This document shows positions 1-64,000 of a DNA stretch of 64,000 bases, piece after piece. A model generated the notes under the pieces. The model worked only from the letters and a program-made list of their open reading frames with translations. It searched no databases and was not told the origin of the DNA. The translations under genes were made by a program, and so were the position numbers. Position 1 is the first letter of the stretch. Every line of letters begins with the position of its first letter. Source of the stretch: Vicinamibacterales bacterium (GTDB taxonomy: Bacteria > Acidobacteriota > Vicinamibacteria > Vicinamibacterales > UBA8438); assembly GCA_036012905.1 (NCBI GenBank), contig DASCQF010000139.1, forward strand, positions 31,273 to 95,272, read 5' to 3'.

Positions 1-70
1 TGGTCTACAACAGACTGACGGACCTCGGCCCATGCGAGCAGTGGTCCGAGCCGTGCCAACCGCGACAACC

Positions 71-778
71 ATGACCGGTAACGGTCGTCAGCGTCGGGCT
101 CTGACGGCGACACACCGGGCTGTCCTGCTAGCCGGGCTCGTGGCGACCATCGTGGGTTGCCAGACTGAGAGCTGGGAACAATACATGGAGGCGGCCGCCT
201 TCGCCTATCAGGACGGAAATTACCAGGAAGCGGAGCAGTGGTTTCTGGCGGCAGAACAGGTCGCCGCCGATTTCGAGTCGTTAGACCCGCGCCTGGCTCT
301 GACGCTCGGGAACCTGGCGGACTTCTACCACGCCCTGGCCCGCGACAACGAGGCAGAGCCGCTCTACCTCGAAACGCTGGCGCTGCTCGAACGAATAGAT
401 GGTCCGGACGCGCCTCGCGTCGCCCGCTTTGTCGTCGACCTCGCCACGTTCTACACCGTCCTCGGCCGCGTCGAGGAGGCGGAGCCGCTCTATCTGCGCG
501 CACTCGAGACACTCGAGTGGGAGTTGGGGCCGTATCATTTCGACGTGCTCGTCGTCCGGACGGCGCTGGCCGGCCTCTACCTCCAGCAAACACGATATAC
601 GGACGCGGAACCGCTCTACCGCGAAGTGCTCGCGATCCTGCTCGACACACCGGACCCAGACCAGGACCACCTTCTGACGGTGCTGGACGAGTATGCCGTG
701 GTGCTGCGTGCGATCGGTCGCGAGGAGGACGCCGCGGCGCTCGACGCCCGCGCCCGCGCAGTGCGTGCCAGGCTATGA
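71..778 (+). CDS. TPR-repeat lipoprotein
   Basis: Track ORF 32..778. The ATG at 71 gives MTGNGRQRR...LLAGLVATIVGC (signal peptide plus lipobox Cys). Several repeats of the ...EAEPLYLxxLxxxE... TPR_12-like pattern. Confidence 0.7.
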   Translation: MTGNGRQRRALTATHRAVLLAGLVATIVGCQTESWEQYMEAAAFAYQDGNYQEAEQWFLAAEQVAADFESLDPRLALTLGNLADFYHALARDNEAEPLYLETLALLERIDGPDAPRVARFVVDLATFYTVLGRVEEAEPLYLRALETLEWELGPYHFDVLVVRTALAGLYLQQTRYTDAEPLYREVLAILLDTPDPDQDHLLTVLDEYAVVLRAIGREEDAAALDARARAVRARL

Positions 779-807
779 CGGATGACTCTCTGGAGGCAGG
801 AGACACA

Positions 808-1863
808 ATGAGGCAGTGGATCAGCCTGGCGGCTGCCGTCCTCGCGCTCGGGGGCTCGCTCGACGCGGCGACGGTCACGACGGTAATCGGCACAGGTGAA
901 TCGGGTCTCTCTGAGACGCAGGTCGCCAACCCCTACGGGGTCGTCGTAGGACCGGACGATGCGCTGTATTTTTGCGATCTGGACAACCAGCGGATCCGGC
1001 GCCTCGACCTGGCCACCGGAAGCACGACGACGGTCGCCGGTAACGGCATCCGCGGCTACAGCGGCGACGGGGGCCCAGCCACCGCCGCCGCGTTGAACAT
1101 GCCGCACGAGATCCAGTTCGACAGCGACGGGCACCTCTATATCGTCGAACGGGACAACCATGCGGTTCGGCGCGTCGACGCAGCCACGGGCATCATCTCG
1201 ACCGTCGCCGGGACCGGTGAGGCCGGTTTTTCTGGCGACGGCGGTCCCGCCACCGCCGCCGAGCTGCGCCAGCCCCACAGCATCGCGTTCGACCCGCAGG
1301 GCCGGCTGCTCATTTGCGACGTCGGCAATCACCGGATCCGCCGGGTGGACCCAACCACCGGGATCATCGAGACATGGGCCGGCACCGGGGCACGAGAGCC
1401 GACACCGGATGGCGCACCACTCGCCGGCACACCGCTAAACGGCCCACGCGCGATGGCACTCGACCCGGACGGCAACTTGTATCTGGCGTTGCGCGAAGGG
1501 AATGCGATTTATCGAATCGATCTGGGCACCGAGACGATCCACCACGTGGCCGGCACCGGCGAACCGGGCCACACCGGCGACGGCGGACCGGCCACGCAAG
1601 CCACGCTGGGCGGACCCAAGGGACTGGCCTACGAAGACGGTCAGCTGTATATCGCCGACACGGAGAATCACGTTATCCGGATGATCGACATCGGGCGCGG
1701 TGTCATCTCCACGGTGCTGGGCGACGGGCAACGGGGAGACGGGCCGGAACCAGACCCGCAGCGTTGCCGACTTGCGCGACCGCATGGTGTTTTTGCTGGT
1801 GCCGCCGGCCTCTACGTCGGCGACAGCGAGGCGCACCGCATTCGGCTGCTGCGCAGGGAATGA
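808..1863 (+). CDS. secreted NHL-repeat beta-propeller protein
   Basis: The in-frame ATG at 808 inside track ORF 238..1863 gives signal peptide MRQWISLAAAVLALGGSLDA. Repeated GxGxxGxSGDGGPAxxAxLxxPxxxxxDxxGxLYIxDxxNHxIRRVD blades. The upstream 190 codons overlap the TPR gene and look like high-GC read-through. Confidence 0.85.
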   Translation: MRQWISLAAAVLALGGSLDAATVTTVIGTGESGLSETQVANPYGVVVGPDDALYFCDLDNQRIRRLDLATGSTTTVAGNGIRGYSGDGGPATAAALNMPHEIQFDSDGHLYIVERDNHAVRRVDAATGIISTVAGTGEAGFSGDGGPATAAELRQPHSIAFDPQGRLLICDVGNHRIRRVDPTTGIIETWAGTGAREPTPDGAPLAGTPLNGPRAMALDPDGNLYLALREGNAIYRIDLGTETIHHVAGTGEPGHTGDGGPATQATLGGPKGLAYEDGQLYIADTENHVIRMIDIGRGVISTVLGDGQRGDGPEPDPQRCRLARPHGVFAGAAGLYVGDSEAHRIRLLRRE

Positions 1864-1877
1864 CTCGGGCCTAGCCG

Positions 1878-2507
1878 CTAGCGAGCGCCCGTCGTCGTTG
1901 TCACCAAGAGGTTGCGATGCACCACCGCGACCATGTGCATGTAACCGCCCACTGCAGCGAATCGATCGTCCGACGCCAGGAGGATCTCTTCAAGCGCCGC
2001 CACCGTCCGGCCAAGCGCCTCATGATAGAGACCGAGATACAGGTGGGCGTAGAAACGCGCTTGCGGCTGTCCGGCGGCGGCCGAGAGCACATCCTGCGGC
2101 ATCATCCGCCCGGCGAACATCTCGTAGATCTCCCGCATCGGGCTGCGCGAATCGGGCCCGACCGGGAGGAGCGCCTCCAGGGCCGCCTCGGGAGACTCGG
2201 CGCGCGAGACACACAGAAAGTGCCAGGCTGAGTTCTCGACGTCATTGGGGTTCACCGTCAGGTGAGATTCAAACTGACGCCGGCAGTCTTCGTACCGCCC
2301 GGCGTAGTAGAGTGCGATCCCCCGTTGCCATAGCTGCGGCGCCCTGCCGGGCTGCGCCCTGGCCACCTGGTCGAACCCGACGACCGCCTCCTCGACCCGT
2401 CCCACGCTGAAGTCGGCCACCGCCTGATCGAAAATCTCCGACGGTGTCTGCGCGCGCACGGCCACCGCGACCGGGAACAGGACGAACGCGCAGAGCAGCA
2501 CCGTCAT
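1878..2507 (-). CDS. TPR-like secreted protein (NlpI-like layout)
   Basis: Track ORF 1878..2579. The internal ATG at 2507 gives signal peptide MTVLLCAFVLFPVAVAVRAQ. Helical-repeat segments (YYAGRYEDCRRQFE, FYAHLYLGLYHEALG). Confidence 0.55.
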   Translation of the reverse strand: MTVLLCAFVLFPVAVAVRAQTPSEIFDQAVADFSVGRVEEAVVGFDQVARAQPGRAPQLWQRGIALYYAGRYEDCRRQFESHLTVNPNDVENSAWHFLCVSRAESPEAALEALLPVGPDSRSPMREIYEMFAGRMMPQDVLSAAAGQPQARFYAHLYLGLYHEALGRTVAALEEILLASDDRFAAVGGYMHMVAVVHRNLLVTTTTGAR

Positions 2508-2575
2508 GACACGCACAACACGACCTCTTGGTCGGCGATCACGACCGCACGGTCTACACATCGCGTGATGCCCCG

Positions 2576-3883
2576 TCACTCTGCGCCCAGGTCGAGGGCG
2601 ACAATCTTCTCGCGGTCTCGCACGTAGAGGGTGGTGCCAACGAGCGTCGGCGCGCTCCAGGCGACGGTTTCGAACAGCGGCGCACGAGCCAGCAGGGTCA
2701 TCCCGTCCGGTGTCAGGCGCGCCAACGCCAGATCGCCATCCTCGTCGACGATGATCGTCTTGCCGTCGGCGTGCAACAGAGTCGAGCGCGCGAAGCCGCG
2801 CTCCTGCCAGACCGTCTCGCCGGTCCGAATATCGACACCGGTCATGAACGCCGGACCGAAGGTGCCGTCGGTCCCGTAAACGTAGTTCCCGACACGTATC
2901 GGATTCAGGAACATGAACTGGAGCTGCGGGTCGTACCAGAGCTCCTCGACCCGTGTCGTGTCACCGACGCGGGTCAGCTGGAGCGCACGGCTGCCGGTCT
3001 TGTAGCCGGACGACACGAAGATGATGTGGTCGTCCCCCCACAGCGGCACCATGAAATTGAAGTCGTTCCCTGGATCGTGCGGATGGGTCCACAGGAGGCG
3101 TCCGGTGACCGGGTCGAGCCCGTTGAGGGTACCCCCGGCCAGGATTACCAGCTGGTCCTGGCCATCGAGATCGATGACGAGCGGCGGCGCTTCCGAAATC
3201 AGGAAGTCTCCGCTCCTCCACACCACAGCGCCATCGCTCTGGCGGAACGCCATTACCGACTGCCCCGGCCCACCCACCGAGCAGATGATGGTGTCGCGGT
3301 AGGCGACCGGGCTGCACCCGTAGCCTGCCTTTATCCGCGGCCGGACCAGCAACGGGGGTGCGCCGAAGTCTGCCACCAGATCGTGCGACCAGAGCAGCTC
3401 ACCGGTATCGGCCGCAAAAGCGTGGAGCTGCTTGTTCGTGCCCGTCGCGAACAACCGGTCGCCGACCAGCAGCGGTGTAGAGTGTGGTCCCGACCCAAAG
3501 CTCGTATCCTCGAGCCGGGACGGGTATGTGTATTCCCAGATCGTCTCGCCGGTCGACGCGTCCAGGGCAATCACCGCCTCCTCGGCCTCCCACGGCCCCT
3601 GCCGACCGCGACCGTTGCCGACCCGGTACAAGGTAAAGAGCTTGCCATCTGAGGCGAGAATCGACGAGTGTCCCGTGCCCAGCGGCCGGCTCCACAGCAC
3701 CGGCGGCCCATCCTCGCGCCAGCTCTCTGCGAGGCCACGGGCGTCGACGATGAAGTTGCGGTCCGGACCACCCCACTGTCGCCAATCTGCACCGGATCGC
3801 TCCTGGGCGACGCCCCCAACCGACAGCACCACCATGAAGCCCGCCAACAACAGCGGTCCGACCAAAAGCCGTGTCCTCACCAT
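2576..3883 (-). CDS. secreted PQQ-like (BamB-type) beta-propeller repeat protein
   Basis: Track ORF 2576..3931. The ATG at 3883 gives MVRTRLLVGPLLLAGFMVVLSVGGVAQ. Recurrent blade motif TGExxWxx (TGETIWEY, TGELLWSH, GAVVWRS, TGRLLWTH, TGETVWQE). Confidence 0.75.
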   Translation of the reverse strand: MVRTRLLVGPLLLAGFMVVLSVGGVAQERSGADWRQWGGPDRNFIVDARGLAESWREDGPPVLWSRPLGTGHSSILASDGKLFTLYRVGNGRGRQGPWEAEEAVIALDASTGETIWEYTYPSRLEDTSFGSGPHSTPLLVGDRLFATGTNKQLHAFAADTGELLWSHDLVADFGAPPLLVRPRIKAGYGCSPVAYRDTIICSVGGPGQSVMAFRQSDGAVVWRSGDFLISEAPPLVIDLDGQDQLVILAGGTLNGLDPVTGRLLWTHPHDPGNDFNFMVPLWGDDHIIFVSSGYKTGSRALQLTRVGDTTRVEELWYDPQLQFMFLNPIRVGNYVYGTDGTFGPAFMTGVDIRTGETVWQERGFARSTLLHADGKTIIVDEDGDLALARLTPDGMTLLARAPLFETVAWSAPTLVGTTLYVRDREKIVALDLGAE

Positions 3884-3960
3884 GCTCGTACCTTCAACGC
3901 CAAACCGGGCGAATCCTGTTCGTGGCACCATATGGGCTCACACCCCTAATTCACCAGGCT

Positions 3961-4770
3961 CTACGATATGCTCAACAGCTCGATATCGAAAACAAGCGTC
4001 GCGCCCGGCAGAATCACAGTATTGGGAGACCCGCTCGAACCGAATGCGAGCTCGGGCGGGATGATGAGGCGCCGTTGGCCACCCACGCGCATACCGAGGA
4101 GGCCCTGATCCCAGCCGTCAATGACGCCACCGGCGCCGATCAAGACCGTCGACGGGCTGCCGCTCGTCGACTCGAACTGCGTACCCTTGTTGTCGGGCTT
4201 GGTCGGGTTGTAGAGCCATCCCGTGAACTCCACCGACAACGTGTTGCCGCTGACCACCTCGGCCCCTGTTCCGACGACGAGGTCGATGATGGTGAACGCC
4301 GGGGCCTCGTCAACACGCAGCAACTCAATATCGAACACGAGAGACGCATTCGCCGGAACACCGGTCGGCCCAAGCGTGCCGAAACCGTGGGTGGGTGGAA
4401 GAACGAGACGCCGCTCGCCCCCCACACGCATTCCGACCAATCCCAGATCCCACCCCGGAATCACCTGTCCCACACCCAGCACGATCGTGATAGGGGTCCC
4501 TTCCGTCGTTTCGAACTGCGTGCCCTTGTTGTCGGGCAGCGTATCGTCATACAACCATCCCGTGAATTCAACGGTCAGGAAATTTCCGTTCGCGGCCGCA
4601 ATACCGGCGCCGACAAGCAGGTCCGTGATGGTGAAATCCGGAATCGAGGCCGGGTCCGTGGTATCGGTCGGTGCAGTCGGGTTATTGGAGCCCCCGCACC
4701 CCGTCAGCAATGCCCCCGCTAACAGCAGGACTCCGACGGCGACGACAGCAGATTCTCTTGGCGGATTCAT
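3961..4770 (-). CDS. tandem FKBP-type peptidyl-prolyl isomerase lipoprotein
   Basis: The ATG at 4770 gives MNPPRESAVVAVGVLLLAGALLTGC (lipobox). Two copies of the FKBP core (VEFTGWLY..PDNKGTQFE..GWDxGLxGMRVGGxRRLxxPP..LVFDIELL). Confidence 0.9.
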   Translation of the reverse strand: MNPPRESAVVAVGVLLLAGALLTGCGGSNNPTAPTDTTDPASIPDFTITDLLVGAGIAAANGNFLTVEFTGWLYDDTLPDNKGTQFETTEGTPITIVLGVGQVIPGWDLGLVGMRVGGERRLVLPPTHGFGTLGPTGVPANASLVFDIELLRVDEAPAFTIIDLVVGTGAEVVSGNTLSVEFTGWLYNPTKPDNKGTQFESTSGSPSTVLIGAGGVIDGWDQGLLGMRVGGQRRLIIPPELAFGSSGSPNTVILPGATLVFDIELLSIS

Positions 4771-4959
4771 GCAGTTCCGGTCTTTCCTGTCAGAAGGCTG
4801 GCGAAGGCAGAGAACATTATACGCAACAGTCGGTCGGCACTGGGCCACGGGCCGGGTCACCGGCTATAATCTCCCTCATAGAAACGATAGTTACGAGAGA
4901 TGCGCGACAACTCGCCCCGACCATCCTGTGCACGGGGAACACGACAAGGAGAACGTAGA

Positions 4960-5601
4960 ATGAGAATCTTGCAGCTGCTCTGCGCCGCAACCCTGCTCTG
5001 TCTGCTGAGCGCCTCGCCGGCGCTCGCCCAGGCCTCCGACATGACGTTCTTCCTGACCAGCGTCGGCTCCGGCAGCGGCGCCGACCTGGGCGCGCTGGCC
5101 GGCGCCGATGCGCATTGCCAGTCACTGGCGGCGGCGGTCGGCGGGGGCAACAAGACGTGGCGTGCCTATCTCAGCACCACCGGCTCAGGCGGCGTCAACG
5201 CCCGCGACCGCATTGGCTCTGGTCCGTGGCAGAACGTTGCGGGTGTCGTCGTCGCGCGAGACCTCGACCAGCTCCACTACGAGAACAACCTGACCAAGGA
5301 AACGGTGCTCAACGAGAAGGGTGAGATGACCAATGGGCGCGGCGACGACCCGAACCAGCACGACATCCTGACCGGCTCCAATCTCGACGGGACCGCCTCG
5401 TCAGACACGGACGCGTGCAGCAACTGGACCTCGAGCGCCGACGGCGGCACCGGAAGCGCCATGGTCGGACACTTCGACCGCACCGGCGGCGGCGCAAACC
5501 CGAACTCCTGGAACTCGGCGCATGGTTCGCGCGGATGCAGCCAGGCCAATCTGATCGCGACCGGCGGCAACGGATACTTCTACTGTTTCGCTGCCAACTG
5601 A
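4960..5601 (+). CDS. secreted four-Cys protein resembling the endostatin / C-type-lectin-like fold
   Basis: AAGGAGAA lies upstream of the ATG at 4960. Signal peptide MRILQLLCAATLLCLLSASPALAQA. Hand alignment to the collagen XVIII endostatin domain from memory: GADAHCQSLAAAVG..WRAYLST vs [28 protein letters not shown] vs YCETWRT; YFYCFAAN vs YIVLCIEN. All four Cys are in equivalent positions. Confidence 0.6.
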   Translation: MRILQLLCAATLLCLLSASPALAQASDMTFFLTSVGSGSGADLGALAGADAHCQSLAAAVGGGNKTWRAYLSTTGSGGVNARDRIGSGPWQNVAGVVVARDLDQLHYENNLTKETVLNEKGEMTNGRGDDPNQHDILTGSNLDGTASSDTDACSNWTSSADGGTGSAMVGHFDRTGGGANPNSWNSAHGSRGCSQANLIATGGNGYFYCFAAN

Positions 5602-5623
5602 GCTCGCTGGGCGCCTCTCGAGG

Positions 5624-5658
5624 CTCGTGGTGAAAGTCTGACGCACTTTCACCACGAG
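5624..5658 (+). terminator. stem-loop downstream of 4960..5601 (possible terminator)
   Basis: Perfect 14-bp inverted repeat CTCGTGGTGAAAGT / ACTTTCACCACGAG with a 7-nt loop, about 22 nt after the stop codon. No T-run follows, so an intrinsic-terminator role is uncertain. Confidence 0.4.
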
Positions 5659-5799
5659 CTGCTGCACGAGAGCGCTGCGAGGCAGGGTGACGACGCTGAC
5701 CAGGGCGCGAGGTCACGGCCCTGCTGCAGGGTTTCCGAGTACTCCTGAATGTCTCGACCTCAGCGCGACCGGCCGCGGCCAGAGGGCTCCAGCGGTTCG

Positions 5800-7740
5800 A
5801 TGGAATCGGCGCGCGGTCCGCTCCGCTTTGTGCCGGCGGCCGTGCTGCTACTCGCCTCGGCCGGACTCGGGGTCGCCTTGGCGACCACCGGAGCCCGTGA
5901 CGTCCCCGAATCGGAAATCGACACCCGGCCCATCCAAGTGGACGGCGACGGGTATGTCTCCTCCGACACCTGCAAGGCCTGTCACCCCGCAGAGTACGAC
6001 AGTTGGTTTGGGTCGTTTCACCGCACGATGACCCAGGTCGCCACACCGGAGACGGTGCGTGCCGATTTCGACCGGGTACGCGTCGAGAACACCCATGGAC
6101 AACCGATGTTACTCGAACGCGACGGAGACGAGTACTGGGCGGAATTTGACGACCCGGGGTGGGAAGGAGCCGAATCTGACCGTCCCCGTATCACGAGACG
6201 GGTGGTGATGATCACCGGGTCTCATCACCAGAACATCTACTGGTACGAAACGGGGCACGACCGCGGATTGAACGTACTCCCGAGCGTGTATCTCATCGAA
6301 GAGCAGCGGTGGGCCTCGCGTAGCGCCGTCGTGCTGCACCCGCCCCAGCAGTCGCTCGCCATGTTGAACGGGCACTGGAACGCGATCTGCATCGTGTGTC
6401 ACACCACCCAGGGCAAGACGGCGTTCGACACGCCCTACCGGTCCGAAGCGTTCGAGCTGCAGACGATCGACACGACCGTGGCGGAGTTCGGCATCGCCTG
6501 CGAGTCCTGTCATGGACCGGCCGAGGCCCATATCGCCGCAAACCGGAATCCCCTCCGTCGCTATGGCCTCCACCTCGCTGGAGACGACGACCCCACCATC
6601 GTGCAACCGAGCCTCCTCGACCCCCGGCGCTCGTCACAGGTGTGCGGGCAATGCCACAGCGTCTGGGAGTTCTATGACGCGGCAGACGAACGCCACGCCA
6701 ACAGTGCCGGGCTGCCATATCGACCGGGAGACGAGCTGCGGGACACACGCTTTATCGCGCAGCCCTCGGTGGATAGGAGCTCGACAGAGATCCGCACTTT
6801 GGTGAATGACGACCCGGACTTCGTGCGCGGCTCCTTTTGGCCTGACGGCATGGTCCGGGTGTCTGGACGAGAATACAACGGCCTGATCGACTCTCCCTGC
6901 TTCCGCGATGCCACCGAACCTGACCACACGCTGACCTGCTTTTCATGTCACACGCTGCACAAGACCGCCGAGGACCCACGACCGGTGTCGGAGTGGGCCG
7001 ACACGCACCAGGTGTCGACCGACATGGCGGGCAACGACGCCTGTCTGCAGTGTCACGAGCCGATGCGGGGCGACGTCACGGCCCACACGCGGCATCCGGC
7101 GGAGTCGTCCGGCAGCAGCTGCTACAACTGCCACATGCCCTACACCGCATACGGGCTCCTCAAGACGGAGCGGAGTCACACCATCAGCAGCCCGACCGCC
7201 ACCGAAACGGCCGAGCTCGGCCGCCCGAATGCCTGCAACCTCTGTCATCTCGACAGAACCGTGGGTTGGACCGCCGACAAGCTGCACGACTGGTATGGCA
7301 CACCGGTGCCAGAGCTGGGCGGTGCGAACCGCACCGTTGCGGCTTCGCTGCTCTGGATACTGAGCGGTGACGCCGGTCTGCGCGCGCTCACCGCTCAGAG
7401 CATGGGGTGGGCGCCGGCGCAGGAGGCCTCCGGCACCAGCTGGATGGTGCCGCATCTGGGCGAGGCGCTTGGCGACCGCTACGACGCCGTGCGGTTCATC
7501 GCCGCGCGGTCGCTACGGAGCCTCCCTGGGTACGCCGACATGGCGTATGACTTCGACGGCCCAGAACAGGACCGGGTCGACGTGGCCGTGCGGGTACTGA
7601 GTGCATGGCGGGCCAGTCCGGCCTCGCGGCAACGGCGCGACGCCGAGCTTCTCGTCGATGCCGACGGCGAGCTCCGGGTCGACGCCATGCGACAGCTCTT
7701 CGACCAGCGCGACAGGCGCCCGCTGTTCCTCAGGGAATGA
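5800..7740 (+). CDS. octaheme c-type cytochrome with C-terminal helical-repeat domain
   Basis: Eight CXXCH motifs in the translation (CKACH, CIVCH, CESCH, CGQCH, CFSCH, CLQCH, CYNCH, CNLCH). The ATG at 5800 gives signal/anchor MESARGPLRFVPAAVLLLASAGLGVALA (alternative ATG at 5749). The last ~150 aa are HEAT/ARM-like. Confidence 0.8.
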   Translation: MESARGPLRFVPAAVLLLASAGLGVALATTGARDVPESEIDTRPIQVDGDGYVSSDTCKACHPAEYDSWFGSFHRTMTQVATPETVRADFDRVRVENTHGQPMLLERDGDEYWAEFDDPGWEGAESDRPRITRRVVMITGSHHQNIYWYETGHDRGLNVLPSVYLIEEQRWASRSAVVLHPPQQSLAMLNGHWNAICIVCHTTQGKTAFDTPYRSEAFELQTIDTTVAEFGIACESCHGPAEAHIAANRNPLRRYGLHLAGDDDPTIVQPSLLDPRRSSQVCGQCHSVWEFYDAADERHANSAGLPYRPGDELRDTRFIAQPSVDRSSTEIRTLVNDDPDFVRGSFWPDGMVRVSGREYNGLIDSPCFRDATEPDHTLTCFSCHTLHKTAEDPRPVSEWADTHQVSTDMAGNDACLQCHEPMRGDVTAHTRHPAESSGSSCYNCHMPYTAYGLLKTERSHTISSPTATETAELGRPNACNLCHLDRTVGWTADKLHDWYGTPVPELGGANRTVAASLLWILSGDAGLRALTAQSMGWAPAQEASGTSWMVPHLGEALGDRYDAVRFIAARSLRSLPGYADMAYDFDGPEQDRVDVAVRVLSAWRASPASRQRRDAELLVDADGELRVDAMRQLFDQRDRRPLFLRE

Positions 7741-8231
7741 TGGCTCGAGACACCGACCCCGCCGTGGATTACGCCAGGCGCCACCTGCGTGTCGGCTGGT
7801 GGTCTCTGGTGGGCTTTCTCATCCTCGGCTTCGTGCTCGAGGTGCTGCACGGGTTCAAGATCGGCCTGTACCTCGACGTGTCGAACGAGACCCGGCGCCT
7901 CATGTGGACGCTGGCCCACGCCCACGGGGCGCTGCTGGGTTTGGTCCACGTCCTCTACGCGCTGTGTCTTCGTCTGTTCCCGGGTGTGGCCGCCGGCTCT
8001 CAGAAGCCGGTCTCCTCGAGCCTCATCGGTGCCTCGGTCCTGCTGCCGGGCGGCTTCTTCCTCGGCGGCGTCGGCTTCTACGCTGGGGACCCGGGTCTGG
8101 GCATTCTGGCGGCGCCGGTGGGCGCCACGCTGCTGATAATTGCCGTGTTTCTGATCGCGCGGGCGACCGCCTCACCAGACAGCAGGCAGGAGCAACCGGA
8201 GGGCCACGGGGGCAGTGGCAGGAGGCGTTAG
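7737..8231 (+). CDS. small four-helix membrane protein with His-rich TM segments
   Basis: The ATG at 7737 overlaps the cytochrome stop codon (gaATGAtgg; TGA at 7738-7740). Four hydrophobic segments, with histidines in LEVLHGF and WTLAHAHGALLGLVHVLY. The upstream part of track ORF 7605..8231 overlaps the cytochrome gene. Confidence 0.6.
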   Translation: MMARDTDPAVDYARRHLRVGWWSLVGFLILGFVLEVLHGFKIGLYLDVSNETRRLMWTLAHAHGALLGLVHVLYALCLRLFPGVAAGSQKPVSSSLIGASVLLPGGFFLGGVGFYAGDPGLGILAAPVGATLLIIAVFLIARATASPDSRQEQPEGHGGSGRRR

Positions 8232-8260
8232 CAGGGCGCCCAAAATGACAAGATGAGCGG

Positions 8261-8280
8261 GGGCAGCCACGCGGCTGCCC
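8261..8280. terminator. GC-rich hairpin between convergent genes
   Basis: GGGCAGCC-ACGC-GGCTGCCC (8-bp stem, 4-nt loop) lies between the stop at 8231 (+) and the stop at 8297 (-). No clear U-run on either side. Confidence 0.45.
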
Positions 8281-8296
8281 TCACGCATCACAGACT

Positions 8297-9274
8297 TTAC
8301 TCGGTCACCGTCACGGTGACATTGGCCTTCGAGATGAGCAGCGCGTCACTGCCGAAAGCGCGTAGCGTGTAGGTGCCAGGCTCGCTGAAGGTCACGGTGG
8401 ACTCGAAAGTGCCGGAGGTCCATCCGTCCCCGTCCATCCCCTCTTCCCACTCCTGGTACCCCTCCGGCGAGAACTCGGCATCGGACGGACCGCGAAAGAC
8501 GACCCACAGCACCGACAGGTGGTTGCGTGGCACGTTGTGTCGCGAATATTGCGGGATATTGTCCGGCATGGCCGGCGCATCATCTGGCGGAATCAGCGTT
8601 GGCTCGCGCCGACGCCGGAACGCGTCCGGGTCCCGCTCGGGTAGTGGCACCGGGATCTCATCATCGGTCATCCGTGCGGTCAGCGTCAGGGGCTGGTCGA
8701 CGCTAATCGACGCCTGGCTCGCCTCGACGGAGATGGTCGGCGGCACGTCGGCGTACAGCTCCTCGAAACTGCGGCCAAATTGCGTGCGACCATTCGACGT
8801 GATCGTGTTCACGTCGATCTCCCATTCGGCCTGCAGCCACCCGTAAGCATATTGGGTGCTACCGCGATGGGTGACCTGCCACGTCAGCTCGGCGTCAGGT
8901 GGAAAGTCGGCTGGCACGCGCACCTCGAACTGGTACCTATTCGTCCGCGGATAGAAGTAGGCGGGCTGACCGCGGTCCTGCTCACCGGGCGAGAAGAAGT
9001 TGTTCTCGCCGATCGGCACGTGCGGCCGCTCCGCATAATTGCGGTTGAGATAGCCAAAGAGAAAGTTGTAGCTCCCATCGTCATTGTGGGTCCAGCCTTC
9101 GAAGATCGGCTGCACGTCTTGTCCCGTATTGAACCGCTGCTGCGGCTGCGTCACGATCGGGACGTCACGCGAATTGATCTGGGCACGCCCACTCGCCGCG
9201 GCACCAAACACCATGACGACGACCAATCCACCGGCGAGCGCCGCTTGTGGTACCCGCTGGGTTAAGCACTTCAT
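8297..9274 (-). CDS. secreted protein of unknown function
   Basis: Track ORF 8297..9325. The ATG at 9274 is preceded by GGAAGGTGA and gives signal peptide MKCLTQRVPQAALAGGLVVVMVFGAAASGRAQ (alternative ATGs at 9289 and 9292). I recognise no family. Confidence 0.6.
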   Translation of the reverse strand: MKCLTQRVPQAALAGGLVVVMVFGAAASGRAQINSRDVPIVTQPQQRFNTGQDVQPIFEGWTHNDDGSYNFLFGYLNRNYAERPHVPIGENNFFSPGEQDRGQPAYFYPRTNRYQFEVRVPADFPPDAELTWQVTHRGSTQYAYGWLQAEWEIDVNTITSNGRTQFGRSFEELYADVPPTISVEASQASISVDQPLTLTARMTDDEIPVPLPERDPDAFRRRREPTLIPPDDAPAMPDNIPQYSRHNVPRNHLSVLWVVFRGPSDAEFSPEGYQEWEEGMDGDGWTSGTFESTVTFSEPGTYTLRAFGSDALLISKANVTVTVTE

Positions 9275-9341
9275 GATCACCTTCCGCATCATCTTCCCAC
9301 TTGGTTGTCCAGCTACCGTGAGCACGTCAACAATTGCTACG

Positions 9342-9380
9342 AAAAGCCCCCTGCGAAAGCGTTTCGCTCCCGCAGAGGGC
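9342..9380 (-). terminator. intrinsic-terminator-like hairpin after the monooxygenase-like gene
   Basis: Minus strand reads GCCCTCTGCGGGAGCGAAACGCTTTCGCAGGGGGC followed by TTTT. The outer stem is about 10 bp with one G-U, plus inner pairs. It lies about 35 nt downstream of the stop at 9416. Confidence 0.6.
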
Positions 9381-9415
9381 CATGTTCCTCATTACACAGA
9401 CGGGGGCCCGACGGC

Positions 9416-10690
9416 CTAGTCGTTGTCGGTCGCCGACTTCCTCGCCTCGAGCTCAGCCGCGTACTCCTCCTCGCTGAGGTCGTACCAGCTGATCCACGCG
9501 AACGCCATCTCGTCGACGCCCCGACTCCCGCCACCGGTCCAGTTCTTCGCATCGGGGTTGCCGCGATTCCCCTCGGTGTTGTCGTGATAGCTCAGCACGT
9601 GCAGGGTCGTCCCGGCCGGATACACCGGCTGCTTGTCATCTTCGTAGTTGTAGACGATGTGCCAGCTGAAATCGAAGTTCGCGCAGCTGACCATCTCGGT
9701 CGCGCCCGTCGGGTAAATCAGCTCGAGACACTGGCGTGTCCCCAGAAAGTGCATGTGCGGCTGGAACCCGGTGAGCCTACCGGGCAGATACATCTTCGCG
9801 TAGCCGTCGTGGCGCGTCACCTGCCCAGCCGGGATATCGAGCTCGCCGGCCTGGCCGAGCTGCCGCGAATAGAGAATGTGGTCCGGCTCGAATCCCACTG
9901 GATTGAGCACCATGCCGAGCTCGGTCTGTTCGGTCACTTCCTCACCGATCGAGTGGTAGTGGAAACTGAACCGCACGCGCGAGTCCGCCTCGAACAGCCG
10001 CGCGGTCCCTTCCGGATACACGTCTGCGTTCTTGCCGACCGCGTATTCGTTCAGGAAGGCGTCCCCGGAGCTGTCGCTCAATGGCGCCTCGGGGTCGGTC
10101 ACGGCATAGGTCAGCGCGTGGTGCACCACCCGCAGATCGCCCGCCTTGGTCTGGATGGCCTGGATGTAGCGGTCTTCTGTAATTCCCGACGGCACGACGT
10201 AGTCGCCCCACCAGTCACCTGCCTCGGCCGGTACGGTGTGCAGTGGCGAGGTCACGATGACATCCGGCTCGATCGTCCAGGCGCCGAACTCCTGCAGCTC
10301 GGCCGGTGGCGGTGCATCTTCGGGATTGCCCCGCGGTGCGCCGTTGTCGACCCACTTCGCGATTGTGGCGATCTCATCCTCATTCAACGACCGGTCATTC
10401 TTGAACCCCTGCACGCCGACCTTCGGATCGATGTGCCACGGCGGCATCTCGCGCACCTCGACCTTGTTCTTGATCGACCGTGCCCAGGGGCGGGTCTCCT
10501 GATAGCTCATCAGCGACATCGGCGCCATGTTGTTGGGCCGATGACAGACTTGACAAGAGCGCTGAAAAATAGGCTCAATGTCCTTGTGGAATGTCGGGGC
10601 ATCCGGCACCTCTGCAGCCGCCGCTGCCGGAAGCATCCATGTCGCGGTCACGATCGCCAGAAGCACTGCATGAAGTCTGGCGTTTCTCAT
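9416..10690 (-). CDS. cytochrome c domain fused to a copper type II (PHM/DBH-like) monooxygenase-like domain
   Basis: Track ORF 9416..11047. The ATG at 10690 is preceded by GGAGGTG and gives signal peptide MRNARLHAVLLAIVTATWMLPAAAAA. One CXXCH (CQVCH) in a FHKDIEPIFQRSCQVCH context. Downstream motifs VVHHAL, FHYHS, QPHMHFLG and GGGSRGVDEMAF match the spacing logic of the PHM CuH (HH..H) and CuM (HxH..M) sites. Confidence 0.65.
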   Translation of the reverse strand: MRNARLHAVLLAIVTATWMLPAAAAAEVPDAPTFHKDIEPIFQRSCQVCHRPNNMAPMSLMSYQETRPWARSIKNKVEVREMPPWHIDPKVGVQGFKNDRSLNEDEIATIAKWVDNGAPRGNPEDAPPPAELQEFGAWTIEPDVIVTSPLHTVPAEAGDWWGDYVVPSGITEDRYIQAIQTKAGDLRVVHHALTYAVTDPEAPLSDSSGDAFLNEYAVGKNADVYPEGTARLFEADSRVRFSFHYHSIGEEVTEQTELGMVLNPVGFEPDHILYSRQLGQAGELDIPAGQVTRHDGYAKMYLPGRLTGFQPHMHFLGTRQCLELIYPTGATEMVSCANFDFSWHIVYNYEDDKQPVYPAGTTLHVLSYHDNTEGNRGNPDAKNWTGGGSRGVDEMAFAWISWYDLSEEEYAAELEARKSATDND

Positions 10691-10943
10691 TACGTCACCT
10701 CCAAGGCCAACAAGACTATTACTATCTGTACACACCGACCAGCGGCAATAGTTTAACCTCAATGTGTCGGTTTGTCCATGAGCGACATCATATCGCAGAA
10801 CGACGCCGGTATCTCGACGGCGCTCGCTGTTCGCGTGCTCGTTGCTTCGTCGAGCGTCGCCCCGATGTGTGTGGTACGATGTGAAACAGGCGCGACGATG
10901 CGCCGCCGACGTTCCAGTCTCTTCGCCGCGTCCACCCAACCAC

Positions 10944-12101
10944 ATGATCGTCGGAGTTCCCACAGAGACATTTCCGGGCGAGCGTCGCGTCGCGACCATC
11001 CCGGCCGTCGTTCCGGCGCTGACCAAGGCCGGGCTCGATGTGCTCATCGAGCCCGGCGCGGGAGAATCGGCCGGATTCCTAGACGCCGCCTACACTGACA
11101 AGGGAGCTCGGATCGCCGCCGGTCGCGCGCGGCTGTTCGCCGACGCCGACGTCATCCTGCAGGTGCGGTCGCTTGGCGCCAATCCAGTCAACGGGCGCGA
11201 CGACCTCGAACTGCTGAGACCGGATCAAACCGTCATCGGCTTCTCCGAGCCGCTCGGTGAGCCCCAGGCGGCGCGCGACCTCGCTGCTCGGGGTGCGACC
11301 GCATTTTCGATGGAGCTCATTCCGCGAATCACCCGAGCACAGAGCATGGATGCGATGTCGTCGATGGCGACCATCGCCGGCTACAAGGCGGTGCTGCTGG
11401 CGGCCGACACGCTGCCCCGCATGTTTCCGATGATGATGACGGCCGCAGGTACCATCACGCCGGCCCGCGTATTCGTCGTGGGCGCCGGCGTCGCCGGTCT
11501 TCAGGCGATCGCCAGCGCGCGCCGGCTTGGCGCCAAGGTCGAGGCCTACGACGTCAGACCCGCGGTCAAGGAGCAGGTCGAGAGCCTCGGCGCCGCTTTC
11601 GTCGACCTGCCGCTCGACACGGACGACTCGGAGGACAAGGGCGGCTACGCGAAGGCGCAGGACGAGGCGTTCTACGCCCGTCAACGCGAGATGATGGCCC
11701 GGGTGGTGGCTGCCAGCGATGTCGTCATCACGACCGCGTTGATCCCAGGTCGGCCGGCCCCGATACTCGTGACCGACGAGATGGTGGCCGGCATGACGCC
11801 GGGCTCCGTTCTGGTCGATCTGGCCGCCGAGCGAGGTGGCAACGTGGAGCCGTCACGACCCGACGAGACGGTCGTCGCGCACGGGGTGACGGTCCTGGGC
11901 CCGACGAACCTACCGGCCACGGTGCCGTTCCACGCGAGCCAGATGTTCGCCAAGAACGTGTCGACCCTGCTTCTGCACCTTGTCGACGATGGGGCACTTC
12001 GGATCGATCTCGAGGACGAGATCACCCAGGGTACGCTGGTCTCGAAGGACGGAGACGTAGTACACCCCCGCGTGCGCGAGTTGCTCGACCCACCGGCTTG
12101 A
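10944..12101 (+). CDS. pntAA: NAD(P) transhydrogenase subunit alpha, part 1
   Basis: The ATG at 10944 gives MIVGVPTETFPGERRVA... The alanine-dehydrogenase/PNT fold signature VFVVGAGVAGLQAIASARRLGA is present, followed by pntAB and pntB. Confidence 0.9.
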   Translation: MIVGVPTETFPGERRVATIPAVVPALTKAGLDVLIEPGAGESAGFLDAAYTDKGARIAAGRARLFADADVILQVRSLGANPVNGRDDLELLRPDQTVIGFSEPLGEPQAARDLAARGATAFSMELIPRITRAQSMDAMSSMATIAGYKAVLLAADTLPRMFPMMMTAAGTITPARVFVVGAGVAGLQAIASARRLGAKVEAYDVRPAVKEQVESLGAAFVDLPLDTDDSEDKGGYAKAQDEAFYARQREMMARVVAASDVVITTALIPGRPAPILVTDEMVAGMTPGSVLVDLAAERGGNVEPSRPDETVVAHGVTVLGPTNLPATVPFHASQMFAKNVSTLLLHLVDDGALRIDLEDEITQGTLVSKDGDVVHPRVRELLDPPA

Positions 12102-12110
12102 GGACACCGA

Positions 12111-12389
12111 ATGGACACGTTCCTGCCGCTGCTGACGATCTTCCTGCTCGCGGTCTTTGTCGGGTGGGAAATCATCACGAAGGTGCCGCCCCTGCTCCAC
12201 ACGCCGTTGATGTCCGGCAGCAACGCCATCTCGGGCATCACGATCATCGGGGCGATTCTCTCGGTCGCCGTCGAGGGCCGCCTGGCCACGGTGCTCGGGT
12301 TCCTGGCGCTGGTGCTGGCTACGATCAACGTGGTCGGCGGCTTCCTGGTCACCCATCGCATGTTGGGCATGTTCAAGAAGAAGGGCTAG
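12111..12389 (+). CDS. pntAB: NAD(P) transhydrogenase subunit alpha, part 2 (membrane)
   Basis: 92 aa with three hydrophobic helices. Conserved TPLMSGSNAISGI motif. Sits between pntAA and pntB. Confidence 0.9.
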   Translation: MDTFLPLLTIFLLAVFVGWEIITKVPPLLHTPLMSGSNAISGITIIGAILSVAVEGRLATVLGFLALVLATINVVGGFLVTHRMLGMFKKKG

Positions 12390-12451
12390 GGCGTGTGCAC
12401 TGAGAAGGCAGGAGGGCTTCGCCGGCTTCGTTTCAAGATCAGGGTCACGTT

Positions 12452-13849
12452 GTGAGTTCTGTCTTCATCGACCTGACGTATCTGCTGGCGTCGGTCCTCT
12501 TCATTCGCGGGATCAAGGGGCTGACGCACCCGCGGACCGCCGTCCGCGGCAACCTGCTGGGCGCGGCCGGGATGTTGCTGGCGGTCGTGGCAACGCTCGC
12601 TGACCGCCAGGTGCTCGGGGCCGGGGCACAGGGCCTGGGACTGATGCTCGCCGGGGTCCTGATCGGGTCCGCCATCGGCGCCACCCTCGCCCTCAAGATC
12701 CAGCTGACAGCAATTCCCCAGATGGTGGCGTTGCTCAACGCGTTCGGGGGCGGCGCCTCGGCGCTCATCGCAGGCGCAGTGCTGGCCGAGACGCGCGACC
12801 CGACCATGCAGACCGCGGTGGCAACGGTTGCCTCTGGTATCATCGGGTCGGTCACCTTCTGGGGCAGTCTGGTCGCCTTCGACAAGCTGCAAGGGCTGCT
12901 GCTCCCGGACCACCCGGTACACTTCCCGGCGCAACAGGTGGTCAACGCCCTGCTCGGCCTCACGGCGCTGGGGCTGGGAGTCTGGGTCGTGAGTGATCCA
13001 GGCAATCTCACCGCGTTCGGTCTCCTTGTGGCAGTCGGCTCGTTGCTGGGGTTCCTGCTGACGATCCCGATCGGCGGCGCCGACATGCCTGTCGCGATCG
13101 CGTTGCTCAATTCTTACTCCGGACTTGCGGCGGCCTCGACCGGCTTTGTCCTGAACAACAACATCCTCATCATCACCGGCTCACTGGTCGGCGCCTCGGG
13201 GCTCATCCTCACCCGGATCATGTGCAAGGCGATGAACCGGTCGTTGATGAACGTGCTGATGGGCGCGATCGGGCCGGGCAGCGGCCCAACCGTCGGCGCC
13301 GACGAGGTCTACGCCGGTCGGGTCAAGAGCACCTCTCCCGAAGAGGTGGCGATGCTGTTCGACGGCGCGCGACGGGTCGTCATCGTCCCCGGGTACGGCA
13401 TGGCCGTCGCCCAGGCGCAGCACCAGGTGCGGGACCTGGCCAACCTGCTGGAGTCGCAGGGCACCGAAGTGGAGTTCGCCATCCACCCGGTGGCGGGACG
13501 GATGCCGGGTCACATGAACGTACTGCTGGCCGAGGCGGACGTCGACTACGACAAGCTGCGAGAGATGGACGACATCAACCCCACATTCGAGCAGACCGAT
13601 GTGACGCTCGTCATCGGCGCCAACGACATTGTCAACCCGGTCGCCCGCACCGACCCCTCCAGCCCGATCGCCGGCATGCCGATTCTCGATGTCGACAAAT
13701 CGCGCACCGTCGTCGTCGTCAAGCGCAGCCTGTCGCCCGGATTCGCCGGCATCCCGAACCCGCTGTTTGCCACCGACAACACGCTGATGCTATTCGCCGA
13801 CGGGAAGAAGGCGGTCCTCGACCTCATCACCGCCGTCAAAGAGGGATAG
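12452..13849 (+). CDS. pntB: NAD(P) transhydrogenase subunit beta
   Basis: GTG start. N-terminal multi-TM region plus a C-terminal NADP(H) domain (VVIVPGYGMAVAQAQH, HPVAGRMPGHMNVLLAEA, GANDIVNP). Confidence 0.9.
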   Translation: MSSVFIDLTYLLASVLFIRGIKGLTHPRTAVRGNLLGAAGMLLAVVATLADRQVLGAGAQGLGLMLAGVLIGSAIGATLALKIQLTAIPQMVALLNAFGGGASALIAGAVLAETRDPTMQTAVATVASGIIGSVTFWGSLVAFDKLQGLLLPDHPVHFPAQQVVNALLGLTALGLGVWVVSDPGNLTAFGLLVAVGSLLGFLLTIPIGGADMPVAIALLNSYSGLAAASTGFVLNNNILIITGSLVGASGLILTRIMCKAMNRSLMNVLMGAIGPGSGPTVGADEVYAGRVKSTSPEEVAMLFDGARRVVIVPGYGMAVAQAQHQVRDLANLLESQGTEVEFAIHPVAGRMPGHMNVLLAEADVDYDKLREMDDINPTFEQTDVTLVIGANDIVNPVARTDPSSPIAGMPILDVDKSRTVVVVKRSLSPGFAGIPNPLFATDNTLMLFADGKKAVLDLITAVKEG

Positions 13850-13918
13850 CCACTTCGGCGCGCTATAATCCGAAACTCGCACGCCACCGAGCTCAGCGCT
13901 CGCCCTGCCAGACGAGGA

Positions 13919-16900
13919 GTGTCGTTCATGAGCCTCAGTCTTCCGCACGCCAGGCGGATCGCATGTGTCACCACGACCTGTTGTCTCGCCGGCTGGATTG
14001 CCCTCGACGCAGCCCGTGCTCGGCCACGGACGGCGACCCTGGCCATCACCGGCGCCTCGATCGTCGCTCGCGCAGGCGACGACGCGGCGCCGGGCACGAT
14101 CGTCATCACGGACGGGACCATCACCGCGATTGGCAGCGGTGTGACGGTCCCCCCGGGCGCGGATGTGCTCGACGCCGAAGGCATGATGGCGTATCCAGGT
14201 TTCCTCGATGGCGCCACCTCGATCGGCGCGGGCGGTGACGGGCGAAATCGGACATCCGGGTCGCCCCAGGACCTCGACCAGGATCTGACACGCGACGCGC
14301 TCGCCGCGACGCGCAGCGTGAACCGCAAAGGCATCTTTCCCGACTACGCCGTCGCCCAGAACCTGCGTGTCTCGAAGCGTGACGCCGACACCTGGCGCGC
14401 CGCTGGGTTCGCCGCGGCCCACTCGATGCCGACCAACGCGCTCATTGCCGGCACCAGCGCCGTGGCGCTCCTCCTCGACTCGGCCGATGCGGATGGCACG
14501 CGAGCCATCGTCAGCGCCAACACGATGCTCGCCGCCGGCTGGCGAGCGCCTGGCGATGATTACCCACGCAGCCTGATGGGATCGATCGCGCATTTGCGAC
14601 AAACGTTCCTCGACGCGCAGCACTACGGCTCCGTCTGGGACATCTACCGCGAGACCAACGGCATTTCCCGCCGCCCGGGGTACGACTTCGCGCTCGAAGC
14701 GCTACAGCCGGTACTAGACGGGGAGCTCCCGATCCTTTTTTCGGCCGCCCGTCAGGACGAGATAGACCGTGCCTTGGGCCTGGCCAACGAGTTCGATCTC
14801 CGTCTTGTCGTGGATGGCGGACGGGAGGCGGTGCAGGCGGTCACCCGGCTACAGGCCGCCCGCGTGCCGGTCTTGCTCCGGGTCGACTTCCCTGTCGAGC
14901 CACGGCCCGACACGCCCACCCTCGAGCGGCTCGAGGCCCGCGCGAGGTCTATCGGGCGCCCGCTCACAGACGCCATGGTCCAGTCGGCTGTTAATGCCGA
15001 CCGCGACATCCGTGTCGCCGAGCCAGTCGGGCGCTTCACTGAGCGCCACCGTCTCTGGCAGGAGCAAGTCGATGCGGCTGCAACCCTGGCTGCCTCGCCT
15101 CATCCATTCGCCATTACCACGCGTGGCCAGCGCAATGCCACCCAGTTCTTCGCCAACCTACGGCTGGCGATCGCGGCCGGGCTGTCGCACGATGCGGCCG
15201 TCGATGCTCTGACACTCGGACCAGCGGGCATCCTCGGGGTCGACCGGCAGCTCGGCTCGCTCGAAATCGGCAAGATTGGGAACGTCACGTTGCTCGACGG
15301 CCGTCTGGGAGAAGCGGATGCGCGTGTGCGATGGGTTGTCGTCGATGGCGTGCCCTACGAACAGACGCCTGCGGCGTCGAACCCATCGAACCAGGACGAC
15401 CAATCCGCACCACCGGAGGAGGAGACGGCCGAGCCGGCGCCCTCCAGCGAGAACGGCTGGCCGGTGGAAACCGATGCCAGTCGCGTCCCGGCCACCCGCA
15501 CCGGCGGCGATGTGCTGATACGGAATGCCACCGTCCTCACAATGGCCGATGCGGGTGTGCTCCCCGAGACCGACATCCTGGTGCGTGACACGGAGATCGT
15601 CGAGATCGGTCGCGACCTGGCTGCTCCGAGCGGGATCACCGTCGTCGATGCCGCCGGCGCCTGGGTGATGCCGGGCATCATCGACGACCATTCGCATATG
15701 GCGACCGACGGCGGCATCAACGAAGCATCGTTGTCGATTACCGCCCAGGTCCGCATCGAGGACGTGCTGCGAGGCGACGACCTGACACTGTATCGGGCCG
15801 CCGCCGGCGGGGTGACGACCGCCAACGTGCTCCACGGCAGCGCCAACACCATCGGGGGACAGCGAGCCGTCATCCAGATGAAATACGGCGTCCCGGCCAC
15901 CGAACTGCTGTTCGACGGTTACCCGCGTGGCATCAAGTTCGCTCTCGGCGAAAACGTCACGCGGCGACGGGACCGTTTTCCCAATACGCGCATGGGACAG
16001 GAGGCGGTGATTCGCCGCGCGCTGACCGAGGCACAGATCTACCAGGCGGGATGGGACGCCTACGACACGGAGGTTCAACGGGCCGACCGCCCTCTGGCGC
16101 CGCCCCGGCGGGATCTCCGGCTCGAAACCTTGGCTGGCATCCTGAGCGGCGAGATCCTGGTTCACAGCCATGGATACAACGCCGATGAGCTGTTCATGCT
16201 GCTGCGGACACTCGAGGAGTTCGGTGTGCGGGAGCTCACGCTGGAGCACGCGCTCGAGGCCTACAAGATCGCCCCGGAAATCGTGGCGTTTGGCAACCGT
16301 GGCGCGTTCGTCTCGACCTTCGCCGACAACTGGGCGTACAAGATCGAGGCTTACGACGCGATCCCGTACAACGTGGCGCTGATCACCGAGGCGGGTGGCC
16401 GCGCCATTATCAACTCAGATAGCGGCGAACGGGTCCGGCGGCTCTATGTCGATGCCGCCAAGATGGTGCGCTTCGGCGGGCTGACCTACCGACAGGCGCT
16501 CGAGACGATCACCGTCAACCCGGCGATGGCGTTGCGAATCGACGACCGCGTCGGGTCGATCGAGGTTGGCAAACGGGCGGATCTCGCGTTGTTCAACGGA
16601 CATCCATTGAACATTTACGCACGCGTCTTCATGACGCTGGTTGGCGGCGAGGTCGCCTTCGAGCGGTCCGGTGAGCGCGGCGGCCCCTTTCCGCTCGAGC
16701 CCAAGCGCCCTACGCCGTCCGGACCGGCACCACAGGACGCCAACGACCGGTACGCGATTGCCAACGCCCAGATCCACCCGGTGTCCGGTCCGACCATTCC
16801 CAACGGCACGCTGGTGTTCGAGGACGGCCGTATCACGGCGGTTGGGTCCGACGTCGAGCCACCGCCCGGCGTGACGGTGGTCGACGCACAGGGCATGTCG

Positions 16901-17977
16901 GTCTATCCGGGATTGATCGATGGCGGCTCGACGCTGGGTCTCAACGAGATCGGCGGCGTGGCCGTGACCCAAGACTCGGCCGAGAGCGGTGTCATTCAAC
17001 CGGACCTTCGGGCCGCCGTCGCGGTGAAACCGGACTCCGAGCTCATTCCCGTAGCCCGGTTCACCGGGATCACCTCCGCCGTGTCGGCCCCGACCGGCGG
17101 TCTGGTCCCGGGGCAGGCGACGCTGATTCAGCTCGCCGGCTGGACACCCGACGAACTGGCCTACATCGACCGCCTCGCATTGCAGATCAACATCCCGAGC
17201 GGAGCCGGCGAGCTCGATATCGGAACCTTGCTGGGCCAGAGCCGAGACCCGGACGACGACGCCCCGACCGCCGACCAGCAGCTGGACCGGCTACGTGAGC
17301 TATTCGAGGAGGCCCGCGCTTACGCGGACCAGCAGGACCAGGCGGCGCAGGCCGGCCAGCGTCTCTTGTCGTACGACCCGGCACTGGAGGCGCTTATCCC
17401 GTATGCTCGGCGGGACAAGCCGGTCATCTTGAACGCGAACTCCGCCGCGGCGATTCTCGTGGCGATCGACCTGGCCGCGGAGTTGGACGTGCGGGCGATT
17501 CTACGGGGTGGCCAGGAGGCCTGGCGGGTCGCCGACCAGATCGCCGACGCCGAGTTGCCCGTCTTGCTCAGTCCACTGACGCGGTCGCCCACCGACCCCT
17601 ACGACTCATACGACTCGGTGTATGCGAGCCCGTTGCGGCTACACGAGGCCGGAGTCACGTTCGGCTTTCAGAGCAACAGCGGATCTGGCTCCCGCGAGCT
17701 ACCATACCAGGCCGGCATGGCGGTCGCCTTCGGACTTCCGCCCGACGTCGCCCTGCGGTCGGTCACACTCAGCACTGCCGAAATCCTTGCAGTTGACGAC
17801 CAGGTGGGCTCGCTCGAGGTGGGCAAACGCGCCGACATCATCGTCACCGACGGCGACCCGCTCCAGGCCGTATCGAACGTCCGGTATATGTTCATCAACG
17901 GCAAGCCGGTTGACCTGAACGACAACCGGCACACGCGGCTGTATCGACAGTACCAGCAGCGCCTGAGCCAACCGTGA
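13919..17977 (+). CDS. tri-modular amidohydrolase-family protein (1352 aa), secreted
   Basis: Three successive modules, each opening with the amidohydrolase beta-sandwich pattern (I.NA.I..G....G.I.I.DG.I.A.G......G..V.DA.G....PG.ID.). Only the middle module has the HxH metal motif (PGIIDDHSHM). The first has FLDGATS and the third LIDGGST at that position. Confidence 0.8.
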   Translation: MSFMSLSLPHARRIACVTTTCCLAGWIALDAARARPRTATLAITGASIVARAGDDAAPGTIVITDGTITAIGSGVTVPPGADVLDAEGMMAYPGFLDGATSIGAGGDGRNRTSGSPQDLDQDLTRDALAATRSVNRKGIFPDYAVAQNLRVSKRDADTWRAAGFAAAHSMPTNALIAGTSAVALLLDSADADGTRAIVSANTMLAAGWRAPGDDYPRSLMGSIAHLRQTFLDAQHYGSVWDIYRETNGISRRPGYDFALEALQPVLDGELPILFSAARQDEIDRALGLANEFDLRLVVDGGREAVQAVTRLQAARVPVLLRVDFPVEPRPDTPTLERLEARARSIGRPLTDAMVQSAVNADRDIRVAEPVGRFTERHRLWQEQVDAAATLAASPHPFAITTRGQRNATQFFANLRLAIAAGLSHDAAVDALTLGPAGILGVDRQLGSLEIGKIGNVTLLDGRLGEADARVRWVVVDGVPYEQTPAASNPSNQDDQSAPPEEETAEPAPSSENGWPVETDASRVPATRTGGDVLIRNATVLTMADAGVLPETDILVRDTEIVEIGRDLAAPSGITVVDAAGAWVMPGIIDDHSHMATDGGINEASLSITAQVRIEDVLRGDDLTLYRAAAGGVTTANVLHGSANTIGGQRAVIQMKYGVPATELLFDGYPRGIKFALGENVTRRRDRFPNTRMGQEAVIRRALTEAQIYQAGWDAYDTEVQRADRPLAPPRRDLRLETLAGILSGEILVHSHGYNADELFMLLRTLEEFGVRELTLEHALEAYKIAPEIVAFGNRGAFVSTFADNWAYKIEAYDAIPYNVALITEAGGRAIINSDSGERVRRLYVDAAKMVRFGGLTYRQALETITVNPAMALRIDDRVGSIEVGKRADLALFNGHPLNIYARVFMTLVGGEVAFERSGERGGPFPLEPKRPTPSGPAPQDANDRYAIANAQIHPVSGPTIPNGTLVFEDGRITAVGSDVEPPPGVTVVDAQGMSVYPGLIDGGSTLGLNEIGGVAVTQDSAESGVIQPDLRAAVAVKPDSELIPVARFTGITSAVSAPTGGLVPGQATLIQLAGWTPDELAYIDRLALQINIPSGAGELDIGTLLGQSRDPDDDAPTADQQLDRLRELFEEARAYADQQDQAAQAGQRLLSYDPALEALIPYARRDKPVILNANSAAAILVAIDLAAELDVRAILRGGQEAWRVADQIADAELPVLLSPLTRSPTDPYDSYDSVYASPLRLHEAGVTFGFQSNSGSGSRELPYQAGMAVAFGLPPDVALRSVTLSTAEILAVDDQVGSLEVGKRADIIVTDGDPLQAVSNVRYMFINGKPVDLNDNRHTRLYRQYQQRLSQP

Positions 17978-18023
17978 GCCTCTTCGACTACACCCAGGAC
18001 AGGCCGGGACCCGAGGGCCTGAA

Positions 18024-18827
18024 TTGACGGACGACGTCGTGAGACTGGCCGGAGTACGGCTGGTCAGAAACGACGCGACGATTCTCGACGGCATCAACTG
18101 GCGGGTGCGGCCCGGCGAGCGCTGGGTCGTGCTTGGCCCGAACGGCTCCGGCAAGACCTCCCTCTGTCAGATCGTCTCACTCTATGTGCACCCGTCGGCC
18201 GGGTCGGTCTCGGTGCTCGGCGGTGAGCTCGGTCACGTCGAGGTCCGGGCGCTGCGACTGCGGATCGGGGTCACCAGCGCCGCGCTTGCCGCGATGATGC
18301 AACCGAGGCTGACGGCGGAACAGATCGTCGTGGCCGGCAAACATGCCGCGCTCGCCCACTGGTGGAACGCCTACGACGAGGCCGACTGGCACCAAGCCCG
18401 CAGGAGCCTCGAGCGGGTTGGTTGTCTCGACCACGCGGGCCAGCGCTTCGACACTCTCTCGTCCGGGGAACGACAACGGGTCTTGCTGGCTCGGGCGTTG
18501 ATGACCGACCCAGAACTGCTCGTGCTGGACGAACCGACCGCCGGACTCGACTTGCCGGGTCGCGAGCAACTCGTGCAGACATTGTCCGGATTAGCGCAGG
18601 ATCAAGCCGCGCCCGCCTTGATTGTCGTCACCCACCACGTCGACGAAATCCCGCCCGGGTTCACCCACGCAATGCTGCTCTCTTCAGGACAGGTCACGGC
18701 GGCAGGATCGATCGAGCGCGTGTTGACGGAGGATCGGCTGTCCCGATGCTTTGGCCTCGACCTAGCGGTCGAACGCCGTCACGGTCGCTGGCGTGCCTGG
18801 TCGACGAGTCTCGCCGAGCCCTTGTGA
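18024..18827 (+). CDS. stand-alone ABC-type ATPase (ModF/YlmA-like)
   Basis: TTG start. Walker A GPNGSGKT, signature LSSGERQRV, Walker B LLVLDEPTAGLD. No permease gene is adjacent. Confidence 0.8.
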   Translation: MTDDVVRLAGVRLVRNDATILDGINWRVRPGERWVVLGPNGSGKTSLCQIVSLYVHPSAGSVSVLGGELGHVEVRALRLRIGVTSAALAAMMQPRLTAEQIVVAGKHAALAHWWNAYDEADWHQARRSLERVGCLDHAGQRFDTLSSGERQRVLLARALMTDPELLVLDEPTAGLDLPGREQLVQTLSGLAQDQAAPALIVVTHHVDEIPPGFTHAMLLSSGQVTAAGSIERVLTEDRLSRCFGLDLAVERRHGRWRAWSTSLAEPL

Positions 18828-19100
18828 GGACAAACTAATCAGCCCGCTGCAACGGTCCCGGCCGCACCCGACCGGCGAATTACCGCGCTGGCTTTTCCTT
18901 GAGCCTTCGAAAGACGCAAGATTCACTAGGCTCACCGGGGTATCAGGGTGTGCCGGGAGACTGGTAGAATCCCGCGAGGGAGATTCAGATTGCTGAGTCG
19001 GTTGACTGCCCAGTGAGAGTCATTTGGCCTAGTCTTGGCTAAAGGGCCACCAGTGTTGCGACGAGCCCATGCCTGAGCGTGGAGGTGCGCCTGCACATAA

Positions 19101-19826
19101 ATGGAACTCAGTGTCATCCTGCCCACCTACAACGAGCGACCAAATGTCACAGAACTCGTCGAACGCATCTGCAAGGCGCTGCAGGATGTTGACCACGAAG
19201 TGATTTTCGTCGACGACCGCTCGCCGGATGGGACCGCTCAGGCGGCGCAACAGACCGTGTTACACCACCCGCAGGTGCGGATCATCGAGCGTCAGCCTCC
19301 TCCGGGACTCACCGTGTCGATTCTAGACGGCGTCAGAGAGGCGCGTGGTCGGTATGTCGCCTGGCTGGATGCTGATCTATCTCACCCTCCGGAGCTGCTG
19401 CCACAACTGCTTGCTCCGATTCGCGAGCATCGTGCGGAGGTCGCCTGCGCGTCACGGTATGTCCCAGGTGGCCGTGACGTCCGCAGTTCTATCGCGACGC
19501 GCTGGGCAAGCCTCTTCATCAACAGGCTCGCGCAGTGGTTAGTCGACCGCCGAGTGGTGGACTACACCACCGGCTTTGTCTTGTCCCCTCGCCACGTGGT
19601 CCTGGAGCTGGGTCTGCGCGGCGATTACGGCGAATACTGCATCGATTTGCTAGCGACAGCCGTCCGACGCGGCTACCGTGTACATGAAGTTCCGTACCGG
19701 AACGTCGAGCGGCAATACGGCACCTCGAAGACGGCTCCGAATCTAGTCAGCTTCGTGCGTCACGGTTGGCCCTACCTCACGACCATCGGCACTCTCGCAA
19801 TGGGGCGTCGGCCAAGACGGCGCTGA
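19101..19826 (+). CDS. GT2 polyprenyl-phosphate glycosyltransferase (Dpm1/ArnC-like)
   Basis: MELSVILPTYNERPNV...VIFVDDRSPDGT...AWLDADLSHPP is the typical GT2 DxD layout of dolichyl/undecaprenyl-phosphate sugar synthases. Confidence 0.8.
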   Translation: MELSVILPTYNERPNVTELVERICKALQDVDHEVIFVDDRSPDGTAQAAQQTVLHHPQVRIIERQPPPGLTVSILDGVREARGRYVAWLDADLSHPPELLPQLLAPIREHRAEVACASRYVPGGRDVRSSIATRWASLFINRLAQWLVDRRVVDYTTGFVLSPRHVVLELGLRGDYGEYCIDLLATAVRRGYRVHEVPYRNVERQYGTSKTAPNLVSFVRHGWPYLTTIGTLAMGRRPRRR

Positions 19827-19833
19827 CCACCAC

Positions 19834-20622
19834 ATGCTACGCGACCAATACGAGCAAATGGCCGAACTCCAGGACCACCATTGGTGGTTTGCGGCCAAGA
19901 GGCGGATCGTGGACACCCTCGTCCGGCAGTATGCGACACACGGGGGTGACCGGCGGCCAGCAGCCAACTGGGTGCTCGATGCCGGCTGTGGAACGGGATC
20001 CATGCTCCCAGTGCTGCGCCAGTGGGGCCACGTGATCGGAACGGATGTACACAGGCAGGGCCTACAATTCGTCAGCCATCGACCGGTGCTCGAAGCCGAC
20101 GTCCTGCGCCTACCGTTCGCGGACCAATCGTTCCAACTGGTCGGTTGCTTCGACGTGCTGTATCACCGTCGCGTTGTCGACGTCGAGGCCGTCCTTCGGG
20201 AGCTCCACCGCGTGTGTCGCCAACAGGGACTGCTGGTGCTGACCGACTCCGCCGTGCCAGCCCTGCAAAGCTCGCACGATACTGCCCTGCACGGTGTTCG
20301 GCGCTTCCGGCTCGAGTCGTTGCAAGCGCATCTCGAAGGCGCTGGATTCCGAGTGGTCTACGGCTCGTATTTCCACACGCTGTTGTTCCCCATCGCAGCG
20401 ATCGTGCGATTGACGAAGCGAGCGCTAGAGGGGACACCGGGCCAGCCTGTGTCGGGTAGCGACTTGCACGTCGCGCACCATTCGGATTTGCGTCCCACAC
20501 CACGACTACTCAACAGTGTCCTCGGCAGCGTCTATAGAATCGAAGCCGCCCTCTTGCAACGCACCCGCCTGCCTATCGGGCTCAGCGTGGTCGTCATTGC
20601 CCGGCCGGCTGACGCCGACTGA
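19834..20622 (+). CDS. class I SAM-dependent methyltransferase
   Basis: Motif I VLDAGCGTGSM, then DVLRLPFADQSFQLVGCFDVLYH. Begins 8 nt after the GT2 stop. Confidence 0.75.
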   Translation: MLRDQYEQMAELQDHHWWFAAKRRIVDTLVRQYATHGGDRRPAANWVLDAGCGTGSMLPVLRQWGHVIGTDVHRQGLQFVSHRPVLEADVLRLPFADQSFQLVGCFDVLYHRRVVDVEAVLRELHRVCRQQGLLVLTDSAVPALQSSHDTALHGVRRFRLESLQAHLEGAGFRVVYGSYFHTLLFPIAAIVRLTKRALEGTPGQPVSGSDLHVAHHSDLRPTPRLLNSVLGSVYRIEAALLQRTRLPIGLSVVVIARPADAD

Positions 20623-20771
20623 ACGCTCACGATGCCCACGCTGCTCTCGCGCCAGGCATGGCTGCGTGCAGCGCCGGAGACTGGCAAATGTGCTCCCCTT
20701 CAAGTGATACAATGCCTACCTTGATCCGGTTTCGATCCTGACCGTGCGGCGCTGCTAACCATGAGGGATGG

Positions 20772-21191
20772 ATGTCCGACAAAGGGGAGACGGACCACAT
20801 CGAGGTCGTCAGCGCGGACGGTCAGGAGCTCACCTACATCATTCGCAGCACTTACGGTCCGGCCGAAACTCGGTTCCTGACACCGCCCGAGCTAAAGCAA
20901 CAGGTCGGCTTCATCGTCTATCCTGCCGGTGTAGAGATCCAACGGCACGCTCACCGCGCGATCGAGCGTAAGATCGTAGGCACGTCAGAGGTGCTCGTCA
21001 TCAAGTCAGGCCGTTGCCTGATCGACGTCTATGACAAGGAGCAGCGACTGGTCGCCACGCGTGAGCTGGGCGTAGGTGACGTTGTCTTGATGGTCGGCGG
21101 CGGGCACGGTTTCCGCATGTTGGACGACACGGTGCTGCTAGAGATCAAACAGGGACCCTATACCGGCATAGACGAAAAGGAACGATTCTGA
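20772..21191 (+). CDS. cupin-fold protein (possible sugar-nucleotide isomerase/epimerase)
   Basis: GAGGGA RBS. 139 aa, with QRHAH...GDVVLMVGGGHGF cupin-type His motifs. Lies between a methyltransferase and a DegT aminotransferase. Confidence 0.55.
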   Translation: MSDKGETDHIEVVSADGQELTYIIRSTYGPAETRFLTPPELKQQVGFIVYPAGVEIQRHAHRAIERKIVGTSEVLVIKSGRCLIDVYDKEQRLVATRELGVGDVVLMVGGGHGFRMLDDTVLLEIKQGPYTGIDEKERF

Positions 21192-21211
21192 TCCCGGTAT
21201 GCGAGCCGCGA

Positions 21212-22321
21212 GTGGATGGCCGCGAGCTCGAGTACGTCACGGACTGTGTGCGAACTGGGTGGATTTCGTCTGCAGGGCCGTATATCAAACGGTTCGAGGC
21301 ATCCTGGGCGGCATACTGCGGCCGCCGCACTGGCGTGGCTGTCTCCAATGGGACGGTAGCCTTGGAAGCCGCAGTCCGATGTCTCGGTCTCCAGCCGGGA
21401 GACGAGGTTGTCCTACCCACGTTCACAATCATTTCTTGCGCGCTGGCCGTCCTTCGCGGAGGAGCCACCCCCGTGCTGGTCGATGCCGACCCGGACACGT
21501 GGTGCATGGACGTAGACAAGGTCGAGGCCGCACTGACCCCTCGTACTCGCGCTATCATGCCCGTCCATATCTACGGCCACCCGGTGGATATGGACCCATT
21601 GGTCGCGTTGGCCCACGAACACGACCTGTTTATCATTGAGGACGCGGCGGAGGCACACGGCGGGCAATATCTGGGAGGCTGGCGCAGCGGGTCCGGAACC
21701 TGGCAAACCTGTGGCTCTTTCGGCGACGCCTCTTGTTTCAGTTTCTACGCCAACAAGATCATTAGCACTGGTGAAGGTGGGATGGTCTTGACCGACGATC
21801 CGACCCTTTCGGATCGACTCGCTTCGCTACGAAACCTCTATTTCGAACCTGGAAGGCGCTTCTATCACTCGGAGCTAGGTAGTAACTTTCGATTGACCAA
21901 TCTCCAGGCAGCTATAGGATTGGCGCAGCTTGAAACGGCCGAAGAGCGCCTCGAACACAAGCGTTGGTTGGGCAAGGCCTATCAGGAACGGCTGAGCCGG
22001 GTGTCGGGTCTTTCGGTGCAAACCATCAGGCCATGGGCTCGCCCAGTCTACTGGATGTTCGGTATTGTGGTCGATGAACACGTCGGCAAGACAGCCGCCA
22101 CGGTTTCCGACTACCTTGCGTCGGAAGGTGTGATGACCCGCCCTTTCTTCACAGGCATGCATGAGCAACCCGCCTTGCAGCGAATGGGGCTGTTTCAAGA
22201 CGGGCGCTATCCAGTCGCAGAGCGACTCGCGCGACAGGGACTGTATCTGCCGTCCGGTCCGACCCTGACGGAAACGCAACTCGAGCAGGTTTGCGACGCC
22301 GTAACGTCCGCACTTGGGTGA
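21212..22321 (+). CDS. DegT/DnrJ/EryC1/StrS-family sugar aminotransferase
   Basis: GRELEYVTDCVRTGWISSAGPYIKRFE... and FSFYANKIISTGEGGMV (PLP-Lys region). The GTG at 21212 is the first canonical start, but the conserved IPVCEPR segment lies in frame upstream (see finding). Confidence 0.85.
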   Translation: MDGRELEYVTDCVRTGWISSAGPYIKRFEASWAAYCGRRTGVAVSNGTVALEAAVRCLGLQPGDEVVLPTFTIISCALAVLRGGATPVLVDADPDTWCMDVDKVEAALTPRTRAIMPVHIYGHPVDMDPLVALAHEHDLFIIEDAAEAHGGQYLGGWRSGSGTWQTCGSFGDASCFSFYANKIISTGEGGMVLTDDPTLSDRLASLRNLYFEPGRRFYHSELGSNFRLTNLQAAIGLAQLETAEERLEHKRWLGKAYQERLSRVSGLSVQTIRPWARPVYWMFGIVVDEHVGKTAATVSDYLASEGVMTRPFFTGMHEQPALQRMGLFQDGRYPVAERLARQGLYLPSGPTLTETQLEQVCDAVTSALG

Positions 22322-22513
22322 CTGTCTTCCGATTGTTTCATCTCCGAACAACCGCCCGCGATCAATCCCGAACCGTTCAGAACTCGACAGAACTGGAGGG
22401 ATCTCCATCGCCGAGGTTGTGTCCATCGCCCGCGCCGTCGCCCGCTGCATCGTTGCGACCCACGAGGCGGGCATCATCCATCCGTCTCGCGCGGCAACGA
22501 GCGAGCTTGTGGT

Positions 22514-23650
22514 TCACTCGAGCTGGCTCGCGGCGACCGGCACACTCTCCCGCAGCTCGCGCACAACCGAGCTCACCACCTGTCTGAAATCTCCGGTCTC
22601 CGCGTACACCTGCCGCTGACGGGCGTAGCTGGGGCCTTTTGTCATCATGTCGCGCACCCGCATTAGCTCGGCGTGGCAACCAAGCCGTCGTGACACTGAT
22701 TCGAGCGACCCGATCAACCGGTCGATGCCCTCGACCAACGGCTCCAGGTGTCCTTCCTCATCGACGATCATTTCGGCATCGAGCGCCCAGCGCGACGCCC
22801 GCCACTTGTTCTCGCGCACGATCCAGTTGGGCTGCAGCGGCAGATAACTGCCCTCGTCGTACTGGTCTCCCAGCCAGACCACGAGCGCCTGGATCATCGC
22901 CGTCATTGCGATGATGTCGTCGAGCGTCGACAAGCCGTCACAGATCCGCACTTCGACGGTGCCGAAGTCGGGGTGGGGCCGGATGTCCCACCAGATCTCC
23001 CGGACCGATTCGATCGCCTTGGCGTTGACCAGCGTGATCATCAGCCGTTGAAACTCGGCCCAGTTCAGCAGACGATACGGCAGACCCGCGGTGGGCAGAC
23101 TCTCGAAGATCTTCACCCGGCAGGACGCGAGCCCGGTCTCCTCTCCCTCGAAGTACGGCGAGCTGGCCGAGAGCGCGAGCAGGTGCGGTATGTAGCCGCT
23201 GAGCGAGTTGAAGATCGCAATCGCCTTTTCCCCGCTCTCGATCCCGACGTGGACGTGGAGCCCGAAGATCATCAGCTGTCGGGCTGGCCACTGGCAGCGG
23301 TTGACCAGCAGGTGATACCGCTCCCTGTCTGTGATCTCCTGCTCGGCCCACCGGGAAAAAGGGTGAGTGCCGGTCGCGGCGAGCTCGTAGCCAAGAGCGT
23401 CGCACAACGCAAACAGCGACCGGAGCCGGTCTGTCAGCTCGGTCCGAACCACCGCGATGTCATCACACACGTCGGTATTCAGCTCGACCGTAGACTCGAT
23501 CAGCTCCGACTTGACGTGGCTGATGTCCTTGACTCGTTCCAGAATCCGCGGCGCGCCCGAGACAAGATTTTTCGTCTTCGGGTCGATGACCTGCAGCTCG
23601 ACCTCGACGCCGACCGTCGGGCTTCGGGACTCGTTGAAATGGATGCGCAT
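22514..23650 (-). CDS. carboxylate-amine ligase, glutamate-cysteine ligase family 2 (YbdK-like)
   Basis: MRIHFNESRSPTVGVEVELQVID... is the typical GCS2 N-terminus. The track ORF starts one codon earlier, at a TTG (23653). Confidence 0.85.
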   Translation of the reverse strand: MRIHFNESRSPTVGVEVELQVIDPKTKNLVSGAPRILERVKDISHVKSELIESTVELNTDVCDDIAVVRTELTDRLRSLFALCDALGYELAATGTHPFSRWAEQEITDRERYHLLVNRCQWPARQLMIFGLHVHVGIESGEKAIAIFNSLSGYIPHLLALSASSPYFEGEETGLASCRVKIFESLPTAGLPYRLLNWAEFQRLMITLVNAKAIESVREIWWDIRPHPDFGTVEVRICDGLSTLDDIIAMTAMIQALVVWLGDQYDEGSYLPLQPNWIVRENKWRASRWALDAEMIVDEEGHLEPLVEGIDRLIGSLESVSRRLGCHAELMRVRDMMTKGPSYARQRQVYAETGDFRQVVSSVVRELRESVPVAASQLE

Positions 23651-23823
23651 CAAGACGCCTTGCTGTCGGTCAGTATAGCCGGTGGGAGGGTCGTCGCCGT
23701 CGCCGGACTCCCGTCGCTGAGCCGCGTGAGGGACGGAGCGGCGATGCGCTGCCGCACCGCTGACAACCGGTCGCGATCTGGTCGTCGACGATGGCGTCCC
23801 GGGGGTAAGATGGAACCAGAAAC

Positions 23824-24255
23824 GTGACCGACTTCACCACGCCCAGCACGGTGCTCAGGCGATACGTGCTGTATCAAATTCCGGGCTGGCTGCTCGCGGT
23901 AGCCAGCGCCCTCCTGCTCCACCGCTGGGTCGGTCTGCCCGGCTGGGCAGGAGCCACCCTGGTGGTCACCTGGGCCCTGAAGGACGCCGCGCTTTATCCG
24001 TTTCTCAGAGCCTCGTATGTACCTGATTCGCGCACCGTCATTGAACGGTTGATCGGGCAGGTAGGTATCGCCGTCCAGCCGTTGGCGCCACGGGGCTACA
24101 TACGCGTCCGCGGCGAGCTGTGGTTGGCCGAACCGACCACCGCTAACGTCGTGATTCGCGGTGGCCACCCGGTGACTGTCGACGCGGTGCGCGGAACCAT
24201 ACTGCTGGTTCGACCGGGCTCCGCCGAGCTTTCTGAATCCATAGCCTCAAAGTGA
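23824..24255 (+). CDS. NfeD-family membrane protein
   Basis: GTG start. Two N-terminal TM helices, then a C-terminal OB-like segment GQVGIAVQPLAPRGYIRVRGELWLAEP....GHPVTVDAVRGTILLVRP. Confidence 0.65.
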   Translation: MTDFTTPSTVLRRYVLYQIPGWLLAVASALLLHRWVGLPGWAGATLVVTWALKDAALYPFLRASYVPDSRTVIERLIGQVGIAVQPLAPRGYIRVRGELWLAEPTTANVVIRGGHPVTVDAVRGTILLVRPGSAELSESIASK

Positions 24256-24274
24256 TCGTCGCCGTCTGGCCGGT

Positions 24275-25216
24275 TCAAGCTGGGGCACGCTGCGTCCGAT
24301 ACCATGCCAAGGTCCGCTGGATCCCCTCCTCGAGAAACACGGTGGGCTCGTAATCCAGCAACTCGCGGGCCCGTGTGATGTCGGCCTGCGAGTCACGCAC
24401 GTCGCCGACACGCGGGTCGGTGTACACCGGATCAAGGTCGCTCCCGCTCTGGTCAGACATCATCCGATACAACGTATTCAGCGAGATGCGACTGCCACAC
24501 GACACGTTGATGACCTGCCCCGCGGCGCGTGGCGCCAAACAGGCGCGCAACGTCCCATCGACGACGTTCCGCACATACGTGAAGTCACGAGTCTGCGTGC
24601 CGTCACCGTGAATGGTTGGCGGCCGATGCTCTAATAGACATTGCGCGAACCGCGAAATGACCCCTGAATACGGCGACGACGGATCTTGACGGGGTCCGAA
24701 GACGTTGAAGTAGCGCACGGCGACCGTTTCAAGACCGTACAGCTCGAAGAAGAGTTTCCCATACTGCTCCCCGATCAATTTCTGTAACGCGTAGGGCGAC
24801 AAGGGAGCCGGTGGCATGTCTTCCTGTTTCGGGAGCGTGGCCGCGTCGCCGTAGACCGACGACGAGCTGGCGAACACCACGCGCTTCACCGCGTGACACT
24901 GGGCGGCCACGAACAGGCTCAAGGTGCCGGTGACGTTCGCGTGGTTGGTTGCGATCGGTTCGGCGACGGAGCGTGGCACCGACGGAATGGCCGCCAGGTG
25001 CACCACATAGTCGACATCGGTCGTGGCACGATCAGCCACCGCCGGTTCCGCCAGATCGCCGACGATCAAGTCTACGTCGGCGACGTGTTCCAGATTCTCG
25101 CGGCGTCCGGTGACCAGACTGTCGACGACCCGAACCTGCTCGCCACGCGAGATGAGCTCTTCGACGACGTGCGACCCGATGAAACCGGCGCCGCCAGTGA
25201 CCAAATAGGTAGCCAT
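24275..25216 (-). CDS. NAD-dependent nucleotide-sugar epimerase/dehydratase (WbpP/TviC-like)
   Basis: VTGGAGFIGSH Rossmann motif, SSSSVYG, YxxxK (YALQKLIGEQY), GDGTQTRDFTYVRNVV. Confidence 0.85.
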   Translation of the reverse strand: MATYLVTGGAGFIGSHVVEELISRGEQVRVVDSLVTGRRENLEHVADVDLIVGDLAEPAVADRATTDVDYVVHLAAIPSVPRSVAEPIATNHANVTGTLSLFVAAQCHAVKRVVFASSSSVYGDAATLPKQEDMPPAPLSPYALQKLIGEQYGKLFFELYGLETVAVRYFNVFGPRQDPSSPYSGVISRFAQCLLEHRPPTIHGDGTQTRDFTYVRNVVDGTLRACLAPRAAGQVINVSCGSRISLNTLYRMMSDQSGSDLDPVYTDPRVGDVRDSQADITRARELLDYEPTVFLEEGIQRTLAWYRTQRAPA

Positions 25217-25225
25217 GTGTCTTGA

Positions 25226-26365
25226 TCAAAAAGATGGAAACGCGTCACGCGGAATTCCCGGGACTACACGCAGAGCGTTTTCATAGTACACCTTCCGCAG
25301 GATGTCGTCCGACAGCCCCATGCCATAGAGCTTCCAGAACGCGTGATACCGCCGGTAGTAGTCGAAATACTCGTCCCGCGTCTCGAACGTCCGCCAGTAG
25401 TAGGGGAACTCATCCGCCGCATAGGAGTCCTTGCCAAACAGCACTCGGTCGGCGTACTCGGCAAAGAAGGCGCCCGCCGCGAGCGGCTGCCGCCCGAGCT
25501 CATAGAGGATGGCGCCGGTCCCGACATACACGTTGGGAAGCCGATCGAGCATGGCACCGAGCCGACCGAGATCGTTCGCATGCCATCCCATATGGGCGGC
25601 GATGAAGCGGGTCTGTGGGTGTCGCGCAAACATCCGGTCCCGCTCGGCCATGATCGCCTCGAAGCCCGGGTAACGGTCCGAGGGCAGACGGCGACCCGGC
25701 CGCACGATCAATTCGAGCCATCGCTCGTTGTAACGGTCGACCGGTTGGAAGAACTCGGCCGGCTCGCCCGTGTGGATCAGCACCGGGATATCCAGCCTCG
25801 TGCACATCTCCCAGACCGGGTCGAGCTCGGGATCGTCGACGCTGACCCGCTGTCCCTGTGCGTCACGCACGGTCAAGCCGAAATTCTTGAACAGCTTCAG
25901 CCCAACAGCGCCCGCGCCCACGTCCCGTTCGAGCTGGGTCGCTGCGCGCGTACCGAATCCCGGCCTCACGCCGCTGCTGAAATCCAGATTTGCGAAGAAG
26001 ACCATGCGGTTCGGATGAACACTGTTCTGGATTGCCTGGACCCCGCCTGCCAAGGTCGCGCCGGATCCGCCGCTCAGATTCACGAGCACCTGCAGGTTCA
26101 GCGCATCCATCTCGCCGACAATCGTGTTCCACCGCTCGCCCGAGAGCCCTGGTCGATGATGGCTGTGGACATCGACCACCGGAAACTTCGCCCTCGGCAC
26201 CGGGTGCTCTGGCACGACCAGGGTCGAGCGTGGCGTGTAGTCTTCGACCGTCAGCGACCGTTCATTCGCCGTCGACTGACCGCGCCGGTTCGTCTGCGCA
26301 GTCAGCGACACCGCCACACCGATCAAGGCGAGCGCACAGAATCCGACGATGCCGAGACGTGTCAT
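25226..26365 (-). CDS. amidohydrolase-2 (TIM-barrel metal hydrolase), secreted
   Basis: Track ORF 25226..26596. The ATG at 26365 is preceded by GGAGG and gives MTRLGIVGFCALALIGVAVSLTAQ. VVDVHSHH and IAAHMGWH metal-ligand motifs. Confidence 0.8.
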   Translation of the reverse strand: MTRLGIVGFCALALIGVAVSLTAQTNRRGQSTANERSLTVEDYTPRSTLVVPEHPVPRAKFPVVDVHSHHRPGLSGERWNTIVGEMDALNLQVLVNLSGGSGATLAGGVQAIQNSVHPNRMVFFANLDFSSGVRPGFGTRAATQLERDVGAGAVGLKLFKNFGLTVRDAQGQRVSVDDPELDPVWEMCTRLDIPVLIHTGEPAEFFQPVDRYNERWLELIVRPGRRLPSDRYPGFEAIMAERDRMFARHPQTRFIAAHMGWHANDLGRLGAMLDRLPNVYVGTGAILYELGRQPLAAGAFFAEYADRVLFGKDSYAADEFPYYWRTFETRDEYFDYYRRYHAFWKLYGMGLSDDILRKVYYENALRVVPGIPRDAFPSF

Positions 26366-26402
26366 GGTCAATAGCCTCCGAGTGGCCCAGTACCTCACAC
26401 TC

Positions 26403-26490
26403 AACGGCGCGCACGTGCGCGCCTCGCGGACGCGGAGTGGGGCCTTGGGGTCCCCGCGCAGCGTCCGCGGGGGCTCGGGGCACAGCCCCG
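26403..26490. repeat. left arm of the inverted repeat flanking rnpB
   Basis: Reverse complement of 27015-27103, with about 7 mismatches in the first ~66 nt by hand alignment. Contains the 18-bp perfect palindrome GGCGCGCACGTGCGCGCC (26406-26423) and hairpins CGCGGACGC...GCGTCCGCG and CGGGGCACAGCCCCG. Confidence 0.85.
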
Positions 26491-26504
26491 TCAAGAAAAA
26501 GGAT

Positions 26505-26963
26505 CCGCCGCAGAGGAACGATAAGCCGAATTCTGTTCCCGGCGCTACGCCCGAGGGCGCGGAACTGGGTGACGACCATTCCTCTAGCCCCGCCATTGCT
26601 GGCAGGATCCAGCGACCTACCCGGAAGCTTCGGACGGGCCGTCCTGATAACGCTTCCCTATTTGGTCTTGCTCCGTGCGGGGTTTAGCCTGCCATCCACC
26701 TTACGGCGAACGCGGTGCGCTCTTACCGCACCTTTTCACCCTTACCCTTCGGCTCACCCGGCTGACGCCGGGCTTGCTCAGGGCAGGCCCGAGGGCCTGT
26801 CTCGAGCTTCGTCGAGAGGCGGTATGTTTTCTGTGCCACTTTCCTTCAGGTCGCCCTGACCGGGGATTACCCGGCGCACTGCCCTCTGGAGTTCGGACTT
26901 TCCTCCCCGAACGGCGCCACGTCGTGACACCGCACGCGGCGGTCGTCTGTCCCTCTACGGCGG
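26505..26963 (-). ncRNA. rnpB: RNase P RNA, bacterial type A
   Basis: The minus strand reads ...GGGGAGGAAAGTCCGAACTCCAGAGGGCAG..., ...GGGTAAGGGTGAAAAGGTGCGGTAAGAGCGCACCGCG..., ...GGAGCAAGACCAAATAGGG... and ...ACAGAATTCGGCTTATCG. These match the universally conserved blocks of E. coli M1 RNA. The P1 helix is formed by CCGCCGTAGAGGGA (5') and TTCCTCTGCGGCGG (3'). A U5 run follows the 3' end. Ends are approximate to a few nt. Confidence 0.95.
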
Positions 26964-27014
26964 ATTGTCAAAGATCAGCTGGGGCTCCGCCCCAGACCCC
27001 GGGGCATCTTCACG

Positions 27015-27103
27015 CGGGGCGTTGCCCCGAACCCGACGCGGGTGCTACGCAGGGACCCCAAGGCCCCGCTCCGCGCCCGCGGGGCGCGCACGTGCGCGCC
27101 GTT
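27015..27103. repeat. right arm of the inverted repeat flanking rnpB
   Basis: Mirror copy of 26403-26490. The same 18-bp palindrome GGCGCGCACGTGCGCGCC sits at 27083-27100, with hairpin CGGGGCGTTGCCCCG at 27015-27029. Confidence 0.85.
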
Positions 27104-27123
27104 ACGTACCTACTGGATCGACT

Positions 27124-27196
27124 GGCGAAGCCACTCTGCTTCTTCTGACTTCTGCCTCCTGACTTCTGACTTCTGACTTCTGACTTCTGACTCCTC
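27124..27196 (+). repeat. dispersed intergenic element: GGCGAAGCC box plus (TTCTGAC)n heptamer tract, copy 1
   Basis: GGCGAAGCC at 27124-27132, then a 10-nt spacer (27133-27142). Seven heptamers follow at 27143-27191: TTCTGAC TTCTGCC TCCTGAC TTCTGAC x4. The tract sits just 3' of the stop codon of the minus-strand regulator gene. Confidence 0.9.
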
Positions 27197-27207
27197 GGGA
27201 ATACCGT

Positions 27208-28578
27208 CTACGCGTCCTGTTCCTGTTTGATCTGATACTGCTCCAGCTTTTTGTACAAATTGCTACGCGGCGTGTCGATCACCTCGGCGGTCTTCGAGAT
27301 GTTCCAGCTGTGTTCGCGCAGCTTCTCCACCAGAAAGGCCCGCTCGGCGACTTCTTTGAACTCTCTCAGGGTGCCCGCCAGATTCGCCGCCACCTCCCCC
27401 GCACCGCCCCGTGCGTCGCTCGGCAAGACCTCACGGGCTTCGGCCGTGTCAATCGTCTCCCCCGGTGTCATCACCATCAGGCGCTCCACCGTATTCCGAA
27501 GCTCCCGCACGTTTCCTCGCCACCGCTCGCGTGTCATCAGATCAATCGCCGCCGGCGTGAACCGCTTGGGCCTGAAGTTGTTTTCCGTGCAAAAGAGATC
27601 GGTGAAGTGCGCGACAAGCCGCGAGATATCCTCACCGCGGTCACGCAACGGTGGCACCTGGATCGGAATGACGCTGAGCCGAAAATACAGATCCTCTCGA
27701 AAGGTGCCATTGTCGATGGCCTCTTCCAGGTTGCGGTTGGTTGCGGCAATCACGCGGGCATCGACTTTGATTGTCCGCGCCGACCCAAGCCGCTCGACCT
27801 CGCCCTCCTGAAGCACCCGGAGCACCTTCGCCTGGGTGCGGAGACTCATGTCGCCGACCTCGTCGAGAAAAATTGTTCCGCGGTCGGCCTGCTCGAACTT
27901 GCCAATCTGCTTCTGCGTCGCGCCGGTGAACGCGCCCCGCTCGTGCCCAAACAGCTCCGACTCGATGAGCTCCTCGGGAAGCGCGGCGCAGTTGACCTGC
28001 ACGAAGCGCTCTTTGCCACGGCGACTGTTCCGGTGAATTGCGCGGGCGACGAGCTCCTTTCCCACTCCGCTCTCACCCTGGATCAGCACCGTGCTGTTGG
28101 TCGGAGCCGCGCGACCAATCGCGTCGGCGACCTGCACGAGCGCTGGACTCTCGCCGACCATCTCGTGCCGAACCTCGGCAAGCTTACGATACGAAGTGAC
28201 CTCTGTCTTGAGCCGACGTTGCTCCAGCGCATTCCGAATGTTCAGGAGGATGTCACCGGTCTCTATCGGTTTGGTCAGACAGGAGAATGCCCCCAGCTTG
28301 GTCGCTTCGCGACCGGTCTCCATCGTGCCGTGACCGGAGATGATGACGACCTCGACAGACTCGTCGATCTCCCGAATGCGTTTCAGCACCTCCAACCCGT
28401 CCATCCCCGGCATCTTTATGTCCAGAAACACGACATCCGGGCTCTCCCGTTCGACCATGCCGAGCCCTTCCTGCCCGCTCCGAGCAAGGAGGCAGTCATG
28501 CCCGGCGTAGTCGATAGCCTGCTTCATCGTGCTCCGAATGGCCTCTTCGTCGTCAACAACCAGTACTCGCGCGTTCAT
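27208..28578 (-). CDS. sigma-54-dependent response regulator (NtrC family)
   Basis: REC domain (VLVVDDE...DVVFLDIKMPGMDG), AAA+ sigma-54 interaction domain (GESGVGKE, GAFTGA, ELFGHERGAFTGA, RFDERV-type region) and a C-terminal HTH (NISKTAEVIDTPRSNLYKKL). Confidence 0.9.
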   Translation of the reverse strand: MNARVLVVDDEEAIRSTMKQAIDYAGHDCLLARSGQEGLGMVERESPDVVFLDIKMPGMDGLEVLKRIREIDESVEVVIISGHGTMETGREATKLGAFSCLTKPIETGDILLNIRNALEQRRLKTEVTSYRKLAEVRHEMVGESPALVQVADAIGRAAPTNSTVLIQGESGVGKELVARAIHRNSRRGKERFVQVNCAALPEELIESELFGHERGAFTGATQKQIGKFEQADRGTIFLDEVGDMSLRTQAKVLRVLQEGEVERLGSARTIKVDARVIAATNRNLEEAIDNGTFREDLYFRLSVIPIQVPPLRDRGEDISRLVAHFTDLFCTENNFRPKRFTPAAIDLMTRERWRGNVRELRNTVERLMVMTPGETIDTAEAREVLPSDARGGAGEVAANLAGTLREFKEVAERAFLVEKLREHSWNISKTAEVIDTPRSNLYKKLEQYQIKQEQDA

Positions 28579-28592
28579 AAATCATGATCCAT

Positions 28593-31729
<3,137 letters not shown>

Positions 31730-31793
31730 TCGCGTTCCGGATCTCAGCACACTTACGAGCCAAGTGTCAACGTTGCAACCCTTTAGCCCGAGA

Positions 31794-32567
31794 TCAGAAC
31801 AGGGCCTCGAACGCCGCAACGGTCTGCATCTTCAGTTCTTCGGGCGCCACCCCACGGACCTGAGCCAGCATCTCCACGACATGCCCAACCCATGCTGGTT
31901 CGTTCCGCTTGCCGCGATGCGGCACCGGCGCCAAGTAAGGCGCGTCGGTTTCCACCAGCAGCCGGCTTTCCGGCACCACCGCGGCGGCCTCCCGCACCGA
32001 GACCGCTCTCTTGAATGTCACGATCCCGGAGAACGACACGTGAAAACCCAGTTCCACGGCGCGCGCAGCCATCGCGGCGTCCCCGGTGAAACAGTGAAGC
32101 ACGCCGGACACTGCCGGCGATGCGGCCTCGCCCAGGATCGCAAGCGTGTCCTCGTCGGCCTCTCGAGTATGAATGACGGTCGGTCGACCAATCTCACGGG
32201 CCACCCGAACTTGACGACGGAACACCTCCCGCTGCACCGCACGCGGAGCGAAGTCGTAGTGATAGTCGAGACCGATCTCACCAACCGCACAGGTTCCCGG
32301 ACGCGCCTCGATAGCCGCCAGGAGGACCGATTCGACCTCGTCGATCCGCTCGGCGAAGACCCCCGCCTGATGCGGATGTACACCGACCGCGAACCGCACC
32401 GACGGCCACAAAGCCGCTATCTGGACGGCGCGCGTCGTCTCGCTGTCCTTGGTGGCGTCGAGCACGCACAGCGCCCTGTCCACTCCCGAGTCCCTGGCGC
32501 GTGTGATGACCGCCTCGAGGTCATCGTGAAATGCCTCGTCCGCGAGATGACAGTGGGAGTCGATCAT
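31794..32567 (-). CDS. tatD: TatD-family metal-dependent hydrolase
   Basis: MIDSHCHL..., GEIGLDYHYD, VIHTREADEDT, VLHCFTG, LLVETDAPYL. Confidence 0.9.
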   Translation of the reverse strand: MIDSHCHLADEAFHDDLEAVITRARDSGVDRALCVLDATKDSETTRAVQIAALWPSVRFAVGVHPHQAGVFAERIDEVESVLLAAIEARPGTCAVGEIGLDYHYDFAPRAVQREVFRRQVRVAREIGRPTVIHTREADEDTLAILGEAASPAVSGVLHCFTGDAAMAARAVELGFHVSFSGIVTFKRAVSVREAAAVVPESRLLVETDAPYLAPVPHRGKRNEPAWVGHVVEMLAQVRGVAPEELKMQTVAAFEALF

Positions 32568-32618
32568 TGCTCTGACGGGGCTTCGCTCCGAACTCCACCC
32601 GGCCCCGAAGGCGCCGGT

Positions 32619-34646
32619 CTACCGGACGCGCGACCCAGGTGGCGCGGCTGCCGGGTCGTCCAACGTCAAAAGGACAGGGTTCCCCTCAGGGTCGGTGGCA
32701 GCCAGCATCATGCCGTCCGACTCGACCCCCATCAGCTTCGCCTTTTCGAGATTCGCCACGACAACCACCGAGCGCCCGATCAGTGTGTCGGGCGCGTAGG
32801 ATCGCGCGATGCCTGCCACGAGCGTGCGCTCCTCGGTTCCGACATCAACCGTCACCTTCAGCAGCTTCTTGGATTTCGGAATCGCCTCGGCTGCCACTAC
32901 TTTCGCCACCCGTAGGTGAAGCTTCATGAAGTCGTCGAACGACAAGCGTGGAGCCTCGGCTTCGGCTACCGCCTGGGCCGGCGGTGCCGGCGCCGTGTCC
33001 GTCACAGCAGCCTCCCCATCGCCACCTTCTTGCGGCGGCTGCACCACCGGCTCCGTCTCGTTCGTCATCTTGCTATTCGCTCCTTTCGATGCACCCACAC
33101 CTCCGGGCGCGGCTGCGACCACATGCGAGGCCGCGTGCTCGAGACGCGGCCAGATCGGCGAACCCTTGAGGATTTGCCGCCCCACGCTTGACCAGGCGGT
33201 ATCCCGATCGAGCTGAAGGTCGTCGACCGAATCGGCCTGGCCCATCCGTCGCAGAATCTCGGTGCAGGAGGCAGGCATCGCGGGCCACAACAGGATCGCC
33301 GCGATCCGCACCGCCTCGCTCATCTCGAGCAACGCCTGATCCAGCTCCGCACGACGGTCCGGCGTCTTGGCCAGGACCCACGGCTCGGACCGCGTGATGA
33401 ACTCGTTGGTGGCGTCGATCAAGTCGAACGCCACCGCCATACCGGTGTGCAGCTGGTGCTCGTCCATCGCCGCTCGGTATCGACCCACCAGCTCCGCCGC
33501 CCGGTCCGCCAGCACCGGGGTCGCAGGCGCCACCGATGTCAGGCGCCCCCCGCGATACTTGTGGGCCATCGCGGCGACACGATTCACCAGATTTCCCAAG
33601 TTGTTCGCCAGGTCGGCGTTGTAGTGCGCTTCGAAGCGCTCCCAAGTGAAATCTCCGTCCTGGCCGTAGGCGATTTCCTTGACCAGATACAACCGGAGCG
33701 GGTCGGGACCGAGACGGTCGGCGGCATCGAGTGGGTCCACGCTCGTGCCGAGCGACTTGCTCATCCGCTGCCCCTGCCAATTGACCCACCCATGCCCAAA
33801 CACGCGCCCAGGCAAGGCGAGCCCGGCGCTCATGAGCATCGCCGGCCACACAACCGCATGGAACCGCGTGATGTCCTTGCCCACCACATGCAAGTCGACC
33901 GGCCACCACCTGTTGAAACGCTCGTCGTCGGTGCCATAGCCGATAGCCGCGATGTAGTTGATGAGGGCATCGAACCACACATACACCACGCTCGACGGGT
34001 CAAAGGGCAGCGGGATTCCCCAACTCTGACCGGTCCGGCTCACCGAGATGTCCTCGAGGCCCCGTTCCAGTAGACGCAGCATCTCGTTGCGCCGCACGTC
34101 GGGCTGCAGAAACGTCGGGTGGGCTTCGTAGTGCTGGAGCAACCGGTCGCGATACCGCGACAAACGGAAGAAATGATTCTTCTCCTTGATCCAATCCGGC
34201 GTGGTGTGGTGAATCGGACAGTTGCCGTCGACCAGGTCCTTGTCCTGCTTGAATGCCTCGCATGACACGCAGTACCAGCCTTCGTACTCCCCTTCGTACA
34301 GGTCGCCGGCATCGGCGATCCGCTGCACGAGCGTAGTCACTGCCACCCGATGCCGCTCCTCCGTCGTGCGGATGAAGTCGTCGAACGACACATCCAGCTT
34401 GGCCCAGACTTCGCGAAACACCTGCTCCATCTGGTCGCAGAACACGCGCGGCTCGAGCCCCAGCTCCATGGCCCGCTGGTAGACGTTCTGCGAGTGCTCG
34501 TCGTTGCCCATCAGAAAGTGAGTCGACAATCCGCACAGGCGGCGGTACCGCGCAATGACATCTGCGGTCACTTTCTCATAGGCGGTACCCAGGTGGGGCC
34601 GGCTGTTGACGTAATCGATCGCCGTGGTCAGATAGAAACGTGGCAT
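32619..34646 (-). CDS. metG: methionine--tRNA ligase with C-terminal tRNA-binding (EMAP-like) domain
   Basis: The ATG at 34646 gives MPRFYLTTAIDYVNSRPHLGTAYE (HIGH-type region). KMSKS is present. The C-terminus FDDFMKLHLRVAKVVAAEAIPKSKKLLKVTVDVG is the Trbp111/EMAP fold. The track ORF start at 34754 overlaps larC. Confidence 0.95.
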   Translation of the reverse strand: MPRFYLTTAIDYVNSRPHLGTAYEKVTADVIARYRRLCGLSTHFLMGNDEHSQNVYQRAMELGLEPRVFCDQMEQVFREVWAKLDVSFDDFIRTTEERHRVAVTTLVQRIADAGDLYEGEYEGWYCVSCEAFKQDKDLVDGNCPIHHTTPDWIKEKNHFFRLSRYRDRLLQHYEAHPTFLQPDVRRNEMLRLLERGLEDISVSRTGQSWGIPLPFDPSSVVYVWFDALINYIAAIGYGTDDERFNRWWPVDLHVVGKDITRFHAVVWPAMLMSAGLALPGRVFGHGWVNWQGQRMSKSLGTSVDPLDAADRLGPDPLRLYLVKEIAYGQDGDFTWERFEAHYNADLANNLGNLVNRVAAMAHKYRGGRLTSVAPATPVLADRAAELVGRYRAAMDEHQLHTGMAVAFDLIDATNEFITRSEPWVLAKTPDRRAELDQALLEMSEAVRIAAILLWPAMPASCTEILRRMGQADSVDDLQLDRDTAWSSVGRQILKGSPIWPRLEHAASHVVAAAPGGVGASKGANSKMTNETEPVVQPPQEGGDGEAAVTDTAPAPPAQAVAEAEAPRLSFDDFMKLHLRVAKVVAAEAIPKSKKLLKVTVDVGTEERTLVAGIARSYAPDTLIGRSVVVVANLEKAKLMGVESDGMMLAATDPEGNPVLLTLDDPAAAPPGSRVR

Positions 34647-34648
34647 GC

Positions 34649-35860
34649 CTAGACGGGGCTGCGCCCCGTGCCCCCGATATCCTGATACGCCTTGGCCGCG
34701 TCCGCGTGAACCTCCTTCACCGGCACACCGTGTTGTTCGGCCAGCCGCGCGCAATCGTCGAACTCCGGTGCCACGTTGACCACCACCGCTTCACGCCAGG
34801 CCACCTTGCACCGCACCTCGCCGAAGCGGGTCGACACCGGCACCAGCTCGCGCCGCAATGTCTCTCGGGTGACATCCATGTGCCGCACGCCGATGGTCGT
34901 CGACTCGCGAAACAGGGTCGCGCTGACCGCCTCACGTCGTTCCCGCGGGACCAGCACGGTGACGTGCGTGCCAGGCCGGTTCTTCTTCATCTGCACCGGG
35001 GTGTAGAACACGTCGACGGCGCCGGCGGCATACAGCCGATCCATCAGCACGCCGAATATCTGCGGGTTCATGTCGTCGATCTCGCACTCGACGACTGCCA
35101 GCCGTTCCACGCCGCCAGTGCCTGTCGCCTCCCCGGCCAGGACCCGCAGCACGTTCGGGTGCCCCGCGGGATCGCGAGTGCCGGCGCCATACCCAATCTT
35201 CTCGATCCGCATCGGCGGCAGCGGGCCGTATTCGCCGGCAAACTCCGTCACGAGCAACGCCCCGGTTGGTGTCAGCATCTCTCCCGGTGGCCCCGCGGCA
35301 TACACCGGCACGCCAGAGACCAACGACGCGGTTGCGGGCGCCGGCACAGGTAGCGTGCCGTGTTCGCACGTGACCGTCCCGCTGCCCACGTTGATCGGCG
35401 AGGCCACGACCCTATCGGCGCCGAACCACTCCAGGGCGAATACCCCCCCGACGATGTCAATGATCGAGTCGAGCGCACCCACTTCGTGCAGGTGCACCTT
35501 CTCGACCGGCATCTGGTGAATCGTCGCTTCGGTTTCCGCAAGTCGCCGGAATAAGCGATTCGCCCGCTGTTTCGACGAGTCCGACAGTGCCGACTGGTCC
35601 ACCAGCTTCGTGATGCCCGGGAGGTGACGGTGCCGGTGAGTGCCGCCCACCTCGCCGGTCGTCTCGGTGACCGTGAACTTCGTCGCCCCGATGCCCGACC
35701 GACTGACTCGCTCCGCCGACACCCTGCACTCGTCTTCGAGGGCAAGACTGCCCAGCGCCGCGCGCAACGTATCGAACGGCAGCCCGGCATCGAGCAGCGC
35801 GCCGATCAGCATGTCGCCCGACGCGCCCGAGTAACAGTCTAAATACAGAATTCGACCCAT
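34649..35860 (-). CDS. larC: LarC-family nickel-insertion protein (DUF111)
   Basis: MGRILYLDCYSGASGDMLIGALLDAG... and HLHEVGALDSIIDIVG are the characteristic LarC/DUF111 motifs. Its stop is 2 nt from the metG start. Confidence 0.85.
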   Translation of the reverse strand: MGRILYLDCYSGASGDMLIGALLDAGLPFDTLRAALGSLALEDECRVSAERVSRSGIGATKFTVTETTGEVGGTHRHRHLPGITKLVDQSALSDSSKQRANRLFRRLAETEATIHQMPVEKVHLHEVGALDSIIDIVGGVFALEWFGADRVVASPINVGSGTVTCEHGTLPVPAPATASLVSGVPVYAAGPPGEMLTPTGALLVTEFAGEYGPLPPMRIEKIGYGAGTRDPAGHPNVLRVLAGEATGTGGVERLAVVECEIDDMNPQIFGVLMDRLYAAGAVDVFYTPVQMKKNRPGTHVTVLVPRERREAVSATLFRESTTIGVRHMDVTRETLRRELVPVSTRFGEVRCKVAWREAVVVNVAPEFDDCARLAEQHGVPVKEVHADAAKAYQDIGGTGRSPV

Positions 35861-35876
35861 TGTGTCCTGGTCGCCC

Positions 35877-36545
35877 CTAGAGTCTCCCCATCTCCTTGAA
35901 GCTACAGTATCTCGCGTCTGCCAGCACCAGATGGTCTATCACTTCGATACCCATCAGCTGGCCTGCCTCGACCAACCGCGCCGTCAGCGCGACATCTTCA
36001 CCGCTCGGCGTCGGGTCGCCGGACGGATGATTATGAAACAGCACAATCGCCGCCGCCCCACCGCCGGCCGCTTCGCGAAACACTTCACGCGGGTGGACTA
36101 GGCTGGCGTCGAGCGTCCCAATCGACAGCAACGCCGTCCTCAACACCCGGTGCTTTGTGTCCAGCAGCACGATACCGAACTGCTCGACCCGGCGGGCGCC
36201 GTAGCTCGGCAGCAGATACGACGCCACGTCGCGTGGGGACCCCAGCTGAACGCGACGGTCCGGCTCACGCACCAGCGTCCGACGGCCCAGCTCGACCGCC
36301 GCCAGGATCTGCGACGCCTTGGCGGCGCCGACTCCCTTGAGACGACGCAGATCAGCTTGAGACTGCCTGGTCAGCCCGTGCACGCCGCGCACGACCTCCA
36401 GCACCCGGTTAGCGACCTCGATCGCACTCGTGGAGCGAAACCCGTGACCGAGTATCAGGGCCAGCAGCTCGTTGTCGCCCAGACCTGACGGCCCGAGACG
36501 CTCTAACTTTTCGCGGGGTCGGTCGTGAGGAGCGAGTGACTTCAT
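35877..36545 (-). CDS. radC: RadC-family JAB-domain protein
   Basis: PREKLERLGPSGLGDNELLALILGHG N-terminus and the JAMM-like HNHPSGDPTPSGED motif. Confidence 0.9.
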   Translation of the reverse strand: MKSLAPHDRPREKLERLGPSGLGDNELLALILGHGFRSTSAIEVANRVLEVVRGVHGLTRQSQADLRRLKGVGAAKASQILAAVELGRRTLVREPDRRVQLGSPRDVASYLLPSYGARRVEQFGIVLLDTKHRVLRTALLSIGTLDASLVHPREVFREAAGGGAAAIVLFHNHPSGDPTPSGEDVALTARLVEAGQLMGIEVIDHLVLADARYCSFKEMGRL

Positions 36546-36819
36546 CGTACCATACGGGTGCCGGGGTGCGGCCCACCTCGGCCGTGGCGAGCGCTCAAAC
36601 CGCCTCCACGGCCTCAGGCTTTGGGCGCTCCGTCAGGCTGGGAACGCTCTGCCAGCCTGCTTCCTCCCAGCTCTTTGCAAGAACCGGACACAGCCGAGAA
36701 CTCCGACGGGCGGTACCGAACACTGTCTGGTACGAAGAACCTGCACTTTCCGGAGGCCTAGCAGTTTGAAAAAGCTGCAGGGTGGACGGTCGAAGACTGG
36801 GAACGAATGGAGTCGCTCG

Positions 36820-37608
36820 CTACCCGTGCCAGCGTCCGGTCAAGACGACCTCGGCCCAACCAGTCAGCCGCATGCCTGCCTCGGTCCAGGTCACGTGCTG
36901 CGTGCCACCGGGTGACACCACGTCGACGTCACGGGAGGCCCCTCCAAAGGCGGCGGCCGCCACCGCGCTTGCACACGCACCGGTACCCGACGCAGCCGTC
37001 GGGCCAACACCGCGCTCCCAGATCAGGATCCTGATCCGCGAGGACGACTCCACCTCGACCAGTTCGACGTTCGACCCGGACGGGAACACGGGGTGCGTCG
37101 CCAAGACCGGACCCAACCGATGCAACCGCGCCTCGTCCACCGGCCCCTGGAGCACGATGCACTGCGGGTTGCCCACCGACAACTCTGCGACCTCTACGGT
37201 TTCTCCGGCCGCCTCGAGCGCTCGTTGACGGAGACCCGTCGGCTGTCCCATCATCGCCTCGAACGTCAGCCGGTCACCGGCCGACTCCACCAACGTCAAC
37301 GGAATCTCCCCGGCATCGGTTTCGATGACCACCTCGGTGACGCTCGGTCTGGCCCGTGTCACGATGGCCGCCAGACAGCGGACCGCGTTCCCAGATACCT
37401 CGGCCACCCCGCCGTCGGCATTGAAGAGCGACATCGTAGCCCCTGCCTCGTGCAGCGCGTACAGCACCAGCCCGTCGGCACCCACACCGGTGTGCCGGTC
37501 ACACACACGCTGCGCCAGCGTCGCGCGCTCCGCCTCCACCGTCTGGTCGATTGGGGCGAACAGAAAATCATTTCCGTAGGCGTGAGCCTTGATCAGATCG
37601 ATTGGCAT
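36820..37608 (-). CDS. dapF: diaminopimelate epimerase
   Basis: KAHAYGNDFLF N-terminus, SLFNADGGVAEVSGNAVRC (first catalytic Cys) and GTGACASAVAA (second catalytic Cys). Confidence 0.9.
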   Translation of the reverse strand: MPIDLIKAHAYGNDFLFAPIDQTVEAERATLAQRVCDRHTGVGADGLVLYALHEAGATMSLFNADGGVAEVSGNAVRCLAAIVTRARPSVTEVVIETDAGEIPLTLVESAGDRLTFEAMMGQPTGLRQRALEAAGETVEVAELSVGNPQCIVLQGPVDEARLHRLGPVLATHPVFPSGSNVELVEVESSSRIRILIWERGVGPTAASGTGACASAVAAAAFGGASRDVDVVSPGGTQHVTWTEAGMRLTGWAEVVLTGRWHG

Positions 37609-37624
37609 GAGTGCTCGGCCAAAT

Positions 37625-37680
37625 TTCAGAAGTCAGAAGTCAGGAGGTAGAAGTCAGAAGGAAGCCGGTGGGCTGCCGCC
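37625..37680 (-). repeat. heptamer-tract element, copy 2a (inverted orientation)
   Basis: The plus strand reads TCAGAA GTCAGAA GTCAGGA GGTAGAA GTCAGAA GGAAGCC...GGCTGCCGCC. Its reverse complement aligns with copy 1 (AGAAGTCAGAAGTCAGGAGG[C/T]AGAAGTCAGAAG). It lies 17-72 nt upstream of the dapF start codon. Confidence 0.85.
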
Positions 37681-37734
37681 AGCCTCTGTTCAGCAGTTGC
37701 GTTCGGAATAGACTGTCGCGTCAGTGTTGGAGCC

Positions 37735-37785
37735 GGCGAAGCCCTCCAGTGATCTTCTGACTCCTGACTTCTACCTTCTGGCTCC
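37735..37785 (+). repeat. heptamer-tract element, copy 2b
   Basis: GGCGAAGCC (37735-37743), an 11-nt spacer, then TTCTGAC TCCTGAC TTCTACC TTCTGGC. It abuts the stop codon (37786-37788) of the minus-strand OM-barrel gene, the same position and orientation relative to a stop codon as copy 1. Confidence 0.85.
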
Positions 37786-38640
37786 TCACGGACTCAACGG
37801 ACTCTCGAACACCCAGGTCAGGCCACCCGTGACCCCCACCCTAGGGTCCCGCGACGTGAACCCGGTGAACAGGCCACCGTCGAATCGTACGGTCCCGCGC
37901 GTATAGCGCAACCCAAAAGTCATCGTGGCGCGGGTCTCGGTTCCCGGAGGCGGCGCGCCGCGGCGCGTGCTCGCGCGGCCGTTGATCTCCCCGACGATCT
38001 CCGCTCCCGGGGCAAACGCTCGCGCCAGTGAAAAGCCATAGGTCAAGACGTCGTTTTGCCGGTCGCCGCGCGTCGGATCCGAGAGAATGCCGAGCCCGAC
38101 GTTGCCGACCACGCGAACCGACTCGATCGTCTTGCCGACGAGTAGGGACTGAAAGAAATCGATCGTGTCGAGCCCGAGGCCGCTTTCGTTGCTGGCATTG
38201 GGCAGCCGCGTCGCGAACCGCAGGGCGATCGCGGGCATACGCGCCCCCTCCCCGACAATCTTCACCTTGGCCCCGACAACAATGTCAGCGAAGCTGCTGC
38301 TGGTGTCTCCGGTGACGTCGAGCATGCTCGATAGTGGAGCATCGAATCGATCCGAGATATTCAATCGGCTGAACGAAATGCCGTCGATCTGAATTTCGGC
38401 ATTCGGGCCCATCCCGAAGCTGAGCCCGAGTTGAGGTCCGCGCAGCAGGTTCCCCTCGAGGCCGGAGACCGTAAAGGTCTCGTCCCAGGCCCGATCGATG
38501 CCCGCTTCAAGCAGTATCAGTCCGTCGCCGATCGCTTCCGGGTCCTCGGTCAGCAATGGCCGCTGCTGGGCGGCGACCAGACCGGCTATCAGCCAGATCC
38601 CGAGTACCCAACATCCCACCCTGATCACACGTCGCGTCAT
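37786..38640 (-). CDS. outer-membrane beta-barrel protein (MetA/transporter-like)
   Basis: Signal peptide MTRRVIRVGCWVLGIWLIAGLVAAQ. Alternating beta-strand pattern throughout. Beta-signal-like GGLTWVF is followed by a 6-aa tail, ESPLSP. Confidence 0.65.
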   Translation of the reverse strand: MTRRVIRVGCWVLGIWLIAGLVAAQQRPLLTEDPEAIGDGLILLEAGIDRAWDETFTVSGLEGNLLRGPQLGLSFGMGPNAEIQIDGISFSRLNISDRFDAPLSSMLDVTGDTSSSFADIVVGAKVKIVGEGARMPAIALRFATRLPNASNESGLGLDTIDFFQSLLVGKTIESVRVVGNVGLGILSDPTRGDRQNDVLTYGFSLARAFAPGAEIVGEINGRASTRRGAPPPGTETRATMTFGLRYTRGTVRFDGGLFTGFTSRDPRVGVTGGLTWVFESPLSP

Positions 38641-39209
38641 CGTCTACTCCCAGCAGCCTGACTCCCGCCACGGACCGCAGCATCCCACCGTATGTAGCTA
38701 ATCGCCGCCGTGTCGTAGGCGGCGTGCGCCACGATCGGGGCCAGCAGTCCACCGGCCACGTGCGCCAACCAGCCCAGCGCGACACCGATGACCGCGACCC
38801 ACACCCCGAAGACGAGTGAGCTCCGGCCGCCGACGTGCGCCAACCCGAACAACACACTCGCCACGACCAGCCCGAACTCGGCCTGCACCGCGCCCCGAAA
38901 CAGCAGCTCCTCCCCCACCCCAGCGGCAACGCTGACGCCGACGATCTCGAGTGGCCTCGCCGCGGCAAACAGCGGCCGCAACGTCTCCCGATAGAGACGA
39001 CGGATCGACCGCACCGGCTGGATCGGCGGAGCGAGGCGCAACACGCCGTAGTTGAGGAACGCCAGCGCGGCCGCGGCACCGAATCCCAGCCACAGCCCCG
39101 TCACCGGCTCCCCGGCCACCACGGCGAGCCCGCGCAGACGGATCCACAACACAGCCACGACAGTGAGAAGGCCCTCGCCAACGAGCGCGACCACGAAGAG
39201 ACGCGTCAA
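38637..39209 (-). CDS. CPBP-family intramembrane glutamic endopeptidase (CAAX protease-like)
   Basis: TTG start overlapping the dtd stop. Motifs GVGEELLFRG, FGLAHV and HAAYD. There are 4-nt overlaps with both neighbours. Confidence 0.8.
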   Translation of the reverse strand: MTRLFVVALVGEGLLTVVAVLWIRLRGLAVVAGEPVTGLWLGFGAAAALAFLNYGVLRLAPPIQPVRSIRRLYRETLRPLFAAARPLEIVGVSVAAGVGEELLFRGAVQAEFGLVVASVLFGLAHVGGRSSLVFGVWVAVIGVALGWLAHVAGGLLAPIVAHAAYDTAAISYIRWDAAVRGGSQAAGSRR

Positions 39210-39655
39210 AACGCTTTGCCACTATCAAGCAGCATGGTCACCGGACCGTCGTTGACGCACTCGACCGCCATGTGCGCTTGAAATGTCCCCGTCTGCACCG
39301 GCACGTCTTGCCCCCGCAGCGCATCGGCCAACGTCTCATACAGGACTCTGGCCTCGACTGGCGGTGCGGCGCGGTCAAAGGACGAGCGCCGCCCCCGGCG
39401 ACAATCACCATAGAGGGTGAACTGCGAGACTAAAAGCACCGCTCCGTCGACCTCGTGCACCGTCCGATTGAACCGATCCTCTGCATCTCGAAAGACGCGC
39501 AACCCAACGATTTTGTTCGCCAAATACGCCGAATCGCTCGCCTCATCGGTCCGCGCGATACCGACATATACCAACAACCCGTGCTCGATTGTGGCCACGA
39601 GCCGGTCACCGACCGAGACCCGGGCCGAGGATACACGCTGCACGACGGCTCGCAT
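39206..39655 (-). CDS. dtd: D-aminoacyl-tRNA deacylase
   Basis: MRAVVQRVSSARVSV...GLLVYVGI...SQFTLYGD...GRRPSF-type motifs; 149 aa. Confidence 0.9.
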   Translation of the reverse strand: MRAVVQRVSSARVSVGDRLVATIEHGLLVYVGIARTDEASDSAYLANKIVGLRVFRDAEDRFNRTVHEVDGAVLLVSQFTLYGDCRRGRRSSFDRAAPPVEARVLYETLADALRGQDVPVQTGTFQAHMAVECVNDGPVTMLLDSGKAF

Positions 39656-39695
39656 GGAGAGTCAATGGTGACGCGGATGGTCGAAACGATGCCCG

Positions 39696-40514
39696 CTACG
39701 TCGCAAGGGCCACCTTGTCGAGTTGCTCGGCCACTTCGGCCCGCAGCTCGGCCACCGGATTCAGTCGCTGGTCGAGCAGGTGCCGGCCCGCGACGTTGCC
39801 GAGGGCTTTCAACATCGATTGCTTGACGCCGGGATGCTCACGCTCGAGATCTAGCAGCAGCCGCTTGACCCGCTGTCGCTGCAGACTCAAATCTCCACAG
39901 GCGGGACAGCAGCAGCCGATCACCGGCAACCCAGCCATCCGGGTATAATCCCGCGCCTCTTCTTCGCTGACATAGACCAGCGGGCGGATCACGACGTGCC
40001 GCCGGTCGTCGGACACGAGACGAGCGGGCATCGCCTTCAACGCGCCGGCGAAAAACAGGTTGAGTAGGAGCGTTTCAATGAAGTCGTCCGCGTGATGCCC
40101 GAGCGCGATCTTGGTGGCCCCGACATCGCGCGCCACACGATACAACACCCCGCGCCGCAACCGGGCGCACAGCGAGCAGGGCGTCGCCCGCGCGTCGAGC
40201 TTGTCGTCGATGATGTCGCCAATCGACGTGTGCTCAATTCGGTACTCCCAGCCGTGCTCATCGCAGGTCCGCGCGATCGTATCGTGCTTGTAGCCATCAT
40301 ATCCGGAGTCCACATTCACCGCCACCAGCGTGAAATGAATCGGCGCTCGCCGACGCAACGCGTCGAGCAGCCGTAGCAGCGCCCAGCTGTCCTTGCCGCC
40401 GGACAGACCGACCATGACGCGGTCGCCATCTTCGATCAGATCGAAGTCGACGATTGCCCGCGTCGTCTTTCGCGCCAGCTTCTTCTCGAGCACGCTGTCG
40501 TAGGCCATGAACAC
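39696..40514 (-). CDS. ttcA: tRNA 2-thiocytidine(32) synthetase
   Basis: PP-loop SGGKDS, CSLCARLRRG and GCCCPACG cysteine clusters. GTG at 40514 or ATG at 40508. Confidence 0.9.
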   Translation of the reverse strand: MFMAYDSVLEKKLARKTTRAIVDFDLIEDGDRVMVGLSGGKDSWALLRLLDALRRRAPIHFTLVAVNVDSGYDGYKHDTIARTCDEHGWEYRIEHTSIGDIIDDKLDARATPCSLCARLRRGVLYRVARDVGATKIALGHHADDFIETLLLNLFFAGALKAMPARLVSDDRRHVVIRPLVYVSEEEARDYTRMAGLPVIGCCCPACGDLSLQRQRVKRLLLDLEREHPGVKQSMLKALGNVAGRHLLDQRLNPVAELRAEVAEQLDKVALAT

Positions 40515-40519
40515 TCAGT

Positions 40520-41563
40520 CTATCCGACGAGTAGCCGCTGAATCGTCTGCTCCCACGTGAACTCGCGCGCACGCGCCTCAGCTGCGACGCCGAGCCGCTC
40601 GGCCAGGGTGCCGTCGTCGAAGACCTGCCGAAAAGCGTTCGCCAGAGACTCCGGGTCAGGCAGTGCAACCAACCCTTCCTCATCCGACCGCACCAGCTCA
40701 GCCGGGCCGCCGCTGTCGACGCAGGTGATCACCGCTTTCCGCGACACAAACGCCTCCAACGTCACCAGCCCATAGTCCTCGGCGGATGGCACGTAACAGA
40801 CCGCACGGCAACACGCCAGGTGCTCGACCAACTCGGTCTCGTCGATGCTGCCCGCGAGACGCACCCGGTCAGCCAGACCCAGGTCGTCGATGCGCGACCG
40901 GAGAGTCTCGCGCTCTTCGCCGTCACCCGCAATCACGCACCGAATACCATCGGCCACCGGATGCGCCAAGGCCTCGAGCACGAGACCGACGCGTTTGAGC
41001 GGTGACAATCGCGACGCCACGAAGAGATAGTCCCCATATTCGTCGCAGCGATAGGGCCGAGGCGGCGGCGGCGGATACAGCACGTCCGACGGGATGCCAC
41101 CCCAGCGCTCGAGCCGACGTTGAATCGTCCGAGACTGCGCGAAGACCCGCCGGACGTTCCGGGTCAACAAATACCGGTCGGCCGCGTGAATGACCCGACG
41201 GCGCAGCCGTTCCTTGCCCCGCCCGCGCCATGACAGCGGCCCACTAAAGCGCGGCCATTGGTCGTAGTACTCGCGCATCCGATGATTGAGCCAGCAGACA
41301 TGCGAGGGATGCCGCACCGCGTAGCTTGGAAACCGAAAGCTCACCAGATGATCGATCGGATGCCCGTCGAAGGTCAGCCCGACGTCGGTCAGCCAAGTTG
41401 CCAGATACGCCGCCCCCTGCCGGCCAAACCGGTTCTGGGGTGTCCGTATCACGGTGGCCTCGTGGCCCGCCTCGCGTAACGCCCTCGTCAGCCCGTCGGC
41501 AATGACGAGATGCCCGCCTCTTGCGAAGAGGGGATGCGATGTGACGACCGCTACTCGTGCCAC
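40520..41563 (-). CDS. GT4 (GT-B fold) glycosyltransferase
   Basis: GTG start. C-terminal EDYGLVTLEAF....TCVDSGGPAELV is a typical GT4 E-x7-E region. Its stop is 5 nt from the ttcA start. Confidence 0.8.
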   Translation of the reverse strand: MARVAVVTSHPLFARGGHLVIADGLTRALREAGHEATVIRTPQNRFGRQGAAYLATWLTDVGLTFDGHPIDHLVSFRFPSYAVRHPSHVCWLNHRMREYYDQWPRFSGPLSWRGRGKERLRRRVIHAADRYLLTRNVRRVFAQSRTIQRRLERWGGIPSDVLYPPPPPRPYRCDEYGDYLFVASRLSPLKRVGLVLEALAHPVADGIRCVIAGDGEERETLRSRIDDLGLADRVRLAGSIDETELVEHLACCRAVCYVPSAEDYGLVTLEAFVSRKAVITCVDSGGPAELVRSDEEGLVALPDPESLANAFRQVFDDGTLAERLGVAAEARAREFTWEQTIQRLLVG

Positions 41564-41567
41564 CCTG

Positions 41568-42743
41568 TCAGCGTCTCCGTCCGATCACGATCAGCCCCAG
41601 GGACACCCACGGCACGAACCGTCCAAGCGGCAACAGCCCTTTCATCAGCCACCGGTTCTTACGCCGGTTGCCGTAGGACTGCAGATGATCCTCGGTCCGG
41701 TCGCCGCTCCACAGGTTGGTGAGCCATAGCTCCAGATAGAGACACGACTGCCCAACGAACTCGAACCCTGCGTCTCGCAACAGCGGCCCCGCCAACTCGC
41801 GGTAGGACAGCTCGCTCAGGTGGTCCTCGCTGCAGGGTCGTTCGCGGCGGTCGGCAACCGCCAGCAACCGTTCACGATTTGGTGTGGTGATGATAACGAT
41901 ACCGCCCGGCTTTAGCACCCGGCGCCACTCGGCGAGCGATGCCGAAGCGACCGGCGTGTGCTCGATGACCTCCCCGGCGAAGACCGCATCGAACTGCCGG
42001 TCCGTGAACGGCAACTGATCGACGTCGAACACCGCCCAGTGCTGCTCCGGCACCTCCGCCGCCCGGGTCCGCACTCCGACGTATTCGAGATCCCCCGAGA
42101 CGACGCTGAACGGGAACGTCCCATCGATTTCCGAAAAGAGCGACCGCCCGCACCCGACGTCGAGCGCGCACCCGCCGGATGGAATATATTTCTCGAACAG
42201 GCGACGCAACCGCTTCTTCTTGTACTCGTGCAGCTCCCACAGAAACGGCTGGTCTTCGGGCGGCGTGTAGCCCTCTGTCGCGTATTGCCGGTCATAGAAA
42301 TCGCGCAGGATGTCGCGGTCGAGGAACTTGAGCAGCGTCGTCTCGATTCGCCGGATCTGTCCCTCGCAGTCTCGGAACACCAGCTGCAAATCGGCGAGCG
42401 GATCGAAACAGTAATCCGGGTTGTGCCACGAATCGACCAGCGCCAGCGTGTCTCCGTTCACGGAAATGGTGACCGACTCCGAGCGCACCGGGTCGAAATC
42501 CATCTGCAACTCCGCGATCCCTTCACCACGCGGCAGATCGAATCGCCACCACCCCACATGGCGGTGGGGATGAGCGTGGTCCCGATGCCCGTAGATGTCG
42601 ACCGTGAACACGTAGTCCGACGGGTCACCTGTTCGATATCGGAACTCCGTCACGCCTTTCCGGTCGCGTTCCGGTGCCGCGCCGGGTCCCATGTGCACGC
42701 GATGCGGCCACCGCGACCCAAGGAAGCGGTCCGACGTCACCAT
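41568..42743 (-). CDS. methyltransferase with unknown His-rich N-terminal domain and C-terminal TM tail
   Basis: Track ORF 41568..42875. The ATG at 42743 lies 2 nt after the upstream stop. SAM motif I is ALDVGCGRSLF, followed by FDAVFAGEVIEHT and LKPGGIVIITTPN. The N-terminal ~170 aa (YGHRDHAHPHRHVGWWRFD) are not recognised. The C-terminal end LLPLGRFVPWVSLGLIVIG is hydrophobic. Confidence 0.7.
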   Translation of the reverse strand: MVTSDRFLGSRWPHRVHMGPGAAPERDRKGVTEFRYRTGDPSDYVFTVDIYGHRDHAHPHRHVGWWRFDLPRGEGIAELQMDFDPVRSESVTISVNGDTLALVDSWHNPDYCFDPLADLQLVFRDCEGQIRRIETTLLKFLDRDILRDFYDRQYATEGYTPPEDQPFLWELHEYKKKRLRRLFEKYIPSGGCALDVGCGRSLFSEIDGTFPFSVVSGDLEYVGVRTRAAEVPEQHWAVFDVDQLPFTDRQFDAVFAGEVIEHTPVASASLAEWRRVLKPGGIVIITTPNRERLLAVADRRERPCSEDHLSELSYRELAGPLLRDAGFEFVGQSCLYLELWLTNLWSGDRTEDHLQSYGNRRKNRWLMKGLLPLGRFVPWVSLGLIVIGRRR

Positions 42744-42745
42744 CC

Positions 42746-44686
42746 TTATTGAGCCTGCGTCGGAACCGCGGTCAGGCTGATCGCGGCGCCGAGATACCGC
42801 TCGTCGTCCGACCCGGCCTCGACAAGACGGGGCACGAACCCGGCGCTGGTCGTAACCTGCATCAGATAGGCCCAACTGCGACGCGAGTAGATCCCCCGAG
42901 GGCGAATCGTGACCGAACCAGGGACGTCAGGCTCCAGCGTGATCCGCCCGTCCCTCCCCCCTATGTCGATCGCCACCTCGGTCGCAATTCCCGAGCGCGC
43001 CGTGACGGTGATGGTCTCGAGCGGTCTTGGGTTCGTGTGGCGCACGATGATGTCGGTGCGACGCTCCCCTGCAACCCAGATCCCCGGCGATTCGGGCAGC
43101 GAAGCGTTCTCGTCCAGAAAATGAAGCTCCAGCACCGGGTCCTCGCCGTAGATCACGCGGGAGCGAGGGGGATCCAGCATGATCGGCAGGTCGCGCACCA
43201 TCGTGAGCTCGACCGGCAGCAGACGAAACAGGCCGTGCATCGGGGCCAGATACGGCTGATTGGCTGTCACGAAGGGGTTGAGCAGCATCTGCGCTGTGAA
43301 GAGCGACCCGCCCAGCCAAGCCGCGATCGCCGGCCCGTGACCGCGGAGCGTCGGAGTCAGGAACAGAAACAGCGGATAGGCACTCAGGTAGTAGCGGTTG
43401 CCGTTTGGCCCGCCACCGCCGGACCACGTAAACGGCATATAGACCGCAAGCGTGACCGCCGCCAGCACGACCGTCGCCAGGATCAGCCAGTGCCAAAGCT
43501 GCGCCTCGGCCCGGCCACGCAGGAACAACAGCAGCACGACGACCCCTGGGAAAAAGAACGGGATGAACCCGAAGTGCCGCCCCACCAGGAAATACCGAAG
43601 GTTGTGGAACAGCAGCGTCAAGAATGCGACCGGTCCCTCTGTGGCTTCGACCACAATGCTGTCGGTCGTCATCGTCGTCCCGACATCGTCGAACTCGACC
43701 CCCGGGGCCTCGAACGGAAACTCGCCCGCTACATACTTGCGGTCGAGACCGCCCTGATAGATGAACTCGCCGCTGATCAGTGCGTTCAGCCCGAGCGCCG
43801 CCACGGACACGCCGGCGGCCAGGAACCCCACCGCGATCCCGTGTCGAAATCGCCGCTGCCGCCACAGGTGCAGGACGGGCGGCGCGATGAACAGCGGGTG
43901 GGGCCACGGCTTCGAAAAGATGACCAGTCCGAGTATGACGGCTGCCACCAGATCGCTGCCGGGGCTGCGCAGCCACCGTCCGAACCAGGTCGTCGGGGCC
44001 GGCGCGACATCCTTGTAGAACCAGAGCAGGTAGGCGAAAAAGACGAAGGCGAAGTGGAAGATCTCCGACTGCAGCCAGACGACGTAGAGCGGGACGATCG
44101 ACGCGCCAAGAAACGCCAGCACAAACACCAGGGCGACGTGCCCCGGCGAACGCGCGGCAACGAAACGATACGCTCCGAACACAACCGCCGACAGCAGCAC
44201 GACATTGAACCAGAGGAGACCGTTCAAACCGGCGACCCAGACAAACGGCGCAGCGAACAGCGACGACATGTAGGCCTTGCCGAAGTACAGCCGGCCGTCG
44301 CGGCCATCGGGATATGTCTCGCGATGGATGAACGGGAATGTCCCGTCGACGTCATAAGACGACCGGGCACCGATCTTGAGATAGATGCCTTCGGGCCCGC
44401 CACCGTAGATCTCGAAGAACCGTTCGATGTCTCCACGCTCGTAGACGAGATCGCCGTCGTAGGCGACGCTCAGCGCCATCGCTACATAGGTCGCCTCGTC
44501 TCCCTTGATGCCGAACCCCGTTCGCGGCACATCGATCGAGAGCGCCACAGCCGACCCTACCCACAGGAGGGCCAGTGCCACCAGGAGACCGGGGTCCCTC
44601 ATGGACGACAGGGCGACACGCGGCCCGTCGCCGCCCGTCGAAGCGGACGTGGGATTCATCGGGTCGATCATATCTGACCGGCTCAT
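42746..44686 (-). CDS. GT-C fold membrane glycosyltransferase (PMT/ArnT-like) with C-terminal soluble domain
   Basis: At least 10 hydrophobic segments. A DEATY motif follows TM1, the position of the catalytic Asp in the first periplasmic loop of GT-C enzymes. The C-terminal domain of about 170 aa is non-membrane. Confidence 0.7.
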   Translation of the reverse strand: MSRSDMIDPMNPTSASTGGDGPRVALSSMRDPGLLVALALLWVGSAVALSIDVPRTGFGIKGDEATYVAMALSVAYDGDLVYERGDIERFFEIYGGGPEGIYLKIGARSSYDVDGTFPFIHRETYPDGRDGRLYFGKAYMSSLFAAPFVWVAGLNGLLWFNVVLLSAVVFGAYRFVAARSPGHVALVFVLAFLGASIVPLYVVWLQSEIFHFAFVFFAYLLWFYKDVAPAPTTWFGRWLRSPGSDLVAAVILGLVIFSKPWPHPLFIAPPVLHLWRQRRFRHGIAVGFLAAGVSVAALGLNALISGEFIYQGGLDRKYVAGEFPFEAPGVEFDDVGTTMTTDSIVVEATEGPVAFLTLLFHNLRYFLVGRHFGFIPFFFPGVVVLLLFLRGRAEAQLWHWLILATVVLAAVTLAVYMPFTWSGGGGPNGNRYYLSAYPLFLFLTPTLRGHGPAIAAWLGGSLFTAQMLLNPFVTANQPYLAPMHGLFRLLPVELTMVRDLPIMLDPPRSRVIYGEDPVLELHFLDENASLPESPGIWVAGERRTDIIVRHTNPRPLETITVTARSGIATEVAIDIGGRDGRITLEPDVPGSVTIRPRGIYSRRSWAYLMQVTTSAGFVPRLVEAGSDDERYLGAAISLTAVPTQAQ

Positions 44687-45903
44687 CTGCTCCGCAATGG
44701 GTCGATCGGCCTGGACAGAAAGGACAAATCGGCCTTCGAGACCCCCTCGCGGTGGGTTTTGCGCGACACCTCGTGCATCACCTCGTAGAGCCGCTCCATC
44801 TTCCGGACGAACACGCCGATGTCATATGCCGCGCCGGTCTCTCTGGCCTGCCGGCTCAGCCGCTCGCGCGTTGCCGGGTCACGCCGCAGTCCGATGATGG
44901 CCTCGGCCAGAGCCTCGGCGTCGCGGCGAGGGACGACGCGAGCGTCGCCGTCCGGGGTGAGGATGTCGAGCAGGCCGTCGCAGTCGGTTGCGACGATCGG
45001 GCGTCCCATCGCGAGCGCCTCGAACGCCGTCAGCGGGGTACCTTCCCACAACGACGGAAACACGACCAGGTCTAAGGCCGCGTAAGCGCTGGACACGTCT
45101 CGCATGAACCCGAGAAAGGTCACTCGGTCGGCCACCCCGAGCGTGCGCGCCTGCGCCTCGAGCATCTCCCGAAGCTCCCCCTCGCCCACAATGTAGAAGC
45201 GTATCTTCGGCTCTACGGCGAGCACTTTCGGGATCGCTTCGATCAGAAACTGATTGCCCTTCGACGGCATCAGCCGGGTGACCGTGCCGACCGCGAAGAC
45301 GCCCTCGGGTACTCCGAGCGCGGCTCGCGCCGCGCGTATCTCCGCGTCAGACCAAGCCCGGCCGAACTCGTCCACCGGCGCGCCCAGGTACACAACGCGG
45401 GTCCGGTCCGCCGGAACCCGCCTGGCGTTGATGACAAACTCGGCCGTTGACCGGGACACCGCGATCGCAAGATCTGTGAAGGGCAGCAGCAGCTCATCGG
45501 CGACTTGCTGGAACCACGGGGTAGACGTGAGGTTGGCATGCTCATGCAACAACGTCGGTGTCCGGCGCCAGGCGGCCGCCAGCCGTCCGAATGTCGTGGC
45601 TCCGTACCCGTGCATGTGCAGGATATCGGCTTGCTTTTCGTCGAGGACTCGCAACAGCGCCGGTAACGTGCGTGGATCGAACTTACCGCGGTCTAGATAC
45701 GTGACGTCAATCCCGAACCGCTCGAGATTGTCCTCCGATTCGTCTCGCCTGCGCAGGCTAATCAGCGAGACGTTGAACCGGTCGCTGTCGAATCGCGGGA
45801 TCATCCAGGCGAAGAGCCGCTTCACCCCATGCATTCGCGAACCGGTCCATCCGAGGTGGTCGCAAATCTGAACGACGTTGAGGGGACGAGGGGACATACC
45901 CAT
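44683..45903 (-). CDS. GT4 glycosyltransferase
   Basis: The ATG at 45903 (MGMSPRPLNVVQICDHLGW) lies 2 nt after the upstream stop. SLWEGTPLTAFEALAMGRPIVATDCDG is the GT4 core. Its stop overlaps the GT-C start (ATGA). Confidence 0.8.
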   Translation of the reverse strand: MGMSPRPLNVVQICDHLGWTGSRMHGVKRLFAWMIPRFDSDRFNVSLISLRRRDESEDNLERFGIDVTYLDRGKFDPRTLPALLRVLDEKQADILHMHGYGATTFGRLAAAWRRTPTLLHEHANLTSTPWFQQVADELLLPFTDLAIAVSRSTAEFVINARRVPADRTRVVYLGAPVDEFGRAWSDAEIRAARAALGVPEGVFAVGTVTRLMPSKGNQFLIEAIPKVLAVEPKIRFYIVGEGELREMLEAQARTLGVADRVTFLGFMRDVSSAYAALDLVVFPSLWEGTPLTAFEALAMGRPIVATDCDGLLDILTPDGDARVVPRRDAEALAEAIIGLRRDPATRERLSRQARETGAAYDIGVFVRKMERLYEVMHEVSRKTHREGVSKADLSFLSRPIDPLRSR

Positions 45904-45905
45904 GC

Positions 45906-46892
45906 TCAGAGCATTCCCTGTTCCCGATACCACACCGTCGTGCGGTGGATTCCATCCTCGAGATCCACGTTCGGGTTGAAGCCGAGCTCTCGTCGAGCCC
46001 GTGACGCGTCGAACGCGCGGCTCTTCGTGTAGAACTCGACCCGACGGCGATAGAGCGGTGGCTCGATGCGCAGCGGCACACACACCAGCTCGCACAGCGC
46101 ACCGGCAAGCCAGACAGGCCAGACCGGCAGAGCGAGGCGCGGCGGGTCGACACCGAGCTCAGAGGCAATCAGGGCCACCAGTTCCCTCAGCGTGGTGTAG
46201 CGTGGCCCGGCCAGCAGGTATGTCCGACCGACGGCCGCCGGCACCGTGCCACATAACCGGAAGCCCTCTACCAGGTCCGCAACGTACGTCAGATGATAGA
46301 AGACCCCCCCGTTCCCAAGCATCGGCAACCGGCGCCGCGCGATGCCGCGAAACAGCTTGAGAAAGCGGGTGTCGCCTGGACCGTAGATCCCGATCGGCCG
46401 AGCTACGACTACCTCGAGCCGGCCGGCCTCGCCCCATGCACGCGCCACCCGCTCTCCCTCGAGCTTGGTCTCCTGGTAGATATCGCCCGGCGCTAGCGGC
46501 GCGTCCTCGGTAGCCGGCGGACGCTCGACGTGCCCGTGTACACCGCCCGTGCTGCAATGCACGATTCGTCGCACACCCGCCGTCTGCGCCGCCTCGAGCA
46601 GCCGGCGCGTGCCCTCGACATTGACGTCGCGATAGGCCGCAGCGCCCTGGCCCGCCATCCGGTACATCGCGGCAATGTGGTAGACGACCTCGATCTGGTG
46701 GCACGCGACTTCGAGTGAACGCGCATCTCCCAGGTCGCCGATTGCGACCTCCGCACCGGCGTCCAGGAGCCTGCCAACCCGGTCCTGGCTGACATGCCGC
46801 ACGAGCGCGCGCACCGTGTCCCCGGCGTTGGCCAGATGACGCGCCAGCCAACCGCCGGTAAAACCGGTCGCACCGGTGACCAGCACCCTCAC
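45906..46892 (-). CDS. NAD-dependent epimerase/dehydratase
   Basis: GTG start. VTGATGFTGGWLARHL Rossmann motif and YQETK (YxxxK). 4-nt overlap with the upstream GT4 gene. Confidence 0.8.
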   Translation of the reverse strand: MRVLVTGATGFTGGWLARHLANAGDTVRALVRHVSQDRVGRLLDAGAEVAIGDLGDARSLEVACHQIEVVYHIAAMYRMAGQGAAAYRDVNVEGTRRLLEAAQTAGVRRIVHCSTGGVHGHVERPPATEDAPLAPGDIYQETKLEGERVARAWGEAGRLEVVVARPIGIYGPGDTRFLKLFRGIARRRLPMLGNGGVFYHLTYVADLVEGFRLCGTVPAAVGRTYLLAGPRYTTLRELVALIASELGVDPPRLALPVWPVWLAGALCELVCVPLRIEPPLYRRRVEFYTKSRAFDASRARRELGFNPNVDLEDGIHRTTVWYREQGML

Positions 46893-48127
46893 GGCGACGT
46901 CACGCTCCCGGCCGTCGCACTGCCGGTCGCGGCCGATGCTCGGTCGGGCAACGTCCCGGCCCCGAGCAGTCGCGCGTAGGCCTCGCGTGTCCGTTCCAAG
47001 TAGGACGCCCGGCTGTACTTGCGCGCCGCCAGCGCCGCGGCGGCCGTGGCCAATCGCTTCCGTTCCGCCGGCTCGTCGATGAGCCGCCCGACCGCCTCGG
47101 CGAGCGCCGACGGGTCCGGCGCGACGAGCACGGCCGTGCCCGGCTCGAGCACCTGTGTGTGTGTCCGCAGATTCGTCGCAATGATCGGCCGGCCGGACCG
47201 CAGATATGAATAGATCTTCAGCGGCGTGTTGGTACCGGCAATGCGGGGCGACACCAGGATGTCAGACGCGGTTACGAACGAGGGGATCTCGTGCGCCGGG
47301 CGGCGGCCGGCGAAGACCAACGGGAGCGCGTCGCGTTCCGCGGTCACCCGAGCCGCCGCCACCTGCTCGGCGTCGCCGCCTACGATGAGGATCCGCGCGG
47401 CCGGATGAGTCCTCTTCAGCTGGGCTGCCGCGCCATACAGCAACTCGAGCCCCTGATAGGCCTCGAAGGTCCCCGTATACAGCACGACGGGCGTCGACGC
47501 CATGATGCCCCAATGCTCCCGCACGGGCACAGACACGTCGGCATCATCCACGTCACCACCCATCACGTTTTCGATCAGGATGGCCCGCTCGCCCGCGCCA
47601 ATCGCAACCACCGTGTCCTGCAATTCCTGACAGATCGTGATTACGACCTGTGATCCAGCGATCATCGCTCGCTCCGACCGCTCGAAGATCTGTCGGATCA
47701 ACCGGGACCGCGAATAGCCGAAGCTCGTCAACTGCTGCGGCAGACTCGAATGCATGTCATACAAATGTGGAATTCGCAGACGCCTGGCCAGCCACACTCC
47801 CAACGCCCCGGCTTCCTCGTGCGAATGGATGGCCGCATAACGCCCGGGTCGAGCCAGTCGAATCGCGGTCGTCGCGAGCGACAGGTCCAGAAGCACTTTG
47901 ACGAGCGATGGGCCAATCGCCACACGACGCACGAACGGTGGTTTCACGCAACGATAGATTCGCAGGTTCGGAAGATCAACATCCTGTCCGATCGGGTAGG
48001 TGACCAGATCGATCTGCACCCCGAGTTCGCCGAGCGCCTTGATCCGGTGGTACTCGCTGAAGGGCGTTCCCCGCGGCTCGAAGAACGGCTCCGGGGCGAG
48101 CATCAGGACGCGGGGAGCGGTGCTCAC
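46889..48127 (-). CDS. GT4 glycosyltransferase
   Basis: RVLMLAPEPFFEPRGTPFS N-terminus; the C-terminal half is typical of GT4. The start is uncertain: GTG at 48127, ATG at 48103, or the track start at 48214. Confidence 0.75.
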   Translation of the reverse strand: MSTAPRVLMLAPEPFFEPRGTPFSEYHRIKALGELGVQIDLVTYPIGQDVDLPNLRIYRCVKPPFVRRVAIGPSLVKVLLDLSLATTAIRLARPGRYAAIHSHEEAGALGVWLARRLRIPHLYDMHSSLPQQLTSFGYSRSRLIRQIFERSERAMIAGSQVVITICQELQDTVVAIGAGERAILIENVMGGDVDDADVSVPVREHWGIMASTPVVLYTGTFEAYQGLELLYGAAAQLKRTHPAARILIVGGDAEQVAAARVTAERDALPLVFAGRRPAHEIPSFVTASDILVSPRIAGTNTPLKIYSYLRSGRPIIATNLRTHTQVLEPGTAVLVAPDPSALAEAVGRLIDEPAERKRLATAAAALAARKYSRASYLERTREAYARLLGAGTLPDRASAATGSATAGSVTSP

Positions 48128-48389
48128 AGTCGTCGAGGGCAGGATCTGACGAGGCCGGATCGCCACGCGTGGGTGATCGTCGAGAGTATAGCCACTCCGA
48201 CACCGACCGGTCAACGGTCCGCTCGGCGTTTGTTACTGAAACAAAAGGGAGTTACGAGCGACAAGTACCCAACGGTCGGAGGTCGAAGCTGGACACCCTG
48301 GAGCGGACCGGACCGGCGCCCGACGACGATACGCCGCTCGACAACCTCCGGCACCGACCGAGGTCCGGACGGCTCGAGCCGCGGTATCG

Positions 48390-49163
48390 CTAAAACCGTG
48401 CGCGTAGACCGATGCCCACCTGCACCCCACCGACATCGATCGATTGAGTCCCGCCATTTGCCGGGATGTCGACGGTTCCCCCGGCCCAGCGCACGAAGAG
48501 ACCGCCACCAAGCTGCTCGGTGACCATGTAGGTAGTATCCACGCCAACGTTGCCTCCGACGCCGCTCTCACTGACCGACGCGGTTGCCGCCGAGGCAATC
48601 GCCACGGCATCGAACGGCGCGCCGATCTCTGACGTGGTGACGCCCGAGATCAGGCTTTGGTCCACGCTGAAAAACGACGGTCCACCGGCCACGGTGACGC
48701 TGATCTTCTCATTGATTGGTATCACCCAGGCCGCCTGAACATGCACCCCGAGCTCTTTGTGCTCCAGATCGGCACGCGCAAAGCTGGCAGACCGCGGCCG
48801 GCTGAAGAACAGTGGGTGCGGCACAGACCCGGTGATGACCGCTCCGTCCGCCGTCGAGAACGACGTCACCGCCACGCCAGCGGCCAGATTCCGCCAAACA
48901 CGCAGGCCCCAGCCGACATCGAACTGCCCACCCCCGCCGCTCAGGTGGCTCACGTCGTACGTCGCCTCCTCCGCGAAGACCGTCTCGGAGAGACTCTCCC
49001 CGAAGGCGCGATCGCCGGACTGATAGCTGTAATTGATGCTGAAGTACCCGATGTCCTGCCACGCCTGCATCTGAGCCTCAGCCCACCCCACCGCCACAAC
49101 ACTGACCGCCAGAACCCCGACGGCGCTCACCACCCAACTCGTTGCTCGTCCAAATCGCTGCAT
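48390..49163 (-). CDS. outer-membrane beta-barrel protein
   Basis: GAGGTGA RBS. Signal peptide MQRFGRATSWVVSAVGVLAVSVVAVGWAEA. Alternating strand pattern. C-terminal beta-signal VGIGLRARF ends in Phe. Confidence 0.7.
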   Translation of the reverse strand: MQRFGRATSWVVSAVGVLAVSVVAVGWAEAQMQAWQDIGYFSINYSYQSGDRAFGESLSETVFAEEATYDVSHLSGGGGQFDVGWGLRVWRNLAAGVAVTSFSTADGAVITGSVPHPLFFSRPRSASFARADLEHKELGVHVQAAWVIPINEKISVTVAGGPSFFSVDQSLISGVTTSEIGAPFDAVAIASAATASVSESGVGGNVGVDTTYMVTEQLGGGLFVRWAGGTVDIPANGGTQSIDVGGVQVGIGLRARF

Positions 49164-49470
49164 CTGGCTACTCACCTCGAACGCCGAGGACTCGACATGC
49201 CCGCCACCCAACCCGGCACGAGGTGCCCTCAGCACTGGTCACCCGTCACTGCTGAACGAGGGATGGTAGCACAACAGCCCGCGGACCGGCTGTCGCCACT
49301 CGCTCGACATCTACTGTTCCTGCTCGCAGGCGAAGTCCCGCCGTCTGGACGCTCTGCGGAAGCAGCTCTGATATGATTCCGCGTCGCCACGGTGGCGGGT
49401 CCGGGACGCCGGTCACATCACCGTAGGCCAGCGCGTGGTGCTGTGTTGATGAATACGTCGGTGATTAATC

Positions 49471-51336
49471 GTGGCTGAGCCTCGCCGCCAATACGCCCGT
49501 CTGGTCGCGTCGCACCTCGTTGCACTGCTCCTGCCAGCCGTCCTGGCGAACGCCCAGACACTCAAATCGAGCGCACCGGTACCCACTGGGCCGGCGAGCG
49601 GCGAGGTGCTGACGACGCGGACCCCGCTGCTGACCGTTCAAAATGCCCAGGGCACTTATGTGTTCGCCCAATTCGTCTATCGTTTCGAGGTCTACGACGC
49701 CGCCCGCGGCACCCTGGAGGCCTCTGGAGTCGTCGGTCAGGGTGATGGGGTCACCGGGTTCCAGCTTTCCAGCCCACTCGACTACGCCGTCACCTACTGG
49801 TGGCGGGCACGCGCCCAGCTCGACGGCGCGGACGGCCCGTGGTCGGCCACTTTCAGCTTCGTCACGCCCGACCCACCGCCACCGCCACCGCCCCCGAGCA
49901 GCCCGCTATCGTTCACCGACATCTCCGTGGCATCTGGCATCGCTCCGTCTGTGCTGGGTGGTCATGGTGTGATGTTCGGAGACGCGACCGGCACCGGCCA
50001 ACCCGACCTGTACATCACGATGAACTTCGGCGACCCACAGGCCGACCTGTTCTTCGTCAACCTCGGGGACGCGACGTTCGACGAATTGGGCACTGCACGA
50101 GGCATCGCGGACTTCGACGTCGGGTCCCATGGCGCCGCTTTCGCCGACATGGACAACGACGGCGACTACGACCTGGTCAACGGCGCGACTGGCGCCGGCG
50201 CGCCGAACAACATCTTCCAGAACGACGGACAGGGTTTCTTCACCGACGCCACCCCGGCGAGCATGGCCGCGCGCGCGGAAGCCACGCGCGGCATGGTCAC
50301 ATTCGATATGGACGGTGACGGCGATCTCGACATCTTCGCCGTGTCAGGCTTCCAGGGCTCTGATGACCCGGCCGGTGAACGCAACGAGCTGTATCGGAAC
50401 AACGGCAATTTGCAGTTCACGGCGATCGAGTCTGGCGCGGCCTACGATGCCGAAGCGGGCCAGGGCGTGACGGACACCGACTACGACGGGGACGGCGACA
50501 TCGATCTGCTCGCGCCAAACGGGAGCGGTCGGCTCATCGTGCTGCGCAACGACGCCGGGGTGTTCACCCAGGTCACCCCGTCTGGGATCGGCATCGACCG
50601 CGACGCGGATAGTGGCATCACGATGGCTGACATCGACACCGATGGCGATCAGGACATGCTGATCGTCGGCGTCGATGCTAGCGACGATCGCGTCGGCTAT
50701 CTGTTTCGCAATGCCGGCAACGGCACGTTCACGCGGCTCCGCGAGTTCGCCGACTTCGAGGGCTTCATGGGCGGTTTCGCCGACCTCGACAACGACCAGG
50801 ATCTCGATCTGGTGTTCGCGGGCGACGACGTGTCGTATCTAAATGATGGCGCCGGCGTGTTCACGCCAGGTCCCGCGGTACCGACGACGGGCATCGACGA
50901 CCCCCGGGCTATCGCCTTCGCCGACATCGACGGAGATGGCGACCTCGACTTCGCGATCGGCGCCAAGCGCAGCAGTAACTGGTTGGTCCGCAACAACGTG
51001 AGCGGTTTGAACTGGCTGAACGTGGTGCTGATCTCACCCCAGGGGCAAGTGGGCGCCTTCGGCACAAAGGTGGCAATTCATCCCGACGGCATGGTCGGGG
51101 CGGGCATGATCGGGATGCGAGAAAGCCGCAGCAACAACGGGTACCTCGGCCAGGATGATCCGACTTTGCACTTCGGCCTCGGTCAGATCGATGCGGTGAC
51201 CGTGATCGCCACATTCCTTGATGGCACGATCCGCACGGTGACCGGCGTCACCGCAAACCAGACCATCATCGTGGACGGACGCACAGCCAACGCGACCGGC
51301 CTCTCCCGCCCAGGCCACGCTGCCCGGACACGGTGA
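49471..51336 (+). CDS. CRTAC1-family FG-GAP/VCBS repeat protein with ASPIC/UnbV C-terminus and an N-terminal YWWRARA module
   Basis: GTG start with a signal peptide. Repeated FxDxDxDGDxDL calcium-type FG-GAP loops (DMDNDGDYDL, DMDGDGDLDI, DYDGDGDIDL, DIDTDGDQDM, DLDNDQDLDL, DIDGDGDLDF). The C-terminus is GYLGQDDPTLHFGLG. The N-terminal ~105 aa share the module found in the two lipoproteins downstream. Confidence 0.85.
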   Translation: MAEPRRQYARLVASHLVALLLPAVLANAQTLKSSAPVPTGPASGEVLTTRTPLLTVQNAQGTYVFAQFVYRFEVYDAARGTLEASGVVGQGDGVTGFQLSSPLDYAVTYWWRARAQLDGADGPWSATFSFVTPDPPPPPPPPSSPLSFTDISVASGIAPSVLGGHGVMFGDATGTGQPDLYITMNFGDPQADLFFVNLGDATFDELGTARGIADFDVGSHGAAFADMDNDGDYDLVNGATGAGAPNNIFQNDGQGFFTDATPASMAARAEATRGMVTFDMDGDGDLDIFAVSGFQGSDDPAGERNELYRNNGNLQFTAIESGAAYDAEAGQGVTDTDYDGDGDIDLLAPNGSGRLIVLRNDAGVFTQVTPSGIGIDRDADSGITMADIDTDGDQDMLIVGVDASDDRVGYLFRNAGNGTFTRLREFADFEGFMGGFADLDNDQDLDLVFAGDDVSYLNDGAGVFTPGPAVPTTGIDDPRAIAFADIDGDGDLDFAIGAKRSSNWLVRNNVSGLNWLNVVLISPQGQVGAFGTKVAIHPDGMVGAGMIGMRESRSNNGYLGQDDPTLHFGLGQIDAVTVIATFLDGTIRTVTGVTANQTIIVDGRTANATGLSRPGHAARTR

Positions 51337-51347
51337 CGCCACACTCC

Positions 51348-51370
51348 AGCCCTCAAGGGGGGGCTTTATC
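51348..51370 (+). terminator. possible intrinsic terminator after the FG-GAP gene
   Basis: AGCCC-TCAAGGGG-GGGCT followed by TTAT, about 12 nt after the stop. The stem is short, so this is tentative. Confidence 0.35.
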
Positions 51371-51490
51371 TCGATCGGCATCAGATATCATTAAGCGTTA
51401 ACGTGAATCTCAACCAGAGCTCGTGAAGACACAACCGGTACGGGCGACGCGCGGATGCTTCCACCGTGCTTTCGCCGGAGGATAGCCGTC

Positions 51491-52714
51491 TTGAAGCTCA
51501 ACAAACTCGTGCTCGTTTTCTTGTGTGTCGCCGGGGTTACCCTGTTCTCGTTCGGGTGCGGCGACGACTCGTCACCGTCGTCTCCGGCAGCCCCCAGCGC
51601 GTTCCCAGCGGCGCTGGCCAGCACGGACTCAGCGGTTGGGGTCTCGGTGCGGAACGCGATCGACACGACGTCGCTCGGCACCGACACGGTTGACTTGAAG
51701 GCGACGGCGGCCACGCCCCTGAGCCCGATCAACAACGTCGAGGTTGACGATTTCACCCCAACGCTTACCGCCGCGAATGCGAGCGGCACGTTCAGAGACG
51801 CGACCTTCTCCTACGTGTTCGCGGTCTTCAACGTCACCGGCGGCGGATCGACATTGGTCGAGACCGCCACCAGGGCGCAGGGCGCGACGTCGACGTCGTT
51901 TCAGATCCAGGCGCCGCTCGAAGGCGATTCGAGCTACCAGTGGCGCGTGCGTCCGTTCCTGGATGGCGCATTTGGACCGTGGTCGACGCTCGCCTCGTTC
52001 ACGACGCCGCCGTCCGTCGTGATCGGATTGCCGGTTCCGACTGCCCCGATCAACGGCGCGACGGTGTCCGATCTTCGTCCGGATTTCAACGTCACCAACG
52101 GCAGCGTCGAGGGCGATGCCGGAACGGTGATCTACCAGATTCAGGTGGCACTCGACAGTGGCTTCTCCAATATCGTCACGGAGGAAGGGACGGAGCTACG
52201 CGCTCAGGGTGACACGAACATACACCTTCGGGCCGATCTGGCCGCAGAAACGCACTATTTCTGGCGCGTCCGGGGACGCAATGACGGCCAGGGCAAGACC
52301 GGGTTCCTGCCCATCGGTCAAGCGACGTCGCAAGTGATAGGTGATTGGAGCACGACGCAGGACTTCTTCACACCGGCGGCGCTCCCGCCCGGACCGACGC
52401 CCTTCTGTTGTCCACCGCCCAATCGGCTGGAGATCGTGCAGCAGGTCGGAGACGAAACCGGCTATCCGGACTCGGGCATCAGCGTGACCGACTTCACCCA
52501 GGCTGTGGCCGAACGTCTCAACCAGGAGGATCCCAATTGGGGACGCCGGATCAACGGCAACGGAAATATCGGAAAGGATACGATCGGTTACCGGGTCGAC
52601 GGGTCGGACGACAATCCGTACAAGGTCGACATTGTCGCGGGCGCGACCAGCTCCAGCCCTGTGCTCCACTGGGCCGGGGAGGGGCGACTCGGAGGCTCGT
52701 GGGTCGCGCCCTGA
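51491..52714 (+). CDS. lipoprotein B: two YxWRxR modules plus a conserved CCPPPNRLEIV C-terminal domain
   Basis: Track ORF starts at ATG 51455, but GGAGGA lies 8 nt upstream of the TTG at 51491. That start gives (M)KLNKLVLVFLCVAGVTLFSFGC, a lipoprotein signal. The C-terminal 102 aa are about 81 percent identical to the paralog at 54882..56411. Confidence 0.75.
   Translation: MKLNKLVLVFLCVAGVTLFSFGCGDDSSPSSPAAPSAFPAALASTDSAVGVSVRNAIDTTSLGTDTVDLKATAATPLSPINNVEVDDFTPTLTAANASGTFRDATFSYVFAVFNVTGGGSTLVETATRAQGATSTSFQIQAPLEGDSSYQWRVRPFLDGAFGPWSTLASFTTPPSVVIGLPVPTAPINGATVSDLRPDFNVTNGSVEGDAGTVIYQIQVALDSGFSNIVTEEGTELRAQGDTNIHLRADLAAETHYFWRVRGRNDGQGKTGFLPIGQATSQVIGDWSTTQDFFTPAALPPGPTPFCCPPPNRLEIVQQVGDETGYPDSGISVTDFTQAVAERLNQEDPNWGRRINGNGNIGKDTIGYRVDGSDDNPYKVDIVAGATSSSPVLHWAGEGRLGGSWVAP
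52403..52714 (+). repeat. arm 1 of a ~310-bp inverted DNA repeat (3' end of the lipoprotein B gene)
   Basis: Reverse complement of 54882-55193. The core CAGGAGGATCCCAAyTGGGGrCGCCGGATCAACGGCAACGGAAAyATCGGmAAGGAyACGATCGGyTACCGGGTCGA...GACAATCCGTACAAGGTCGACAT differs at only a few third-codon positions. Confidence 0.85.
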
Positions 52715-52872
52715 CGGGGCGTGCGGTGGCGGGTCGCTGACTGAGTGAGGTATCCCCGAGCGCGCACCGCTGCGGTCCCTGCCGTCGAGGCTCATCCGTC
52801 TCCGTTCGGCGCAGTCGGATGGTCCCGGATAGACATGCGGATCGTCGTTCCTCCTGACAGACCCGGCTCCAG

Positions 52873-53847
52873 ATGCAGATGATCGGCAGGCTGGTCACCT
52901 CTTTTTGGTTCCGGGCCGGCCTGAGCGCCACGATTCTTGCCATTCTTGTTTCTCAGCTCGACCAACGCGGGGCCATGCGCGCCTTGGTTGGCGTTGATCT
53001 GCGCTATCTCTTCGGAGCGATCGTGGTCGACGCCGCCGCGCGAGCGACTATGATCGCTCGCTGGGCTCTGCTGATTCGATCGAGTGGTGCTCCGATCTCC
53101 GACTGGTCTGTCGCGCGAATTTTCCTCATTACCTCGTTCGTCGGCACTGCCTTACCAGCCGGTGGCGCCGACGTAACTCGGGCCTACTCGCTTGCGCGGC
53201 ACACCGCCAACGGTCGCGAAGCCATCGCGTCGGTCGCGGTGGATCGGCTGCTTGGTGTGTCCGCGCTGCTGACGCTTGGGATCGTGGGTCTCACGCTGGG
53301 AACGCCGGATGCCGAGCTGCCGCTGGCCCGGCTCGTCGCCGGATTGAGCCTAGCGACCGCGGCAGCCTTGTGTGTCTCGTTCTGGGCCGACCGACTGCTT
53401 CGTCTCGCGCTGCCCAAGCGGCTGCAGCGGACACCTCTGGGCCAATGGCTCGTTCGCGTCGCGGATGGTATCGGAGCGTATCGGGGGCGGCGGCGCACCC
53501 TCGCGTCCGTATTCTGCCTGTCGCTGCTGGTCCAGTGGTTGCGAATTATCGGGGTCTTCTTGTTGGGCACTGGTCTCGGCCTCGGCGTGGGGCTTGGCTA
53601 CTACCTCATCTTCATGCCGATCGCCCTGCTGGTGTTCATGCTACCGCTCTCGATCGCCGGTATCGGGTTGCCGCAGGGCGCGATCGTCTGGCTGCTCGGA
53701 CAGATCGGCGTGCCCTACGCGTCGTCATTCGCACTGTCTACGCTCGTGGTCGCGGTGGGCATGCTCGGGACGCTCCCCGGCCTCTGGCTGTATCTGAGCT
53801 CGCGTGGGAAAGAGATGCATGCCGGAAGATCGATTGGCGCACGCTGA
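52873..53847 (+). CDS. UPF0104 / LPG-synthase-TM-like (flippase-like) membrane protein
   Basis: Eight or so TM segments. N-terminal pattern ...ILAILVSQLD....RAL..VDLRYL......D..ARATMIARW..L.... and ...SFVGTALPAGGADVTRAY are typical of the UPF0104 family. Confidence 0.7.
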   Translation: MQMIGRLVTSFWFRAGLSATILAILVSQLDQRGAMRALVGVDLRYLFGAIVVDAAARATMIARWALLIRSSGAPISDWSVARIFLITSFVGTALPAGGADVTRAYSLARHTANGREAIASVAVDRLLGVSALLTLGIVGLTLGTPDAELPLARLVAGLSLATAAALCVSFWADRLLRLALPKRLQRTPLGQWLVRVADGIGAYRGRRRTLASVFCLSLLVQWLRIIGVFLLGTGLGLGVGLGYYLIFMPIALLVFMLPLSIAGIGLPQGAIVWLLGQIGVPYASSFALSTLVVAVGMLGTLPGLWLYLSSRGKEMHAGRSIGAR

Positions 53848-53889
53848 GAACCGGCGCCATGACGCACCGGCAGACCGGTAGCCACGAAC

Positions 53890-54717
53890 ATGGGTTTCGA
53901 CGACAAAGGCACACAGTTCCTGCTGGCTGCACGGAGTCTCGGCGTGTCGTTCGAGCGTACCGCCACAATCGGCCGGCAGCGGCTCGACATTTCGCCTCGT
54001 ATGCTGCGCCGCCGGCTCGCCACATTCGGTACCACGGTGGCCGGGGAAGACATACGGCACCTATTCGACGAGAACGGGTTCGGCGAGCCCTTCCTCCGAC
54101 TGCTGGGGGCCACGCGGACCGAGTCCATCGACGCCTCGGCCTACGAAGGCGCTTCGCGGGTATTGGACCTGAACCAAACCCTGCCGCCAGAGCTCGAAGG
54201 CAGATTCACGGCCGTGATTGACGCCGGCTCGCTCGAGCACGTCTTTGATGTCCAGACCGCCCTCCGGAACTGCATGGCCATGGTCGCACCGGACGGGCAT
54301 TTTCTCTCCATCGCGGCCGCCAACAATATGATGGGTCACGGCTTCTACCAGTTCAGTCCGGAGCTGTTCTATCGAGTCTTTTCGGAAGCCAACGGCTTCA
54401 CGGTCGAGCGGATGCTCGTTACCGGCAAGTCGTCCACCAAGTGGTATGAGGTAGCCGATCCGAAAACCATCGGGACTCGCGTACAGCTCCGCAGCTTCCG
54501 CCCAACCTATCTCTGTGTCTCCGCCCGGAGGGTCGAGATGCGACCGATCCTCGACACGCCACCGCACCAAAGCGACTATGTCACGCGGTGGGCGGGCTCA
54601 GCGGCTCCCCCGGCGCCCGCCCCGAATGCAGTCGCCGCGACGGAGCCACACCCGATGGAGCGTCATGCGCCATACCGGCTGCTGATGGCGGTGACCAGCC
54701 TCTACCACTTGCTGTAG
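53890..54717 (+). CDS. methyltransferase-like protein (degenerate class I fold)
   Basis: RVLDLNQ...RFTAVIDAGSLEHVFD...MVAPDGHFLSI resembles SAM-MTase motifs I, post-I and III, but the glycine-rich loop is not canonical. Confidence 0.5.
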   Translation: MGFDDKGTQFLLAARSLGVSFERTATIGRQRLDISPRMLRRRLATFGTTVAGEDIRHLFDENGFGEPFLRLLGATRTESIDASAYEGASRVLDLNQTLPPELEGRFTAVIDAGSLEHVFDVQTALRNCMAMVAPDGHFLSIAAANNMMGHGFYQFSPELFYRVFSEANGFTVERMLVTGKSSTKWYEVADPKTIGTRVQLRSFRPTYLCVSARRVEMRPILDTPPHQSDYVTRWAGSAAPPAPAPNAVAATEPHPMERHAPYRLLMAVTSLYHLL

Positions 54718-54881
54718 GCCACCTGCCTGCCGTTCGATGGCCGTGCATTCCGACGCGTTGACGTCACCAGGCTTACACGAAGCGGACACCCACCGGGATA
54801 GCGCTCGGCCTCCTTCTGGCCAACGCCAGCCCGCGTCGGGCGTGCGACCTCACGCCTGACATCCGCGGCCGCCGGCTGCCC

Positions 54882-55193
54882 TCAGGGCACGATCCACGTC
54901 CCGCCGATCTGTCCCTCCTCCTCCCAGTGCGGCTGGGGACTGGAGCCACTCGCGCCCGCAACGATGTCGACCTTGTACGGATTGTCGTCCGAGCCATCGA
55001 CCCGGTAGCCGATCGTGTCCTTGCCGATGTTTCCGTTGCCGTTGATCCGGCGCCCCCAGTTGGGATCCTCCTGATGCAGACGCTCTGCGACGGCCTGTGT
55101 GTAGTCGAACACGCTGATGCCTGAATTCGGATACCCGGTCTCCTCCGCAACCTGTAGAACAATCTCCAGCCGGTTGGGTGGTGGACAGCAGCC
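54882..55193 (-). repeat. arm 2 of a ~310-bp inverted DNA repeat (3' end of the lipoprotein C gene)
   Basis: See 52403-52714. The two arms face each other across 2167 bp. Confidence 0.85.
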
Positions 55194-56411
55194 CGGCGTC
55201 GGAGCCGGCCCGCTCGGCGGCGGCGGTGGCGACGGCTCCGGATTCGCGGGCGTTCGAAAGCTCTGCGACGCCGTCCACGGGCTCACGGTCGTCCCGTCGC
55301 CAGCGAACACGCGCCAGTAGAGGGTGCTGTCAGCCGGTAGCAGCGGAGACGTGACGGCAGTCGTACCGCCCGCAGACATCGAGGCCTCGAAGACGGTGAC
55401 GACGCTGTCGACTGCCGGGTCAGTGCCCACGTGGAAGAACAGGCGCACCGGGCCGGCCGGCCCGATCACCAGGCCGTTGGCAACAGTGAAGAGAGGCGGG
55501 TTGGTCGGTGCGAGCGCGCCGCTGATGGGCGACAAGAGCGTCGGCGCGCCAAGCGACACCGGCTGTGGAGGAGCCCGAAACGTGGCCGCGTCCGACCAGG
55601 GCCCCGTAACGGTTCCTTCCTTGCCTTGGGCGATCGCTCTGCTGCGCCAGTAGTGCGGCGTATTCCACGCCAGATCGCCGGTCGTGGCGGTGGTCGCCAC
55701 AGCACCAGCCGGGACCGTCATCGAAGCGACAATGCTGCCGAACCCGGGATCGGTCGAGACCTCGAACTTGCAGGCTACGGACGCCGCCGGTCCCTCAATC
55801 GTCGAATTGGCCGCGACCAGCGTCGCCTTCCGCGTGGCGACCACAACACCACCAAGAGGCGCGGTCGGCGTCGGTTTTCCCACCACAAGCGGTGTGAAGA
55901 CCTCGAATGCCGCGCTGGCCGAGTACGGCCCGGTATTGGCGCCGTCAAGGGCACGGACCCTCCAGTAGTAAGTCTGCTCGGGGTCGAGCTGGGCCGCCAA
56001 TTCGTAGACGTCGGTCGCCTCTCCGCTGGAGACGACCTTTTCCGAAGTCTCCGCCACCTCGGCAAACGCGTCGTCGCGGCCGATCTGAACCTCGTACCAG
56101 AACGGCCGAACGCTGTTCGACGTCGCACCGTTGAACGTCACCTGAATCGGCTGGTCCGCCACCTTGATCAGGAAGCCATCCCTGGGAGCAAGCGCTGTTG
56201 GTGCCGAAATGGTCACACCAACGATGGGGCCGGCGATGGACGGGCTCAGCGGATTACTGCTCTTTTCGCTGTCGCACCCGACGAAACCGGCCACCGAGGC
56301 GAGCAGGACAACGGACCTGGCGGCAGATCTACAATTCTGTGGCGATGTGGGTCCATTGAAGCGGGAACGATTTGGGGTCTCCCGCCATTGCATGTTGGTC
56401 ATTGTGAGCAA
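54882..56411 (-). CDS. lipoprotein C: three YxWRxR modules plus a conserved CCPPPNRLEIV C-terminal domain
   Basis: Lipobox VVLLASVAGFVGC. Start at 56411, 56402 or 56393. Three ~110-aa modules end in YYWRVRA..GP.S....F.TP. The C-terminal domain is paralogous to that of 51491..52714. Confidence 0.8.
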   Translation of the reverse strand: MLTMTNMQWRETPNRSRFNGPTSPQNCRSAARSVVLLASVAGFVGCDSEKSSNPLSPSIAGPIVGVTISAPTALAPRDGFLIKVADQPIQVTFNGATSNSVRPFWYEVQIGRDDAFAEVAETSEKVVSSGEATDVYELAAQLDPEQTYYWRVRALDGANTGPYSASAAFEVFTPLVVGKPTPTAPLGGVVVATRKATLVAANSTIEGPAASVACKFEVSTDPGFGSIVASMTVPAGAVATTATTGDLAWNTPHYWRSRAIAQGKEGTVTGPWSDAATFRAPPQPVSLGAPTLLSPISGALAPTNPPLFTVANGLVIGPAGPVRLFFHVGTDPAVDSVVTVFEASMSAGGTTAVTSPLLPADSTLYWRVFAGDGTTVSPWTASQSFRTPANPEPSPPPPPSGPAPTPGCCPPPNRLEIVLQVAEETGYPNSGISVFDYTQAVAERLHQEDPNWGRRINGNGNIGKDTIGYRVDGSDDNPYKVDIVAGASGSSPQPHWEEEGQIGGTWIVP

Positions 56412-56592
56412 TCCTGTGAACAGTTTCGGTTATTGAGGTAGGCACCAATAGGCCCTCGAGTCACATAACGGAAAAAAGGATCCCGGGAGAGACGTGCTCT
56501 GAGAATGGAGGGTTGGCGACAGTCCGTGGATTAACAGTCTGGTGCGGACACGGAACGGCGGCCTACAAACCAGACCGCGGTCAACACCGTTC

Positions 56593-57399
56593 CTATCTCC
56601 GGCAGAACGCCATCAGATGCCAGCCGAACCGTCGCACCAGCGGTCGCGGGATGGTGTTGAATATTCCCACGAAGAATCGGTTGTAGAACGTACCCTTCCA
56701 GCCAATGTGGAGCCGTGAGCGAACCGGGAAACGCTCCGGCACGATACTGACCTGGCCAAAACCATCCAGCAACCGGCGAAATTCTGGAATCGAGTACTTC
56801 CTCAGCACTGGCGCATCGGCGTGCTCGAGGCTGACACCCATCACGTGGGAGAGCGCGTTCAGCCACGAAACCCGGTTGTAGACCATGAAGATCGCTTCGC
56901 CGCCTGGCTCGAGTACTCGTCGGCACTCCTCGACCATGCGGCGCGCGTCGGCAGTGTACTGAAGCACACCATGGCCGTACACCACCTCAAAGGTGTCGTC
57001 GTCAAAAGGCAGCGCTTCCCCGTTGGCCACCCGTAGATCGGCCCGTCCGCCGAGACCGTGTAGCTCCACGTTCGCCTGGGCCAGATCGATCGAGCGCTGC
57101 GCCAGGTCGACCCCCGTGATGCGGGCACCCCCGCGCACGAACCGGACCAGGTCTGTGCCGATGCCACATCCCACTTCCAGCACGCGCCTATCCCGGTATC
57201 CCCCGAAATCGACGAGCTTGGGCAGATACCGCAACTTATCGAAACGATAATCGTCTAGGTCATTGAAGAATCCCAAGGTCCCGACCTGACGGTCGGTCAT
57301 CTGGAGGTCGTGGATGCGCTCGTTCCAGTAATGCGCTATTGCCTCAATCATGCGTGGCTGCGCTGCCTCGAGGGTCCCACTGAGCCCGTCATTGCTCAT
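56593..57399 (-). CDS. class I SAM-dependent methyltransferase (type 11)
   Basis: VLEVGCGIGTDL motif I, then DDDTFEVVYGHGVLQY and LEPGGEAIFMVYN. Confidence 0.8.
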   Translation of the reverse strand: MSNDGLSGTLEAAQPRMIEAIAHYWNERIHDLQMTDRQVGTLGFFNDLDDYRFDKLRYLPKLVDFGGYRDRRVLEVGCGIGTDLVRFVRGGARITGVDLAQRSIDLAQANVELHGLGGRADLRVANGEALPFDDDTFEVVYGHGVLQYTADARRMVEECRRVLEPGGEAIFMVYNRVSWLNALSHVMGVSLEHADAPVLRKYSIPEFRRLLDGFGQVSIVPERFPVRSRLHIGWKGTFYNRFFVGIFNTIPRPLVRRFGWHLMAFCRR

Positions 57400-57502
57400 G
57401 AAGCCTAGCTGAGCCAGACTACTGACATGATAGTCATCCCGAGGCAGGACTTTGCGTCCGTCTTCCAGCCCCTGCGGGAGTCTCGTCAGCTAGGATAGCG
57501 TC

Positions 57503-59128
57503 TTGGTACGGGATCTTCGGACACTGGCCCACACCCACTTCGACCTGCTGGTCGTCGGTGCCGGCATCTATGGCGCCGCCATAGCGTGGGATGCAACCCA
57601 GCGCGGACTCTCGGTCGCGCTCATCGACCGCGGCGACTTCGGCGGTGGCACCTCCGCCAACAGCATGAAGACGGTGCACGGCGGTGTGCGGGCGCTTCAA
57701 ACCGGCAGTCTTGCCGAACTCCGGTTGTTTGTGCGAGAGCGCCGCGCGTTGTCGCGGATCGCGCCGCATCTGGTCCACCCGTTACCGTTCATCATTCCGA
57801 CCTACGGTGAGCTTACCCGCAGCCGGCTGATCATGCGCGCGGCGTTCGAATTCTACGATCTCCTGGCCCGAGACCGTAATAATTCTCTCGACCGCTCACT
57901 GCATCTGCCGCCCAGCCGCCTCGTCTCACGCAAAGAGTGTATCGCACTGAACCCGGCTATCGCCCCAGAGGGGATCACGGGCGGCATCGTCTGGCACGAC
58001 TGCCAGATGCACAACGCTGATCGAGTGGTGCTGTCGTTCGTGATGTCGGCAGTCGCCATCGGCGCCGTGGCTTCCAACTACGTCGAGGCGACCGGTTGGC
58101 TACGAGACGGTGACCGTGTCGTCGGCGTCAAGGTGGCGGACCGTCTCAACGGCAACAGCTTCGACATCCGCGCAACGTTGGTCGTCAACGCGGCCGGACC
58201 CTGGGGCGAGGCGCTGAACGCGACCCTGTCGCAAGCGACCTCGTCAAGCCGCCCGCCAGGGTTCTCGAAGGCGATGAACCTGGTCACCCGCTCCATCACG
58301 CAAGACCACGCGCTGGGCGGCCTGGCGGGATCGCGATACCTGTTCGTGGCGCCGTGGCACGGTGTCTCTGTCGTCGGCACCAGTGAAGACCCGTTCGATG
58401 GCCAGGCGGACTCGTTGCGCGTGCGCGAGACCGACGTGTCGGCGTTTCTGCGGGAGGTGAACCGGGCGTTTCCGGCGGTCGGGCTCAGGCTGGACGACGT
58501 CCGGCTGGTTCATCGCGGTCTGCTCCCCACTGCCGACCACTCGGGTCGACTGCTGCTCAAGCAGAGCGTCGTTCGCGATCACCGCGCCGACGGCGCGCCA
58601 GGGCTAATGAGCGTCATCGGCGTCCGCTACACCACCGCACGTGGAACCGCCGAGCGCGCTACCGACACCGCATTCTCGATCCTCGGGCGGACGCCACCTG
58701 CGTGTCGAACCACCGACATCCCGCTGTTGGGCGGTGACATTCCGAACATGGCAGCCTTCGTCGCCGAAGCGACCGAAGAGACCGCAGATGCAGTCGACGC
58801 CCTTACAGGGAAACGCCTGGCGTGTAGCTACGGCTCGCGGTATCACGACGTTGTGCAGACAATGAAAGACGACCCTTCCCTGGTGGCACCCCTCTCCGAC
58901 AGCTGCCCAATCACGCGCGGGGAAATCCTGCACGCCGTTCGCCACGAGATGGCGGTCCGACTCGCTGACGCCGTGCTACGACGTACCGAAGCCGGCTCAG
59001 CTGGGCATCCCGGCCGAGCCGCCATGGTAGAGGCCGCGCGGGTCATGGGTGCAGAGATAGGTTGGACCGACGACCGACGCGAACGGGAAGTGGAGCACGC
59101 CGAACAGGACTACCGTTTGGACCCGTAA
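57503..59128 (+). CDS. glpD: FAD-dependent glycerol-3-phosphate dehydrogenase/oxidase
   Basis: TTG start. FDLLVVGAGIYGAAIAWDATQRGLSVALIDRGDFGGGTSANSMKTVHGGVR matches the GlpD dinucleotide-binding N-terminus. A C-terminal alpha-helical domain is present. Confidence 0.75.
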   Translation: MVRDLRTLAHTHFDLLVVGAGIYGAAIAWDATQRGLSVALIDRGDFGGGTSANSMKTVHGGVRALQTGSLAELRLFVRERRALSRIAPHLVHPLPFIIPTYGELTRSRLIMRAAFEFYDLLARDRNNSLDRSLHLPPSRLVSRKECIALNPAIAPEGITGGIVWHDCQMHNADRVVLSFVMSAVAIGAVASNYVEATGWLRDGDRVVGVKVADRLNGNSFDIRATLVVNAAGPWGEALNATLSQATSSSRPPGFSKAMNLVTRSITQDHALGGLAGSRYLFVAPWHGVSVVGTSEDPFDGQADSLRVRETDVSAFLREVNRAFPAVGLRLDDVRLVHRGLLPTADHSGRLLLKQSVVRDHRADGAPGLMSVIGVRYTTARGTAERATDTAFSILGRTPPACRTTDIPLLGGDIPNMAAFVAEATEETADAVDALTGKRLACSYGSRYHDVVQTMKDDPSLVAPLSDSCPITRGEILHAVRHEMAVRLADAVLRRTEAGSAGHPGRAAMVEAARVMGAEIGWTDDRREREVEHAEQDYRLDP

Positions 59129-59262
59129 CGCGAGCCCGACGGCCCCTGCCAAGGTTCAATGCACAATATCGGCAATTACTGGCACTGCCAAGTTGCCGAC
59201 GAACGATGTCGGTAGGGCAACGTTTCGAGGGTGCCGGTGTCCGTGCGTGGCCCGTCAACGCC

Positions 59263-59278
59263 TGGCATCGCGCTTGCG
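59263..59278 (+). promoter_or_regulatory. sigma-54 (-24/-12) type promoter candidate
   Basis: TGGCAT-CGCGC-TTGCG. The GG (59264-65) and GC (59276-77) have the canonical 12-nt register of TGGCAC-N5-TTGCW. It lies 25 nt upstream of AAGGAGG/ATG 59303. Confidence 0.5.
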
Positions 59279-59302
59279 TATCATCCGCCTCAAGGAGGCA
59301 CC

Positions 59303-59791
59303 ATGAACGTACCTGTAACAACGACGAATCTACTCGAACAGTTCGCCCGAACCCTGATGACGTCGCTCGATGGCAGTCGGGACGGCCAGCTGTCGACCAC
59401 CGAGTTCACGTCGTTCCTCTCCAAGTTCGCCGGCGAGGGATTCGGCACTGATGGCCATTCATCGCCATCCCTGAACGAGGGACCGGTCCCGGAATTGGCA
59501 GGCTTCAATCCGAGCAGGCTCGCTGAACCCAGCCACACGACTGTGAAGTATCTATTCGGGCGTGTTGCGCAGCGCTACAGCCTGGAGTCTGTTCACGACA
59601 AGACGAGCGCCGAGTCCCTGCAGCAGCAGATGCAGCGAGATCTGAAAGCCGCGGGCCTCAATGTCCTCAACGTCAGTCAGGACAAGATTCAAATCCAACA
59701 CAACGACGGACAAACCAGCTGGTTCGACATCATCCGCGACGCGACCGCCGGTAGCCCCGCATTTCAGTGGCTTGACACAGGGATTGCATAG
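59303..59791 (+). CDS. small protein with one canonical EF-hand loop
   Basis: AAGGAGG RBS 5 nt upstream of the ATG at 59303 (the track ORF starts at 59231). DGSRDGQLSTTE fits the 12-residue EF-hand loop D-x-[DNS]-x-[DNS]-G-x-[ILV]-x-x-x-E. The rest is not recognised. Confidence 0.6.
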   Translation: MNVPVTTTNLLEQFARTLMTSLDGSRDGQLSTTEFTSFLSKFAGEGFGTDGHSSPSLNEGPVPELAGFNPSRLAEPSHTTVKYLFGRVAQRYSLESVHDKTSAESLQQQMQRDLKAAGLNVLNVSQDKIQIQHNDGQTSWFDIIRDATAGSPAFQWLDTGIA

Positions 59792-59988
59792 GCGCAGTCC
59801 GCCCACCGGGTCTCTTGCAGTGGTCAACTGCCTGTCACGCCGACCCGAGCGGCCGCCTCGGAGCATCGCATAGCGCTCGTAGCGCTCCACCACCACGCGG
59901 AGCTGGAGGACGGACGGCGCAGGACGGATAACAGCGAATTCTTCCTGCGTATCTAGCTATGACGTCGGCAGCTGGCCTCGTGCTCCGA

Positions 59989-61995
59989 TCAGGGACGCGA
60001 GGCTAACGCATATGCCCGCAACTCTCGGGGGTGGTCTCCGCCCCCGGTCGCGAATACGAAGTACTGCTTGCCTTCGAACGCGTAGGTCATCGGTGCGCCG
60101 TCGGGCTCGGTTCCGATCATCCTTTCCCACACCATCTCCCCGGTGGCCTTGTCGAAGGCTCGCATGACACCCGTCGGGGCAGACCGGTCGACCGGAGGAT
60201 TCCTCTGCGTCGTAAACAGGAGCGTCTTGGTGACCAGCGGAGCGCTGGCGTTCGCGGCGGTCGCCGACATCAGTCCTAGGGGTCCAACATCGCGGTCATT
60301 GCCAAGTAGCTCGTTAATCGCCTCCCGCGGTCCGTCACCATGCGGGACCTGCCACACGATCTCTCCGCTGTTCAAGTCGATCGCGGTGAGACGGGAGTAG
60401 GGCGGTTTGACCAGCGGAAGCTCAGCCGACAGACCACCCCCGGGCAAGGGAACACGAGGCCACGGCGGCTCCCGAGCCCAGTCCTCGAACGTATACCGGA
60501 GGTCCGATTCGTCTGGATTGCCAGGCGTCAGCGCGGTGACGAACGGAAACGTGCTCGATTGGACGTACAAGATGCCGCTCTCAGGATCGAAAGCGCCGCC
60601 GGGCCAATTAGCCCCGCCCATGATTCCTGGCACCTGGATGACGCCTTCCTTGCCGTTCTCACCGGCCACAATCGGCGGGGTGAACAACGGACCGAGCACG
60701 AAGTCCCGGACAATTTCGAGTGCGCTGGTGCGCAACGCTGGCGTGAAGTCGATCAGGTCGTCCTCGGCAAGACCCTGCCGGTCGAAGGGAGGCGGCCGTG
60801 TCGGAAACGGCTGGGTGGGCGACATACGCTCGCCGGGCACCGTGCTCTGTGGCACTGGCCGCTCTTCAATCGGCCAGACCGGCTTGCCCGTTACGCGATC
60901 GAACACGTAGGTGAACGCCTGCTTGCTCAGCTGCGCGACAGCCTTGATCGGTCGGCCGTCGACCGTGATGTCGACGAGGTTCGGTGGGGCCGGGAAGTCA
61001 TAGTCCCAGACCCCATGGTGGACACCCTGGAAATGCCACACTCGGTTGCCCGTTTCGGCCTCCAGCGCCACCAAGCTCTCCGCAAACAGGTTGTCGCCGA
61101 GGCGGTGACCACCGTACCAGTCGTTCGTCGGTGTGCCAATCGGCAGATAGACGTAGCCGAGCTCCTCATCGCAACTCATCATCGACCAGACGTTCGTGCT
61201 GCCCGTGTAACGCCACGCCCCTTCTTCCCACGTCTCAACACCGAACTCTCCTTCTTGCGGGATGGTGTGAAAAATCCACTTCATCTCTCCGGTGCGCACG
61301 TCGTACCCGCGCACGTGACCGGGCGACATCGTTTGCGTATAGCCTTGGTCATTGACTATCGCGCCCACGACGACCGTATCGCGACACACCGTGGGCGGTG
61401 ACTTGATGTTGTACTGCTCGCGATCGATCTCGACACCAAGGCCGCGGGACAGATCGACGATGCCCTGGTCCCCGAACTCCGGGTACAGCTGGCCGGAGTC
61501 GAGCGTGAGGGTCAGGAGCTGAAGCGTGCCAGTGGCGAAGACGAGACGCCCGTCGTTGTCGAGGTCGCCGGGCCAGTACGCCACACCACGACTCTCCAGC
61601 TTGTTACGATCGGCGGGGATCGGAAAATCGTACGCTCTTGGGTCATACGACCAGAGCAGCCTCCCGGTACCCGGATCGAGCGCAACCACGAGGTTGAGCC
61701 CGGTGCTGAGATACAACCTGCCGTTCACCATCAACGGCGTGGCCCTAAACCGCTGCGTCCGGTACCCGGTCGGCTGCTCGACGTCGCCCACCTGCCACGT
61801 CCACGCCAACGCAAGGTCGCGGATGTTGTCCGGCGTGATCTGATCGGCCGCCGAGTACTTCGTGCTGTGCGAATCACCGGTAACCGCGTGCCACTCACTA
61901 TTCGCGCGCTCTGGACGCTGAACACAGGCGGATGCCGTTAGGAACATGGCTCCCGCGAGGCTCGCCGCGAGCCGCCGGGATCGACAACTTGTCAT
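59989..61995 (-). CDS. PQQ-dependent dehydrogenase (quinoprotein, eight-bladed propeller)
   Basis: The ATG at 61995 gives MTSCRSRRLAASLAGAMFLTASAC. ATPLMVNGRLYLST, ALDPGTGRLLWSYD and ALEAETGNRVWHFQGVHHGVWDYD are typical of glucose/alcohol quinoprotein dehydrogenases. Confidence 0.8.
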   Translation of the reverse strand: MTSCRSRRLAASLAGAMFLTASACVQRPERANSEWHAVTGDSHSTKYSAADQITPDNIRDLALAWTWQVGDVEQPTGYRTQRFRATPLMVNGRLYLSTGLNLVVALDPGTGRLLWSYDPRAYDFPIPADRNKLESRGVAYWPGDLDNDGRLVFATGTLQLLTLTLDSGQLYPEFGDQGIVDLSRGLGVEIDREQYNIKSPPTVCRDTVVVGAIVNDQGYTQTMSPGHVRGYDVRTGEMKWIFHTIPQEGEFGVETWEEGAWRYTGSTNVWSMMSCDEELGYVYLPIGTPTNDWYGGHRLGDNLFAESLVALEAETGNRVWHFQGVHHGVWDYDFPAPPNLVDITVDGRPIKAVAQLSKQAFTYVFDRVTGKPVWPIEERPVPQSTVPGERMSPTQPFPTRPPPFDRQGLAEDDLIDFTPALRTSALEIVRDFVLGPLFTPPIVAGENGKEGVIQVPGIMGGANWPGGAFDPESGILYVQSSTFPFVTALTPGNPDESDLRYTFEDWAREPPWPRVPLPGGGLSAELPLVKPPYSRLTAIDLNSGEIVWQVPHGDGPREAINELLGNDRDVGPLGLMSATAANASAPLVTKTLLFTTQRNPPVDRSAPTGVMRAFDKATGEMVWERMIGTEPDGAPMTYAFEGKQYFVFATGGGDHPRELRAYALASRP

Positions 61996-62101
61996 ACGTG
62001 TGCCCGTCGGGGTGGTCCGATCGTTGTGACGCTGCGTGTGTCGTGCAGCCACCGAGTATTCACCCTTATACACTGGTGCCTCGCCGCACGGCAAGACCGC
62101 A

Positions 62102-63724
62102 CTACGGTTGGGCGGAAGCGGGCATTCGCCGGTAGATGTTGATCTCGGGGTCGATCTTCTCCAGGTTCGAGAGTACGCCCCGAAACGACAAGAAATTCCA
62201 CTTGGGTCTCGATTGGTGGCTGAGCGCAGTCACATACGGAAGACTGCCAGTCTTCAGGAGCGCGAAAAATTCCCAGGAAGCATGCCCCTCCTCCCAGCGC
62301 CGTTCGTCATAGCTACTCGACGTGATCACGTACTCCGGTTCGACCTCCTGTAAATGCGCCACGCTCGGACCCATAGTCCCGGTCGATGAATACTCATGCA
62401 TGCGTGGAAGGTACATAGGAAAGCCGACCGTCAACACCAGGTCGTCTTCCGAAATGTGTTCCTGCATCCACCGCTCGACTGCATAGCGTGAATCGGCGGC
62501 CATCATGGCATTGACAGAAAAGGCGTAGGCAAACGTGAAGACGAACACCGCCACAACCCCGCCGATTCGCGCGACACGCCACCGACTCCCGCGCTCCGTG
62601 AAATGGGTCAGGAGCGGCGCCCCGAACAGCGAAAGCGTCACCGCCTCGGTCATGGACCAACGATCGTAGTGATACAGGAGCACGCTGAGAAGAAAGACCC
62701 AAAACGACGCCAGCGGGACGAGTAGCGCAAGAAGCCGTGTATTTCTGGGTTTCTGAATGAGTGCCCAGACGACACCGACAGTGCAAATCATCAGGAGCGG
62801 CCAGCCCATCGAGAATTGAAGATGACGCAGCCCTTGGGCAAAGTTCCCCAATTGCCCCATGAGCGAGTGCAGGAAGCGTTGTTCAGGCCCGAATACGTTT
62901 GCGGGACTCGTGACGAAGTCGACGTGCTGGACGAAACCACTCCAATTGAAGCTGACGTTATAGATGAGCGCCAGTGCTACGGCGCCGAAACCGAGAGCGC
63001 CGAGTGTTCTAAGGTTTATCAGAGCAGCCCAAATGCTGGCTCTGGAATCGGCCCGTCTATGCCAGACGAAAGCAGACCACCCAATCACCACGGGCGTGAG
63101 CACATAGTAGGAAGCGGCCTGGTCCTTGGTCCCGATGGCCAGCGCGGCTGCGGCTGAAAACCCCAGATAATCTCCCAGCCTATGGTCCTTGAGCACTCGA
63201 ATGAAGAAGAACATCGAGAGCTGGGTCCAGAAGAGCACCGGCACATCGACGTTGGCCGTCTTCGAGTAGTACACAAGCGGACAAATCGTGCTTGTGATCA
63301 ACGCGGCGAACACCGCACTCCGCCGGTCAAACAGTTCACGTCCGCACGCGTAGGCCAGCAGGACCGTCCCCGTACCCATGAGAACGCTCACAAATCGAAG
63401 CAGGACGTACAGGACCGCGTAGCTGATTTCGCTTCTGATGTCGATGAGGCCCATCCGATCGAGCAGCACAGCCGGATACTCCACGAGAGTGAGCAGATAA
63501 TAGTGAGCGGGCGGGTACACCTGCCACCAACCGTTCGAAAAACGGCGCTCGATTCCGTCGAGTACATCCAGCGGATTGATCTCGTCTGGCGCCCACGCGC
63601 CAGGCTCATTGGGCAGGCCCCACCAGATGCCATAGATATTGAGGAAAAGGCTGAGCCCGATAACGGCCACCAGCGCGTGTCGATACGTAAAGGAAAATCG
63701 CATATCTGTCGCAGGGCCGGTCAC
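62102..63724 (-). CDS. GT-C fold membrane glycosyltransferase (ArnT/PMT_2-like)
   Basis: GTG at 63724 or ATG at 63703. About 12 TM segments. APDEINPLD follows TM1. Visibly lower GC than its neighbours. Confidence 0.7.
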   Translation of the reverse strand: MTGPATDMRFSFTYRHALVAVIGLSLFLNIYGIWWGLPNEPGAWAPDEINPLDVLDGIERRFSNGWWQVYPPAHYYLLTLVEYPAVLLDRMGLIDIRSEISYAVLYVLLRFVSVLMGTGTVLLAYACGRELFDRRSAVFAALITSTICPLVYYSKTANVDVPVLFWTQLSMFFFIRVLKDHRLGDYLGFSAAAALAIGTKDQAASYYVLTPVVIGWSAFVWHRRADSRASIWAALINLRTLGALGFGAVALALIYNVSFNWSGFVQHVDFVTSPANVFGPEQRFLHSLMGQLGNFAQGLRHLQFSMGWPLLMICTVGVVWALIQKPRNTRLLALLVPLASFWVFLLSVLLYHYDRWSMTEAVTLSLFGAPLLTHFTERGSRWRVARIGGVVAVFVFTFAYAFSVNAMMAADSRYAVERWMQEHISEDDLVLTVGFPMYLPRMHEYSSTGTMGPSVAHLQEVEPEYVITSSSYDERRWEEGHASWEFFALLKTGSLPYVTALSHQSRPKWNFLSFRGVLSNLEKIDPEINIYRRMPASAQP

Positions 63725-63967
63725 GAAGCCAGCACTAGCGGCTCGTGGCGAACGTCAAGCGCTCTTCGACCGGTGCCGAACCTGCGCCACAGACAGAGAG
63801 ACCCGGCACATACCGTGTCGTCCGCACATTCTGGGCGGTTCAGACGTGTCGTGTATTTCGGAGTCAACTCGGTGGAACGCGGATATCTGACGACATCCGG
63901 GCACACGGGACGCCCGTAGGCGCACCCCAACATGCAACAGTGTAGCAGTTATCGTGGAGATTTTCCC

Positions 63968-64000
63968 ATGCGCGTCGCGAGAACACCGCTGTCCGCAAGA
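63968..64000 (+). CDS. 5' end of a gene running off the window
   Basis: GGAGA lies 8 nt upstream of the ATG at 63968 (MRVARTPLSAR...). Only 11 codons are visible. Confidence 0.25.
   Translation, partial: MRVARTPLSAR

Follow-up and report, generated by a model that had tools for sequence, protein, structure and literature searches.

A cytochrome c-fused PHM/DBH-like protein with a conserved partner in Vicinamibacterales: a candidate bacterial two-copper monooxygenase

Introduction

Among copper monooxygenases of the non-coupled binuclear kind, peptidylglycine alpha-hydroxylating monooxygenase (PHM) and dopamine beta-monooxygenase (DBH) are the textbook cases. PHM acts on peptides, and enzymes of the PHM/DBH type make amidated peptide hormones and noradrenaline in animals. 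The fold that PHM shares with PNGase F occurs also without copper. A metalloproteome review from 2020 placed PHM and DBH among the eukaryotic, not the prokaryotic, cuproproteins (PMC7435645). A literature search, for which subscription journals were mostly out of reach, turned up no account of a bacterial cytochrome c–PHM fusion. A candidate for such a fusion is encoded in the window, the 64,000-nucleotide stretch of DNA analysed here, which comes from a marine acidobacterium of the Vicinamibacterales.

The enzyme gene and its product

The gene of the putative enzyme and the domains of its product were located as follows.

9416..10690, reverse strand: enzyme gene, encoding a predicted secreted cytochrome c/PHM-DBH-like two-copper protein of 424 aa (open reading frame, homologue-aligned start, ribosome-binding site, family profile, Foldseek)
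10613..10690, reverse strand: Sec-type signal peptide (MRNARLHAVLLAIVTATWMLPAAAAA/EV), aa 1–26, cleavage at about AAA/AE (sequence reading; low pLDDT at residues 1–28)
10316..10603, reverse strand: predicted mono-heme cytochrome c domain, aa ~30–125 (CXXCH C46–H50 at 10541..10555; probable axial ligand M82 in MPPW)
9896..10288, reverse strand: predicted PHM-like N-terminal beta-sandwich, aa ~135–265, approximate boundaries, with CuH-type ligands H190, H191 and H244 (profile alignment, invariance, AF2 strands)
9476..9895, reverse strand: predicted PHM-like C-terminal beta-sandwich, aa ~266–405, with CuM-type ligands H312, H314 and M395 (profile alignment, invariance, Cu2_monoox_C matches of relatives)
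10750..10778, reverse strand: promoter-like TGGACA-17-TAAACT 5' of the enzyme gene (a match from a consensus scan, without evidence of function)

The open reading frame can be extended in frame upstream to 11047. The start was assigned to the methionine of MRNAR, which is the start in all 40 aligned close homologues, and a ribosome-binding site, GGAGGTG, lies 6 nt upstream of it. An export signal is expected for a heme c domain, because heme c attachment is periplasmic. The secreted 424-aa protein with a single heme c domain that had been read from the sequence was recovered with its open reading frame, its signal and exactly one CXXCH motif (C46-Q-V-C49-H50). The motifs MPPWH, VVHHAL, FHYHS, QPHMHFLG and GVDEMAF also follow each other in the order and at the positions first described.

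Homology of the copper core to PHM and DBH

Against the Pfam copper-monooxygenase models PF01082 and PF03712, the enzyme alone gave no match at E <= 1. Its single sequence matched no PDB chain, and neither a profile of close homologues searched against the PDB nor an NCBIfam scan of the enzyme returned anything for the copper core. Homology of this core was detected only by a diverse profile of 78 homologues with 26–52% identity and a mean column identity of 12%. This profile matched human DBH (4zel) with an E-value of 1.2e-10, covering both catalytic domains, and PHM with an E-value of 1.3e-8. Relatives matched the Pfam models at E < 0.01: 31 of 78 for Cu2_monoox_C (PF03712) and 5 of 78 for Cu2_monooxygen (PF01082). 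A paralogue of 30% identity exceeded the Pfam cut-off of PF03712 with 27.1 versus 23 bits. For the window protein itself, these models do not recover the domain assignment of the sequence-only reading; they recover it for part of the relatives, and the family profile does so with DBH and PHM.

The profile alignment placed all six predicted ligands on those of the animal enzymes. At the CuH site, H190 and H191 align with H107 and H108 of PHM and the HH motif of DBH, and H244 aligns with H172 of PHM and the HYH motif of DBH. At the CuM site, H312 and H314 (HMH) coincide with H242 and H244 of PHM and HTH of DBH, and M395 (DEM) with M314 of PHM and EEM of DBH. Of the two histidines in FHYHS, the first (H244) is the third CuH ligand, and the second (H246) is conserved in just 45 of the 78 homologues. 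The six ligand residues are each invariant (78/78), as are C46, C49, H50 and M82 of the heme domain. The PHM/DBH ligand pattern proposed from the motifs is borne out by this alignment.

An AF2 model of the enzyme (pLDDT 77.7, pTM 0.76) predicts a pair of successive beta-sandwiches with the PHM fold. The best 31 Foldseek matches of this model in the PDB were all PHM or DBH, with E-values of 8e-12 to 1e-9 over 283–312 aligned columns; the TM scores (target) for PHM chains were 0.5–0.66. The heme pocket (aa 47–58) and the loop preceding M395 (aa 378–391) were poorly modelled. The His/Met residues mapped to the CuH and CuM sites in the profile alignment, and neither the profile search nor the fold comparison pointed to a non-copper family. 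Profiles and modelled fold together support homology of the enzyme to PHM/DBH.

The beta-sandwich core could in principle be a metal-free binding module like that of PNGase F, with a coincidental or vestigial His/Met pattern. The absence of a Pfam copper-monooxygenase match for the enzyme itself fits this, as does the occurrence of the fold without copper. It is nevertheless highly improbable, given six invariant ligand positions at such low mean column identity, their one-to-one match to PHM/DBH and best fold matches that comprise PHM and DBH only.

The relatives of the enzyme are numerous, with 2,927 clusters at E < 1e-30 in a representative search. Most are currently annotated as hypothetical protein or cytochrome c, others as thiol-disulfide isomerase. 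The family is large and, as far as the literature search could find, uncharacterised.

The heme c domain

For the N-terminal domain, the Cytochrome_CBB3 score of the enzyme was sub-threshold (20.8 bits, cut-off 27). Cytochrome c models were matched by 56 of the 78 relatives at E < 0.01. The 78-homologue profile found the heme domain of hydrazine synthase alpha (5c2v) and a mono-heme cytochrome (4rlr), with E-values of about 0.002. The invariant CXXCH and M82, together with the cytochrome c matches of the relatives, support the prediction of a class I-like mono-heme c domain. We infer that its heme may serve as electron donor in place of ascorbate.

The partner protein

Downstream of the enzyme gene, a hairpin and a second gene were found.

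8297..9274, reverse strand: partner gene, encoding a secreted protein of 325 aa; the alternative start at 9289 gives 330 aa (synteny, fusions, AF2)
9342..9381, reverse strand: intercistronic hairpin with a 17-bp stem at 9345..9381, an AAA loop and a following UUUU (folding; no Rfam family)

The partner has a signal peptide, and gene callers place its start at 9289, the 330-aa form. It has a beta-sandwich at its N-terminus, in which a DRGQPxYFYPR loop is highly conserved, and at its C-terminus a PKD/Ig-like domain, the latter from a sub-threshold PKD match. Residues 80–112 are the most conserved stretch and form a disordered loop in the AF2 model. Foldseek returned generic tandem Ig-like matches only, with a TM score of about 0.2, and no recognisable function emerged from Pfam and NCBIfam scans and the fold comparison. 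A role as copper chaperone is unlikely: the alignment contains no conserved His, Cys or Met.

The locus scan used subfamily-specific patterns and covered Vicinamibacterales genomes. In all 84 related loci, the partner gene directly follows the enzyme gene and is read from the same strand; partner homologues also follow enzyme homologues of 57%, 63% and 73% identity. In locus L085, the two genes overlap by 4 nt. Single-polypeptide fusions of enzyme and partner are encoded by P0122 and P0127, the latter on two contigs from two samples. The 325-aa protein is a true, strictly conserved partner of the enzyme.

The spacer between the genes measures 86 nt in the window and is strongly structured (-40.1 kcal/mol, z = -3.4). 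Spacers are comparably structured in the closest relatives and only 6–16 nt long in many other genomes. The hairpin has no repeated copies and no match to an Rfam family. In the sequence-only reading, it left co-transcription of the two genes in doubt. The structure is real, with its 17-bp stem and terminal UUUU, but the pairing in all 84 loci, the overlap in L085 and the fusions indicate that it is no functional separator of enzyme and partner. It may be a terminator-like or RNA-stability element.

Strict pairing and fusion raise another explanation: the enzyme could be a protein hydroxylase with the partner as its substrate, acting on a side chain in the DRGQPxYFYPR loop. The high conservation and modelled disorder of aa 80–112 agree with a modification of this kind, as does the action of PHM on peptides. 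A substrate that is stoichiometric, turned over once and fused to the enzyme acting on it would be unusual, however, and no function that a modification would serve could be recognised in the partner. The far larger PHM-like family also lacks this partner, since 765 partner homologues stand against thousands of enzyme homologues. We consider the partner improbable as substrate and favour a role as accessory subunit.

Octaheme cytochrome neighbours

Two genes on the opposite strand converge on the pair.

5749..7740, forward strand: octaheme cytochrome c gene (8 CXXCH; multiheme Pfam and NCBIfam matches)
7740..8231, forward strand: gene of a 163-aa membrane protein with ~4 transmembrane helices (hydrophobic segments), overlapping the octaheme stop codon

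The pair had been read as convergent with the octaheme gene in a compact periplasmic redox island. The eight CXXCH motifs and the position of the octaheme gene beside the pair were confirmed; the pair's immediate convergent neighbour is the membrane-protein gene. The octaheme gene adjoins the pair in 59 of 84 loci, all of one clade, and is absent from L004, L085 and L086, distant loci that retain the pair. This lineage-limited linkage speaks against the octaheme cytochrome as an integral part of the system. As an electron donor to the enzyme, it is possible.

Substrate specificity and type of reaction

In PHM, the substrate carboxylate is bound by R240, N316 and Y318. The corresponding residues of the enzyme are Q310, F397 and W399. 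These pocket positions vary across the family and between its subfamilies. None of the PHM residues that bind peptidylglycine is retained, so the substrate should be something other than a glycine-extended peptide. A pairing of PHM with PAL, as in PAM, was rejected for the window locus: no PAL-like NHL gene was found within the window at E < 1e-6, and the NHL protein encoded at 808..1863 is teneurin-like. PAL-like NHL genes are found next to other members of the family. An AhpC/TSA peroxiredoxin-like domain stands at the N-terminus of many relatives. These redoxin fusions are a hint that, in some family members, the function may lie in thiol or peroxide chemistry and not in C-H hydroxylation.

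The same scaffold and metals could serve a different chemistry. The heme, CuH and CuM would then form an oxidoreductase sink for O2, superoxide/peroxide or nitrite, likened to the cytochrome-c-fused copper nitrite reductases, instead of a C-H hydroxylase. The loss of the PHM substrate-binding residues, the peroxiredoxin-like domains of many relatives and the octaheme cytochrome beside the gene in this clade are consistent with such a sink, and PHM structures with bound nitrite (3mib, 3mlk) are among the Foldseek matches listed. The invariant ligand set of His3 plus His2Met is, however, exactly monooxygenase-like. Pocket divergence between subfamilies is expected for differing organic substrates, and substrate handling more readily accounts for a non-redox partner that is dedicated, co-evolves with the enzyme and is sometimes fused to it. 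An oxidoreductase of this type is unlikely, although it is the strongest of the alternatives to a monooxygenase.

Proposed mechanism

The protein probably acts in the periplasm as a PHM/DBH-type enzyme with two non-coupled coppers and a fused heme c as electron-donor module. After Sec-dependent export, it would receive its heme by cytochrome c maturation and two coppers in the periplasm. The heme, with H50 and M82 as axial ligands, would be reduced by a periplasmic or membrane donor, such as a soluble cytochrome c or the bc1 complex; in the octaheme clade, the octaheme cytochrome with its membrane partner could take this place. Single electrons would pass from the heme to CuH (H190, H191 and H244) and across the interdomain cleft to CuM (H312, H314 and M395). 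CuM would activate O2 and hydroxylate a C-H bond of the substrate. The partner would be an obligatory accessory subunit that docks most likely via its conserved, poorly modelled loop (aa 80–112). It may recruit or position the substrate or stabilise the complex. The hairpin would likely tune the relative expression of the enzyme and partner genes.

On a wider scale, chances are about even that the enzyme founds a large class of copper monooxygenases in the bacterial periplasm that are wired directly to the respiratory chain via a fused heme c. Variable pockets and dedicated partners would specialise the subfamilies; here, a subunit of two beta-sandwiches would deliver an environmental substrate. 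If true, a PHM/DBH chemistry long held to be eukaryotic and ascorbate-dependent would be widespread among the bacteria of oceans and soils. It would point to an unrecognised oxygenase activity in the abundant marine and soil Acidobacteria (Vicinamibacterales). Such an enzyme would be a tractable model, independent of ascorbate, in which to study O2 activation and long-range electron transfer from CuH to CuM, and the linked partner would open a concrete route to the substrate. The annotations as hypothetical protein, cytochrome c or thiol-disulfide isomerase could be corrected.

Comparison with known systems

PHM, the core of PAM (1phm, 1sdw, 3mlj), resembles the enzyme in its two-domain beta-sandwich, in the aligned HH plus H and HxH plus M ligands and in its secretion into an oxidising compartment. 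Sequence identity is only ~15–17%. Unlike PHM, the enzyme is bacterial and predicted to be periplasmic, carries an N-terminally fused heme c, has exchanged R240/N316/Y318 for Q310/F397/W399, lacks an adjacent PAL-like lyase and has a 325-aa partner. Its electron donor is presumably the heme and not ascorbate.

DBH, tyramine beta-monooxygenase and MOXD1 (4zel) gave the best profile match (E = 1.2e-10), with aligned HH, HYH, Q-x-H-x-H-x-x-G and E-M motifs. The catalytic core of DBH, too, is preceded by an additional N-terminal domain; this is a DOMON domain in DBH and a predicted c-type cytochrome in the enzyme. DBH is eukaryotic, glycosylated and ascorbate-dependent, and its phenylethylamine substrate is not evidenced for the enzyme.

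In the cytochrome-c-tethered copper nitrite reductases, a heme c domain is likewise joined to an enzyme with two copper sites and provides the physiological donor within the same protein, a design also found in other redox enzymes with an integral cytochrome domain; no homology is claimed. These reductases have an unrelated cupredoxin trimer fold with type 1 and type 2 copper and catalyse a different chemistry. Also close are bacterial proteins of the architecture AhpC/TSA–cytochrome c–Cu2_monoox_C, which frequently bear the label thiol-disulfide isomerase or redoxin and for which the literature search found no characterised example. They share the core and the invariant residues with the enzyme and differ by extra redoxin, TPR or EF-hand domains and by the lack of the 325-aa partner.

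Predicted copper core of the enzyme

The gene of the enzyme, the 424-aa cytochrome c-PHM/DBH-like protein, is preceded by a promoter-like site.

9416..10690, minus strand: enzyme ORF, 424 aa
10750..10778, 5' of the enzyme gene: promoter-like site

An in-frame extension up to 11047 is possible. A methionine start common to 40 of 40 aligned close homologues and a ribosome-binding site (GGAGGTG) 5' of it favour the shorter start. The protein begins with a typical Sec signal. Besides a single CXXCH (C46-H50), the protein has only two more cysteines. All motifs quoted in the sequence-only reading were found in the order claimed.

The single sequence provides no evidence for a core of the peptidylglycine alpha-hydroxylating monooxygenase (PHM) or dopamine beta-hydroxylase (DBH) type. 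A Pfam scan gave only sub-threshold cytochrome c matches, and a PDB search for the copper core gave nothing, whether the query was the enzyme alone or a close-homologue profile. The question was settled by three other lines. In a diverse set of 78 full-length relatives (26-52% identity), 31 matched Cu2_monoox_C, 5 Cu2_monooxygen and 56 Cytochrome_CBB3; the HMM searches proposed earlier gave no copper-monooxygenase match for the enzyme itself and such matches for part of its relatives. The profile of these relatives matched the solved structures of human DBH (4zel, E 1.2e-10) and rat PHM (E 1.3e-8). An AF2 model of the enzyme (40 homologues as input; pLDDT 77.7, pTM 0.76) agreed in fold: its 31 best PDB matches were all PHM or DBH (E about 1e-11, ~300 columns), and the matches after these were weaker by at least four orders of magnitude.

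The alignment of the 78 relatives has a mean column identity of 12% and only fifteen invariant columns: C46, C49, H50, P57, M82, P83, W113, G121, P142, H190, H191, H244, H312, H314 and M395. These include the heme attachment site, the putative distal methionine (M82) and exactly the six predicted copper ligands. This conservation is the strongest argument for a PHM/DBH-like core. The CuH/CuM pattern claimed from the sequence was borne out, as all six residues align with PHM and DBH ligands. Only 45 of 78 relatives retain H246, the second histidine of FHYHS, so H244 is the probable ligand. By predicted fold and aligned ligands, the enzyme belongs to the PHM/DBH superfamily.

Predicted copper ligands in the profile alignment (enzyme; PHM; DBH)
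VVHH (H190, H191); H107, H108; HH
HYH (H244); H172; HYH
PHMH..G (H312, H314); H242, H244; HTH..G
DEM (M395); M314; EEM

Proposed mechanism and substrate pocket

For PHM and DBH, the chemistry of the ligands and the need for two electrons are established. In the enzyme, the respiratory chain would supply electrons to the tethered heme c; from there they would pass to CuH (His3) and on to CuM (His2Met). At CuM, O2 would be activated and a C-H bond hydroxylated. The partner, the 325-aa secreted protein, may help to bind or present the substrate. Electron transfer from the heme to CuH, the metal content and the reaction itself are our inferences. The main rival explanation is a non-hydroxylating redox role, which relatives fused to AhpC/TSA domains suggest.

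As to the proposed hydroxylation, peptidylglycine was rejected as the substrate. R240, N316 and Y318 of PHM hold the peptide C-terminal carboxylate. In the profile alignment they are replaced by Q310, F397 and W399, so the enzyme is not expected to be a peptidylglycine hydroxylase. These three positions vary widely across the family. Fixed catalytic machinery with variable pockets would fit an enzyme family with differing substrates.

Partner protein

8297..9274, minus strand: partner ORF, 325 aa (330 aa from the gene callers' ATG at 9289)
9342..9381, between the two genes: hairpin, 17-bp stem, AAA loop, then UUUU

The partner has an N-terminal signal peptide. In 84 of 84 Vicinamibacterales loci (80 of them distinct species genomes), a partner homologue lies immediately downstream of the enzyme homologue on the same strand. 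The linkage is kept with distant enzyme homologues at loci L004, L086 and L085 (73%, 63% and 57% identity; partners 53%, 47% and 42%), and the two genes share a 4-nt overlap in L085. In two cluster representatives, P0122 (665 aa) and P0127 (713 aa), one polypeptide carries the cytochrome c-PHM-like protein and, C-terminal to it, the mature part of the partner (E 5e-47 and 1e-39 for that part). Two contigs, each from its own sample and assembly, carry P0127. The 325-aa downstream protein is a partner of the enzyme.

The hairpin and U-run reported earlier are present, match no Rfam family and are not a repeated element. The doubt about the unity of the two genes that was drawn from them did not hold: given the strict linkage, the overlap and the fusions, the hairpin does not make the genes independent. 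More plausibly, it governs how much of the partner is made relative to the enzyme, or shields the upstream transcript. In ~30 of 84 loci the two genes are separated by no more than 35 nt, often by 6-16 nt. The length of this spacer is bimodal (9275..9415 in the window; equivalents in L005-L084), with 6-16 nt in one clade. In the window's clade it spans 100-250 nt, is predicted to form very stable structures (MFE -50 to -134 kcal/mol) and often precedes a U-run.

With 765 homologues, the partner family is much smaller than that of the enzyme. The partner appears to define one enzyme subfamily as its specific accessory. Its model has two beta-sandwiches, with a confident C-terminal Ig/PKD-like domain; model confidence is low for aa 80-112 (DRGQPxYFYPR), where conservation is highest. 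A fold search with this model gave only generic tandem Ig-like matches. The partner family conserves no His, Cys or Met, which makes a metal-carrier role unlikely.

Genomic neighbourhood

808..1863, plus strand: NHL-repeat beta-propeller
4900..5601, plus strand: secreted protein of ~213-233 aa, sub-threshold DUF1554 match
5749..8231, plus strand: octaheme cytochrome c and 163-aa protein genes
10944..17977, plus strand: proton-translocating pntAA-pntAB-pntB transhydrogenase operon, then a 1352-aa protein with two amidohydrolase modules

The octaheme gene encodes 8 CXXCH and overlaps the start of the gene for the 163-aa protein, which has about four TM helices. The two genes are translationally coupled. 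The cytochrome has weak NrfA/DmsE/MtrC-like matches; the 163-aa protein has no family match and an AHAH motif. Together they may be a membrane-anchored electron-transfer module. The octaheme gene was previously described as convergent with the pair, but the directly convergent gene is that of the 163-aa protein. The proposed redox island recurs in 59 of 84 Vicinamibacterales loci and is absent from more distant ones. The octaheme unit is a candidate electron donor in the window's clade, or the linkage may simply be shared ancestry.

The transhydrogenase operon, divergent on the other side of the pair, recurs in just 14 of 84 loci. In 17 other loci, the region upstream of the pair holds single-module amidohydrolases (~35% identity). 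The 4900..5601 protein is kept upstream of the octaheme gene in 52 of 84 loci. The NHL protein, 7.5 kb from the pair, is very similar to a bacterial teneurin-like NHL domain (E 7e-90), and an identity like PAL, the lyase half of animal PAM, was rejected.

Distribution and comparison with known systems

Contigs from TARA and other marine metagenomes carry identical loci, and the closest genome is that of an Arabian Sea MAG in the Vicinamibacterales (Acidobacteriota), at 98% identity. The exact protein is in the database as "hypothetical protein [Vicinamibacterales bacterium]". The enzyme family is large, with more than 4,677 homologues in a word-indexed search. An exhaustive search of 50%-identity representatives gave 2,927 clusters at E < 1e-30 and 16,621 at E < 1e-3, the weakest of which may match the cytochrome domain alone.

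Some relatives carry AhpC/TSA (redoxin) before the cytochrome c-PHM-like core, others have additional TPR or GAF domains, and still others exceed 1000 aa and contain EF-hands (P0132, P0208, P0210, P0268, P0270, P0144 and P0409-P0412, all outside the window). P0132 apparently has two redoxin and two heme modules. At L086:3196-5869 and L087:3779-7142, and also in L088, cytochrome c-PHM-like members adjoin NHL beta-propeller proteins. Those of L086 and L087 are mutually homologous and match the PAL half of animal PAM (3fvz; E 5e-12 and 6.5e-23). Such neighbours suggest a PHM+PAL-like pairing in bacteria, one that is absent from the window locus.

Automated pipelines tag some relatives with PF03712 and PF13442, and one JGI record names a copper monooxygenase domain; the domain combination is thus already visible in databases. 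A literature search with little coverage of subscription journals found no paper describing or characterising such proteins. In a metalloproteome review, PHM and DBH appear among the eukaryotic cuproproteins (PMC7435645). The enzyme does not pass as a peptidylglycine-specific PHM. It differs from PHM and DBH in being bacterial, in its dedicated partner and presumably in lacking ascorbate dependence. Where DBH has a DOMON domain, the enzyme has a c-type cytochrome.

Follow-up and report, generated by a model that had tools for sequence, protein, structure and literature searches.

Inverted repeats flanking an acidobacterial rnpB gene are very probably two copies of a dispersed, hairpin-rich intergenic repeat

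The window, a 64-kb stretch of DNA, carries the RNase P RNA gene rnpB between two inverted repeat arms. All neighbouring genes lie on the minus strand, and the order is ligA, ntrX, a heptamer array, the right arm, rnpB, the left arm, an Amidohydro_2 gene and an epimerase gene. The NtrX-like protein is identical in three marine Acidobacteria MAGs (GCA_024711845.1, GCA_002726085.1 and GCA_002896275.2), and homologs with 76-91% identity occur on long contigs, some of them labelled Vicinamibacterales or Vicinamibacteraceae. The features of the locus are as follows.

28593-30689, minus strand: ligA
27208-28578, minus strand: NtrX-like sigma-54 response regulator (ntrX)
27135-27200, minus strand: heptamer array (TCAGAAG)n, past the ntrX stop codon and ahead of the right arm
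27017-27102, minus strand: right arm, A-type repeat copy (nhmmer family profile 27102-27017, E = 2.1e-15)
27083-27100, no strand: right palindrome, 18 nt, perfect, exact match to GGCGCGCACGTGCGCGCC
26979-27002, minus strand: B-type tail remnant CCGGGGTCTGGGGCGGAGCCCCAG, 24 nt, between the right arm and rnpB, from the upstream comparison
26959-26974, minus strand: motif TCTTTGACAATCCGCC, directly 5' of rnpB, from the upstream sequences of ten genomes
26506-26958, minus strand: rnpB, bacterial class A RNase P RNA (Rfam RF00010, 287.8 bits)
26493-26502, minus strand: U-rich tract CCUUUUUCUU, directly after the extended P1 and ahead of the left arm
26404-26489, plus strand: left arm, A-type repeat copy (nhmmer family profile 26404-26488, E = 6.6e-15)
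26406-26423, no strand: left palindrome (module PAL), 18 nt, perfect, exact match to GGCGCGCACGTGCGCGCC
25226-26365, minus strand: Amidohydro_2 protein

The RF00010 covariance model matched rnpB over its full length (model positions 1-367; gathering score 100), and the gene scores 284-296 bits in relatives. The initial annotation was correct in placing rnpB between the arms; its ends, 26505-26963 without a strand, are replaced by the Rfam ends on the minus strand. At E ≤ 1, Rfam returned for this region of the window rnpB and a chance sRNA match (14.9 bits), with nothing on the arms, and no plasmid sequence matched the arms. The heptamer array belongs to a different repeat family and lies outside the arms.

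The two arms are about 86 nt each and 86% alike, with 12 differences. A repeat finder reported them as an ungapped inverted pair of 78 nt (26403-26480 and 27026-27103) with 85% complementarity, and gapped alignment of 26403-26490 to the reverse complement of 27015-27103 gave 86.5% identity over 89 columns with one gap. A chance origin of their similarity is rejected: blastn between the arms gave E = 2.7e-23, and the membership of both in a repeat family places the similarity far outside chance expectation. The inverted repeat described in the initial annotation is thus real, as are its perfect 18-nt palindrome at the outer end of each arm and the hairpins within each arm. Folded alone, each arm forms three hairpins: the palindrome, a middle hairpin of about 45 nt and a terminal GGGGC-NNN-GCCCC hairpin, hereafter hairpin 3. 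No further GGCGCGCACGTGCGCGCC site was found in the 64-kb window, even with three mismatches allowed, and an iterated nhmmer profile returned just the two arms there, with no third copy. A 23-nt match at 34654-34676 corresponds to an isolated hairpin close to the end of a gene. In the left (downstream) arm the structured, palindrome-first strand is the plus strand, antisense to rnpB; in the right (upstream) arm it is the minus strand and runs in the sense of ntrX and rnpB. The hairpin-3 ends of both arms point at rnpB, that of the left arm facing the rnpB 3' end.

Both arms belong to a family dispersed well beyond rnpB. The iterated nhmmer profile found 36 copies in the window and the fetched loci. 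A scan of 185,579 species genomes with the 20-mer pattern ACGGCGCGCACGTGCGCGCC returned 88 loci, most of which were single chance matches in unrelated high-GC taxa with palindrome similarity alone; full-length copies were present at about 20 loci, in Acidobacteria/Vicinamibacterales MAGs, and rnpB was adjacent at just one of these (L021). In MAG B71T1B8, 10 loci together carry at least 13 copies, and MAG SZUA-1123 has four copies at three loci. A metagenome scan with a slightly longer pattern returned 67 loci, with true copies at 49 (68 copies), and two of these, both SZUA-1123-like (L133 and L161), contain rnpB. Both collection scans required the exact palindrome, and its conservation in the copies that they recovered is partly by construction. 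The window's own species is absent from the genome-scan matches, so that the dispersal counts describe related genomes and metagenomes. In total 104 copies at 77 loci were recovered, nine of the loci with rnpB and 68 without. The genes beside copies are unrelated to each other (aldehyde dehydrogenase/ABC transporter, molybdopterin oxidoreductase/Fe-S subunit, cdsA/dxr, CopC/CopC), and one copy lies 14 nt upstream of tRNA-Pro. Many metagenome-scan matches sit at contig ends. A contig from the window's own species (L003) ends within the left arm's palindrome, as expected for a multi-copy repeat.

Comparison across these copies places the similarity of the two window arms in context. The closest relatives of the left arm are copies at unrelated loci, with 89-92% identity. 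Each window arm has 8-19 closer relatives elsewhere, and the other arm ranks only 20th and 9th of 91. An identity of at least 86% is reached by 29% of all 4,186 family pairs. These comparisons indicate that the identity between the window arms is ordinary for the family and that the arms are not co-evolving.

The family unit is modular and consists of the 18-nt palindrome, the middle hairpin and hairpin 3 with an A-type or a B-type tail. A-type and B-type copies agree in the palindrome and at the apex of the middle hairpin and differ in their 3' half. The A-type tail, ...GCCCCGTC, contains CGTC; about 12 of 20 A-type copies end in CCCCGTC(TAR) and the others have CGAC or CGGC. B-type copies end in CCCCACGTAA or CCCCACCTAA, without CGTC. 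Palindrome variants (GCGCG-ACAAT-GCGCG and GCGCG-ACACC-GCGCG) keep the stem and differ in the loop, many copies have an extra small hairpin, GGCCG-loop-CGGCC, 5' of the palindrome, and hybrids (such as copy L075_1959) and partial modules occur.

A three-hairpin model was evaluated on an alignment of 18 A-type copies. In this alignment 94% of cells are paired, compared to 42-62% when the partners are slid, and five pairs have changed on both sides, four of which belong to the middle hairpin's outer stem. None of 500 shuffles reached the observed values on any measure. The compensatory A:T to G:C change that the initial annotation had noticed between the arms, within a hairpin, is real: the corresponding middle-hairpin columns, 27 and 64, are GC in 11 copies, CG in three, GU in two and AU in one of the 18. 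Among the non-Watson-Crick cells, G·T occurs 30 times versus four for A·C, and therefore it is the palindrome-first strand that keeps the structure. Taken together, the alignment indicates that structure is selected on this strand, as RNA or single-stranded DNA.

Copies also have a characteristic position relative to genes. Away from rnpB, copies stand alone in 56 cases and form 10 doublets and four triplets, each of these 14 arrays being direct. Pairs in inverted orientation with less than 1 kb between them were observed around rnpB only. Where both flanks were resolved, 18 clusters lie in sense and nine in antisense between co-directional genes, seven between convergent genes and five between divergent genes. 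The median distance to a gene boundary is 12 nt from the hairpin-3 end and 59 nt from the palindrome end. Gene calls for these distances followed a GC1>GC2 rule, which Pfam confirmed at five test loci, and start-codon distances are biased somewhat small, as the first in-frame start after the repeat was taken. The sequence 3' of the unit is usually GTCTAR, GACTRA or ACGTAA. A TAA or TAG stands after the unit, often with an ATG 2-6 nt further. A translated or coupled mini-ORF was rejected, as the unit lengths (78-88 nt) keep no frame (length mod 3 is spread 17/35/22).

To follow the arms at rnpB itself, we compared ten rnpB genomes: the window, eight fetched syntenic loci (L005-L012) and L021, the MAG SZUA-1123 locus from the genome scan. 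Repeat content on either side of rnpB is as follows.

L005: upstream, a 40-nt fragment; downstream, a copy without most of the palindrome
L006: none upstream or downstream
L007: none upstream; downstream, two tandem copies
L008: none upstream; downstream, the terminal hairpin alone
L009: none upstream; downstream, a three-unit array
L010: none upstream or downstream
L011: none upstream; downstream, two tandem copies
L012: upstream, a full copy; downstream, the terminal hairpin alone
L021: upstream, a B-type copy; downstream, an A-type copy

The gene rnpB directly follows ntrX in all eight fetched loci, and the ligA-ntrX-rnpB-(amidohydrolase)-epimerase synteny is kept in relatives with and without arms. 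Copies at rnpB are present in seven of the ten related species, varying in number and position, and arms on both sides occur only in the window and one SZUA-1123-like sister lineage (L021, L133 and L161). The sister-lineage arms are of different subtypes, 74-78% alike, and those of L021 share only the self-complementary palindrome. In L012, a 95-nt copy interrupts GGCTGTGAC|CGACGAAG, which is contiguous in L006, L007, L009 and L011. Comparison of this one filled site with four empty ones indicates that the copy is a clean insertion, with at most an ambiguous 3-nt (T/G)AC duplication. At least three upstream insertions at rnpB (window/L021, L005 and L012) are apparently independent. Their recurrence may reflect an old resident copy seeding local additions or a real site preference. 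The GGGGC-NNN-GCCCC hairpin lies 14-16 nt past the rnpB 3' end in eight of the ten.

Upstream of rnpB, the window has its A-type copy followed by the B-type tail remnant, the counterpart of the full upstream B-type copy of L021. A hairpin within this remnant (26995-26979) is called terminator-like, and CUGAUCUUUG comes after it. The motif TCTTTGACAATCCGCC is identical in nine of the ten genomes, with a single C-to-T change in L012, and TCTTTGACAATCCG[C/T]C directly 5' of rnpB is kept in all relatives. The final 7-8 nt of TCTTTGACAATCCGCC form the 5' strand of an extended P1 and the remainder is AU-rich and single-stranded. P1 can be extended by 7 bp in the window (26959-26965 with 26503-26509) and by 6-8 bp across the clade, through pairing with the 3'-end GGCGGAU(U). 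The repeat finder detected the extended P1 as an inverted repeat (AATCCGCCGTAGAGGGAC/GTCCCTCTGCGGCGGATT) in all relatives except L005 and L007, and in nearly every relative this 16-18-nt repeat is the only long-range repeat around rnpB. One-sided changes in L009 and L012 retain G·U pairs in it. U-richness after P1 is also retained in most relatives. Together, P1 and the U tract, placed before the left arm, would resemble an intrinsic terminator.

A consensus scan found no sigma-70 promoter directly upstream of rnpB. TTGACA was excluded as a -35 box, since the transcription start would then fall within P1. GACAAT is a possible -10 box, in which case the conserved P1 extension would stay untranscribed. 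The AU-rich UCUUUGACAAU stretch could be either an atypical promoter or a processing site. From sequence conservation, rnpB appears to be delimited inside the arms by TCTTTGACAATCCGCC, the extended P1 and the U-rich tract. The initial annotation had cautioned that TTGACAAT directly 5' of rnpB and a U5 run at its 3' side might mark an autonomous transcription unit that excludes both arms. Both motifs are present, the U5 run at 26496-26500, and the caveat fits the conserved TCTTTGACAATCCG[C/T]C as well as the P1 extension and U tract inside the arms.

The closest known parallels to the family are repetitive extragenic palindromes (REPs), of which GTAG- and CGTC-tagged forms were surveyed by Di Nocera et al. 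2013 (PMC3733652); the REP stem-loop has a conserved GTAG or CGTC tetranucleotide at one end (PMC3733652). Of the A-type tails, about 12 of 20 carry the CGTC tag (PMC3733652) and the others have CGAC or CGGC; B-type tails lack it. Like REPs in general, the family consists of short GC-rich stem-loops that are multi-copy, intergenic, near gene ends and plausibly transcribed, and that are solo or clustered with presence varying between close relatives. However, a REP is one imperfect palindrome of 20-40 nt, whereas the family unit spans about 86 nt, contains three different hairpins and is REP-sized only at the level of its individual modules. A further difference is that, for this family, no more than tens of copies per genome have yet been shown. 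In the REP literature searched, the family is undescribed and the clade is unmentioned.

Modular mosaic repeats are also exemplified by the BIMEs of Escherichia coli and the BOX elements of Streptococcus pneumoniae. Like these, the family is a recombining mosaic of modules (palindrome, middle hairpin, A or B tail, optional GGCCG-loop-CGGCC) that forms local arrays, but it lacks sequence similarity to them and its host phylum is different. BIMEs are REP clusters that alternate in orientation, with defined linkers between the REPs, whereas all 14 family arrays away from rnpB are direct. MITEs have terminal inverted repeats and a target-site duplication; in this family the two ends of the unit, ACGGCGCGC... 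and ...GCAGCCCC, show no inverted repetition, and the filled L012 site has at most the ambiguous 3-nt duplication. MIRU-like intercistronic repeats form direct arrays within operons, as the family does between co-directional genes, but MIRU units keep an open reading frame coupled to the neighboring genes and the units of this family keep no frame. A repeat beside rnpB has a precedent: Reed and Altman reportedly described in 1983 a tandem repeat of 3.5 x 113 bp downstream of E. coli rnpB. In E. coli K-12 (NC_000913.3) we confirmed this tandem array of 3.5 units of 113 bp, which overlaps the 3' end of rnpB. The window likewise has a hairpin-containing repeat directly 3' of rnpB; the E. coli repeat differs in that it arose by local tandem duplication of the 3' end of rnpB together with the terminator, is not dispersed and has no upstream partner.

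The initial annotation had offered three readings of the arms: a processing stalk, REP/BIME-like elements and the ends of a MITE-like unit. As a stalk, the arms would pair in read-through transcripts from ligA/ntrX into a stem of about 80 bp around pre-RNase P RNA, to be cut by RNase III. Folding is compatible with this. The minimum free energy fold of a 718-nt read-through RNA joins the arms end to end and on into the extended P1, at -448.3 kcal/mol with the arms paired and -374 kcal/mol with long-range pairs forbidden, and the arms cofold at -195.7 kcal/mol versus -55.7 and -59.6 (sum -115.3) for the self-folded arms. A stalk would therefore be thermodynamically favored in the model if a read-through transcript existed, and the lack of a sigma-70-type promoter by rnpB makes co-transcription with ntrX possible. 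These energetics are weak evidence, because the same predicted stem is expected from any two inverted repeat copies, and each arm is also predicted to fold by itself during transcription. RNase III stalks of 16S and 23S rRNA are conserved and co-vary across relatives. The window rnpB resembles them in its long-complementary flanks and in a predicted fold that encloses the RNA, but its arms owe their complementarity, which is lineage-specific, to being copies of one dispersed repeat. Flank complementarity is 86% in the window, 74-78% in the sister lineage, where the bracket is also present, and absent elsewhere, with only the extended P1 conserved. The sister arms differ in subtype and have only the palindrome in common; downstream copies stand alone in L007, L009 and L011, there are none or remnants in L006, L008 and L010, and L005 and L012 are partial. 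With window arms that carry 12 differences and are no more similar than random family pairs, and a U-rich tract after P1 that precedes the downstream arm, an rRNA-like stalk is improbable. A variant of it holds that the family is an RNA-level element and not selfish DNA, and that at rnpB inverted copies were recruited as a stalk from which a double-strand-specific RNase excises pre-RNase P RNA. The strand specificity of the wobble pairs and the location of the hairpin-3 end, at most about 12 nt from a start or stop codon, point to the RNA-level part. We consider this combined scenario slightly less probable still; if it is true, no pathway of this kind would have been described before for RNase P RNA.

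The least credible reading, with hardly any likelihood in our estimate, is that of a composite mobile unit, in which the arms would serve as terminal inverted repeats for a MITE- or transposon-like element with rnpB as its cargo. The arms are inverted with the perfect palindrome outermost, and a short CCAGTA is common to both sides, 13-16 nt outside the arms. No target-site duplication was found at the arm ends, rnpB synteny is the same in all relatives whether or not they have arms, about 70 other sites have the arm sequence as a solo copy or in a direct array, and an individual element lacks terminal inverted repeats; moreover, rnpB is an essential, single-copy gene. Some function at rnpB is easier to envisage, though we regard it as doubtful. 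The downstream copy could have been co-opted as a 3' protective or terminator-proximal hairpin and the upstream copy could insulate rnpB from ntrX read-through. The GGGGC-NNN-GCCCC hairpin persists downstream of rnpB even where the copy has otherwise decayed (L008 and L012), the B-tail hairpin upstream, with CUGAUCUUUG after it, has a terminator-like score, and REPs are known to influence termination and to stabilize the RNA upstream of them (Di Nocera et al. 2013, PMC3733652). However, the hairpin is missing in L006 and L010, and the downstream copy is oriented so that wobble pairs become A·C mismatches in rnpB-sense RNA. The REP/BIME-like reading is supported by the 68 of 77 loci that lack rnpB, at unrelated intergenic sites and with no inverted pairing away from rnpB, which is the pattern that the initial annotation associated with a generic REP.

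We conclude that the arms are very probably two copies of a dispersed, non-coding, modular, hairpin-rich REP/BIME-like intergenic repeat of about 86 nt, whose hosts, as judged from the sequences recovered, are a clade of marine Vicinamibacterales-like Acidobacteria. The family would spread or recombine into intergenic spaces, usually settling with its hairpin-3 end about 8-12 nt from a start or stop codon, and local amplification would then produce direct arrays. The copy just 3' of rnpB is probably old, and most relatives retain it or its hairpin-3 remnant. The window lineage would later have gained an A-type copy upstream, beside the remnant of an older B-type copy. The window arms are mutually inverted because both copies aim their hairpin-3 end at rnpB, and the inverted arrangement would thus be a by-product with no selected stalk. 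By analogy to known REPs, the structured strand may form stable hairpins in RNA, or in single-stranded DNA during mobilization, and these hairpins could block exonucleases, damp read-through or modulate neighboring genes.

The inverted repeat around rnpB should accordingly not be read as an RNase P maturation signal. The conserved TCTTTGACAATCCGCC and the 6-8 bp P1 extension instead refine the likely ends of the rnpB RNA in this clade. What the analysis defines is an apparently undescribed family of structured, modular intergenic repeats, which belongs to uncultured marine Vicinamibacterales-like Acidobacteria and breaks metagenome assemblies. Its unusual closeness to gene boundaries makes it a candidate for the study of REP-like effects on RNA or of hairpin-guided single-stranded DNA transposition outside Proteobacteria.

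The motif TCTTTGACAATCCGCC lies immediately 5' of rnpB, the RNase P RNA gene on the minus strand (26959-26974 in the window), and is present in all ten relatives, with a single C-to-T change that is confined to the syntenic locus L012. As a promoter element TCTTTGACAATCCGCC would be badly placed for a −35 box and would make a poor −10 box. P1, the terminal helix, can be extended by 6-8 bp past the ends of the Rfam model by pairing this motif with 26503-26509, and the mature RNase P RNA is therefore probably longer than the model match.

Just upstream of rnpB, a block of ~110 nt is conserved in relatives. It contains a long hairpin, GGTTTCCTGGCGAGGCGTCCGTCTGG ... CCAGGCGGGCGCCTCGCCAGGAAACC (26 nt, 85-88% complementary), extends as far as the TCTTTGACAAT motif and had no Rfam match at gathering score.

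Location of the ~110-nt block in syntenic relatives
L005 5419-5637
L006 about 7130-7205
L007 5420-5541
L009 5431-5536
L011 5425-5532
L012 5528-5728

The window genome lacks this block and has copies of the dispersed repeat in that space instead. In L005 the block is duplicated around a repeat fragment, and in L012 it is split by a repeat insertion.

Insertion sequence transposase genes (DDE_Tnp_1, Transposase_20, DDE_3 and ISL3) are found near rnpB in several relatives, and some interrupt or replace the amidohydrolase and epimerase genes there.

Transposase genes near rnpB
L006 304-1611, 5467-6303 and 8749-9371
L009 6393-7472
L011 7249-8511

The rnpB neighborhood is thus a site of frequent rearrangement. 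A further presence/absence difference was seen on the metagenome contig L158, ~80% identical to window 58029-59137, where a nearby repeat copy (12440-12527) has no counterpart in that region of the window.

Besides the arms flanking rnpB, a second repeat family consists of arrays of the heptamer TCAGAAG and its variants TCAGGAG and GCAGAAG. The transcribed strand of these arrays is purine-rich, with many GGAG-like motifs, and in the syntenic locus L010 GAAGC...GGCTTCGCC often comes next.

Heptamer arrays
window 27135-27200, directly after the ntrX stop codon
window 37626-37664 and 37754-37789, inverted pair ~90 nt apart in another intergenic region
L010 about 5385-5420 and about 5940-5975, flanking rnpB

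Elsewhere in the window, a 345-nt inverted repeat (52373-52717 versus 54879-55223, 79% complementary) represents the 3'-terminal parts of two likely paralogous genes, convergent ORFs at 51455-52714 (plus) and 54882-56411 (minus).

Where a repeat copy is sense-oriented, the ATG of the downstream gene follows the terminal hairpin by only ~8-12 nt (for example, GCCCCGTCTAGATATG).

Short hairpin-to-ATG spacing, also seen in further copies
L069 5829-5838
L073 6547-6558
L075 2309-2322
L088 4260-4270
L092 about 4145-4160

Between terminal hairpin and ATG, these sense-oriented copies have no Shine-Dalgarno-like sequence; GGAG occurs in the loop of B-type terminal hairpins. The repeat may affect translation initiation of the next gene.

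Follow-up and report, generated by a model that had tools for sequence, protein, structure and literature searches.

The window, by which we mean the whole 64-kb stretch of DNA analysed here, carries on its minus strand a gene for a sigma-54-dependent response regulator followed by the RNase P RNA gene rnpB, a conserved ORF (ORF284) followed by dapF, and, elsewhere, the pntAB–pntB junction (Table 1). A first-pass annotation had described three intergenic (TTCTGAC)n tracts as copies of one dispersed element, and we recovered all three at the positions it gave, far above chance expectation. No other heptamer array in the 64 kb reaches three units, and the window holds 18 two-unit heptamer matches with at most 3 mismatches (3.3 ± 1.8 expected; 18 was reached in 0 of 100 shuffles), 14 of which fall within the three tracts. 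TRF reported period-7 arrays at 27142-27192 (7.3 copies, 90% matches) and 37626-37660 (5.0 copies), as well as two further period-7 rows of 2.1 copies each at 51871 and 59065; the third tract (37755-37789), with five in-register units and 6 mismatches in total, is too degenerate for TRF. The claim of a dispersed element, as opposed to three chance tracts, is supported.

Table 1 Coordinates of the elements and neighbouring genes in the window.
Feature	Position	Strand	Description
Site 1 purine arm (copy 1)	27143..27196	-	GAGGA + 7 units on minus strand: GTCAGAA x4, GTCAGGA, GGCAGAA, GTCAGAA
Site 1 inner module	27119..27142	-	Linker GAAGCAGAGT, then box GGCTTCGCC (27124-27132), then AGTCG
Site 2 upstream arm (copy 2b)	37755..37789	-	Five degenerate GTCAGAA-type units; the first overlaps the ORF284 TGA stop
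Site 2 core	37660..37754	-	GATCACTGGAG-GGCTTCGCC (box, 37735-37743), ~50 nt spacer, GGCGGCAGCCC (variant box, 37670-37680)
Site 2 downstream arm (copy 2a)	37625..37659	-	(TTCTGAC)-type x5 on minus strand; ends 17 nt 5' of dapF ATG (37608)
Fourth, degenerate copy (pnt copy)	12401..12429	+	TGAGAAG GCAGGAG + GGCTTCGCC + GGCTTC
Sigma-54-dependent response regulator gene	27208..28578	-	Response_reg, Sigma54_activat, HTH_8; stop precedes site 1
rnpB (RNase P RNA, class A)	26506..26958	-	165 nt downstream of site 1 box; Rfam match
ORF284	37786..38640	-	Conserved 284-aa ORF without Pfam match; stop abuts site 2
dapF (diaminopimelate epimerase)	36820..37608	-	Start 17 nt past site 2

The gene context of the tracts also agrees with what had been described: 11 nt separate the end of copy 1 from the stop codon of the regulator gene (its purine arm begins 11-16 nt past that stop), copy 2b adjoins and in fact overlaps the stop of ORF284, and in mRNA sense the tracts read (GUCAGAA)n, with an AGGAGG embedded in copy 1. 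The three copies counted in the window all exist, but a fourth, degenerate one had been overlooked between pntAB and pntB, 11 nt past the pntAB stop (12387-12389) and 22 nt ahead of the pntB GTG (12452). Similarly, the GC box said to accompany the tracts is real as the combination of an array with GGCTTCGCC, but the pattern GGCG[A/G][A/C]GCC alone is only weakly enriched (19 matches vs 10.7 expected) and has no match in the inverted copy 2a, to which it had been ascribed and which carries the one base longer GGCGGCAGCCC instead. The exact string GGCGAAGCC is found three times in the window, with heptamer units adjoining each time, the third occurrence being the pnt copy.

Architecture of the element

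The arms consist of tandem GTCAGAA heptamers (consensus KCAGRAR), and each is flanked on its inner side by a short GC-rich module, ...GAAGCCGGAG-GGCTTCGCC-GGCTTC..., that itself looks like a degenerate unit in complementary sense. In a full element, such as site 2, two inverted arms enclose a core of 50-120 nt in the order 5'-(GTCAGAA)n...(TTCTGAC)n-3'; a half element, such as site 1 and the pnt copy, has one arm plus the inner module. The pnt copy lies on the plus strand, as does its gene, i.e., the orientation of the element follows the gene. The arms of site 2 pair in a predicted stem-loop (RNA fold -81.6 kcal/mol, z = -3.6), the base of which is predicted to hold both the stop and the start codon. 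At site 1, a weak 5-bp hairpin (GAAGC/GCTTC) is possible in the inner module, and the array region has no structure beyond that of shuffles (z = -0.9). Sense and antisense fold energies did not differ consistently over 43 pairs, and thus give no indication as to which strand's RNA matters. In Rfam searches rnpB alone passes the gathering threshold, and permissive scans of both sites returned chance eukaryotic matches only (E = 0.06-0.5).

Copies, polarity and turnover in other genomes

A wider search for copies, as the first-pass annotation had proposed, returned numerous further ones in relatives. Three consecutive units, (TTCTGAC)3, were found at no fewer than 119 loci in at least 10 phyla, and in viral contigs they are 4-27 times commoner than three permuted controls. 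Cultured carriers include Nostoc punctiforme, Moorena producens, Epilithonimonas mollis DSM 18016 and Pedobacter montanisoli, and the organism of the window is itself represented in Tara and deep-ocean metagenomes. The array together with GGCTTCGCC was retrieved from 74 metagenome loci (chance expectation <1, which is an estimate from pattern length and not a computed control), corresponding to 59 non-redundant sites, mostly on marine high-GC contigs, with the consensus AGAAGCCGGAGGGCTTCGCCGGCTTCT; the 64-kb window has four copies to set beside these 59 distinct sites in related contigs. The tracts had been described as confined to intergenic DNA, which is true of the window, but some arrays elsewhere lie inside ORFs, where they run in frame as (VRSQKSE)n and mostly in the stop-free sense (36 vs 6). 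The carrier genomes also hold 100 other heptamer arrays in 850 kb, plus one-mutation derivatives, which shows that general slippage contributes.

The inverted pairs follow one order, (GTCAGAA)n...(TTCTGAC)n, in 43 non-redundant pairs vs 0 in the opposite order (29 vs 0 in an earlier count), with a spacing that varies from 3 to 162 nt. About a quarter of the arrays have a partner within 150 nt; the viral contigs, at 1 vs 0, are too few to count. Positions relative to genes rest on gene calls that are crude outside the window. With these calls, the outer end of the array lies 0-21 nt from a stop codon in 30 of 31 scorable elements, the box side has a median distance of ~70 nt to the next gene, and ~79% of the outer ends abut an ORF boundary. 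Purine-sense arrays lie at a median of 11 nt from stops (31/47 within 30 nt), and in about 12 cases a pyrimidine-sense array precedes an ATG by 0-20 nt, with no Shine-Dalgarno sequence. TAG stops are not enriched beside the arrays (15/31 vs 39% background, p = 0.19). Downstream of half elements, an ORF heuristic counted 28 convergent vs 25 co-directional genes; since at 65% GC this heuristic cannot tell real convergent genes from antisense shadow ORFs, we make no claim for convergent genes.

Neither a transposase nor any other recurrent gene was found near the arrays among 173 loci, where the recurrent neighbours were only very large families (two-component or sigma-54 regulators, ABC ATPases) and related phage genomes. 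An array at the stop of a sigma-54 regulator gene occurs in two other loci (L113, L167), an association that we judged to be coincidence because the family is large. IS200 and RAYT probes gave no tblastn match in the collected array loci, which is a weak negative, as the probe sequences were approximate.

The arms grow and shrink by 7-nt steps, as expected of replication slippage. Site 1, with identical flanks, has 7 units in the window, L120 and L121, 6 in L122 and 8 in L123, so that the unequal, slippage-type copy number seen between loci by the first-pass annotation is matched by polymorphism between near-identical assemblies; related species have 5 units (L381) or about 3 (L383). At one orthologous junction, ORF284–dapF, elements arrive, vanish, lose their core or invert it, all within a few percent of protein divergence. 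Across nine relatives this junction ranges from 10 nt without the element up to 184 nt with a full one: it has no array at 10, 21 or 24 nt, an unrelated hairpin at 54 nt, the purine array alone (degenerate, 4 units) at 36 nt in L382, a mini hairpin at 58 nt in L386 and the full element at 167-184 nt. A single CCAGA is present there in L383, and L388 has its core in the opposite orientation to that of the window. Comparison of filled junctions (window, L381, L388) with empty ones (L383, L384, L387) revealed no target-site duplication at site 2.

Homologous cores are present at non-orthologous loci of other genomes; for example, over its whole length the site 2 element shares 70-72% identity with elements found at the unrelated loci L170 and L141/L181. 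Furthermore, copies 1, 2a and L145 have in common the string GTCAGGAGG(C/T)AGAAGTCAGAAG, a non-periodic variant which points to common descent and not to independent slippage. The box GGCTTCGCCAG is identical at site 1 in three species while the flanks diverge, which hints at constraint.

A proposed palindromic intergenic element and its alternatives

Our best explanation, to which we give about an even chance of being right, is that one dispersed intergenic element, non-coding and palindromic, is present at all the sites; it would be REPIN/MITE-like but with microsatellite arms, and tolerated in short operon junctions. Among the roles put forward in the first-pass annotation (binding arrays in 3' UTRs, spacing-dependent promoter modulation, and remnants of a small mobile element) the last fits best and the first is conceivable, and the element looks more like selfish, tolerated DNA than like a dedicated control element. 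It would spread as selfish, non-autonomous DNA, possibly by means of a trans-acting enzyme (REPIN/MITE-like) or by recombination in which the arrays serve as portable homology arms. Survival may be restricted to short, promoter-less junctions, which would explain why the outer ends abut stop and start codons, and the core could flip via recombination between the inverted arms. In polycistronic RNA a full element would form a long stem-loop, which by analogy with REP/BIME and Correia elements could act as a barrier to decay, be a substrate of RNase III or cause mild attenuation; its strength would be tuned by arm length, probably as a side effect and not as a conserved function. Against a mobile element, the intermediate states seen in situ (array alone in L382, mini hairpin in L386) fit local growth equally.

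Local growth alone is what one would have if the tracts were plain microsatellites, arising by in-place slippage from a purine-rich (Shine-Dalgarno-like) seed past the stop, with no mobility and with boxes and inverted partners that are secondary or coincidental. We regard this as unlikely. The L382 dapF junction, with only a degenerate 4-unit array, and L383, with a single CCAGA, are in line with it, as are the abundance of other heptamer arrays and one-mutation derivatives in carrier genomes, the fact that neither transposase nor target duplication was found at the loci and junctions compared, and the statement, from Mrazek as cited in PMC4679880, that among long simple repeats the heptanucleotide class is the most abundant. 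However, independent arrays would not be expected to show a polarity of 43 vs 0, and a quarter of them being partnered within 150 nt is far above independent placement. Also difficult to reconcile with in-place slippage are a non-periodic box conserved at 59 sites, rare variant strings common to several copies, homologous cores at non-orthologous loci, and a unit so much commoner than its permuted controls.

We likewise doubt that the tracts are a selected post-transcriptional operator. On this view, the (GUCAGAA)n located shortly past stops and the (UUCUGAC)n located shortly ahead of starts would be binding sites for a protein (S1, Csp or CsrA-like), or would pair with each other in cis or trans; translation would thereby be coupled, or the stability of the mRNA adjusted, and the number of units would work as a rheostat. 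Precedents are the TAACTGA repeats (PMC4679880), heptamers that lie close to start codons in Nostoc (bioRxiv 10.1101/2022.06.06.494920) and the 7-nt rheostat of H. influenzae hmw1A (PMC12721329). The positional grammar (purine arrays past stops, pyrimidine arrays ahead of ATG) holds across phyla, site 2 has its stop and start codons at the base of a single predicted stem, AAGGAG or AGGAGG motifs lie within the arms, and the site 1 module is kept in three species. Yet the grammar would equally be the geometric consequence of a fixed-polarity palindrome filling a short junction, and close relatives differ in whether the element ahead of dapF, an essential gene, is present, absent or rebuilt. Structure in the array region of site 1 does not exceed that of shuffles, and the box hairpin lacks covariation, its 9-bp stem pairing at 57.9% of positions vs 58.7% in shuffles (the 3' half of the 6-bp stem was fixed by the search pattern, and hence this stem is outside the test); the apparent box stem is palindromy at the consensus level only. 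Moreover, to our knowledge CsrA has not been reported in cyanobacteria, which carry these arrays.

Bidirectional intrinsic terminators, made of an A-rich arm, a GC-rich hairpin and a U-rich arm, are improbable, although they would account for the purine-first order being the only one seen. The architecture is matched on both strands, the polarity rule would follow from it, and the cyanobacterial carriers, as far as we know, are without Rho and rely on intrinsic termination. But in at least 8 pairs, among them those at dapF in the window and in L381, a co-directional start codon follows within 0-20 nt, too close for a promoter to fit between, and the same junction measures 10-36 nt in relatives, which implies that ORF284 and dapF are co-transcribed. 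The U tract (UUCUGAC) is also weak, and the terminator scan gave nothing at site 2 and nothing overlapping site 1, where the four hits of the scan window lie in or beside rnpB. Finally, it is scarcely credible that copy 1, which shares its strand with rnpB and precedes that gene, modulates the rnpB promoter in a spacing-dependent way as had been suggested, since the distance from the box to the rnpB 5' end is 165 nt here vs 33 nt in L383 (owing to an unrelated 89-nt repeat inserted in the window), L389 has no element upstream of rnpB, the remaining copies are not near RNA genes, and a promoter scan found no sigma-70-like promoter at the sites.

With the palindromic intergenic element as the preferred reading, the presence of the heptamer in at least 10 phyla could still reflect a conserved trans-acting factor as an alternative to horizontal spread. 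In its most general form, which we offer as speculation with rather little confidence, the KCAGRAR palindromes would make up one class of miniature mobile DNA that spreads horizontally and has self-extending microsatellite termini, moved by some enzyme or by array-guided recombination; or else the heptamer would be the recognition unit of such a factor, with stop-proximal (GUCAGAA)n and start-proximal (UUCUGAC)n forming a widespread post-transcriptional pairing network. Either, if true, would explain both the purine-first polarity and the recurrence from Acidobacteriota to Cyanobacteria.

The regularities that are new here are the occurrence of one unit in at least 10 phyla, the polarity rule of inverted pairs and the tight fit of the outer ends on ORF boundaries, and the states found naturally at one operon junction form a series (empty, array only, mini hairpin, full element, flipped core). 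Together, they make the function and spread of heptamer repeats experimentally tractable. In practical terms, heptamer arrays are a likely cause of assembly breaks and a source of strain-level length variation, and they can yield spurious ORF extensions in high-GC metagenome-assembled genomes.

Comparison with known repeat systems

Since the STRR work of 1990, heptanucleotide repeats have been a familiar feature of bacterial genomes, and we know of no agreed origin or function for them. The cyanobacterial STRR sequences, reportedly described by Mazel in 1990, are said to be intergenic heptanucleotide arrays. The units of STRR1-3 are CCCCAAT, TTGGTCA and CAACAGT, to which GTCAGAA is unrelated, and STRR were described as simple direct arrays, not as palindrome arms. 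As with STRR and long simple repeats, the present arrays are runs of tandem heptanucleotides longer than chance would give, lying for the most part between genes, with many per genome and with copy numbers that vary; they have the head-to-tail 7-nt units and the whole-unit copy-number variation between strains of a microsatellite. The first-pass annotation did not recognise a described family, which agrees with the full-text literature searched, where no paper contains two consecutive repeat units, but intergenic heptanucleotide arrays as such are an already described kind. Mrazek's long simple sequence repeats, as cited in PMC4679880, include them. In Haemophilus influenzae, the copy number of (ATCTTTC)n at hmw1A/hmw2A changes by slippage and tunes expression via the 5' UTR (PMC8262952, PMC12721329). 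These are likewise intergenic 7-nt simple repeats whose copy number shifts by slippage, but at a single contingency locus of a host-adapted pathogen, upstream of one gene, whereas GTCAGAA forms a dispersed, palindromic, multi-phylum family.

In REPINs, inverted doublets are the replicative unit and singlets are remnants (Bertels and Rainey 2011, PMC3116915). The element may resemble REP/BIME/REPIN sequences in being extragenic and numerous, although some arrays elsewhere lie inside ORFs, and in having inverted doublets predicted to form a hairpin with a spacer; it has in common with them a location at gene ends and operon junctions, singlets that look like remnants and plausible side effects at the RNA level. 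REP arms, however, are unique 20-40 nt palindromes with fixed doublet spacing and a link to RAYTs, whereas here the arms are microsatellites, the spacing is 3-162 nt, and approximate probes gave no RAYT match. Pneumococcal BOX elements have the structure boxA-(boxB)n-boxC, and the Neisseria Correia elements are MITE-like repeats. Both are, like the present element, small, non-coding and intergenic, with inverted ends and stable RNA structures within transcripts, and BOX also contains a tandem module in variable number. The difference is that the variable module here is at the termini and not in the interior, and that no parental IS or target-site duplication was found; of the features of a MITE, the inverted arms are present and the duplication was not seen.

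The closest parallels in position are the TAACTGA repeats of marine Beggiatoaceae, Cyanobacteria and Bacteroidetes, for which orientation-dependent placement beside start and stop codons has already been reported and binding by a protein (S1, Csp or CsrA-like) proposed (MacGregor 2015, PMC4679880). Both have a 7-nt unit, a mostly intergenic location, a patchy multi-phylum spread and indels in 7-nt steps; in both, the stop-containing strand faces starts and the reverse orientation lies just past stops, with no Shine-Dalgarno sequence between repeat and start. The units themselves (GTCAGAA/TTCTGAC here) have only the CTGA core in common (CTTCTGA vs TAACTGA). In addition, nearly every TAACTGA set is direct (169, vs 1 indirect), whereas an inverted partner of fixed polarity accompanies about one in four GTCAGAA arrays, and the GTCAGAA family is distinguished by a conserved non-periodic inner box, by dispersed cores and by Acidobacteriota as a major host.

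Heptamer arrays and their inner module

Tandem arrays of a 7-nt unit (GTCAGAA in purine sense, TTCTGAC in pyrimidine sense) are present at all three positions where the first-pass annotation had placed them, and the window holds 18 matches to a pair of units (up to three mismatches allowed) against 3.3 +/- 1.8 in shuffles. TRF detected no further period-7 arrays of at least three units in the 64-kb window; one arm of site 2 was missed by TRF owing to its degeneracy (see table). The degenerate GC-box pattern that had been described alongside the arrays was only weakly enriched (19 vs 10.7), whereas its exact form GGCGAAGCC occurred three times, each with heptamer units adjoining. The third occurrence led us to recognise a fourth, degenerate copy that was missing from the first-pass list, consisting of two units plus GGCTTCGCC-GGCTTC (12401-12429) within the 62-nt pntAB-pntB junction.

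Coordinates of heptamer arrays and neighbouring features in the window
Feature	Position	Strand or reading	Remark
pntAB TAG stop	12387-12389		pnt junction
Heptamer units TGAGAAG GCAGGAG	12401-12414		pnt junction
GGCTTCGCC	12415-12423		pnt junction
GGCTTC	12424-12429		pnt junction
pntB GTG start	12452		pnt junction
GC-rich element, copy	26403-26490	plus	brackets rnpB
rnpB	26506-26958	minus	287.8 bits; site 1 lies upstream
CTTTGACAATCCGCC	26959-26980		directly upstream of rnpB 5' end
GC-rich element, copy	27015-27103	minus	brackets rnpB
TTCTGAC-type array, site 1	27143-27192	plus-strand reading	TRF 7.3 copies, 90% matches
Sigma-54 response regulator gene	27208-28578	minus	site 1 follows its stop
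GTCAGAA-type array, site 2 (copy 2a)	37625-37659	plus-strand reading	TRF 5.0 copies
TTCTGAC-type array, site 2 (copy 2b)	37755-37789	plus-strand reading	5 in-register units, 6 mismatches; missed by TRF

Two units followed by GGCTTCGCC within 30 nt were found at 74 loci in a metagenome scan (chance expectation <1, estimated from pattern length), which reduced to 59 non-redundant sites, most in marine contigs of 64-68% GC, with the consensus (KCAGRAR)n-G-AAGCCGG-AGGGCTTCG-CCGGCTTCT; the box thus belongs to the element. Since GGCTTC is one base from the complementary unit GACTTC, the box resembles a shortened and degenerate arm of opposite sense, which would make "solo" copies (one arm plus box) asymmetric hairpins. 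No covariation was detected for the 9-bp box stem, where positions paired in 57.9% vs 58.7% in shuffles, and the 6-bp box stem has its 3' half set by the search pattern; we therefore treat the box as sequence conserved through common descent, and the hairpin as a putative RNA structure. Unit variants private to particular lineages, (GGCAGGA)n and (GACAGGA)n, also adjoin the GGCTTCGCC box (L383 at 974-1015 and 20545-20565; L182, L183, L188 and L192; L-numbers denote loci from other genomes, metagenome assemblies or viral contigs), which suggests concerted unit change within genomes.

Length change and turnover at orthologous sites

The exact regulator protein is encoded in contigs of several independent assemblies, in which site 1 has identical flanks and either seven units (window, L120, L121), six (L122) or eight (L123). 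Slippage at this site, previously expected from copy-number differences between loci, is thus observed directly. The site has five units in L381, a species whose DapF is 90% identical, and ~3 degenerate units in L383, where the identity is 81%; its module is absent in L389.

Site 2 fills a 177-nt junction; the two minus-strand genes on either side of it are a conserved 284-aa ORF (ORF284) and dapF. Among relatives with DapF orthologues of 76-90% identity and conserved synteny, full elements (purine arm, core, pyrimidine arm) occupy junctions of 167 nt (L388) and 184 nt (L381), as in the window; L386 (58 nt) has a coreless mini hairpin with 2-3 units per arm and an 8-nt loop, L382 (36 nt) only four degenerate purine units, L389 (54 nt) an unrelated hairpin, and L383, L384 and L387 (10, 21 and 24 nt) no array. 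dapF is required for peptidoglycan and lysine synthesis, and as all these states precede a needed gene, the element must permit read-through and be dispensable. The window core has homologues in L388 and in an element at the unrelated locus L170; the L388 core is inverted with respect to its flanking genes, as recombination between inverted arms would produce. Arm-plus-box modules are likewise homologous at other unrelated loci (L141/L181, L145) and share the non-periodic string GTCAGGAGG(C/T)AGAAGTCAGAAG, which is common to the site 1 copy and copy 2a. These comparisons show arrays growing and shrinking by 7 nt at a time, gains, losses and an inversion at one orthologous junction, and dispersed homologous copies.

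L389, the most distant relative examined, carries unrelated small hairpins at both junctions where the window has heptamer elements (9947-10000, CCCAGGAC-GA-GTCCTGGG; 20259-20330, GGTGGTCAC-TCG-TGGTGACC).

The suggestion that copy 1 modulates the rnpB promoter through spacing is contradicted by a box-to-rnpB distance of 165 nt in the window and 33 nt in L383, and by the lack of any element in L389. The distances differ because an unrelated 89-nt GC-rich repeat is inserted in the window. rnpB is bracketed by two mutually inverted copies of this second dispersed element (86.5% identical over 89 nt), which comprises three consecutive hairpins with a perfect palindrome, GGCGCGCACGTGCGCGCC, at its start; it recurs at marine loci L136/L182, L161, L137, L150, L171, L191 and L381; L383 and L389 lack it upstream of rnpB. 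CTTTGACAATCCGCC is conserved in three species (window, L383, L389), and GACAAT lies at -11 to -6 of rnpB with no correctly spaced -35 to match; the rnpB RNA may arise by processing of a transcript shared with the regulator gene. Scans of sites 1 and 2 returned no promoter or terminator signal.

Spread, polarity and position

The TTCTGAC unit is not private to the window's lineage. A pattern scan located (TTCTGAC)3 at at least 119 loci, and a tally by hand from record titles, among the matches listed, gave Cyanobacteria 30, Acidobacteriota 28, Proteobacteria/Desulfobacterota 14, Bacteroidota/Ignavibacteria 13, Nitrospirota/Nitrospinota 10, Verrucomicrobiota and relatives 9, Planctomycetota 5 and others 10. 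Viral contigs held 54 loci, against 7, 2 and 14 for three composition-matched permutations and 107 for the published TAACTGA repeat. Carrier genomes are heptamer-rich generally, with 100 other perfect arrays (at least three units) in 850 kb, and these include one-mutation derivatives. Two consecutive GTCAGAA/TTCTGAC units were not found in literature searched by sequence. The DNA comes from an uncultured marine acidobacterium, whose DapF matches a protein named "MAG: Acidobacteria bacterium" and is present in Tara data too.

Non-redundant inverted pairs (at least three units per arm, arms within 200 nt) were ordered (GTCAGAA)n...(TTCTGAC)n in 43 cases and the reverse in none (29 vs 0 under a looser test; 1 vs 0 in the viral scan). 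By crude gene calls, purine-sense arrays began at a median distance of 11 nt from the preceding stop (31/47 within 30 nt) and pyrimidine-sense arrays 3' of genes a median of 149 nt away, whilst ~12 pyrimidine-sense arrays stood 0-20 nt ahead of an ATG without a Shine-Dalgarno sequence. In the marine set the array began within 21 nt of a stop in 30 of 31 scorable cases, with the box side ~70 nt (median) from the next gene; an ORF boundary adjoins ~79% of outer ends. GC skew is negative over nearly the whole window, and since for every window copy, the plus-strand pnt copy included, (GUCAGAA)n immediately follows the stop in the upstream gene's mRNA, orientation tracks the gene rather than the replication strand.

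The polarity and position rules are logically linked, as a fixed-polarity palindrome filling a short junction places its purine arm after the stop and its pyrimidine arm before the start. About one-quarter of arrays have a partner. Because pairs are far too frequent for independent arrays, and rare variants (GGTAGAAG and TCAGGAG) recur in both arms of site 2, we take the palindrome as primary. Arrays within ORFs are mainly purine sense (36 vs 6), since the GTCAGAA strand is stop-free while the TTCTGAC strand reads TGA in all three frames per 21 nt; their translation is a (VRSQKSE)n linker, as seen in phage proteins. Linkers of the form ...RSQKSEVRSQ... arise from in-frame arrays in viral contigs L242 and L226 and in L098; two sets of related phage proteins carry them, as does an ABC ATPase near its N-terminus.

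Other sigma-54 (NtrC-family) regulator genes also have a purine-sense array at the stop (L113 313-1722, Nitrospinota MAG; L167 6259-7531, marine contig); in so large a gene family this association is probably coincidental.

Folding, mode of spread and known repeats

The full site 2 element is predicted to fold strongly as RNA (-81.6 kcal/mol, z = -3.6), and the base of its stem holds both the UGA stop and the AUG start; the site 1 array by itself is unstructured (z = -0.9). Any RNA effect would be a side effect set by arm length, as a decay barrier, RNase III substrate or mild attenuation, which are known effects of REP/BIME sequences.

Of the roles first proposed, a small mobile element fits best. 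The family could be REPIN-like, with the inverted doublet as unit and singlets as remnants, as described for REPINs (PMC3116915); MITE-like behaviour would be an equally possible alternative. The microsatellite arms may also supply homology for recombinational spread. No transposase was found near arrays. A 3'-UTR binding-array role is a less likely candidate. The element had no Rfam match, and it lacks the one MITE feature tested, target duplication, which was not found at the ORF284-dapF junction in the window versus relatives. Identity with STRR1-3 or TAACTGA is ruled out by the differing unit.

REP/REPIN placement would require a RAYT, and none was found at the loci compared. Among described systems the nearest is the TAACTGA repeat (PMC4679880), which occurs in Beggiatoaceae, Cyanobacteria and Bacteroidetes. 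It shares the CTGA core, 7-nt period, patchy multi-phylum spread and an orientation rule beside start/stop codons, but is almost exclusively direct, whereas the GTCAGAA family forms palindromes of fixed polarity in which the inner module is conserved. We rate the family as allied both to heptanucleotide repeats and to REP-like palindromes, two kinds already known.
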